Of a stretch of DNA of 31,540 nucleotides, positions 1-31,540 are shown piece after piece; position 1 is the first letter of the stretch; every line of letters begins with the position of its first letter. The position numbers and the translations under genes are program-made. The notes beneath the pieces were generated by a model. The model was not told where the DNA came from and did not search any database. It saw only the letters and a list, made by a program, of their open reading frames with translations. This DNA is from Microcoleaceae cyanobacterium (GTDB taxonomy: Bacteria; Cyanobacteriota; Cyanobacteriia; Cyanobacteriales; Microcoleaceae). Location of the stretch: NCBI GenBank assembly GCA_051652765.1, contig JBOFUV010000045.1:1-31540 (forward strand). Direction: 5' to 3'.

Positions 1-2
1 CT

Positions 3-122
3 CAAGACCCAATTGCAGACTTCTTCATAGATGGAACCGTTGCAACCTGCCTTCAACATACACAAATTGAGTGGGAACGAGTGAAACAAGGTCTCCAACA
101 AGAATTGCAACCTCTGACTTAA
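3..122 (+). CDS. 3' end of a CDS entering from the left edge (partial, product unknown)
   Basis: Open frame QDPIADFFIDGTVATCLQHTQIEWERVKQGLQQELQPLT* ending TAA at 120-122, convergent with the HAD gene. Confidence 0.5.
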   Translation, partial: QDPIADFFIDGTVATCLQHTQIEWERVKQGLQQELQPLT

Positions 123-146
123 ACGTCTCTGGTCTCAAATCCGATC

Positions 147-878
147 TTAAAACAGAATATCTGATAATAATTGCTGGCAATTAACAGAGGCAATTAGGGG
201 TTCAGTTGTCGGAAAAGATTGATCCTGATTAATCGACCGATTTAATAAAATTGCTGGAATTCCAATTATTGTTGCCCCTTGATAATCTGCTTTCAAACTA
301 TCTCCGATATGAAGTGCCCGATCAGGAGAACAACGGTGTTTCTGCAAGGCGATCACAAAAATTTTGTGATCTGGCTTGGCGGCTCCAACTTCAGTTGAAA
401 TCGTTACTGATGTGAAGAATTCAGCCAACTCTAAAACCTTCAAAACATCATAAAGCCGAGAGTCAAAATTGGACAAAATACCCAACTCAAATCCGCGATC
501 GCGCCACAACTTTAAAGTTGGTTTCACATCTGGATAGACGAACCAAGGTTCAGCCGTTGCAAAGTGACCATAGAGTTCCTGAAAAAACCGAGAAAAGTCT
601 GTAAATTCTGAGAAAACCCCAATGGCTTGAAAGGTTTTTTCCGCGATCGTTTGCCACCATGCAAACTCTAACTGAGGAATTTGTTCAGGCTCTGCACCAG
701 GAAATGCCATGGGAGAAACCGCAGGAAAACTCTTGAAAAAAGCTTGATTTAATAGTTCAGCCGGGGCATCTACGCCAAATTGTAAAGCGAGCTGTCGATA
801 GACTTCTCCCACACTGTTCCGGACACCAAACAATGTCCCGACTGCATCTAAAAAAATAACTTGAGGCTGCTGGTTCAT
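147..878 (-). CDS. HAD-superfamily hydrolase, subfamily IA (REG-2-like)
   Basis: Motif I FLDAVGTL, motif II LSNFD, and motifs III/IV KPD...HIGDS..AD. Confidence 0.9.
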   Translation of the reverse strand: MNQQPQVIFLDAVGTLFGVRNSVGEVYRQLALQFGVDAPAELLNQAFFKSFPAVSPMAFPGAEPEQIPQLEFAWWQTIAEKTFQAIGVFSEFTDFSRFFQELYGHFATAEPWFVYPDVKPTLKLWRDRGFELGILSNFDSRLYDVLKVLELAEFFTSVTISTEVGAAKPDHKIFVIALQKHRCSPDRALHIGDSLKADYQGATIIGIPAILLNRSINQDQSFPTTEPLIASVNCQQLLSDILF

Positions 879-880
879 AC

Positions 881-1390
881 CTAAGAGGTTTTGATAGTAA
901 TATCCCCTACCATCCCGGCTTCACTATGGCCTGGAATTGAGCATCGGAGCGGGTAAGTTCCAGTGCGAATGGGGATAATCACCCAGGCTAATTCACCCCC
1001 TGGCTTCAGCTCAACTTCGTGAATTGCCCCTTTAATTTCTACTTTGCCAAATTCAACTTTCTGCGTCCAGCTCACATCCATAAAATCTTTTGCAGTGAAG
1101 TAATGCTTTTGATTGCTGGGGTTAGTTAAAATCAGTTTGTAGCGTTTTCCTGTCTCAAATTCGATGTGACTCGGAACAAACTTCAACTCATTGTCAACAT
1201 TTCCTAAACTGACTCGAATTTCTGTTGGGGATTGGCGAGATAAATCTCCGATCAAAGGATTAGAATCAGCCCAAACAGCAGAGTTGATCAGGTTGAATCC
1301 CAAAAATAGCCCAATGACTAAAATTAAAGGTTTGAGACCTTTAAAGTTGCAAAATGTTTTGATTAACTGCTTCACTCTATTCATCATCAA
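881..1390 (-). CDS. Exported cupredoxin (plastocyanin/azurin-like copper-binding) protein
   Basis: Hydrophobic N-terminal signal, an upstream His, and the C-terminal type-1 Cu motif C-SIPG-H-SEAG-M. Confidence 0.85.
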   Translation of the reverse strand: MMMNRVKQLIKTFCNFKGLKPLILVIGLFLGFNLINSAVWADSNPLIGDLSRQSPTEIRVSLGNVDNELKFVPSHIEFETGKRYKLILTNPSNQKHYFTAKDFMDVSWTQKVEFGKVEIKGAIHEVELKPGGELAWVIIPIRTGTYPLRCSIPGHSEAGMVGDITIKTS

Positions 1391-1401
1391 TGAATCCTTA
1401 A

Positions 1402-1839
1402 TTAATTTTTAACTAATCGAATAAATTCTAAAGGCAAGCCATCCATATCAGCAATGAACAGCACCTCATAAACTTTGTCACCAATCATTTGTTGAGTGGG
1501 TTCTAACAACACCGTTAAGGGTTTCAACAGATCGGGTTGTTCTTGGGCCGCTTGCTCAAATTTCTGGCCCAGTTTCCGGAACCAACTTGGTAAATCGGTT
1601 GTCCTCTCTGTCAAATCAAACGACAGATGATAATACCCAACATAATGCTCGTCATTGAAGGCATCGGGTGCAGGCTGAGGGTGTGGAATTTGAATCAACT
1701 CAATCCGTCCATTCAACCCCTCCATCCAACAGGCCAAAGTATATCCAGTTGTAAATCGTTCACAGACCTGAAACCCAAGTTGTTCGTAGAAAGCGATCGC
1801 CCGATGAATATTGGCAGTCCGGATTGAGGCGTGGTGCAT
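1402..1839 (-). CDS. VOC / glyoxalase-bleomycin resistance family protein
   Basis: HHASIRT..I.RAIAFYEQLGF, GYYHLSF and FIADMDGLPLEF are typical VOC metal-binding segments. Confidence 0.85.
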   Translation of the reverse strand: MHHASIRTANIHRAIAFYEQLGFQVCERFTTGYTLACWMEGLNGRIELIQIPHPQPAPDAFNDEHYVGYYHLSFDLTERTTDLPSWFRKLGQKFEQAAQEQPDLLKPLTVLLEPTQQMIGDKVYEVLFIADMDGLPLEFIRLVKN

Positions 1840-1903
1840 TCAGGGTGCAGAACCTGCTGGATAAACAACGTAATAAACTTAATAAACGTCTCAAATCAAT
1901 CAA

Positions 1904-2410
1904 CTATTCAAATAGACGAAAGTAGGGGTAACGAACCGGAACTCCCTGCTCTTTTTCTAAATCAAAGTTAATCACGTCCCAACAGGGTTCCTCCTGGGAG
2001 TCAGGACTGAAGTCTACCGGCAGGCCGTAGAGTTTGGGTTGTGCAGCCTCCGTTTGACTCCGCCAGGGACTACTGCGCTCCAAATAGGCCCCAATCAAGT
2101 CCTGATAGCGCTTGGCAATAATCACCCGCGTTGCTCGATAGCCCTGGGTATAAAGCCGATCCAAAGCCTCATGAATCTCAAACCGAATCCCATCCGGGTG
2201 GGTATGTTGCCGATACCATTCTCCACTCCACTGCCGCCAATGCCGCCCAGATTGAAGATGAACAAGTTCTTTGGTTTCAGGGTCGGCCTCGAATGCCCCG
2301 TGACGAGGACACAAATAAGTATCTGTCAAGGTTAAAGCCGAGATTTTTTGGCGGCAGTGGGGACACTGAATTTCCGGGCCGAAAATTGGATACTGCAAGG
2401 CGGAATTCAT
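1904..2410 (-). CDS. Conserved cyanobacterial protein, TIGR02652/DUF2396-like, with Zn-finger-like N-terminus
   Basis: QYPIFGPEIQCPHCRQ...YLCPRHGAFEA and the C-terminal RYPYFRLF, recognised from memory of the family. Confidence 0.8.
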   Translation of the reverse strand: MNSALQYPIFGPEIQCPHCRQKISALTLTDTYLCPRHGAFEADPETKELVHLQSGRHWRQWSGEWYRQHTHPDGIRFEIHEALDRLYTQGYRATRVIIAKRYQDLIGAYLERSSPWRSQTEAAQPKLYGLPVDFSPDSQEEPCWDVINFDLEKEQGVPVRYPYFRLFE

Positions 2411-2495
2411 CTTGAAGTACGGTTCGCACCAGAGATATTATGTACAAATTATAGCGGGGGCATTCTTCCTATAGTTGGGAAATCTGCCAAAAGCC

Positions 2496-2550
2496 AAAAC
2501 TTAAAGTTAAAACTTAAAGTTAAAACTTAAAGAACTTAAAGAACTAAAAG
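2496..2550. repeat. Short tandem repeat with core AACTTAAAG (x5)
   Basis: AAAACTTAAAGTT x2, then AAAACTTAAAG, AACTTAAAG and AACTAAAAG, ending 6 bp before the ATG at 2557. Confidence 0.85.
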
Positions 2551-2556
2551 TTTCCC

Positions 2557-3075
2557 ATGATTCCATCCTACTGGTCATCTCCCGATTTGTCTAAAGCGGC
2601 CTTCGTTGCTGCGAATGCTACAGTCATTGGCCAGGTTGAGCTGTCTGAAGGGGTCAGTCTTTGGTATGGCGCTGTCCTGCGGGGAGACGTAGAGCGGATT
2701 GTGATTGGAGCCCATAGCAACATTCAGGATGGTGCGATTTTGCATGGCGATCCTGGGGAACCAACAATTTTGGAGGAGTTTGTGACCGTGGGTCATCGGG
2801 CTGTGATTCATTCTGCCTATGTGGAACGGGGCAGTTTGATTGGCATCGGAGCCGTCATTTTGAATGCTGTTCGGATTGGGTCGGGGAGTATTGTCGGGGC
2901 GGGGGCGGTTGTGACTCGGAGCATTCCGCCTCGATCGCTCGTTGCTGGCGTTCCGGCCAAAGTCCTGCGGGAAGTGTCTGAAGCAGAAGCACAGGATCTG
3001 ATCGAACATGCCAAAAAATATGAAAAGCTAGCCCTGGTTCATGGGGGCAACGGCACTGATTTAGGGTTCCTTTAA
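2557..3075 (+). CDS. Gamma-class carbonic anhydrase family / hexapeptide-repeat protein
   Basis: LRGD, NIQDG.ILH, TVGH.AVIH with three His ligands, and hexapeptide repeats. Confidence 0.92.
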   Translation: MIPSYWSSPDLSKAAFVAANATVIGQVELSEGVSLWYGAVLRGDVERIVIGAHSNIQDGAILHGDPGEPTILEEFVTVGHRAVIHSAYVERGSLIGIGAVILNAVRIGSGSIVGAGAVVTRSIPPRSLVAGVPAKVLREVSEAEAQDLIEHAKKYEKLALVHGGNGTDLGFL

Positions 3076-3914
3076 CGGGACTCTCTGACCGCGTTAGTGA
3101 CCTGAATTTGTTCCTGGTTTAATCCAGCTTGCTGTAAATGCTCTAAAAACGAGGCACTGCTGTAACGGTCATCGAGTTCAGTTGCTTGTTGATAAGCCTG
3201 TTGGGCGGATAATTTTTCTCCCTGGCTCCAAGTGGCAATGGCGAGGGCAACCCAAGAATGAGGATTATTTGGTTCCAGCTCCGTTGCTCGCGTTGCATTG
3301 GCGATCGCCTGATCGTAGTTTTGCAAGCGGTGATAGGCCAAACTCAGATTGTAATAGCCAATTTCATTCTCAGGGTCTAGCTCCACCGCTCTCCTGTGAA
3401 TGTTCACCGCCTGCTCCAAGTCTCCCTTCACTAAATACACAATGCCCAATGCATTGAGTGCGGGAACGTGAGCTGGATCTTGAGCGAGGGCTGTTTGGAG
3501 AGCCTGGATTGCTGCTTCCTCTTGGCCATCTAGATGGAATGTCCATCCTAAAATCACTTGGCCAGAGAGATTTTGTGGATCTAGAGCCACTGATTTTTGC
3601 AACTCCGAAATTGCCTCTTTGTAGCGCCCTTGGTCGCGGTACTGCAACCCCAACTGGCGGTGTTCCCTGGCGTTAGTCAAATTCTGTGCTGAAGGTGAAG
3701 GCAAAGACGGTTGCAGCGGAGCAGACGTGACGGCTGCGGGTACTGGGCCAATCTCCAGGGAGGTCTGAGGGGACTGACGGGAGCGATCGCAGCTTGCCAA
3801 GTTCAAAGCCAACACTGCAACGGTAATCCCGCTCCTCAATCCTTGTCTCCAGCACCTTGCCTTCAAATAGCTCAACCTCATGCCCCTCATGAACCCGTCA
3901 ATAAAACTGCTCAC
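3072..3914 (-). CDS. Tetratricopeptide-repeat protein, possibly a lipoprotein
   Basis: About five TPR units (e.g. ALNALGIVYLVKGDLEQAVNIHRRAVELDP) and a lipobox-like LASC after a hydrophobic stretch. The start codon is uncertain. Confidence 0.85.
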   Translation of the reverse strand: MSSFIDGFMRGMRLSYLKARCWRQGLRSGITVAVLALNLASCDRSRQSPQTSLEIGPVPAAVTSAPLQPSLPSPSAQNLTNAREHRQLGLQYRDQGRYKEAISELQKSVALDPQNLSGQVILGWTFHLDGQEEAAIQALQTALAQDPAHVPALNALGIVYLVKGDLEQAVNIHRRAVELDPENEIGYYNLSLAYHRLQNYDQAIANATRATELEPNNPHSWVALAIATWSQGEKLSAQQAYQQATELDDRYSSASFLEHLQQAGLNQEQIQVTNAVRESR

Positions 3915-4352
3915 TTAATCTACTGGCTGTTCTCTGTAATCAGCTTTATCTGATTCAGATTCGATCTGGGTTAGTTCTTCTTCCAGCCAAACAATCGGAC
4001 GCTGAGCCGGATCAACCTGATTGCTCTGCTCTTGCATCACATGCCTAGACTGCTGGGGGTCAAAATATCGAGTAAAGCTGCCTCTTTCCTGTTCAACCCG
4101 GTCTTGAGTCAACTTAACCTCCGCCTGAATCTGGCCAAAGCGCTCGCTGGCAAGACGTTGCTGAGGCAAAACCTGGATTAGTGCCGAAAAAGCACAGACC
4201 GAGAGCAGGCCATTTGCCAGCAACTTAACACTCATTTCAAACGTAATCGCCCGAGTGTTTTGATTCTGACGCTTTTGTAGACCTTTGCGGACAGAATGCC
4301 GTTGACGTTTGGGTGAAGTTTTTTGGGGAGACTTGGGTTGAACTGCGTGCAT
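3915..4352 (-). CDS. Cyanobacterial single-TM coiled-coil protein, FtsL/DivIC-like (slr1601-like)
   Basis: Basic N-terminus, one hydrophobic helix, a coiled coil, and the F.RYFDPQQ...MQEQSN.VDP motif. Confidence 0.6.
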   Translation of the reverse strand: MHAVQPKSPQKTSPKRQRHSVRKGLQKRQNQNTRAITFEMSVKLLANGLLSVCAFSALIQVLPQQRLASERFGQIQAEVKLTQDRVEQERGSFTRYFDPQQSRHVMQEQSNQVDPAQRPIVWLEEELTQIESESDKADYREQPVD

Positions 4353-5139
4353 AACCTTCTCTGCTCAAGGAAATCTTGCTGGTCTAAAGTGACACCATCA
4401 TAACCTGAGAAAGACTGAAGTTCGGAATAAAGTTTAATGCAAAGATTAACGCAAAGACTAAGCCTTTACTGCTTAATCTTGTTTTTTTCGGCAAGTTAAG
4501 CTCAAGCTCAAATCAAGTTAAGCTCAAGCTTAAATAACGTGTAACGATAAGCTATGGCAATCCTTAATCATGGGTAAGTAAGAATGTAAGTGGAGGCGTT
4601 TCATAGAACTTCCAATATGCTTATGGCTGAAGTCCACACTCCAAATGTTGATAAATCTTTCCTGGTTTTTATTACGAAAGTCAGTTGATTGAAACGGTAT
4701 TGATGTGAAATTGATGTGAAGTTTATGATGTAATTCTTTATTTGATCTTATTTGGAGTTGAGATGCAGTTCGGAGGGAATAAGTTGCCCAACCTCCAATA
4801 AGATTGATGATTTTTGAGCGAGGATTTGCTCTCCCGAACTCAGTTGGAGAACGAGTTGGAGCGTTGCCGTAAAGATTCCAGCAAACATTATTCTTTCAAG
4901 CATTGGAATATTAGGAGTTGCTAATGAACCTTGACGCTTTTTATCCTACAAAACTTGCAGATCGGACGGGGTGATTGAGCGACCCCTAGACCGATAACAC
5001 CAGTCAAGCGTAGATGTGATGTCCCTCACGATCAATGGGTTCAAGTCACAAATTGACTGGACTGAATCTACACGGCACAGTCACTACAACGGTAAAATGT
5101 GCCAGTAACGAGGTTTGTTGAACCCAAGGGAGGGCAATA

Positions 5140-6801
5140 ATGTTGGCTTATATTCTGGCGATCGCTGTGGGTCTAGGAAGTGTTGCCTTGTACATGGCTG
5201 CCTTCTTTTTTCCTGAAGTTCATCGTAAGGGGGATTTTGTGTGGAGTGGCGTAGGATTTTTCTATGCCTTGACGCTATGGGCTTGTGCAGGACGGATCAC
5301 TGGAGCAGTCCTCCTGGGTCAAGGGGCAAGCGTTGCCCTGATTGGCTGGTGGGGATGGCAAACGTTAACGTTGCGGCGGGCAGTTGCTCCTGCGGGACTG
5401 AAAACCCCTGTTCCACCGAAGGTTCAACAGCAGCTTGCTGAAGTCTTTCCAGCAGAGCCGATTCAAAGTCCCCAGGAACTCAAGTCCCAGGAACTCAAGT
5501 CCCAGGAACTTGGCGCAGTTGCTTTTGAGGCGCTCCAAGCTCCTATTGTTTCTGAACCCATAAACCCTGGTGTTGAAGGGGTTGTTGAAGGGATTCAGGC
5601 CATCAATCAGAAGGAGACCCCAACCTTTTCTGCTCCAGAAGACATCGCCGTTACTGATACTGAACTTGAAGCAGTCGTTGAACCCAGGGACTTTGGATCT
5701 GAGGCAATACCACCTCTCGAAGCGCCAACTCTCGGGTTTCAACCTGGGGAGATGCCAATCTCTGAAACCCTGGAAATTTCTCAAGATCAGGACTCAAGTC
5801 CAACGGTAGAATTTGTCGAAGAACCCTTCAAGGTTCTGCCTAGCAGGGCTGAACCCCAATTTACATCAGCTCAATCTGCACCTGCGACTCAGCCCAAGGG
5901 ATTATCCAAACTCCTGAGTTCAATGACTGGGTTATTCCAACGGAAAAAGGGTCAACCCCAGTCAGCCGCAGTCCCGTTGGCAACTGCCCCTGAACAGCTA
6001 GAGCAAGCGGTAGATAGCTTCGGTCAAAAGGTTCAGGGTGTGGCTGAAATCGTCAAGGAAAAAGTTCAGGACGCGATCGCAGATTCCAAAGAAGCTCTAG
6101 CAGATTTGGAATCCACTGACTTCGGTCAAAAGGTTCAGGGTGTGGCTGAAACCGTCAAGGAAAAAGTTCAGGACGTGATCGCAGATTCCAAAGAAGCTCT
6201 AGCAGATTTGGAATCCACTGAGTTTGGTCAGAAGGTTCAGAATAAAGTTCAGGGTGTGGCTGAAACCGTCAAGGAAAAAGTTCAGGACGTGATCGCAGAT
6301 TCCAAAGAAGTTCTAGCAGATTTAGAATCCACTGAGTTTGGTCAGAAGGTTCAGGGTATGGCTGAAACCGTCAAGGAAAAAGTTCAGGACGCGATCGCAG
6401 ATTCCAAAGAAGCTTTAGGTGAAACGGTTCAAGCCTTGCAGGCCAGTTCTGATGTCAATTCCAGTGAGTTCCGCAGTGAAAACCCTGGGCCAGAAGGTGC
6501 GGACGTGATTTTGGAGATCATTCAGTTAAACACTGATCCCTCCATTGAGCCAGAAACTTTAACCGTTGACCAGACCGAAACAGGTTCAGTCACCGAACGT
6601 TCTGAGGCTGAACGGTCTGATTTTTCAGAAGCCCAATCTGCAGAAGCTCAACCTCAAGTTGCGTTGGAAGCTCCTTCCCTTGACGACTACTCAACAGAAA
6701 CTGCTGAAAAGACTGCTCTCAAGCGTCCTAACCCCCCAACACCAAAGCCCAAAAAAGCGCCCCAGAAACCGATTGAAAAACCCGAGCTTGATTCTGAATG
6801 A
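5140..6801 (+). CDS. ycf66: Ycf66 family membrane protein with long acidic, repeat-containing C-terminus
   Basis: N-terminal MLAYILA...FFPEVHRKGDFVWSGVGFFYALTLW...RITGAVLLGQ is the Ycf66 domain; RBS-like AGGGAGG upstream. Confidence 0.8.
   Translation: MLAYILAIAVGLGSVALYMAAFFFPEVHRKGDFVWSGVGFFYALTLWACAGRITGAVLLGQGASVALIGWWGWQTLTLRRAVAPAGLKTPVPPKVQQQLAEVFPAEPIQSPQELKSQELKSQELGAVAFEALQAPIVSEPINPGVEGVVEGIQAINQKETPTFSAPEDIAVTDTELEAVVEPRDFGSEAIPPLEAPTLGFQPGEMPISETLEISQDQDSSPTVEFVEEPFKVLPSRAEPQFTSAQSAPATQPKGLSKLLSSMTGLFQRKKGQPQSAAVPLATAPEQLEQAVDSFGQKVQGVAEIVKEKVQDAIADSKEALADLESTDFGQKVQGVAETVKEKVQDVIADSKEALADLESTEFGQKVQNKVQGVAETVKEKVQDVIADSKEVLADLESTEFGQKVQGMAETVKEKVQDAIADSKEALGETVQALQASSDVNSSEFRSENPGPEGADVILEIIQLNTDPSIEPETLTVDQTETGSVTERSEAERSDFSEAQSAEAQPQVALEAPSLDDYSTETAEKTALKRPNPPTPKPKKAPQKPIEKPELDSE
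5471..5510 (+). repeat. 15-bp in-frame tandem repeat (SQELK, about 2.7 copies)
   Basis: CCCAGGAACTCAAGT at 5471 and 5486, with a partial copy at 5501. Confidence 0.9.
6019..6417 (+). repeat. 102-bp (34-aa) in-frame tandem repeat, 3 full copies plus 1 partial
   Basis: Units start at 6019, 6121, 6223 (with a 12-bp insertion) and 6337 and are nearly identical at DNA level. Confidence 0.95.
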
Positions 6802-7160
6802 TGACAACTTGGCGCTGTATTAAACACTGTGGGGCGTGCTGTCATCTTGAACCATCTGAGCGCCCAGACCTAGAGGAATATCTCTCCCCAGAGGAACTGA
6901 ATCAGTATCTCAGTCTGGTGGGTGAGGGGGGGTGGTGTATCAACTTTGACCCTGAAAGTCGTGAGTGTCGGATTTATCCAGATCGTCCTCGATTTTGTCG
7001 GGTCGAAGCCGAGGTTTTCCATGACCTCTACGGTATTGCCCCCTCCGAACTCAATGATTTTGCGATCGCTTGTTGCCAAGAACACATTTCTGACCTCTAT
7101 GGTGATTCCTCCCTGGAAATAGCCCAGTTTAATCAAGCTGTTGGATGGGAGGAGGAGTAG
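6798..7160 (+). CDS. YkgJ family cysteine-cluster (Zn/Fe-chelating) protein
   Basis: C.KHCGACC, GWCINFD...CRIYPDRP.FCR and ACC. The start is at 6798 or 6801, overlapping the ycf66 stop. Confidence 0.88.
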   Translation: MMTTWRCIKHCGACCHLEPSERPDLEEYLSPEELNQYLSLVGEGGWCINFDPESRECRIYPDRPRFCRVEAEVFHDLYGIAPSELNDFAIACCQEHISDLYGDSSLEIAQFNQAVGWEEE

Positions 7161-7259
7161 TTGGTGGTCAGGTTTGGCAACTTGTAATCCATCTGAAAGA
7201 GTTTAAAACAGCCTAGATGCTGCGAATTCTATCCTGTAAACTTCTAAGTCAATTCTAAA

Positions 7260-7712
7260 TTGAGGAACGCTGTGACTTCTTCTGAGCAGCCTGTAGAGGC
7301 TTTCACTTCCGCTGAACAGTCTATCGAGCCAACTTTGAATCTAACTTTGAATCAAGCATTAGATCAAAGGATTGAATCCTCCCCGTCTGCTGACAGCCCA
7401 GCAATGTCTCAGGCAGAGCCCGGAACAAGACCTGGAATGTGGGCCGTTTTTGGTTCAACTTTTGTTACTATTTTTTTAGCAGAAATTGGTGACAAGACCC
7501 AGGTTACGACCCTGCTGATGACAGCAGAATCCCATAACCCCTGGGTTGTCTTCGCTGGGGCTGGAACCGCCCTTGTCCTGACCAGTCTCTTGGGGGTTCT
7601 GGTGGGCCAATGGCTGGCGAATCGGATTGCGCCTCAAACCTTAGAGCGATCAGCCGGAGTAAGTCTGATTGTGATTGCAGCGTTACTGATTTTGGAAGTG
7701 CTGCAATCTTAA
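7260..7712 (+). CDS. Half-size TMEM165/GDT1 (UPF0016) putative Mn/Ca transporter subunit
   Basis: Single EIGDKTQ motif plus 3 TM helices. The true start is probably downstream of 7260. Confidence 0.88.
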   Translation: MRNAVTSSEQPVEAFTSAEQSIEPTLNLTLNQALDQRIESSPSADSPAMSQAEPGTRPGMWAVFGSTFVTIFLAEIGDKTQVTTLLMTAESHNPWVVFAGAGTALVLTSLLGVLVGQWLANRIAPQTLERSAGVSLIVIAALLILEVLQS

Positions 7713-7849
7713 GCTTTAGCTGTTGGGTTTTACCCTAAGCTTTAATCTTAGACAAGATACGTGCGGCCTTATGATGTGTTGTTTTAAGGTGTTATCTTTT
7801 AAGGCATCTTTGACGAAAAGTATCCTTAGAATTACAGGTTTCAGATAAA

Positions 7850-8164
7850 ATGGATTGGCAACTTCTAGGATTGAGCTTCATCGCCGTGTTTTTGTCCGAA
7901 CTGGGAGATAAAAGCCAGCTTGCCGCGATCGCTCTAAGTGGCGCGTCAAAATCCCCTCGAGCTATCTTTTTTGGCACAGCTTCAGCATTATTATTGGCTA
8001 GTTTCATTGGGGTAATGCTGGGGGAAGGAGTCGCCAGTTTTCTACCCGCTCGAATGGTCAAACTTGCTGCTGCGGTTGGCTTTCTGATTTTGGGTATTCG
8101 TCTGCTCTGGTTTGGGTCTAAAGACTCTTTGCAGAGTGATGCAGTTGATCAGTCTACAACCTGA
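7850..8164 (+). CDS. Second half-size TMEM165/GDT1 (UPF0016) subunit
   Basis: Single ELGDKSQ motif plus 3 TM helices. Confidence 0.9.
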   Translation: MDWQLLGLSFIAVFLSELGDKSQLAAIALSGASKSPRAIFFGTASALLLASFIGVMLGEGVASFLPARMVKLAAAVGFLILGIRLLWFGSKDSLQSDAVDQSTT

Positions 8165-8243
8165 ACCTGAGTTTAAAAATTCAAAGGTTCCATCCTTGCT
8201 CTAAAATTGTTTCTGGAGTTGCAGACTCGGAAAATATTAGATT

Positions 8244-10559
8244 ATGCCAGTTTTTCAGAATTTAATGGCTGTGGGAGTGAGTGGACTATTTACATTCGCG
8301 ATGCTGGGACAAGGGGTGATCGCAGCGACTCTCGATAAAACCTCCGGTAAATTCTCATCGGAGAATTCCGCATCTATGCCAAGTTTCAAGCAGAACTCGA
8401 CGAAAGCTATACAGAATTCAAGCTCTTCCTCGAAAACTGCTCAGATTCTCGGTTCTCTATCGACCGAGTCTCTTCGGGTTATTTTAGGGCAAGTTCCTGA
8501 ATCTCATGGCTCTGACCCTCGTTCAGGAGAGATCCTGCTTGAGCAGAACTTTGATCAACGGTCTGAGGCTAGAATGCCCTCTGATCAGATGGTTCTAGAG
8601 CTTGCTAAACCTGGGTCAACTTCAAAAAGTGCCCCGTTCCCCGCGCCGAGTGAGTTTAAACGAAATCTAGCTCAACAGAATCCAGCGAAGCAGAGTTCAG
8701 CGAGCCTGAACTTAGCAAAGCAGAACCTGGCGAAAGCTCAGCCCGAATCCAGTTCGCCGATTAGTTCAATTCCACAGACTGAACCCTCATCCCCCTTAGC
8801 AAATCCTGCAAATCCTGCAAATTCTTCAAGTACCTCTCAAGCAATTGTTGAAGTTGCGACTCCATCGGACTCCTTGGCCGTTCCATCGGCTCGCCCTCCG
8901 GTCAATTCTCCTGAGTTTCCAAACTCTGAAGCGGCTGCGACCCAAACTCTGCCCTCACCCAATTTAGATTTTCTCAATCCGCTCACCTCTAACCAGGTTG
9001 CCCAGGTCTCTGAACCAGTCTTGCAAATTCCTGATTTGACCCCTCCCACCGAGCCCTTTCCCCAACCTACCCCAAATGGGACTTTAGAAACTCAGCCCCC
9101 CAATGTTGTCCTACCCAGTGCTAACCCGCTGTACTTTCCAACTCAAACAAGCCAGGTTGAGATCCAAGAGTCCATTCCCATTACCTTAGAGCAGGCATTG
9201 GATTTGGCCCGACGCAACAACGAGAATCTTCGGGTCTTCGGGCTTCAGGTTGAGCAGTCATTGGCTCAGGTGCGAACGGCTCAGGCTGCCCTTTACCCAA
9301 CCTTGTCCTTTTCGTCTAACCTAGCTCGGACTGAAAGTGCCGGTACGACCATCGCGACCCGCGCCAGTAATCGTCGGATTCGGACTCAAAATAAACAGCG
9401 TCAGCTAATCAACGAATTGCAAAACGAAGAACGTGGGGCGGCAAATCCACCCCTGCCACCCTTGCCGTCCCCAGAACCGGTAAACACTTCAATCCCATTT
9501 GGGATCGTCACCTTTGACAATGCCTTACAGCTCAGTTATGACTTTGGGATTGATGGTCGGCGCGCGGCGCGGATTCGGACAGCAGAAGGGCAACTTCGTT
9601 CGAGTCAGCTTGAGTTTGAGCGGCGGGCTGAAGAACTGCGGTTTAACATTGCTGATGCTTACTACAACTTACAAGAGGCTGATGCTGGCGTTGATATTCA
9701 ACAGGCTGCGGTACGCAATGCTCAAAAAAGTTTGGAGGATGCGGAAGCCTTGGAACGGGCAGGGGTTGGTACCCGCTTCGAAGTATTACAGGCTAGGGTT
9801 ACCCTCGCGAATAACCAGCAGAACTTGACGAATGCGATTAGTTTGCAACGCCGTCGGCGAAGAGAACTGGCAACCCTGTTGAATATCAGTCAGAACATCA
9901 ACCTGATAGCCGCTGATGCCATCGCTTTGGCAGGAGCCTGGGATCTGACGATCGAAGAGACAATCGTGCAAGCCTATGGAAATCGAGCTGAGCTGGAGCA
10001 AGAGTTAGTCAACCGCAACATCGCCAAAGAACAGCAGGAAGAAGCCCTAGGCGCACAACGCCCCAATCTGACCGCCTCTGCTCAATACAACGTTCTCGGT
10101 CAGCTTTCAGATGATCAGAGCCCCTTTGCGAACCAGGGGTGGGCAGATGGTTATGCTGTTCAGGTTCAGCTTAGTTGGAACTTCTTCGATGGCGGCGCGG
10201 CTAAAGCAAGGGGGAGACAGCAAGAATTGGAGATTGCGATCGCCGAGGAACGATTCTCTCAGTTGAGAAATCAGGTTCGCTTGGAAGTTGAGAGTGCGTT
10301 TTATGACCTGCAGGCCAATTTTGAAAATATTGGGGTCGCGGATTTAGGAGTGGACGAAGCAACCGAAGCGTTGCGTCTGGCCCGATTGCGCTTTCAAGCG
10401 GGAGTAGGAACCCAGCTAGACGTGATCAACCAAGAAACTGACCTGACTCGGGCTCAAAATCAGCTTTTACAGGCCATTATTGGCTACAATCGCGCCCTCT
10501 CTAGTTTGCAGCGAGCTGTGAGTAATTTACCTGGAAGTAACTTACAGAATGTCCCTTAG
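8244..10559 (+). CDS. TolC family outer-membrane efflux channel with long Ser/Pro-rich N-terminal extension
   Basis: ITLEQALDLARRNN, two OEP repeats, and ARLRFQAGVGTQLDVI...YNRALSSLQRAV. Confidence 0.9.
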   Translation: MPVFQNLMAVGVSGLFTFAMLGQGVIAATLDKTSGKFSSENSASMPSFKQNSTKAIQNSSSSSKTAQILGSLSTESLRVILGQVPESHGSDPRSGEILLEQNFDQRSEARMPSDQMVLELAKPGSTSKSAPFPAPSEFKRNLAQQNPAKQSSASLNLAKQNLAKAQPESSSPISSIPQTEPSSPLANPANPANSSSTSQAIVEVATPSDSLAVPSARPPVNSPEFPNSEAAATQTLPSPNLDFLNPLTSNQVAQVSEPVLQIPDLTPPTEPFPQPTPNGTLETQPPNVVLPSANPLYFPTQTSQVEIQESIPITLEQALDLARRNNENLRVFGLQVEQSLAQVRTAQAALYPTLSFSSNLARTESAGTTIATRASNRRIRTQNKQRQLINELQNEERGAANPPLPPLPSPEPVNTSIPFGIVTFDNALQLSYDFGIDGRRAARIRTAEGQLRSSQLEFERRAEELRFNIADAYYNLQEADAGVDIQQAAVRNAQKSLEDAEALERAGVGTRFEVLQARVTLANNQQNLTNAISLQRRRRRELATLLNISQNINLIAADAIALAGAWDLTIEETIVQAYGNRAELEQELVNRNIAKEQQEEALGAQRPNLTASAQYNVLGQLSDDQSPFANQGWADGYAVQVQLSWNFFDGGAAKARGRQQELEIAIAEERFSQLRNQVRLEVESAFYDLQANFENIGVADLGVDEATEALRLARLRFQAGVGTQLDVINQETDLTRAQNQLLQAIIGYNRALSSLQRAVSNLPGSNLQNVP

Positions 10560-10695
10560 ATCAGAGATTCAATGACTTCAAAGTCAAGTTCCACCCAACT
10601 CTAAGTTCAGGAGCCTCAAAATCTCCTGTTTTCTGTGATCAAAAGTTCACTGACGGGTTAACCTAAATGGTGTAAATCTTCATAGATTTGAGGAA

Positions 10696-11151
10696 ATGAG
10701 TTTGGAACGGACATTCTTGGCAATCAAACCTGACGGTGTTCAGCGCGGTCTAGTTGGAGAAATTATTGGCCGCTTTGAAGCAAAGGGATTTACCTTGGTC
10801 GGCTTAAAAATGGTACAAGTCAGCCGAGAGTTGGCAGAAAGTCACTATGGCGTTCACCGAGAACGGCCCTTTTTTGCAGATCTGGTCAATTTCATAACGT
10901 CTGGCCCGTTAGTCGCCATGGTTTGGGAAGGAGACGGTGTTGTTGCTTCAGCCCGTAAGATGATTGGTGCAACTAATCCCCTCAACGCAGAACCCGGAAC
11001 AATTCGGGGAGACTTTGCCGTTAGTATCGGTCGGAATATGATTCATGGCTCAGATGCAATTGAGACGGCTCAGCAGGAAGTCGGCTTATGGTTTAAGGAT
11101 GAAGAGTTAGTTAGTTGGGAATCCAGCTCCAAGGCTTGGCGGGTTGAGTAG
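10696..11151 (+). CDS. ndk: Nucleoside diphosphate kinase
   Basis: [29 protein letters not shown] and the catalytic RN.IHGSD. Confidence 0.98.
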
Positions 11152-11178
11152 GGCTTCAGAATCAGAAGTCTAAACGAA

Positions 11179-11209
11179 TACAGGAGCACACTATTTCTGT
11201 GCCCCTGTA
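11179..11209. terminator. Hairpin between convergent ndk and terC, a probable terminator
   Basis: TACAGGAGCACA-ctatttc-TGTGCCCCTGTA forms a 12-bp stem with one mismatch; there is no clear U-tract. Confidence 0.45.
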
Positions 11210-11294
11210 GAAGAAGATCTCTATTCAGAAAGTTGTACGCTACGCTGGCCCTAGGTCGGCTAACATCCTAACAACAACCTTGAGTCATTTGAAC

Positions 11295-11987
11295 TCACTC
11301 TGGGTCTTGTTGTGCGGTTCGTTCTGAGAAGCCCCAGATAAAAAACCCTATTGTTAAACCAACTAAAAGCCATTCAGGCATGAGATAGTCGGCATGAACC
11401 ACTCGTAGCAGCAAGCGCAACCCAACGAAGCCCACAGTGATGTAACCTGCCTTCTCCAGATGAGCATAGTCCTGAATCCACTGAATGAACAAGCCAGCCA
11501 TAAAACGCAGGGCGATAATCCCTAAGCTTGCTCCTGCAATCACCAGCCATATCTCATCTGAAATCGCGATCGCCGTTGTAACACTATCCAAGGAAAATGC
11601 CAGATCGGTCATGGCAATAAGTGGAATCACTTGCCAGAGGGAAGTATATTGAGGGCCATGGAGATCGTCCTCTTCATTTTCTTGAGTTGTGAAATATTGG
11701 AAGACCAACCACAACAAGTACAATGCCCCCAGCAACTGAAATTGCCAGTAATGGATGACCCAAGTTGCCGTCAGAATCAGAACAACTCGCAAGACAAAGG
11801 CCAGCACGAGTCCAGTATTTAGCGCCTTGCGCTGAAGTTGTTTATCCTCTAAGCCTTTAGAAATTGAGGCGAGCGCGATCGCATTATCGGCTGATAAGAC
11901 AGCTTCTAGGGCAACCAAGATAGCCAACAAGAAAAAGGCATCAAAACTCAACTTGTGAGACAATTCCATCAATACTTGATCCAGCAT
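11295..11987 (-). CDS. TerC family integral membrane protein
   Basis: LEAVLSADNA and DLAFSLDSV motifs with about 7 TM helices. ATG at 11987; the ORF track starts at an upstream TTG. Confidence 0.9.
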   Translation of the reverse strand: MLDQVLMELSHKLSFDAFFLLAILVALEAVLSADNAIALASISKGLEDKQLQRKALNTGLVLAFVLRVVLILTATWVIHYWQFQLLGALYLLWLVFQYFTTQENEEDDLHGPQYTSLWQVIPLIAMTDLAFSLDSVTTAIAISDEIWLVIAGASLGIIALRFMAGLFIQWIQDYAHLEKAGYITVGFVGLRLLLRVVHADYLMPEWLLVGLTIGFFIWGFSERTAQQDPE

Positions 11988-12410
11988 CAATCACCTATCG
12001 TTTCAAAGTAATTTGTAAACTAAATTATTATCAGTCTGAACTGAACAGTGACCCCACCCTCGGGCAACACCTGCTTGCCTCAATATCAAGGGATGAATGT
12101 TCTAGTTCTAGCTCAAGGATATTTCCCAGTTTAAAATGAGAACATCCTTAATTAAGCTTAACTTAACTTTTCCCTGAACGTTTATATTGAGACCCTATGG
12201 TGAGCAAGTTTCTCGGGGTGGCTGCAAAGTAAACTAGCTTGCGTCTAGCTGGCCTTAGATTAAAACCCTTGGAATCAAAGTTTAACAAACTCAACCCCTA
12301 CTCTGTCGAGTCACTTGTGTTTAAACTTGTTACAAATTCTTCCAAAAGTACTTCAAATCAGAGAGAGTGTGAACAATTCCCTAAATTGTCTGTTAAGGAG
12401 TGTTTTAAAC

Positions 12411-12500
12411 ATGTCAGATACTCAAGTGTTTGTTGCTCTAGTGATTGCTCTCTTACCTGGATTTTTGGCGTTCCGACTCGCAACGGAACTGTATCGTTAG
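12411..12500 (+). CDS. psaM: Photosystem I reaction centre subunit XII
   Basis: MSDTQVFVALVIALLPGFLAFRLATELYR (29 aa) with RBS AAGGAG at 12395-12400. The ORF track over-extends this frame to 12315. Confidence 0.95.
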   Translation: MSDTQVFVALVIALLPGFLAFRLATELYR

Positions 12501-12605
12501 AGACAAAGAGTCTATTGGGGGTTTGGAAGTCTAGATTTAGACCTAGATCTGGTACGTCCTTCCCCAACTCGGGTTTTGTTTAGATAGTTCGTTCTAGCCC
12601 ATACT

Positions 12606-12640
12606 AAAAATCCCCTGCCCAATCGAGCAGGGGATTTATT
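12606..12640. terminator. Intrinsic terminator for psaAB, possibly bidirectional with psaM
   Basis: AAATCCCCTGC-ccaatcga-GCAGGGGATTT stem; reads TTTTT after the stem on the minus strand and TTTATT on the plus strand. Confidence 0.8.
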
Positions 12641-12677
12641 AATTGCTAACAATCAGACCTCAGGTCAACTTTTGGGT

Positions 12678-14903
12678 TTAACCAAACTTGCCCGCTGTTG
12701 AAGCAATTAAGAAGGCCGCATAGGTCAGGATATAGCCAACGGTGAAGTGAGCTAGACCAACCACCCGAGCCTGAACGATCGAGAGTGCAACAGGCTTATC
12801 CTTCCAGCGAACCAGGTTAGCTAGAGGAGTGCGCTCATGAGCCCAAACAATCGTCTCAATCAGCTCTTGCCAATACCCTCTCCAGGAAATCAAGAACATG
12901 AAACCAGTTGCCCAAACGAGGTGTCCGAATAAGAACATCCACGCCCAAACAGAGAGATTATTGGTTCCGTAAGGGTTGTAACCGTTGATTAGCTGGGAAG
13001 AGTTCAACCACAGATAATCGCGGAACCAGCCCATCAGGTAAGTAGAAGACTCATTAAACTGAGCTACATTGCCTTGCCAAATGCCCAAGTGCTTCCAGTG
13101 CCAGTAGAAGGTCAACCAGCCCAAAGTATTCAGCATCCAGAACATGGCAAGGTAGAAGGAATCCCAAGCAGAGATATCGCAAGTACCACCACGACCAGGG
13201 CCGTCACAAGGGAAGGCATATCCAAAGTCCTTCTTGTCAGGCATTAACTTGGAGCCACGGGCATCCAAAGCACCTTTCACCAGAATCAACGTGGTGGTGT
13301 GCAGACCCAGAGCGATCGCATGGTGAACCAAGAAATCTCCAGGGCCAATGGTCAGGAACAGAGAATTAGTCCCCGAGTTAATGGCATCCAACCAACCGGG
13401 CAACCAAACGTTACCGTAGTTAGGCCAAGCCGTCGTTGCAATGCTGTCAGGGTTTGACAACAACACATCCATCGCATAAAGCGCTTTCCCATGGGAAGCC
13501 TGAATGAACTGTGCAAACACAGGCTCAATCAGAATCTGCTTCTCAGGAGTCCCGAACGCAACAACGACATCATTGTGAACGTACAGGCCCAGAGTGTGGA
13601 ACCCAAGGAACAGAGAGACCCAGCTCAAGTGCGAGATTAGAGCTTCTTTGTGCTCCAACATCCGCGCTAAAACGTTTCCTTTGTTCGCTTCCGCATCATA
13701 GTCACGGATAAAGAAAATCGCACCGTGAGCAAATGCACCCACCATCAGGAATCCAGCAATGTACTGGTGATGCGTGTAGAGCGCTGCCGTCGTGGTGTAA
13801 TCCTTCGCAATAAATGCGTAGGGAGGCAGTGAATACATGTGCTGAGCAACTAAGGAAGTAATCACCCCTAAAGCTGCTAGCGCCAGACCCAACTGGAAGT
13901 GCAAGGAGTTGTTGACGGTGTCATACAACCCTTGGTGGGGCAGGTTGAACTGACCCTTATTCATTCCCAACAGAGGCTGCTTGGAATTGAGCATCTCCTT
14001 AATGCTATGACCAATCCCGAACTGAGTCCGGTACATGTGGCCCGCAATGATAAAGAGGACAGCGATCGCCAAATGGTGATGCGCCATGTCAGTCAACCAC
14101 AGAGACTCTGTCTGAGGATGGAACCCACCCAAGAACGTCAAGATTGCAGTTCCTGAGCCCTCAGAAGTCCCAAAGAGATGCTGTGCAGTATCAGGACTCT
14201 GAGCGTAAACGCCCCAATTTCCAGTAAAGAAAGGAGCCAAACCTGCAGGATGAGGTAGTGTGCTCAGGAAGTTATCCCAGCCGACATGCTGTCCCCGAGA
14301 TTCAGGAATCGCAACGTGAACTAAGTGACCTGTCCAAGCCAAGGAGCTAACCCCAAACAATCCAGCCAAGTGGTGGTTCAGACGGGATTCCGCATTTTTG
14401 AACCAAGACAGACTCGGACGATACTTGGGTTGAAGATGAAGCCAACCTGCAAACAAGAAGATTGCAGACAACAGCATCAAGAAGATTGCTCCCTGGTAGA
14501 GATCACTATTAGAACGCATTCCGATGGTGTACCACCAGTGATATACCCCAGAGTAAGCAATGTTGACTGGGTTGGACGCACCTGCCTGCGTGAACGCATC
14601 TACTGCAGGTTGACCAAATTGAGGATCAAAAATCGCGTGAGCGATCGGGCTGACATTCAGCGGATCTTTCACCCACTGCTCAAAGTTACCTTGCCAGGCG
14701 ACATGGAACAGGCTACCCGAAGTCCACAAGAAGATGATTGCCAGATGGCCAAAGTGAGACGCAAAAATCTTTTGGTAAAGATTTTCCTCAGTCATGCCAT
14801 CGTGGGTTTCAAAGTCGTGGGCTGTGGCAATCCCGTACCAAATCCGACGGGTGGTCGGATCTTGGGCCAAGTCCTGACTAAATTTTGGAAATTTAGTTGC
14901 CAT
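12678..14903 (-). CDS. psaB: Photosystem I P700 apoprotein A2
   Basis: [22 protein letters not shown], the FX loop [12 protein letters not shown], and [13 protein letters not shown]. Confidence 0.99.
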
Positions 14904-15045
14904 AAGTCCTAACTAAACGTGTTCTCTTCAGAACTGCTCAAGCCGTTAACGCATCTGCATTTAATACTTGTACTGATTAAGTACTTGTATTAGTACTTGC
15001 ACTAGTATTTTACACAAGTGCCCTAACGCCCTGAGCAGAAATATA

Positions 15046-17307
15046 TCATCCGACTGAAATAATCCGTGCCAGGAAGAATGCCCAAGTTGTGACAATTCCA
15101 CCTAACAAATAATGAGCAACGCCAACCGTCCGGCCCTGAAGAATACTTAGAGCACGAGGCTGAATTGCCGGGGCAACCTTAAGCTTGCTATGAGCCCAGA
15201 CAATTGACTCAATCAGTTCTTGCCAGTAGCCACGGCCACTGAATAGGAACATTAAGCTAAATGCCCAAACAAAGTGAGCCGCCAAGAACATCAGACCATA
15301 GGCTGATAAGGCAGAGCCATAGGAGGTGATCACCTGAGATGCCTGCGCCCAAAGGAAGTCTCGCAGCCAACCATTAATGGTGATTGCACTCTGGGCAAAG
15401 TTGCCATTGGTGATGTGTGAAATTGTTCCATCTGCATCAACCGTTCCCCAGACATCGGATTGCATCTTCCAACTAAAGTGGAAAATTACGATGGATAAGG
15501 AGTTGTACATCCAGAACAGACCTAGGAAAACGTGGTCAAAACCAGAAACCTGGCAAGTACCACCCCGACCAGGGCCATCACAGGGGAAAGCAAACCCTAA
15601 CTCACTCTTGTCTGGAATCAGACGAGAGCTACGGGCGTACAATACACCTTTCAACAGGATCAAAACCGTGACATGAATGGTAAAGGCATGAATGTGGTGA
15701 ACCATAAAGTCAGCAGTGCCGAGGGCAATCGGCATCATTGCCACCTTGCCACCTACTGCAACCACATCACCACCAAACACTGGACTCACGCTCGCCAAAA
15801 CATTAGGAGCAGTGTTGCCCGGAGCCATCATGTGCAAGTGCTGAACCCATTGAGCAAAAACAGGCTGAAGTCGGATGCCTGTATCCGAGAACATATCCTG
15901 AGGACGACCAAACGCCCGCATGGTGTCGTTGTGAACGTACAACCCGAAGCTGTGGAAGCCCAAGAAAATACAGACCCAGTTCAAGTGGGAAATAATCGCA
16001 TCCCGATGACGGAGCACCCGATCTAGAACGTTATTAACATTCTTCGCCGGATCATAATCCCGCACCATAAAGATGGAACCGTGAGCGCCTGCACCCACAA
16101 TCAAGAACCCGCCAATCCACATATGGTGCGTAAACAGGGACAACTGTGTTGGGTAGTCCGTCGCAATATAGGGATAGGGAGGCATCGCATACATGTGGTG
16201 CGCCACAATAATGCTCAAAGAACCCATCAGTGCCAAGTTAATGGCGAGTTGAGCGTGCCAAGAAGTCGTCAGAACTTCGTAGAGACCTTTGTGACCTGTG
16301 CCACCGATTAAGATGGGATCTTTATGAGCCTCTAGAATTTCCTTCATGCTGTGGCCAATACCCCAATTCGTGCGGTACATGTGACCCGCAATAATGAAGA
16401 GCACTGCCAAAGCCAAGTGATGATGAGCTGTATCAGATAACCACAAACCCCCGGTTTGAGGATTCAAGCCCCCTTTGAAGGTCAAGAAGTCAGAATATAC
16501 TCCCCAGTTCAAGGTGAAGAATGGCTTCAACCCCTGAGCAAAGCTGGGATACAACTCTGCCATCAAGTTCGGGTTCAGAATGAACTCATGGGGTAAAGGA
16601 ATATCCTTTGGAGCAACCCCGGAGTCCAACAGCTTGTTAATAGGCAAAGAAACGTGAATCTGGTGACCTGCCCAACCCAAGCAACCTAGGCCCAAAAGTC
16701 CAGCCAAGTGATGATTCATCATCGACTCAACATTCTGGAACCACTCCAGTTTGGGAGCCCGCTTGTGATAGTGAAACCAGCCTGCAAACAGCATCAGACC
16801 CGCCATCACGAGAGCACCAATCGCTGTGCAGTAAAGCTGGTAGCTATTTGTAAAACCAGAAGCACGCCAGAGTTGGAACAATCCAGAGGTGATTTGAATC
16901 CCGTGGAAACCGCCACCAACATCTGCGTTTAAAATCTCTTGACCAAAAATTGGCCAAACCACTTGAGCACTTGGCTTGATTCCGGTTGGATTGGTCAGCC
17001 AAGCTTCGTAATTTGAAAATTTCGCGCCGTGGAAGTAAGCACCACTTAACCAAACGAAGATAACTGCGAGATGGCCAAAGTGAGCACTGAAGATCTTGCG
17101 CGAAATGTCTTCTAAATCGCTGGTATGTGAATCGAAGTCATGAGCGTTGGCATGGAGGTTCCAAATCCAGGTTGTGGTACTTGGCCCCTTAGCAAGGTCA
17201 CGTCGGAAGTGTCCAGGCTTTCCCCACCGCTCAAAAGAGGTAGGAACCGGATCAATATCAACTGTGACCTTTACTTTTGCCTCCCGCTCTGGAGGACTGA
17301 TGGTCAT
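15046..17307 (-). CDS. psaA: Photosystem I P700 apoprotein A1
   Basis: [26 protein letters not shown] and [16 protein letters not shown]-like GGAGAG upstream. Confidence 0.99.
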
Positions 17308-17529
17308 CGAGACTCTCCTCTCAGTGGGACAAAAATTATAGTCTGTTGCAGATTTTAAAAGCAGTTGTAAACCGTTTCAAAATCCTTCGCAAAAGTTATT
17401 GAAAACCTAACTCTGCTGGGGTCAACATCACACCCTTTCCAGTTGCCTAAACGCAACCTTGTAGCCTTGGCTACAGAGCCAGCATCACCCTAAATCTAGC
17501 TAAACTGCTGACTGGGGAAGCTGTTGTAT

Positions 17530-17700
17530 CTAAATGATATATCATCTTTCTGAATCGAGGGGGAACGGCTTGTTAACAATAATTAAAGATGTTGAAACCA
17601 TCTGTACAAGAGATCTTGAGCCCGATCTTTAAAAAGAATGAGGGTTAATTCTTACAAGTATTTTTCATAAAACTTAACAATCTTTAGTGGCCTTAGTTTT
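17530..17700 (-). promoter_or_regulatory. Putative psaAB promoter and AT-rich upstream regulatory region
   Basis: Minus-strand TATCAT (-10-like) at 17534-17539, with upstream AT-rich TTAACA/TTACA half-sites loosely resembling RpaB HLR1 elements. Spacing is imperfect. Confidence 0.3.
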
Positions 17701-17949
17701 ACTGCGAAAAGGTCAAAAAATGATTAACATTAATTTAAAAAGCTTAGTTTAAAAAGTTAGTTTGGGAGAGTGGTTATAACAAATAGCCCAAACTCAACCA
17801 TTCCTGATGAATCCAGGATCTCAAAAGTTAAGGTTCAGTCCTCTAACCTTTTGGGCTATAGTTCCCTATGGAGGATTCCTCTACAGATTAAACAATTACA
17901 GATTAAACAATGAACTTATGAATGCTTGGGGAAAGGTGACGTGTTAAAT

Positions 17950-19545
17950 ATGACATGGTGGAGAACAACATTCAAAACGCTCCTAGCTGTTTTGATGATT
18001 GCGGTCTTAGTGGTCGGATGCAGCAAGTCGGAACCAATTGAGCCCAACTCGTCTGGTAGCGCCGTCTCAAGACCGAAACCTGTAGCGGAGGTGTCCCCTC
18101 CCAAAGTTGTTCAGCAACTGCATCAGTCCCTCGATCGCTATCAGCCTCAGGTTGCTCTAGGGGGAGTCAGCTCAGGAGAAGTCCTTCAAGACGACACCGT
18201 TTCTATTCAATTTCAAGTTCAAGGTTTACCGATTTTTCAAGACAACAATTCGGGTTTGGGCCCTCATCTACAAGTTATTCTTGACCGTCAACCCCCTCAA
18301 ACCATTTATGATATCGCTCAGCCCCTAACGCTTTCAGGCTTAGAGCCAGGAACCCATACCCTGAGAGCGTTTGCTGCTTATCCCTGGGGAGAGAGCTTCA
18401 AAAATGAGGGGGCCTATGCCCAAGTCACCTTCCATGTTTTTACTGAAACGTCTGATAATAATCCTGACCCAAGCCTACCTCTCATCACCTATAGCGAACC
18501 TCAAGGGGTTTACGGGAGCGAACCTGTGCTCTTGGACTTCTATTTGCATAACGCTCCATTGCATGTCGTTGCCCAAGAAAGCCCTGAAGATGCCATTCAA
18601 GATTGGCGGATTCAAGCAACGGTCAACGGGGAGAGCTTTATGGTGGATCAGTGGCAACCCCTGTATATAAAAGGTATAAAGCCAGGAAAAAACTGGGTGA
18701 AGCTAGAGTTTCTCGACGAACTGGGAGAACCCTTGAATAATGTTTATAACAACACCGCACGATTGTTTGTCTACAATCCCAAAGCAACGGACTTTCGATC
18801 TCGACTGTTGCGAGGGGAACTCTCTGTCGCTCAAGCCCGCAGTGTGGTTGACCCTAACTATATTCCTGGAACCCCAATTCCTGCTGAACCAGAAATTGCA
18901 CCAGAAACTGAACCTCCGCTAGAAGTCCCCAGTGCCGCAGGGAGTGAACCAAAAAAGCCAGATCAGGAATTGCCTAAAACCACCGAATCCATAACCCCTC
19001 CAGAACAAACTCCTCCAGCAAAATCCGAACCTGAATCTGTTGTTCCCCGTGAAGCAGTTTCATCTGAGGATCTCCCGCCTGAGAAAGGAGTTGAACCCAG
19101 TAACTTCTCCGACCCAGAAGCTTCAGAAGTTCCTGAACCTGTTCCTGTGGTTCAAGAAACTTCCTCCACTGAAGAATTCATTGAGCCAATAGAGGAAGAA
19201 CCCGAAGGCAAAATCCAGGAGCAACCCAGTGTTTCAGAGCCCTTTCTGGACAAACAGGTGAGTGAATCAGCCCCCTTAGAATCAGCGCCCTTAAACATTG
19301 ACGAACAGGTGACGTTGCCTATTTTAGAGTCCGAGAAAGAAACAGACTTAGAGGGGGTTAAAAATCTGACCACTCAAGAACGGGGACTTGAAGAATTGCC
19401 GGGAACTCCTGAGGAACAAATTCAACCTTACATTCCAGTCAGAGTGCAAGATCTGCCAGAACCGATAACAGAGCCTACTCTGGCAGATAAAATAACTCAG
19501 CGGTTCAAGGGTTTACTAAACCGCTTGCCTTCCCTGGGTCAATAG
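17950..19545 (+). CDS. Putative lipoprotein: conserved cyanobacterial N-terminal domain plus Pro/Glu-rich tail
   Basis: Signal MTWWRTTFKTLLAVLMIAVLVVG-C from the ATG at 17950; LGPHLQVILD and GTHTLRAFA.YPWGESFKNEGAY. Function unknown. Confidence 0.75.
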   Translation: MTWWRTTFKTLLAVLMIAVLVVGCSKSEPIEPNSSGSAVSRPKPVAEVSPPKVVQQLHQSLDRYQPQVALGGVSSGEVLQDDTVSIQFQVQGLPIFQDNNSGLGPHLQVILDRQPPQTIYDIAQPLTLSGLEPGTHTLRAFAAYPWGESFKNEGAYAQVTFHVFTETSDNNPDPSLPLITYSEPQGVYGSEPVLLDFYLHNAPLHVVAQESPEDAIQDWRIQATVNGESFMVDQWQPLYIKGIKPGKNWVKLEFLDELGEPLNNVYNNTARLFVYNPKATDFRSRLLRGELSVAQARSVVDPNYIPGTPIPAEPEIAPETEPPLEVPSAAGSEPKKPDQELPKTTESITPPEQTPPAKSEPESVVPREAVSSEDLPPEKGVEPSNFSDPEASEVPEPVPVVQETSSTEEFIEPIEEEPEGKIQEQPSVSEPFLDKQVSESAPLESAPLNIDEQVTLPILESEKETDLEGVKNLTTQERGLEELPGTPEEQIQPYIPVRVQDLPEPITEPTLADKITQRFKGLLNRLPSLGQ

Positions 19546-19690
19546 CATGTCGAGGTTGATGGTCTACTGCCATTAACCCAAGACACTCTCTGACTGAACA
19601 CCCTGCAAATGGTTGGGTTGCTATCAAAAACCCAACCTAGCCATTTGATCTAGACAGACCACTAAAATATTGGCCAGATATCAGCAGTCC

Positions 19691-22039
19691 TTATTGAACC
19701 TGCCAATCCTGGATTCTCCAAGGTTGACCCTCTTTGCGAATCAACTGATACTGAATCTGCAAAGCATCATCCTGAGAACCAGAAACCTGACCATTCTCAT
19801 AAAACTGAACGGCTTCTTGGACTTCGGTCTCAGCAACAGCCCGATTCGGGTCACTTTCATTCACCTTCACTGACTTGATTGTCAATTTATGTTTGTAGAT
19901 TCGATGAGCCCCTTCTTGCTTCAGGGTTTCTGCCCGATTCACCCATTGGCTAAGAGAAGGCTCGACCAAAATTTCCCGGATTTCCTCAATGGTGCGTTCT
20001 GGGCCTAGGGCCTTTTCTTTGATTGCAAGCCATTTCCGAATAACTTGCTCGGCCATCTCCGGAGTGATTTCACCCGTTGTAGCTACTACGGGTTCTGGCT
20101 CAGGAATCAGGATTGGAGGCTGATCCAGTCGAACTAGGGCTTGCTCTCCTTGCAGAGTTGTAGACCCAGACTCTCCCCCCTGAAGCGCCTTTGAGAATAA
20201 TCCAAAGATCGAACTGAGTAGCCACAACAGTAGCCAAACAGCTAAAACACTCACTGCTCCCAGGAAAAGAAGGCGACGGAGCTTAACTGGATCAAATTTA
20301 GAGTTGCGTCGCCCAGGGACTGAACGGCGATCACCAGAGCCAACTGAAACCTCAGGCTCAGCACCTCCTCGCCGCCCTCGAGACGCAGAAAGCCTAGAAG
20401 CTGGGTTGGCCTCATCTGGAGGTAAAGATTCATAAGCAATAGGATCTATAGTCTGTTGATCCTGGAGTGAGGTTGTGCCCAAGCCCAGATCCGCCGTAGA
20501 AGTCGCCTCAAAGGAGGTTGGAGCAGGAGTGCCCATGGTTTCCCCTGAACCTGAAATAGCTGAACCCGCAATGGCTGAACCTGCAATGGTGGAGGCTGCC
20601 AGGGTTGCTGTGCCCAGGGTGGAATCCTGAGAACCAGAGAAGCTGACCTCTGTTGAAGTTGGGGTTATTCGTTGAGCCGGAGCTGTTGTCGAACCTGTTC
20701 GTCGGGGATGGACGACAACCCACTCGTTCGCATTGCCGACTTCTGTTGACAGGGCTTCTAGGTAAGACTGGACATGGGTATCAGCAAAATAATCCTTCAG
20801 GGAAACAGTGCGACTTACCAAGTCCCGAAAGTGAGGGAAAACCTCATCCTGGAGCCAACGTTCAGCATAAAGACAAAGCCCTGGCAGCAAATCGGGTGCG
20901 TCTTTGGATTGTTCCCGAATAAAGGCAATGGGTTCTTGTTCTTGACTTAATTCTAGGGCCCGACTCGCTTCTTCTGTCTGACCTAACAGCAAAGAACAAA
21001 CCGCTTTCTCCAAGTGAACATCTTGCCGTCGTCCTAGCTGCATTAACATCAACTTGGCCTTCCGGATAAGAGCGGGCTGAGCGTTCGCAAAACCTTGGGC
21101 AATTAAGGCGTAGACCGTTAGATACGTTGCAACCGCCGAAGGACGACGAGCTTCTACTTCAAATAGCCCTTGCTGCTCTGTCGTCGTCAGGTAGCGCCGG
21201 AGATGCTGTACAAATCGCAGGAAATCCTCAACGTTTAGACCTGAGTGATCATCTCCATGCCCATCAATGCCACCTCGTTCCTGGAGCATTTCCCGCAAGA
21301 GTTGTAACCCCTGCCGTCGTTCATTGGCTTGCTCATTTGGACGTTGGAGCAGTTCTAGAATACGATGGGGCCGCAACTTATAAAGATCTGCTTGAATATC
21401 TCCCCGCAAGTTGGGAAACAAATTTTCTTGTAGCAATAAATTCTGGCCAATTTCCAAGGAGTCGGCAGCCTTTTCATGTTGACCCTGCTGCCATTGTTCT
21501 CGCCCTAACTCTAGATAGGCAAGTCCTGCAGTTAGAATTACATCTGGCAAAATTAATTCTGGGTCGCCAAAGCGTCCATCTCGTAAACCAATCGCACCAT
21601 TACTAAGATAAGGAGCGCTGATTTTGACAACTTGCTCATATTCTCCCAATTCATACAGAATGAGCAAGGCTCCGATGAAGTCCTTGTCATCAATTTCAAC
21701 ACTGGGAGTGTGTTCTTCGACCCTAGGTACTCCATCAACATCCTCAGCCGCCTTCTTGAAACCCGGTTTTAAATCTGGTTTCAAATCTGACATCTGAGAG
21801 TCAGTCTCGTACTCATAGGTCTTAGCCAAGAAGCCTTTGTCATAGGCTCGACGCTGGTCGAGATCAGACAACACTCCATGTGCCTCATCAATCAAGTGCT
21901 TCCGAGCTTCAATCGCGATATCTGAATACTCCCGTCGCGGAAGCTGAGCAGTGCGATCACGATGAGCCTGCCTCAGTTGATCTGCAGTTGCTTGGATCGG
22001 TAAGCCTAAAATTCGGTAATAGTCAAGGGGAATACGCAC
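19691..22039 (-). CDS. ftn2: Cell division protein Ftn2/ZipN (ARC6 homologue)
   Basis: GTG start giving MRIPLDYYRILG (J-like domain lacking HPD), DLYKLRP.RILELL, a TM helix, and a C-terminal IMS/DUF4101-like domain; divergent from pdhA. Confidence 0.92.
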   Translation of the reverse strand: MRIPLDYYRILGLPIQATADQLRQAHRDRTAQLPRREYSDIAIEARKHLIDEAHGVLSDLDQRRAYDKGFLAKTYEYETDSQMSDLKPDLKPGFKKAAEDVDGVPRVEEHTPSVEIDDKDFIGALLILYELGEYEQVVKISAPYLSNGAIGLRDGRFGDPELILPDVILTAGLAYLELGREQWQQGQHEKAADSLEIGQNLLLQENLFPNLRGDIQADLYKLRPHRILELLQRPNEQANERRQGLQLLREMLQERGGIDGHGDDHSGLNVEDFLRFVQHLRRYLTTTEQQGLFEVEARRPSAVATYLTVYALIAQGFANAQPALIRKAKLMLMQLGRRQDVHLEKAVCSLLLGQTEEASRALELSQEQEPIAFIREQSKDAPDLLPGLCLYAERWLQDEVFPHFRDLVSRTVSLKDYFADTHVQSYLEALSTEVGNANEWVVVHPRRTGSTTAPAQRITPTSTEVSFSGSQDSTLGTATLAASTIAGSAIAGSAISGSGETMGTPAPTSFEATSTADLGLGTTSLQDQQTIDPIAYESLPPDEANPASRLSASRGRRGGAEPEVSVGSGDRRSVPGRRNSKFDPVKLRRLLFLGAVSVLAVWLLLWLLSSIFGLFSKALQGGESGSTTLQGEQALVRLDQPPILIPEPEPVVATTGEITPEMAEQVIRKWLAIKEKALGPERTIEEIREILVEPSLSQWVNRAETLKQEGAHRIYKHKLTIKSVKVNESDPNRAVAETEVQEAVQFYENGQVSGSQDDALQIQYQLIRKEGQPWRIQDWQVQ

Positions 22040-22442
22040 GAGCCACTTCCTCAATGGCGAGCAATAAATGCAGCAGGCATCGCTAAAGCGACAAACCTGT
22101 GAAGTATCTTGGGTAACACTTTAGACTAGCAGTATTCAGCACAGAATGACTCAGCTTTCACTGCTAGACCCTTCCTTAACCCCGAGAACAGGGTGAAGAA
22201 AGCTTTTATTGCTTGAACTACCCATTCAGTGTATCAGAATCCCGAAGCTATAGTGTCAGAGATTGCTAGAGATAAAAAACCAAGTGAACCACTCTTATAT
22301 TGATGCCTCTACCGATGGCTTTACAGTTGGAGGTAGGGACTTCCCGAAGAAGCTAAGATAGTGTTACTCTAAGCAATTCTAGTACAGGGCTGAGATTCAC
22401 GTATTTTGTTCAACTCATTCTGTTCGAAGGACACGAAAAAGC

Positions 22443-23474
22443 ATGGTTCAGGAACGCTCACTGCCTACATTTCAGACTGATACCGTTGCAATCACCCGTG
22501 AAGAGGGCTTGATGCTGTACGAAGATATGGTTTTGGGACGCTTTTTTGAAGACAAGTGTGCCGAGATGTACTACCGAGGCAAGATGTTTGGGTTCGTACA
22601 CCTCTACAATGGCCAGGAAGCAGTCTCAACGGGGATGATTCGCGCCCTCCGTCGAGATGAAGATTACGTTTGTAGCACCTACCGAGATCATGTCCATGCC
22701 CTGAGTGCCGGAGTTCCTGCGCGAGAAGTCATGGCTGAACTTTTTGGCAAAGAAACTGGATGCTCTAAGGGACGGGGCGGTTCTATGCATATGTTCTCCA
22801 GTCAACACAAGCTTTTAGGCGGATTTGCCTTTGTCGCTGAGGGAATCCCCGTGGCAACGGGAGCTGCATTTCAGGCCAAGTATCGTCGAGAGGCCATGGG
22901 AGATGCGTCTGCCGATCAGGTCGCAGTTTGCTTCTTCGGGGATGGGGCTTGTAATAATGGTCAGTTTTATGAATGTTTAAATATGGCAACCCTCTGGAGT
23001 TTGCCAATTATCTATGTTGTTGAGAATAACAAGTGGGCCATTGGTATGGCTCATGAGCGGGCCACCTCTGATCCTGAAATCTACAAGAAAGGCCCTGCTT
23101 TTGGAATGCCGGGGTATGAGGTTGATGGCATGGATGTGTTAGCCGTGAGAGCGTTAGCCCAGACCGCAGTGGCTCGGGCCAGAGCCGGAGAAGGCCCGAC
23201 CTTGATTGAAGCACTTACCTATCGGTTCCGGGGTCATTCTTTGGCTGATCCTGATGAACTGAGAGCTAAAGAGGAAAAAGAATTCTGGTTCGCCCGCGAT
23301 CCCATTCAGAAGCTGGCAACTCATCTCGTTGAACATAACTTAGCCAGTTCAGAAGAGCTAAAAGAGATTGAGAAAAGAATTCAGGGTGTGATTGACGATG
23401 CCGTTGAGTTTGCAGAAACCAGCCCTGAACCTGATCCCAGTGAGCTGCGTCGTTATATTTTTGCAGAGGACTAG
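22443..23474 (+). CDS. pdhA: Pyruvate dehydrogenase E1 alpha subunit
   Basis: [19 protein letters not shown], the TPP motif GDGA...NN, and [13 protein letters not shown]. Confidence 0.98.
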
Positions 23475-24124
23475 AGTCGGCTGTCCAGCCAGGGCCACAG
23501 ATCAACATCCTGAAAGTCGTCAATCACTCGACTGGCCCCAAAGGCTTTCAAAGATTTGGGGTCATGGGTTGTGGCCACTCCAACCGTTTCAATTCCGGCT
23601 CCCACGGCTGATCGAATTCCTGCAGGAGAATCTTCAAAAACAATGGCTTCATCGGCTTGAATTCCAAGTTGTTCCAGGCAGAATTGATAGGGGGCCGGAT
23701 CGGGTTTCCCCGCAATCATCTCCTCCCCTAGGACCACGGTTTTAAAGCGGTCTCGCAGGTGCAGAACCGTTAGCATGAATTCTGCATTTTTTCGGGGAGC
23801 ATTGGTCACGACTGCTGTTTTCAAACTTCGATCTTCCAGCCAGGTTAGTGCTTCTAAAACCCCAGCCAAAGGAGTTAAGTTCAACGCAATCTCCCGAAAC
23901 CGAGCCTCTTTATGCTCCGCAAACTGTTTCACCTCTGTCTCAGACAATTGGGGCAACAAGTCAACAATAATCTCAGGATTTTGCCGACCACTCACTTTAG
24001 CCTGATAAAACGGCTGATCAATTTCAAGCTGGTACGCTTTTAAAATTTCCTGCCAAACTTGAAAGTGCAGCGGATCAGTATTTACGAGTGTGCCATCAAG
24101 GTCAAACAGAATTGCTCTCAGCAT
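23471..24124 (-). CDS. HAD-IA hydrolase (beta-phosphoglucomutase/CbbY-like)
   Basis: [17 protein letters not shown] and FEDS..GI.SA. Confidence 0.9.
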
Positions 24125-24135
24125 AGATTGATAAT

Positions 24136-25818
24136 ATGACTGTTTTAATCCGGCCTCTCCCGCTCAATGTTGTCCATTTGATTGCTGCCAGTGAAGTCAT
24201 TGACTCGTTGGCGGCTGTGGTTCGGGAATTGGTTGAGAATAGCCTGGATGCAGGGGCAACTCGAATGACCGTGTCCCTTTGGCCAGAACAGTGGCGAGTT
24301 CAAGTCACAGATAATGGCATCGGCATCAATTTAACCAACTTGAAACAGGCAGCAACTGCTCACAGCACCAGTAAAATCAGTACCTTGGCAGACCTAAACC
24401 AGGTGAGAAGTCTGGGGTTTCGGGGGGAAGCGCTTCATAGTTTAGCACAGCTCGCCAACCTAGAGATTGCCAGTCGATGTGCCGAAGCATCAGGATGGCG
24501 CATCAGTTATGATTCTCAGGGCAAACCAATCAAAACAGAGGCAGTCGCGATCGCCCCTGGAACGATTATCACAGTTTCTAATCTGTTTACCCATTGGCCC
24601 GCCCGCCGTCAAGCCCTGCCGTCTCCCGCCCAACAATTGCGAGGTGTGCAGCTTTTGATCCAGTCCATCGCCCTGTGCCATCCCCACGTCACTTGGCAAA
24701 TTTTCCAAGGTGCTATTCCCTGGTTGCAGATTAATCCAGGGGAAAATGCTCAGTTTATTTTGCCCCAACTCCTACGAAGTATTCGGCTGAGCGATTTGCA
24801 GTATCTGAGGTCAAAGCTGAAAGCCCAAGGGTCAACCCAGCAAAATCAGAGTCTAGACATGACTGGAGCCATTGAACTGGTGCTGGGACTACCCGATCGG
24901 TGTCATCGTCGCCGACCGGATTGGGTAAAAGTGGCGGTAAATGGCCGCATGGTGCGATTACCCGAAATCGAACAAACCGTCCTCAGTGCCCTCAGTCGAA
25001 CCTGCCCCCGCGATCGCTATCCAGTCTGCTTTGTGCATCTGCAAGTTCCGGCTGAACAGGTCGATTGGAATCGTCATCCCGCCAAGGAAGAGATTTATCT
25101 GCACAATTTACCCGATTGGCAAAATCAAGTCCACCAAGGGATTGACCAGGCTCTGCGGTTAAATGCGGCAGAACTTTTGGTTCCCCTCCATCGCGCTGAA
25201 ACCTTGTTAAAAGTTTCAGAAAATGCCGGTACTTATCAGGCGGCTGCTGCTCACCCAAAGCGAGAGGAATGGGGGCTTTTGGAGTTGAAGGCGATCGCCC
25301 AAGTCCACAACACCTACATTGTGGCAGAGCATCCCAACGGTCTTTGGCTCGTGGAGCAACACATTGCCCATGAACGAGTCCTGTTCGAGCAGATTTGTGA
25401 TGCTTGGCAACTCGTGCCCTTGGAACCGCCAATTGTCTTGCAACAGCTTACAGAATCTCAGTTAGAGCAACTCCAGCGGTTGAACTTAGAGGTTGATCCC
25501 TTCGGTGAAAACCTCTGGGCCGTTCGGAATGCCCCGGCACTCTTGGCTCAACGTTCAGACTGTGCAGAGGCCCTAACCGAACTCAGTTTGAGCGGTGACT
25601 TGCCCGCCGCTCAAGCCGCAACGGCCTGTCGCAGTGCGATTCGCAATGGCACACCCTTGAGTCTGTCAGAAATGCAGACCTTGCTCGATCAATGGGTCAG
25701 AACCCCTAATCCCCGCACCTGTCCCCACGGTCGCCCGATCTATCTGCGGTTGGATGAATCCTCTCTCGCCCGCTTCTTCCGTCGTCATTGGGTGATTGGC
25801 AAAAGTCATGGTATTTGA
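24136..25818 (+). CDS. mutL: DNA mismatch repair endonuclease MutL
   Basis: ELVENSLDAGA, DNG.G, TSKI and LGFRGEALHS; C-terminal EQHIAHERVLFE, ACR and CPHGRP endonuclease motifs. Confidence 0.96.
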   Translation: MTVLIRPLPLNVVHLIAASEVIDSLAAVVRELVENSLDAGATRMTVSLWPEQWRVQVTDNGIGINLTNLKQAATAHSTSKISTLADLNQVRSLGFRGEALHSLAQLANLEIASRCAEASGWRISYDSQGKPIKTEAVAIAPGTIITVSNLFTHWPARRQALPSPAQQLRGVQLLIQSIALCHPHVTWQIFQGAIPWLQINPGENAQFILPQLLRSIRLSDLQYLRSKLKAQGSTQQNQSLDMTGAIELVLGLPDRCHRRRPDWVKVAVNGRMVRLPEIEQTVLSALSRTCPRDRYPVCFVHLQVPAEQVDWNRHPAKEEIYLHNLPDWQNQVHQGIDQALRLNAAELLVPLHRAETLLKVSENAGTYQAAAAHPKREEWGLLELKAIAQVHNTYIVAEHPNGLWLVEQHIAHERVLFEQICDAWQLVPLEPPIVLQQLTESQLEQLQRLNLEVDPFGENLWAVRNAPALLAQRSDCAEALTELSLSGDLPAAQAATACRSAIRNGTPLSLSEMQTLLDQWVRTPNPRTCPHGRPIYLRLDESSLARFFRRHWVIGKSHGI

Positions 25819-26104
25819 ATTTGTTCTCCTGGATTATGGGCCTTTATAGAACCCATTTGGTATCTATCTAACCCGTAGCAAGTCTTTTGAGCATCAACCG
25901 GACAAAGCAAAGATTAACCTTATCATTTCTGACGGTTGGGTTTACAGATGAAACAGTGGTTGATGGAGTTGGAGATGACATCTTTATTAACCTGGGTTGC
26001 TTAACTCAGGAGCAGTATCTCGGCCTGATTTTTTAGCTGGTGCACCTAGGCGATCGCTGAATTAAACCCCGGAAAAGTAGCCGTTCAAGGTTGGGCAAAA
26101 TGCG

Positions 26105-26460
26105 AATGCGGGTTTGGTATGAGATCAATGCGGGTTTGGTGTGAGATCAAGGCGGGTTTAGTAAAAGATCAACGCTGGTTTGGTGTGAGATCAATGCAGG
26201 TGCGAAGCACGATCAACTTAATCTTAGTTTGAGATCAACTTGATCTGAGTGTGAGATCAATCCAGGTACGAAGCACGATCAACTTGATCTGAGTGTGAGA
26301 TCAACGGGCAAGTGCTCTGCGATCAACTTGATCTGGGTGTGAGATCAACGGGCAAGTGCTCTGCGATCAACTTGATCTGGGTGTGAGATCAACGGGCAAG
26401 TACTCTGTGATCAAGTTGATCTTAGTGTGAGATCAATGGGGGTTCGATGAACGATCAATC
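26105..26460. repeat. 22-bp-period array: invariant GATCAA plus variable 16-nt inserts (16 hexamers)
   Basis: GATCAA begins at 26123, 26145, 26167 and so on to 26453, always exactly 22 bp apart. Confidence 0.97.
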
Positions 26461-26503
26461 TGAACTTAAGTGTAACCCACCACGGATTTATTCAATCATC
26501 AAG

Positions 26504-26587
26504 CTAGAAATAATCTCTTCCATCATAGTGCTTGAGCCGAATCACATCACGTACCTGATCCAGTAGCTTTTTGAGACGTTGTTCCAT
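26504..26587 (-). pseudogene. intI: Truncated integron integrase (N-terminal 21 codons only)
   Basis: My translation is MEQRLKKLLDQVRDVIRLKHY-DGRDYF*. The first 21 aa match the integron-integrase N-terminal pattern (LLDQVR..IR.KHYS), and the remnant is divergent from the attI and cassette array as in canonical integrons. Confidence 0.85.
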
Positions 26588-26593
26588 TGCAGG

Positions 26594-26698
26594 ATAGACA
26601 GAAAGTTTCAGTCTAAAATCTTCACAATTCGATGCTAAGCCGAAAAAACCTGGATAACCTGCATATACGGAAAGTTTCAATCTAATAACTCGTTAGAC
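26594..26698 (+). other. attI-like integron attachment site
   Basis: L box ATCTAAT (26680-86), 5-bp spacer AACTC and R box GTTAGAC (26692-98), the same 7-5-7 geometry as attI1. Upstream direct repeat GAAAGTTTCA(G/A)TCTAA at 26601 and 26670. Confidence 0.75.
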
Positions 26699-26929
26699 CG
26701 CAGCTTTGAAACGTATTACATCATAACGAGGAAAATCCTATGCCTGATATCGTAGTACTCAGCGGGGTAATGACGAGTTCAGATTGCTCCTTGTGAATTG
26801 GGATAGACATTGATTTAGCTCAAGGCTATGTGGAGAAGGTAATCCCCAAACTAGGCTGGAGTAGATGCCCAAAATTAGCAGAGTTGTGTTTCTAAACCTA
26901 TCATCAGAACTAAATTTGAGAGGACATTC

Positions 26930-27487
26930 ATGCCAGAGAACTTAAAAATTGGGGCATTCGTCTTCGGGGCAATTCTTGTATTGATTGCTCTACTTGGAGG
27001 TAACTTCAAGGTCTTTGGGGCTGAGGTGGCGGCAACTATTTCTAATCGGTTCTTGCGTTTTGTGGCATTTGCATTAGGTGCAACCTTCTTGGTTGTAGCA
27101 ATGCACCCGCCTAATCTTGGAAACGGATCGGTTGCCCCCGATCCAACTTCTTCATCCCACCCACAATCAACAACTAGTTCACTTTCTCCACAGACTACAC
27201 AGTCAGTTCCCTCAACTGTTACGCCTTCTCCTGTACCAACAGAAAATAGTTCTTCCTGCACCCTAACAATCAGCAACACCTTAGTATCATTGATGAGTGA
27301 ACCCGAACGACTCAGCCGACAGATTGCTAAAGTAAGACCTGGTGAATATACTTCTTTGGATCATAAGATAACGAGTTTTCATGGTCTAAAAGAGGAAGGA
27401 TGGTTCCAAATCGAGGTAGAAGGTCGAAGGGGTTGGATAGCTGATGATACATGGACAATTGACAGGAAAAGTAGTTCATGCCCGTAA
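26930..27487 (+). CDS. Membrane-anchored protein: 2 TM helices, Ser/Thr/Pro linker, C-terminal SH3b-like domain
   Basis: RBS GAGG; GWFQIEVEGRRGWI is typical of bacterial SH3 domains; two Cys bracket the domain. Confidence 0.7.
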   Translation: MPENLKIGAFVFGAILVLIALLGGNFKVFGAEVAATISNRFLRFVAFALGATFLVVAMHPPNLGNGSVAPDPTSSSHPQSTTSSLSPQTTQSVPSTVTPSPVPTENSSSCTLTISNTLVSLMSEPERLSRQIAKVRPGEYTSLDHKITSFHGLKEEGWFQIEVEGRRGWIADDTWTIDRKSSSCP

Positions 27488-27510
27488 TGCATAATACAAG
27501 GAAATAGACT

Positions 27511-27831
27511 ATGGAGATCCTTCCCTTCATCATCATTGCTGTCGCTGGATTGCTGATTGTAGGAATCTTTGTTTCCTTAATCGCAACTTTCATACGCAAT
27601 GCTTCCTCACCTCGTCTTGCCAGAGAAGCCCGCGTTGTTGGCAAGCGTTTGGATGTCTCAGGTGGGAAAAATGGATCTTCCACCTATTACTACGCGACTT
27701 TTGAATTTCCTGATGGAAGCCGTGAAGAATTTGGTGTGGGTTCCAAAATTTATGGGATGTTGGCAGAAGGAGATTTGGGGACACTGCATTCTCAAGGAAC
27801 GTATGTGTGGGAATTTAATCGGCGAACTTGA
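27511..27831 (+). CDS. DUF2500-like membrane-anchored protein
   Basis: N-terminal TM helix, A.VVGKR..VS, TYYYATFEF..G.R.EF.V and YGMLAEGD.GTL..QGT. Confidence 0.75.
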   Translation: MEILPFIIIAVAGLLIVGIFVSLIATFIRNASSPRLAREARVVGKRLDVSGGKNGSSTYYYATFEFPDGSREEFGVGSKIYGMLAEGDLGTLHSQGTYVWEFNRRT

Positions 27832-27924
27832 AAAGCTCTCAGCACAAGTGGCTTGGCCAATTACGCATAATCCTTGAGTCCAAAGTACAATGAATGCAGT
27901 TCGTTATCAAATCCCTAAATAGCC

Positions 27925-28155
27925 ATGACACTTGAAAATCTTGAGGCTGAAGTCCTTTCACTTCCGAGAGACTCTCAAGCAACATTATTAGCTCGGCTCT
28001 TGGAGCATTTGGGTCAAAGCAATGAAATTGATCAAGAAGTGGCATCTGTCTGGGCTGAGGAAGCTGAACTACGCGATCAGGCAATGGATGACGGGCAAAC
28101 TGCTGGAGTTCCTGCTCAACAAGTGTTTCAGCGAATTCGTGCGTCTTGGCAATGA
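27925..28155 (+). CDS. Addiction-module antitoxin (Unstab_antitox/TIGR02574-like)
   Basis: 76 aa, acidic; L.LP...A.L...LL..L and W.EEAE.R; stop overlaps the toxin start (ATGA). Confidence 0.85.
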   Translation: MTLENLEAEVLSLPRDSQATLLARLLEHLGQSNEIDQEVASVWAEEAELRDQAMDDGQTAGVPAQQVFQRIRASWQ

Positions 28156-28448
28156 AAAACGTTGTATTTCATCCACTAGCGGAACAAGAGTTACTTGATG
28201 CCGCGACCTATTACGAGGAGCAAAGAGTTGGGCTTGGGCTAGAGTACCTAGAAGAAGTAGAACACGCAGTCAACTTCCTCACACGGTATCCTGAAGCTGG
28301 TTCCAAAGTTCGAGGCTTTGTGCGTCGTCTAACTTTACCCAAGTTCCCCTACTCCCTCTTGTATCGCTTGTTAGAAAATGACCAGATTCGTATTTTGGCA
28401 GTGGCGCACCACAAGCGTAGACCACAATATTGGCTTGATCGAGAGTAG
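28152..28448 (+). CDS. Type II toxin, RelE/ParE family
   Basis: FHPLAEQEL.DA..YYE, P.AG, RR..L.KFPYSLLY and ILAVAH.KRRP.YW; ATG at 28152. Confidence 0.9.
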   Translation: MKNVVFHPLAEQELLDAATYYEEQRVGLGLEYLEEVEHAVNFLTRYPEAGSKVRGFVRRLTLPKFPYSLLYRLLENDQIRILAVAHHKRRPQYWLDRE

Positions 28449-28457
28449 TTGGCGGCG

Positions 28458-28543
28458 GTCTAACAATGCGTTGGTGCGGACGGGCGAGAGATCTTGGTGC
28501 TGAGTTCGAGATTATCTGCCGCCGCTTATCTCAGTCGTTATAC
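28458..28543 (+). other. attC site 1 (86 bp; L boxes degenerate)
   Basis: R'' GTCTAAC lies 9 bp after the toxin stop and R' is GTTATAC. Internal imperfect inverted repeat; central region similar to attC 2. Confidence 0.8.
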
Positions 28544-28572
28544 GGCAAGCATCCACTTCGGAATCCCGGCCA

Positions 28573-29451
28573 TCAAATTTGTAGCCACGTTAGATCTTTC
28601 CCAATTATTAATTCTGTCTTCTTCGCATGATGAGTGTTCTTCATTGCAATTAATTTCGTCTCAAACTTACAGCGACTTGCCAATGCCTGCACTTCACTGT
28701 CATTGTCATAAGTCATCAGAAAATTGCCTTGTAGTCTATACGCTAAATCAAATAAGGCTTCATGATTAATATCTGAGTAACGATAGAGTCGTTGCCCAGC
28801 CTTTATATAAGGTGGGTCAATGAAGAAGATAACACTATCTCTGCTTGCATTCTTCTCACAAACCTCGAATGCATCACCTTCGATAAAGTTAATCTTGTGC
28901 TTGATTTGATCTATTGCAAGAATTCGCTTTTTAAGGGTTTCAGGATACCAGCGAGAGGTTATTCCTTTGCCATTTTCCCCATTCTTGATAAAACTAGCTC
29001 CGTCTGCAAGGATACCGCCTCGATTCACACGGTTCTTGATGATCGTCGCGAAAGCACGAGACTCCAAAGATTCACTAGCCTGATCTATTACTCTTCTTGC
29101 GCTCTCTGGAGTCAGTTGAAAATTCATAATGGCATCACCAAGCCACTCAGCTCCACCATTCAAAATGATTTTCCAAACAGCAGCGACACCCTCATCTTTT
29201 TCAACCATCGTTACCCGATCAACAAGATTTTCACAAACAGCCGTTAAACTCACAATGCCACCACCTGCGAAGGGTTCGATCAGTTCTTTGCCAGAACCAC
29301 CCTGATAATGCAACCATTGCCGGATCTTTGGAATGAGCCAAGTTTTCCCACCAGCATATCGGAAAGGACTGCGCTGTGGGACGCTGGAAACATTCACCAC
29401 ATTCTGATGACTAGTTATGGTTTTGGGGTCGAATAGCTCAATTTGAAGCAT
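28573..29451 (-). CDS. DNA amino-methyltransferase, alpha class (Dam/D12-like)
   Basis: SPFRYAGGKTW, motif I EPFAGGG, and motif IV FFIDPPY. Confidence 0.92.
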   Translation of the reverse strand: MLQIELFDPKTITSHQNVVNVSSVPQRSPFRYAGGKTWLIPKIRQWLHYQGGSGKELIEPFAGGGIVSLTAVCENLVDRVTMVEKDEGVAAVWKIILNGGAEWLGDAIMNFQLTPESARRVIDQASESLESRAFATIIKNRVNRGGILADGASFIKNGENGKGITSRWYPETLKKRILAIDQIKHKINFIEGDAFEVCEKNASRDSVIFFIDPPYIKAGQRLYRYSDINHEALFDLAYRLQGNFLMTYDNDSEVQALASRCKFETKLIAMKNTHHAKKTELIIGKDLTWLQI

Positions 29452-29462
29452 CAGCTTGTTTC

Positions 29463-30335
29463 CTACTGCAATGGAATATCGATGATAGTTTGTGTGTCTG
29501 GTGGATTGTCTAACTTGTTATCAAGCTTTTGTTGTAGTATCTCAATAAAATCTTCTAGTTTGCCAGCTTCCGGCGTAGAAATTCGGTTAATGGCTGCCCA
29601 GTATTCTGTATAGATAACATCACTTAAAACTAAGTTAAAGTGCTCATCCTGGCGTTCCAGATCGTAAAGATTCCAGGCAATTTCAGCTTGACTCTGTCCG
29701 ACCTGTGGCAGCTCTGGTAGTGTTTCAAAAAAGCTCTTTTGTACAACGATCACCTGCTTCTTGCCCCACTCACGCAAAATCTTCCCTTTGTAGAGTAATT
29801 GCGGAACCAAACGCTTACGGGAAGATGAAAGGTAGTCTGGAGTTGGATAATAATCTGCGAGTTGTGACCAGTTAACAGATTCCCAACCTTGAGGGTCATT
29901 CATGTAAGTTTCAAAAGGCTTACGCACATTGCCAGAGATGTACACTGCTTGCACTTCAACCGCCCCAAAATCTAAAACCTTCCCTCGATCATCATAGGAA
30001 ACCAGCACCACATCAATATTTCCAGCGGATTGACCGTTGGCATCTTTCAAACGAACTTCCGTGAGGGAAGTCCAGCTAGTATTTTCTCCAAAAAAGAAAG
30101 TGGCAGCATTTTCAGCAATTAGCCAATCTTGCCGAAAACGAACTGGGCAGGTAATGACCGGGGACTGTTTGTGGTAAATACTGCATACTCCGAGTGGATC
30201 GTTTGCCTTATCCTTCGTACAGTTAGGTACCTTGTTGTTGTACGGGCACAGCTTATTACGCCGATATCGCGTTGCTTGTTCCGAGAAACTGTTACTCGGA
30301 AAGCCAAAGACCTCTGCAAGCGGATTATTAGACAT
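29463..30335 (-). CDS. NotI-family type II restriction endonuclease
   Basis: AEVFGF, a Cys4 metal site (CPY...CTK...GVCS...CP.RF), the catalytic ID...AVEVQ, and PDYLSS.RKRL.PQL..KG; 11 bp upstream of the MTase. Confidence 0.82.
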   Translation of the reverse strand: MSNNPLAEVFGFPSNSFSEQATRYRRNKLCPYNNKVPNCTKDKANDPLGVCSIYHKQSPVITCPVRFRQDWLIAENAATFFFGENTSWTSLTEVRLKDANGQSAGNIDVVLVSYDDRGKVLDFGAVEVQAVYISGNVRKPFETYMNDPQGWESVNWSQLADYYPTPDYLSSSRKRLVPQLLYKGKILREWGKKQVIVVQKSFFETLPELPQVGQSQAEIAWNLYDLERQDEHFNLVLSDVIYTEYWAAINRISTPEAGKLEDFIEILQQKLDNKLDNPPDTQTIIDIPLQ

Positions 30336-30431
30336 AGGGGCTGGGCTGAACTAAGACTATGACAAGTTCTAAGGGTACCGTGCAGACTCTGAAAAAGCCA
30401 GCCATAATTGAAGTTATTGGCGTAGGTTGCC

Positions 30432-30517
30432 GTATAACACTGCGCTGCAACGGACGGACGGAAGATCTTGGTGATGTGCCAAAGGGTGCCTACCGCCGTT
30501 GAGCTTCACCGTTAGCC
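30432..30517 (+). other. attC site 2 (86 bp, canonical)
   Basis: R'' GTATAAC, 5 bp, L'' GCT[G]CAAC ... L' GTTGAGC, 6 bp, R' GTTAGCC. The L boxes pair perfectly apart from one extrahelical base. Confidence 0.93.
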
Positions 30518-31403
30518 TGCTTCGTTTGGTTGGTTAGGAGTTTTTGATTAAGGCGTAGTTGAAAAATCAGAGATAGGGTTAAGAGAGTTAAGTGATGTTT
30601 TATGAACTTGAGACAATAAGAGAATTTTGCAATTGTGGCAATTTAATGAAGTACGAAACTAATTTTCGGCATAAAGGTGGAAGTGATAGTAATGAATACT
30701 ACACCATTGAAATTTTTGAAATATATACGTGCCCAGCTTGTGAGAATGCAACTCTCCTATGCTACTCCACAGTGGGGAATGACCTAGAAGACGAGGCGAA
30801 TGGATATGATGAAGAAAAGGAACTTTATCGAGAGTATGCTCGAACAGTTTTATATGCTCCGAACAAGTTGCTTCATCATGCAATTCCCCGATCTATTGCC
30901 GAAGTCACTTATCAAGCACAATCAGTTTTGTCTAATTCTCCACGTGCAAGCTTTATTTTATGTAGAGCAGTATTAGAAGAAATTTGTAACAATTTTAATA
31001 TTCCTACTGAGAACTTGAACAACAAAGGCAAGAGTCACTTTGTGAATCTTAAGGAAAGGCTTACTCAGTTATTTGAACAAGAAAAGATGGCAGAAGATTT
31101 AATAGCTATCATTCAAGGGATTAGAGAGCTTGGTAATGAGGGAACTCATTCAGATCACCTAACGTTTGCCAAACAGGTAGGGGTTAAAGATGCAAAGAGT
31201 TTGTTGATGCTTGTGAATTATGTTACTGAGCGTCTATATGTTGATAAATACCGACAACAGGAGGCAGAAGAAGTGTTGAGCAAACTGAAAGGAAAAATAT
31301 TGACATCAGAGTAATAAACAACAGGCTAACAATTCTGGTGCAGCGGATTGGCCGAAGCCGCTTGTGGTGTTGCAAAGGTATCGGCAACCGCTGACCAGAA
31401 ACG
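30512..31403 (+). mobile_element. Gene cassette 3 (892 bp, single ORF)
   Basis: GTTAGCCTG (30511-19) is the reverse complement of CAGGCTAAC (31322-30). Confidence 0.9.
30592..31314 (+). CDS. DUF4145 (HEPN-like) domain protein with N-terminal Zn-ribbon
   Basis: CNC...CPAC, then ASFILCRAVLEEIC, L.ERL..L and IRELGNEGTH (RxxGNxxxH). AT-rich; start is GTG 30592 or ATG 30595. Confidence 0.8.
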   Translation: MMFYELETIREFCNCGNLMKYETNFRHKGGSDSNEYYTIEIFEIYTCPACENATLLCYSTVGNDLEDEANGYDEEKELYREYARTVLYAPNKLLHHAIPRSIAEVTYQAQSVLSNSPRASFILCRAVLEEICNNFNIPTENLNNKGKSHFVNLKERLTQLFEQEKMAEDLIAIIQGIRELGNEGTHSDHLTFAKQVGVKDAKSLLMLVNYVTERLYVDKYRQQEAEEVLSKLKGKILTSE

Positions 31404-31409
31404 TTCGAC
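31324..31409 (+). other. attC site 3 (86 bp)
   Basis: R'' GGCTAAC lies 9 bp after the stop; TTCTGGT[G]CAGCGG pairs with CCGCTGACCAGAA; R' is GTTCGAC (non-consensus C). Confidence 0.9.
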
Positions 31410-31540
31410 CGCTAGGTTATCCGTGGGGCGGCAGCATGAAATTTATCTGTTAGAGTTCAGCCTGAAGTTAACTTGAGGCTGTTGATAAGACAGTGTTTCG
31501 AGGTTACTGGCGGGGCGATCGCGCAGTTAAGCTGACTAAT

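Follow-up and report, generated by a model that had tools for sequence, protein, structure and literature searches.

The window, by which we mean the whole stretch of 31,540 nt analysed here, is contig C45 of a 5.04-Mb Microcoleaceae genome (G000). The genome holds 3,231 HIP1 sites, and the contig carries the photosystem I genes psaAB, an E1 dehydrogenase gene, and mutL. Between mutL and a series of gene cassettes lies a tandem array of 22-bp units, which abuts a truncated integron integrase gene (intI). The features of this region are as follows.

24136..25818, plus strand: mutL, a chromosomal neighbour
25845..25921, plus strand: IS5-like element or MITE end, recurring on C35, C50, C68, C100, and C134 and before the arrays of C67 and C101
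25924..26007, plus strand: fragment sharing 94% identity with part of contig C121 and found ahead of several arrays
26101..26122, no strand: degenerate distal array unit
26123..26458, no strand: core array of 16 units of 22 bp
26459..26525, minus strand: array head of about three degenerate units, ending in the fixed boundary TGATGGAAG and aligning gap-free to the head on C123
26525..26587, minus strand: codons 1-21 of the integron integrase gene, the remainder lost; the junction is common to 12 loci of the genome
26588..26695, no strand: attI side, a shortened run of TGAAA(C/T)TTTC repeats followed by a putative attI core (26684-26695)
26930..31410, plus strand: gene-cassette array with attC-like sites

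mutL was placed outside the element because other arrays have different neighbours. The IS5-like family name is presumed from a transposase remnant, and the attI core was assigned by its position and its likeness to other copies.

The array unit and its copies in the genome

Sixteen exact GATCAA hexamers occur at 26123, 26145, and so on to 26453, and all 15 spacings are 22 bp. The sequence-only reading had described this lattice, with 16-nt inserts in the class order A A A C B B C B D B D B D B E, a palindrome at 26232-26246, and an intI stub ending about 45 bp away. These observations were reproduced; the stop codon of the stub (26504-26506) lies 45 bp past the end of the last hexamer. The array is also non-coding: its longest open stretch is 41 codons, and a coding repeat is ruled out by stops in all six frames. 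A promoter and terminator scan gave results at chance level. Across the whole genome, 29 period-22 runs of at least three hexamers were found, where 0.004 runs of three would be expected by chance, and none occurred at periods of 15-21 or 23-43.

The period and positions of the unit were read correctly, but the "insert classes" are variant right half-sites, because in a shifted register the unit is a 15-bp imperfect 7-1-7 dyad (AGATCAA-N-right half) followed by a 7-bp linker. The left half of the dyad, AGATCAA, hardly varies. B units, which are near-perfect dyads, have its complement as their right half, and A, C, D, and E units have a variant there. The core array is polar, with B/D/E-type units near the head (right) and A-type units near the far end (left). 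Similarly, only part of the stub is what it was taken for. Codons 1-21 are intI sequence; the lattice runs on in degenerate form to 26525, and therefore codons 22-27 and the stop are not intI and are supplied by the array head.

The window array is not unique, since arrays of its type occupy at least 30 loci in the genome. This list combines period-22 runs with profile and dyad scans, and a short head fragment on C131 was left out. On C22, C31, C32, and C116, and twice on C123, an older subfamily is present whose half-sites have different bases. The 24 GATCAA-type loci contain 203 spacings, of which 195 are multiples of 22, seven are one base longer, and one is 25. The proposed conservation of length thus holds in whole units, and the seven 23-type spacings mean that the phase is not absolute. 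The number of exact hexamers ranges from 2 to 24 per locus. Dependence on GATC, suggested earlier with methylation in mind, is doubtful: on C31, C32, and C123, the lattice persists in sister arrays where other bases replace GATC, and GATC is also missing from most of the HU-Ig arrays described below.

The arrays of the genome have a polarity: one end carries the shared head and the opposite end the A units. They sit in intergenic regions dense with other small repeats, and IS-like and MITE ends, which adjoin several copies, are candidates for how orphan arrays move. The fixed head boundary opens with TGA or TAA, and a similar context is seen in three Hormoscilla genes and in the HU-Ig gene of the congener (G002). 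Reading this end as an old stop codon, with a mobility mechanism attached, was rejected: orphan arrays in Hormoscilla hold the opposite end fixed, and therefore no mobility mechanism was drawn from the boundary. The 16-nt segments recur within and between loci instead of being unique spacers, and there is no Rfam match, so a CRISPR array was also rejected.

An island at C31:14000-23000 (L092) holds a split DndD-like ORF (by eye), an HNH nuclease gene, xre, and the gene of a PAZ-domain Argonaute of 733 aa. One array stands behind xre, and the head motif occurs a second time ahead of the Argonaute start. Another Argonaute-like gene, on C116, has its last codons fused to an array head. An Xre operator was discarded as an explanation, as an array was present at 0 of 29 other xre loci (one with an N run there) and, by eye, at none of the three related Argonaute loci. 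A link to DUF4143 ATPases was dropped with no match in the genome, its congener, or the Chloroflexota genome G527.

The 22-bp period is typical of iterons. R6K-type iterons, F sopC, and R1 parC consist of fixed-length units in helical phase, with a palindrome in each sopC unit. Descent from the iterons or centromere of an integrated, decayed plasmid or ICE would account for the period, and a 22-bp GATCAA-containing run in Methylomicrobium (L003) lies beside an ORF that, by eye, is replication-initiator-like. The units of that type are, however, unrelated in sequence to those of the window. Moreover, no rep or par gene was recognised among the listed ORFs near the arrays of the genome (mostly by eye), the window contig is chromosomal with no such gene adjoining the array, and the comparison with mobile DNA suggested earlier drew a blank in both 72,556 plasmid and 50,697 phage records. 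The geometry of iteron, centromere, and operator arrays is alike, but the present arrays have no Rep or Par partner, many chromosomal copies, and private cores. We therefore consider this origin very improbable. The run at L003 is probably made of ordinary iterons, and a second Methylomicrobium locus (L018) has similar units.

Integron remnants beside the arrays

TGAAA(C/T)TTTC repeats precede all intI starts in the genome and are possibly sites for the integrase or a regulator. The region from the intI start to attI is a repeat of about 41 bp containing this motif, in up to five copies; it is shortened at 26588-26683 in the window, and the same repeat precedes the intI of the congener. The cassettes of the window carry two small ORFs, a ParE-type toxin-antitoxin pair, an inverted pair of D12 methylase and NotI-like endonuclease genes, and a DUF4145 gene. 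The inverted cassette, at 28573-30335, is a restriction-modification pair in which the D12 enzyme is an adenine methylase. By pattern, attC-like sites were located at 28458-28540, from 30432, and near 31326 (the third by eye). No intact integron integrase was found in the assembly, the best TIGR02249 match scoring 63.9 bits against a cut-off of 265, and the neighbour is therefore a CALIN (Cury et al., 2016; PMC4889954): it has at least two attC-like sites by pattern and no intact integrase nearby. As an integron finding, a CALIN with an integrase stub is ordinary, and the class, as outlined in the consulted part of that paper, fits the cassettes and not the repeat array. In all, 18 intI N-termini were counted in the genome, which contains many dead integrons with every integrase broken and several retaining cassettes.

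The array had been proposed to be an integron-associated element. That it replaces or regulates the integrase would agree with the 16 of 30 loci that touch an intI stub or attI region, through at least three different junctions (intI codon 21, C50, and C123 at 18.0 kb). At C50 and C123 (18.0 kb) the head is joined directly to attI repeats, at C71 and C88 the stub is reached across a small inserted element, and the C101 array runs off its contig. Against such a role, 13 of the 30 loci have no adjoining integron, and 12 of the 16 that do, including C146, share the same intI-to-head junction. The near-complete intI of the congener (G002:C133) has no array behind it, and there was no integron gene among the ORFs read at the related Chloroflexota arrays; arrays in Chloroflexota, Hormoscilla, and Treponema follow HU-Ig genes or stand alone. 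The arrays are thus not confined to a fixed place in integrons. Because 12 loci share one junction and 13 have none, the integron link is mostly one accident that was copied. An integron-specific element is largely refuted, and we give it hardly any weight.

Arrays behind HU-Ig genes

Only one of 40 relatives of the genome, the congener, had array-like DNA, and a search of 400 other genomes from the order found the A-type pattern in none of them. A scan of a genome collection returned 71 loci with five phased GATCAA hexamers, most of them unrelated in sequence. An Ardenticatenaceae genome (Chloroflexota; G527) contains at least six arrays between genes that use the same A, B, and D unit types, and one of these directly follows an HU-like gene. 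Viral contigs gave 10 pattern matches and no HU-Ig relative, and two of three matches in a metagenome scan are the same arrays as in G527. Separately, 22-bp GATCAA arrays with different units were observed about 1-3 kb from HU-like genes in Caldithrix (L006) and Spirochaetia (L019, L181).

The G527 gene before the array encodes HU-DNA_bdg and DUF4469 domains (Pfam PF14848 + PF14734) and belongs to the Ig-fused subclade of the HU-HIG family, here termed HU-Ig. Behind each of the three HU-Ig genes of G527 lies a 22-bp array, and the three cores differ. Terminator-like hairpins, noted by eye, separate gene and array at the three loci, which favours a role at the DNA level. PF14848 is present in the congener, and a sample of 400 other cyanobacteria gave no match to it; DUF4469 occurs five times in Hormoscilla (G1019). 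An alignment-based model of the HU-Ig protein of the congener had a pLDDT of 96.4 and matched PDB 4FMR (Foldseek E 4e-17, TM-score 0.50) with a different domain angle. PF18291 gave weak matches only and is uninformative, because classical HU proteins in control genomes give such matches too.

An array was called where the self-match at lag 22/23 reached at least 0.55 (55 nt) within 350 nt after the stop codon. Arrays of 22/23 bp directly after an HU-Ig gene were seen in Bacteroidota, Spirochaetota, Chloroflexota, Cyanobacteria, and one Verrucomicrobiales genome, with a separate core in each array. In organisms that were not chosen through arrays, a downstream array was present at 12 of 22 HU-Ig genes (10/20 + 2/2; paralogues not independent), covering 7 of 9 organisms, and 10 of 22 had no detectable array. 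On the upstream side of the same genes the count was 1/21 (1/19 + 0/2). Controls gave 5/611 for other genes of the host genome, 1/131 for genes at xre loci, and 22/157 for other ORFs in the same loci, whose windows can overlap the arrays. In array-selected genomes, 19 of 26 scored DUF4469 genes, again including non-independent paralogues, had a downstream 22/23-bp repeat, compared with 0/22 upstream; one further locus was too short to score, and G835 was counted as unselected. The threshold was chosen after a stricter first pass (0.6/66 nt), in which 5/20 HU-Ig genes scored against 6/748 and 0/118 controls. DUF4469 gave no match in 38 of the 46 genomes examined for it, 45 of which have some fivefold GATCAA run, and these repeats are mostly unrelated in sequence.

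Cores were compared at 28 of 33 array-bearing loci, those with a full-length protein. Two protein pairs at 96% identity share cores, and pairs at 75-89% mostly do not. Between paralogues that are 84-89% identical, the shared fraction of core positions is only 0.41-0.66, with a background near 0.45; two G527 proteins that are 75% identical (L221 and L219) have unrelated cores. Judged by these comparisons, the core sequence is private to each gene and evolves more quickly than the protein. Dyads are enriched, with at least 6 of 7 pairs in 36% of the 28 cores compared with 7% of shuffled-unit tandems.

Orphan copies of gene-linked arrays occur in two other genomes. In Hormoscilla G1019, gene-linked cores recur on ten further contigs, and no HU-Ig ORF was recognised on the three inspected; in G527, the second of the gene-linked cores recurs once without a gene. 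The arrays behind two HU-Ig genes of G1019 (L257 and L261) seem to flip orientation midway, which would give a large dyad-symmetric array, and two genes of another genome, G531 (L222 and L226), are followed by 11-bp GATC lattices.

If the array acted as RNA, a transcript of repeated units would be the ligand or guide of the HU-Ig protein. Many arrays begin within a few bases of the HU-Ig stop codon and could be co-transcribed, and private cores would fit a programmable ligand. RNA or protein partners for Ig-fused members are indeed proposed in the part consulted of Burroughs et al. (2017; PMC5499826). However, the window array folds no better than shuffled sequences (z -1.48, minus strand) and has no Rfam match at E up to 1. 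In addition, a 7-1-7 dyad is a poor hairpin, A units are not self-complementary, and hairpin terminators precede some arrays. An RNA role is accordingly improbable.

A profile search found no intact HU-Ig gene in the G000 assembly. A profile of 131 HU-Ig sequences had one match there (E 3.7e-15), a 57-residue 3' fragment at C123:14991-15161 that is 56% identical to the congener protein (E 6e-14) and scores 25.1 bits for DUF4469 (cut-off 22.6). This remnant lies about 180 bp before an array head, and the window head agrees with that head at 47 of 88 positions, gap-free and in register, where random draws gave a mean of 22.3 and a maximum of 41 in 20,000. Because of this match, the intI stub is placed at the spot where the HU-Ig gene would have stood. 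The remnant heads the older subfamily, and therefore the direct parent of the GATCAA subfamily was not seen; the congener's own HU-Ig gene has no GATCAA array after it. When 52 post-gene regions were aligned gap-free to the window array, L221 of G527 scored highest (73/110, same orientation; shuffled 46 +/- 1.8), ahead of L267 of Hormoscilla (62) and C123 (61). In terms of sequence, the window array is closest to an array behind a Chloroflexota HU-Ig gene, with the same polarity. No HU-DNA_bdg + DUF4469 gene adjoins the window array, which makes it an orphan.

The same ancestry could be accompanied by no function at all. The arrays would then be neutral minisatellites that arose as a by-product beside HU-Ig genes, for example through promoted duplication, and afterwards drifted and hitch-hiked with IS and MITE debris. 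Fast core turnover, the range of 2 to 24 exact hexamers and occasional 23-bp units, the crowding of the host intergenic regions with other small repeats, the persistence of arrays after loss of the HU-Ig gene, and the restriction of the A-type pattern (0/400 in other genomes of the order) are all in keeping with neutrality. It explains less readily why the period is only 22/23 and the position only on the 3' side of the gene across phyla, why dyad symmetry is enriched, and why the motif occurs at no other period in the genome. We regard neutral origin and drift as the less likely account, yet one to be taken seriously.

Origin and possible role

The window array is real, non-coding, and an orphan of the HU-Ig gene-array pairing, and it is not an integron element. 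That its ancestry lies in an HU-Ig module is very probable. We infer that a phased protein-binding lattice is the best reading of the array. More specifically, the evidence leans towards derivation from the strip 3' of an HU-Ig gene, likely built to dock the encoded protein on one face of the helix; for binding by the HU-Ig protein itself, the balance is only slightly favourable. Docking on one face is suggested by the dyad in each unit and by a period of 22-23 bp that is kept while the word changes.

The following history would accommodate the data. The genus may have gained an HU-Ig gene and its array by horizontal transfer. One protein dimer would occupy each unit, with two helical turns between successive dimers. 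Slippage or unequal exchange would lengthen, shorten, and homogenise arrays in whole units, which could yield the B-D higher-order repeat. The HU-Ig gene would then have decayed in this lineage, and a deletion or rearrangement may have fused the array head to intI codon 21. Finally, the block of array, stub, attI, and cassettes would have been copied to 12 places, probably aided by IS or MITE ends. Today the window copy is probably an inert relic, held in phase by whole-unit slippage, because the assembly has no intact HU-Ig or IntI gene.

Three points weigh against binding by HU-Ig proteins: a published structural argument, the rapid turnover of cores, and the 10 genes without arrays. In the sections consulted of PMC5499826, the clasp of the Ig-fused subclade is judged unlikely to bind DNA, and the proteins are judged unlikely to be sequence-specific factors (Burroughs et al., 2017). 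Fast core turnover is hard to square with a fixed recognition code.

The array-linked gene is a member of the Ig-fused HU-HIG subclade (PF14848 + PF14734; PDB 4FMR; PMC5499826), which falls within the HU/IHF superfamily, and is broken in the host genome. The consulted text of PMC5499826 describes HU-HIG genes as having almost no conserved linkage and mentions no repeat array. In the literature searched, which lay mostly outside subscription journals and excluded supplements, no description of arrays at HU-HIG genes was found, and the gene-array pairing is apparently unpublished. In organisation the present arrays resemble RAYT-REP systems, in geometry centromeres or operators, and in anatomy BrickBuilt.

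BrickBuilt of Porphyromonas gingivalis is a minisatellite-MITE with 19 dispersed intergenic copies and imperfect 23-nt tandem units (Klein et al., 2015; PMC4596501, in the part consulted, as for all that follows on it). It shares with the present arrays the gain and loss of whole units and fixed flanks. It differs in its period of 23 instead of 22 and in having a leader and a tail with terminal inverted repeats, whereas the present arrays have one fixed head, a variable far end, and no inverted ends seen by eye. That text proposes no link to HU. BrickBuilt_14 (its Table 1) adjoins PGN_0872, a PF00216 DNA-binding gene, which seems to have the element on its 5' side.

REP/REPIN sequences are hairpin doublets moved by a tyrosine transposase, RAYT, according to the portion consulted of Bertels and Rainey (2011; PMC3116915), and they likewise combine a separate repeat family beside each paralogous gene with gene-free intergenic copies. 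Unlike them, the present units run head-to-tail in helical phase with poor folding, and no catalytic domain is known in the partner protein. With no stable hairpin doublets (folding z -1.48 for one strand as RNA), REP/REPIN/BIME was rejected as an identity. The end of the transposon IS607 bears a few phased direct motifs beside tnpA/tnpB (PMC6188088, as far as consulted); here the units are dyads and far more numerous, and no tnpA/tnpB was recognised among the listed ORFs. TrtA is an Xre protein, and the HU-Ig gene TDE_2259 appears in the consulted part of that report only as a down-regulated gene (PMC12724145).

HU-HIG is a large family of solved structure for which no ligand is known; at E up to 1e-10, the congener protein matches 826 clusters (50% identity). 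The private, phased arrays that follow roughly half of the HU-Ig genes examined provide a concrete substrate. As G527 holds three paralogues and three arrays in one genome, and with them a built-in specificity control, HU-HIG function becomes directly testable. The pairing also offers a parent for dispersed 22/23-bp minisatellites that are otherwise unexplained. On a bolder and rather unlikely reading, HU-Ig proteins and their arrays would constitute an undescribed addressable system, in which each gene copy has a private 22/23-bp word that turns over more quickly than the protein and is coated by it in helical phase, and copies of the word spread as docking sites or recombination handles. Dead integrons, together with their defence cassettes, would owe their dozen sites in this genome to such a system, and BrickBuilt would represent another orphan family of this type.

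The window holds other tandem repeats. Short A/T-rich intergenic repeats with 13-bp and 11/22-bp periods lie at 2496-2550 and 4492-4535, and no kinship to the GATCAA family was seen in them. A 102-bp (34-codon) tandem repeat is located at 6018-6427, within a 553-aa ORF (5140-6801).

Follow-up and report, generated by a model that had tools for sequence, protein, structure and literature searches.

How did an array of integron cassettes come to stand behind mutL in a cyanobacterial chromosome, with only the first codons of an integrase gene beside it? In integrons the integrase IntI joins the folded bottom strand of an attC site to attI at G|TT, and it also works on arrays that have no intI of their own. 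The window, that is the whole stretch of 31,540 nucleotides analysed here (contig C45 of the assembly), carries psaA, psaB, ndk and mutL, which confirms that the integron lies in a cyanobacterial chromosome. The preliminary description took it for one once-active integron fixed downstream of mutL; this reading does not stand, since the assembly has 22 attI copies, of which 12 are identically truncated, and two congeners have no such element behind mutL. We consider instead that a non-autonomous attI platform has probably multiplied in this genome and been loaded with cassettes by IntI acting in trans.

The attI platform and its left flank

The 7-5-7 attI site proposed earlier was recovered, with the crossover after G26692 (Table 1). 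Its core lies between the intI start and the first cassette, divergent from intI, as in known integrons, and the same core is found beside the near-full intI of the congener G002 and the intact intI of G278. Other attI copies in the assembly have up to five of the upstream palindrome units at 41-bp spacing; altogether there are 78 units in 21 of the 22 attI regions, and 39 of 57 spacings are 41 bp. A promoter scan for Pc gave two promoter-like sites against 2.5 expected, a background level, with none at attI; in G017 and G028 a consensus −35/16/−10 overlaps attI.

Table 1. Coordinates of the features at the mutL locus of the window.
Feature	Position	Strand	Remarks
mutL	24136..25818	+	Pfam DNA_mis_repair, MutL_C; host gene beside the insertion, outside the element
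TA target and 3′ (right) end of IS5-family MITE	25845..25921	−	left boundary of the platform copy
Spacer	25922..26104	.	common to five other platform copies (C101, C67, C50, C97, C22); blastn 89–95% identity
22-bp tandem array	26105..26458	+	16 GATCAA in phase; dispersed repeat family of this genus
Conserved array-element tail	26459..26524	+	joined to the intI remnant; shared by C50, C74 and all 12 copies with the common truncation
intI remnant	26525..26587	−	codons 1–21
attI upstream region	26588..26686	+	two ~25-bp imperfect palindromes centred on GAAARTTTC, 69 bp apart
attI core	26680..26698	+	L box, 5-bp spacer, R box; copy identity stops at G|TT
Cassette 1	26693..28537	+	185-aa membrane protein, DUF2500, antitoxin, ParE toxin; Pfam
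attC1	28458..28543		end of cassette 1
Cassette 2	28538..30511	+	NotI-family endonuclease, D12-class methyltransferase on the opposite strand; Pfam
attC2	30432..30517		end of cassette 2
Cassette 3	30512..31403	+	DUF4145 protein
attC3	31324..31409		end of cassette 3
Cassette 4, start only	31404..31540	+	broken off by the contig end; the same sequence terminates contig C67

The divergent IntI N-terminal stub is also real, although its homology extends over 21 codons and not over the 58-aa ORF that had been assigned to it; 16 of 22 residues are identical to an intact cyanobacterial IntI. Pfam gave no match for this remnant and TIGR02249 does not list it. A complete integron has an intact intI beside its array, whereas here there are 21 codons only. 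The stub was also considered as a functional peptide and rejected, as it has a stop or a lost start in 3 of the 12 identically truncated copies, with non-synonymous and synonymous variants at 12:9.

The 22-bp array, the MITE end and the repeat units in the attI region had escaped the preliminary description. The MITE end begins 27 bases behind the mutL stop and holds the last 17 transposase codons. Its boundary is identical to the base at C67 and C101, where the flanks are unrelated. All three copies have at their left boundary a MITE end with target bases, as is known from MITE-mobilised integrons (IMU type). Complete MITEs of ~285 bp with both inverted repeats are present at C134, C68 and C35, and the transposase N-terminus gave a weak DUF4096 (IS4/5 transposase) match (E 0.0016, below the cut-off); a full-length transposase of this family was not found in the assembly. 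At C35 and C50, the putative continuations of the window array across the contig break, a MITE of the same family is reached within 300 bases of the next attC.

There are 24 distinct 22-bp arrays in the assembly, 16 of which adjoin a platform remnant. The array was matched in one of 40 relatives, and its exact 28-nt pattern in a single stretch of a collection of 185,579 species. It was not accepted as a CRISPR (there are no spacers), a coding repeat (the period is not a multiple of three) or a widespread element (one collection match), nor was its tail taken for the last part of a gene, since stand-alone arrays have no such ORF.

The attC sites and cassettes

The three 86-bp elements reported earlier were found as described, each with an RYYTAAC-type box at the start and a GTT box at the end. 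Two of them had been credited with the bulged base in the L box; in line with this, attC2 and attC3 fold into the full bottom-strand hairpin (z −2.35 and −4.04), while attC1 does not (z −0.09), leaves its L boxes unpaired and is degenerate. The bulged bases and the R and L boxes that mark the attC hairpins of an integron are present. With three attC and a stub invisible to Pfam and TIGR02249, the array has the make-up of a CALIN (at least two attC with no intI detected nearby).

A profile built from the three window sites only gave 50 matches at E<0.01 in the assembly, three of which are the sites themselves, and the iterated profile found 86 attC at E<1e-3, with one match in the reversed genome (E=0.1). 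Among 53 aligned attC, 91% of the cells pair, with two-sided changes in 11 of 16 pairs, in a test whose shuffles can be beaten by related sequences that have no structure; in slid controls of the alignment the paired share drops to 27–52%. The model R1 scores of the window sites (74–78 bits) are not independent, as these sites are training rows. An Rfam search gave no family near its gathering score, and a hand-written structural scan was noisy and insensitive (30 matches, one of the three window sites) and was replaced by the profiles. Of 149 further genomes in the class, 112 contain matches to the attC model.

The left ends of the cassettes match the start of their own attC over 10, 12 and 9 bases, as claimed; among the 73 other attC in the assembly, only 1, 0 and 3 would give a match of that length. 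For 54 cassettes genome-wide the mean end match is 6.5 against 4.4 in shuffled pairings (highest of 5000 shuffles 5.1), and 16 have matches of at least 9 bases against 1.3 in the shuffles. These end matches, and the recurrence of cassettes 2 and 4 elsewhere, show mobile units bounded at G|TT.

Cassette 1 is a four-gene composite and not a simple cassette. Its first gene forms a cassette by itself in G636, and its toxin–antitoxin pair has an attC of its own in G623 and G425; all four genes occur together on one metagenome contig (run X5), and pieces of cassettes 1 and 2, but none of the platform, were found in four sequencing runs. The contigs of these runs have no circle junction, nor would contigs be expected to reveal one; the runs listed with matches include no RNA data set, and the best share of the sequence in any of them is 0.09. 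The restriction–modification cassette 2 is found again, 89% identical, in a second cyanobacterial family, with its edges exactly at G|TT and other neighbours, and stands directly behind attI in G605 and behind a different attC in G581. Cassette 3 has a weak PADLOC match to PD-T7-4 (E 6e-8). Among the array ORFs scanned, 36 of 104 fall in restriction, nuclease or toxin–antitoxin-type Pfam families, a count in which several DUFs are taken as toxin–antitoxin families.

Cassette 4 is present in a second array, with 138 of 138 bases identical between C45 and C67 from the G of G|TT. Its far end is probably at the starts of C35 and C50, which differ at 2 of 272 bases and diverge at G|TT. Between C45 and C67 the tail and stub are 93% identical and cassettes 1–3 are different, while cassette 4 is common to both; cassette traffic is thus younger than the divergence of these two platforms.

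Copies of the platform in the assembly and in other genomes

Besides the 86 attC, the assembly contains 22 attI and 18 intI 5′ remnants. The attI profile gave these 22 matches at E<1e-3, 17 of them members of its training set, and none in the reversed genome. Behind 17 of them an attC on the same strand follows within 7 kb, and of the other five, three lie within 2.1 kb of a contig end; the longest chain on a single contig has five attC, a length that contig breaks may have shortened. No intI sequence past codon 117 and no intact intI were found in the assembly, and no TIGR02249 match exceeded its cut-off.

Twelve of the 18 remnants share to the base an end point 63 nt into intI, where they are joined to the 22-bp array, and these 12 platforms lie in 12 unrelated neighbourhoods: pairwise blastn of their left flanks gave no match. 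Their first cassettes differ, the nearest pair being an ORF-less cassette at C50 and C67, and the other ten attI sites have different remnants or none. Some twenty landing pads, each with its own captured genes, suggest that the platform itself was multiplied. One might ask whether so many copies come from the assembly or from a mixture of strains, the draft having 158 contigs with breaks at repeated cassettes. This is scarcely credible, as contamination is 0.18%, the copies differ by 5–19% and lie mid-contig between unrelated flanks, and the plan recurs in G072 and G278, each of which is a single contig.

In both congeners compared (G001 and G002), attC, stub and array are all absent downstream of mutL, although this is not a clean empty site, because identity there is only 71–76% and gene order is shuffled. 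The flanks of five other platform loci map to different contigs in both congeners (5/5), where empty sites cannot be demonstrated because of the same shuffling. A single ancestral sedentary integron decayed in place at mutL would account for all platform parts being correctly ordered beside a core gene, yet it is very improbable in view of the two congeners, the 21 further attI sites, the junction common to 11 other loci and an IS end just 27 bases past the mutL stop. Nor does the locus have the conservation in relatives and the more than 10 attC of a sedentary integron, the size at which an array counts as large and sedentary in the consulted part of PMC9024848.

A smaller version of this arrangement is found in complete cyanobacterial genomes. 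On the single contig of G278, a 338-bp piece that extends from intI codons 1–23 to G|TT stands next to an IS630-like element and is followed by four different attC; the intact integron, to which the piece is 97.6% identical, lies 2.3 Mb from it. On the single contig of G072 there is one intact intI, and four remnants or more are each accompanied by attC of their own. In the congener G002 the near-full intI has a stop near its end.

How the platform may have spread

In the reading that we prefer, the platform would consist of the 22-bp array, intI ending at codon 21, the repeated attI region and attI. Once intI had been truncated, it would have reached 12 or more places in the chromosome. The window copy probably reached mutL as a passenger of the IS5-family MITE end, with the transposase supplied in trans; the copies that have no IS end probably spread by recombination through repeats. 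Cassettes would then have been added at each attI by IntI in trans, encoded by a gene that was later lost, is missing from the assembly or was present only in passing, and the arrays may have been kept because many cassettes are toxin–antitoxin or restriction systems. Against multiplication, an IS end accounts for only 3–4 of the 22 platforms, the right end of the window copy falls in a contig break, and neither an intact intI nor a full-length transposase of the MITE family was found in the assembly.

The 12 truncated copies are 81–95% identical, and as their sequences read, they are no young clonal burst. Their mutual divergence (10.9%) is as large as that to other remnants (10.8%) or to G002 (11.7%), 214 of 406 informative site pairs are incompatible, and the correlation between tail and stub is not clear (Mantel r 0.19, p 0.08). 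Platform copies appear to exchange sequence by ectopic recombination, and gene conversion among older platforms fits the divergence and the incompatible sites equally well. As the main alternative, many complete integrons could have spread and been loaded in cis, before a deletion allele (array plus codon 21) replaced intI at 12 of them by gene conversion, flanked in the exchange by the array and by the beginning of intI. The mosaic stubs do have variants in common with longer remnants and with G002, the array adjoins longer intI remnants with other junctions at C88 and C71, and remnants of many lengths occur in G002, G028, G035 and G123. We regard this course as less likely: it requires an array beside each earlier intI, and there is none beside the near-full intI of G002 or the remnants C74, C138, C51 and C34:108598. 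The presence of an almost unchanged cassette 4 in two platforms with 7% difference between them, and the G278 stub, a bare duplicate with new cassettes, also argue against it.

IntI might itself have moved the platform, if recombination of attC with a secondary upstream G|TT freed a circle with an intI piece, attI and cassettes that was reintegrated elsewhere. In its favour, the G002:C63 remnant starts exactly where an attC G|TT joins an intI-internal site, four different attC in G016 are each joined to the same GTTAAAT segment in tandem intI units, the left end of the MITE at C50 has an attC joined into it at G|TT, and C97 and C103 start at or beside GTT. This reading is quite improbable, since neither the common codon-21 junction nor most of the listed truncation points are G|TT and the left boundary in the window is an IS end.

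Multiplication of a platform loaded in trans may extend beyond this genome. It is conceivable, though we hold this tentatively, that distributed integrons are common in cyanobacteria, the attI platform being a short non-autonomous mobile element that seeds many loci, all of them supplied from a common pool of cassettes by an integrase in trans that is single or only transient. If so, many 'CALINs' of cyanobacteria would conceal an attI and still serve as landing pads, and the platform would owe its recruitment of IntI and its spread to the 41-bp attI repeats and the 22-bp array.

Relation to known integrons and CALINs

On its own, the window array is an ordinary new integron array. Integrase-less cassette arrays have been proposed to arise by integrase loss, rearrangement or off-target insertion, and the present genome points to a further route to CALINs, multiplication of an attI platform. 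Such a platform is missed because the remnant, 21 codons from the 5′ end of intI, lies outside profile searches. The cyanobacterial attI consensus and attC model now allow a phylum-wide test, and many restriction and toxin–antitoxin genes are marked as exchangeable cassettes. A search of largely non-subscription literature gave no paper on multi-site cyanobacterial integron platforms; the IntegronFinder supplements (PMC4889954, PMC9024848) may list such loci without comment.

In the consulted part of the 2016 CALIN study (PMC4889954), which used an IntI C-terminal profile, intI pseudogenes were near only 15 of 279 CALINs. The present arrays resemble those in having at least two attC, no detectable intI nearby, a small size and possibly an integrase in trans, but retain attI and a 5′ stub invisible to a C-terminal profile; platform multiplication is not among the four origins given in that part of the study. 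Nemergut et al. 2008 (PMC2426708), in the portion available, counted about a third of intI as pseudogenes and more than one intI in a fifth of lineages, and derived some pseudogenes from intragenomic duplication, which is probable here too; that portion counts near-full-length genes and describes no multiplied attI platforms, common truncation or tens of copies. Insertion at genomic attG sites (10.1101/2022.09.11.507474, as excerpted) explains the joins of attC to non-att sequence at C50, G002:C63 and G501, yet gives arrays without attI, unlike those here, which start at a conserved attI.

The sections consulted on the Xanthomonas sedentary integron at ilvD (10.1101/2025.06.18.660453) describe a chromosomal element with a species-type attC family and frequent intI inactivation, as in our case; toxin–antitoxin and defence cassettes are likewise found in sedentary chromosomal integrons (10.1101/2024.07.02.601686, consulted in part). 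That system has one conserved locus and separate CALINs, in contrast to the 22 attI, non-conserved loci and short arrays observed here. The MITE-flanked class 1 integrons or IMU, as outlined in the available parts of PMC3184786 and PMC3575428, consist of a defective integron between non-autonomous IS-type ends, moved by a transposase in trans, as we suppose for the window copy; they are, however, single class 1 integrons of Proteobacteria with two full MITEs, whereas the cyanobacterial platform has an IS5-type end at 3–4 of its 22 copies.

attC sites and cassettes

The preliminary description had placed three 86-bp elements, an attI core and an intI stub behind mutL, and these positions were borne out. 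A full bottom-strand hairpin is formed by attC2 and attC3 (fold z −2.35 and −4.04) and not by attC1 (fold z −0.09). The left half of attC1 recurs at five other sites and the right L box at two others, so that this site appears to be a chimera made from two attC types. Many other attC sites of the source genome, G000, also look chimeric, with left and right arms of different types and unpaired L boxes, which suggests that attC sites recombine homologously with one another.

Searched with a profile of the window's three sites alone, G000 gave 50 matches at E<0.01, these sites included; three rounds of iteration raised the number to 86 (E<1e-3), or 93 with a limit of E≤1. The reversed genome, used as control, gave one match only (E=0.1). 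In an alignment of 53 sites, in which those of the window were joined by 50 full-length ones from extracted loci, 91% of cells are paired, against 27–52% in slid controls, and 11 of 16 pairs have two-sided changes. The reported matches of 10, 12 and 9 bases between each cassette's left end and its own attC were also recovered; matches of equal length occur 1, 0 and 3 times among 73 other attC sites, and over 54 cassettes the mean end match is 6.5, compared with 4.4 in shuffled pairings.

Among 400 other genomes of the class, 17 matched cassette 2, which encodes a NotI-family nuclease and a D12 methyltransferase; ten of these loci were inspected. In G605, from another family, the homology begins at window position 28537, directly behind attI, extends at 89.5% over 1989 bases and stops just past the G|TT of attC2. 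The cassette sits behind a different attC in G581 and begins at the same G|TT, preceded by non-att DNA, in G501; at the remaining seven loci the genes matched and the ends were not displayed. Gene gain or loss at G|TT junctions in relatives, the test proposed in the preliminary description, is thus seen with cassette 2. Cassette 1 is composite: parts were matched in 6 of 300 genomes and the whole in none of the 300, the first of its genes forms a cassette of its own in G636, and all four genes occur in order on one metagenome contig.

From rough array spans, some taking in non-cassette genes, 109 ORFs were extracted and 104 scanned. Matches were to restriction, methyltransferase or nuclease families for 13 of them and to toxin–antitoxin-type families (including DUF families that we take to be of this type) for 23, and 33 have no match. 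The first cassette of the C22 array holds a type ISP restriction-modification gene split by a DUF2281–PIN pair. That of the C34 array, with a Cap4-type nuclease gene, a small ORF and an AAA_23 ATPase, is a candidate three-gene anti-phage system. Two cassettes of the C17 array are 90–93% identical in the congener G002, exceeding the 70–80% of core genes, and this identity points to recent exchange between species; Vibrio is reported to acquire cassettes through natural transformation (PMC12614218).

Features and their positions
Feature	Location	Positions
mutL	window (C45)	24136..25818
22-bp array	window (C45)	26105-26458
attC1	window (C45)	28458-28543
attC2	window (C45)	30432-30517
attC3	window (C45)	31324-31409
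213-bp ORF-less cassette	L084 = G000 C22	5957-6174 = 52456-52673
Stand-alone 22-bp arrays	C31, C49, C63, C109, C116, C134, C144, C145	
Split type ISP gene	C22 array, L084	1416-5191
First cassette	C34 array, L086	5555-9070
Two cassettes shared with G002	C17 array, L152	7862-9708
attC joined to intI	G002 C63, L063	2818-2902
Four tandem units	G016, L065	750-19200
80-bp tandem repeat	G016, L066	5722-6921

Platform copies in the source genome

G000 is a draft of 5.04 Mb in 158 contigs (99.97% complete, 0.18% contamination), and the presence of psaA and psaB on C45 identifies this contig as cyanobacterial chromosome. TIGR02249 had no match above cut-off anywhere in the assembly. With the G002 intI, near full length with one stop near its end, as query, 18 pieces containing the start codon were found in G000 and no intI sequence past codon 117. 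With a profile built on 17 attI sites (43 bases at the end of each), 22 attI were detected at E<1e-3, the reversed genome giving none; 17 of the 22 are followed by an attC within 7 kb. The earlier reading of a once-active integron fixed downstream of mutL is partly supported: an integron platform with cassettes moving at G|TT is borne out, a single platform is not.

Twelve intI remnants are cut at the identical base, 63 nt from the start, and run into one 70-bp tail and then the 22-bp tandem array. Their left flanks are unrelated, with no pairwise match, and their first cassettes differ. Since 8 of the 24 distinct arrays (at least three units in phase) in G000 lack a platform remnant, which the other 16 adjoin, the array is a repeat dispersed in its own right, which became joined to the platform. 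This repeat is genus-restricted, with GATC every 22 or 11 bases and units uniform at left and mixed at right. The attI regions are built of imperfect palindromes of 25 bp, in which a GTTRRRY-like box and an inverted box flank GAAARTTTC; 78 such units were counted, and 39 of 57 spacings between them are 41 bp. By analogy with DR1/DR2 of attI1, we read them as putative extra IntI-binding sites.

Proposed arrival behind mutL and loading of the copies

The right end of an IS5-type MITE starts 27 bases past the mutL stop, with TA in front. This boundary is common to the base with C67 and C101 and the flanks are unrelated, which is the signature of transposition. Complete MITEs of ~285 bp lie at C134, C68 and C35, and the assembly has no full transposase for them. 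No platform lies behind mutL in the congeners G001 and G002; since gene order differs there, a clean empty site was seen neither at mutL nor at five other loci.

The tail and stub of C45 and C67 are 93% identical and cassettes 1–3 differ; cassette 4 is essentially identical and G|TT-bounded, both contigs terminating, short of the far end of the copy, in its same 138 bases. C35 and C50 both start with the probable end of cassette 4 (2 of 272 bases differ), diverge at G|TT and each meet a same-family MITE no more than 300 bases on; a match of 9 bases between the cassette ends leads us to infer that cassette 4 continues from C45/C67 into C35/C50. The 213-bp ORF-less cassette, possibly a promoter or RNA cassette, has at least ten near-full copies (88–99% identity), two directly at attI. 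In C50 and C68 it carries the MITE at the same TA.

Given the shared cassette 4 and the recurrent 213-bp cassette, cassette traffic is younger than the divergence of the truncation-sharing platforms, unless the truncation came later by conversion. Such conversion over once-complete integrons is a serious alternative: the stubs are mosaic (214 of 406 site pairs incompatible), and the 12 copies are no nearer to one another than to the other remnants. Recurrent transitions could add to the incompatibility. Overall, we consider the conversion reading rather unlikely. It seems reasonably probable that the platform multiplied and that its copies would have been loaded in trans, self-mobilisation of the platform by IntI being a decidedly improbable source of the copies.

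In G002, the G|TT of an attC is fused to a position within intI, and this junction makes the truncation. G016 has four tandem units of gene end (presumably peptide-release-factor-like, from its translation), intI, attI and cassette, in which each of four distinct attC abuts one and the same GTTAAAT segment; this suggests IntI-made amplification of platform plus host gene. An 80-bp tandem repeat of ~15 copies also lies near an integron remnant there.

Other cyanobacteria and known systems

Of 400 other genomes in the phylum, 78 had matches to a profile of the IntI N-terminus, 18 of them three to six, and G000 had at least 15, matches not being equal to copy number. Five complete or two-contig genomes, selected for their several matches, were inspected. 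G072 combines one intact intI with at least four remnants that head attC of their own. In G278, where one intI is intact, a 338-bp duplicate (codons 1–23 plus attI, 97.6% identical) lies 2.3 Mb from it, adjoins an IS630-like element and heads four other attC. G028, G035 and G123 have intI remnants only. At least eight attI sites were found in G002 and none in G001.

It speaks against a unique status of G000 that R1, the attC model trained on it, had matches in 112 of the 149 other class members, ten of them with at least 29; among 40 relatives the next highest count is 22, versus 82 in G000, on which the model was trained. Two findings speak against the generality of hidden platforms: many attC of G072, G028 and G035 are distant from every intI remnant, and G032 has 18 attC and no IntI N-terminal match. 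In G017 (L071) and G028 (L067), a near-perfect promoter (−35, 16 bp, −10) overlaps the left box of attI upstream of intI, and cyanobacteria may thus have a cassette promoter inside attI.

The window element acts like an integron and would be classed as a CALIN, being neither a complete nor a sedentary integron by the respective tests. Our literature searches turned up no account of attI platforms that number in the tens and share one truncation. Cyanobacterial integrons and an attC model are reported in PMC8618304 and PMC8352920, intI pseudogenes and intragenomic duplicates in PMC2426708, MITE-borne integrons in PMC3184786 and PMC3575428, and off-target cassette insertion in 10.1101/2022.09.11.507474.
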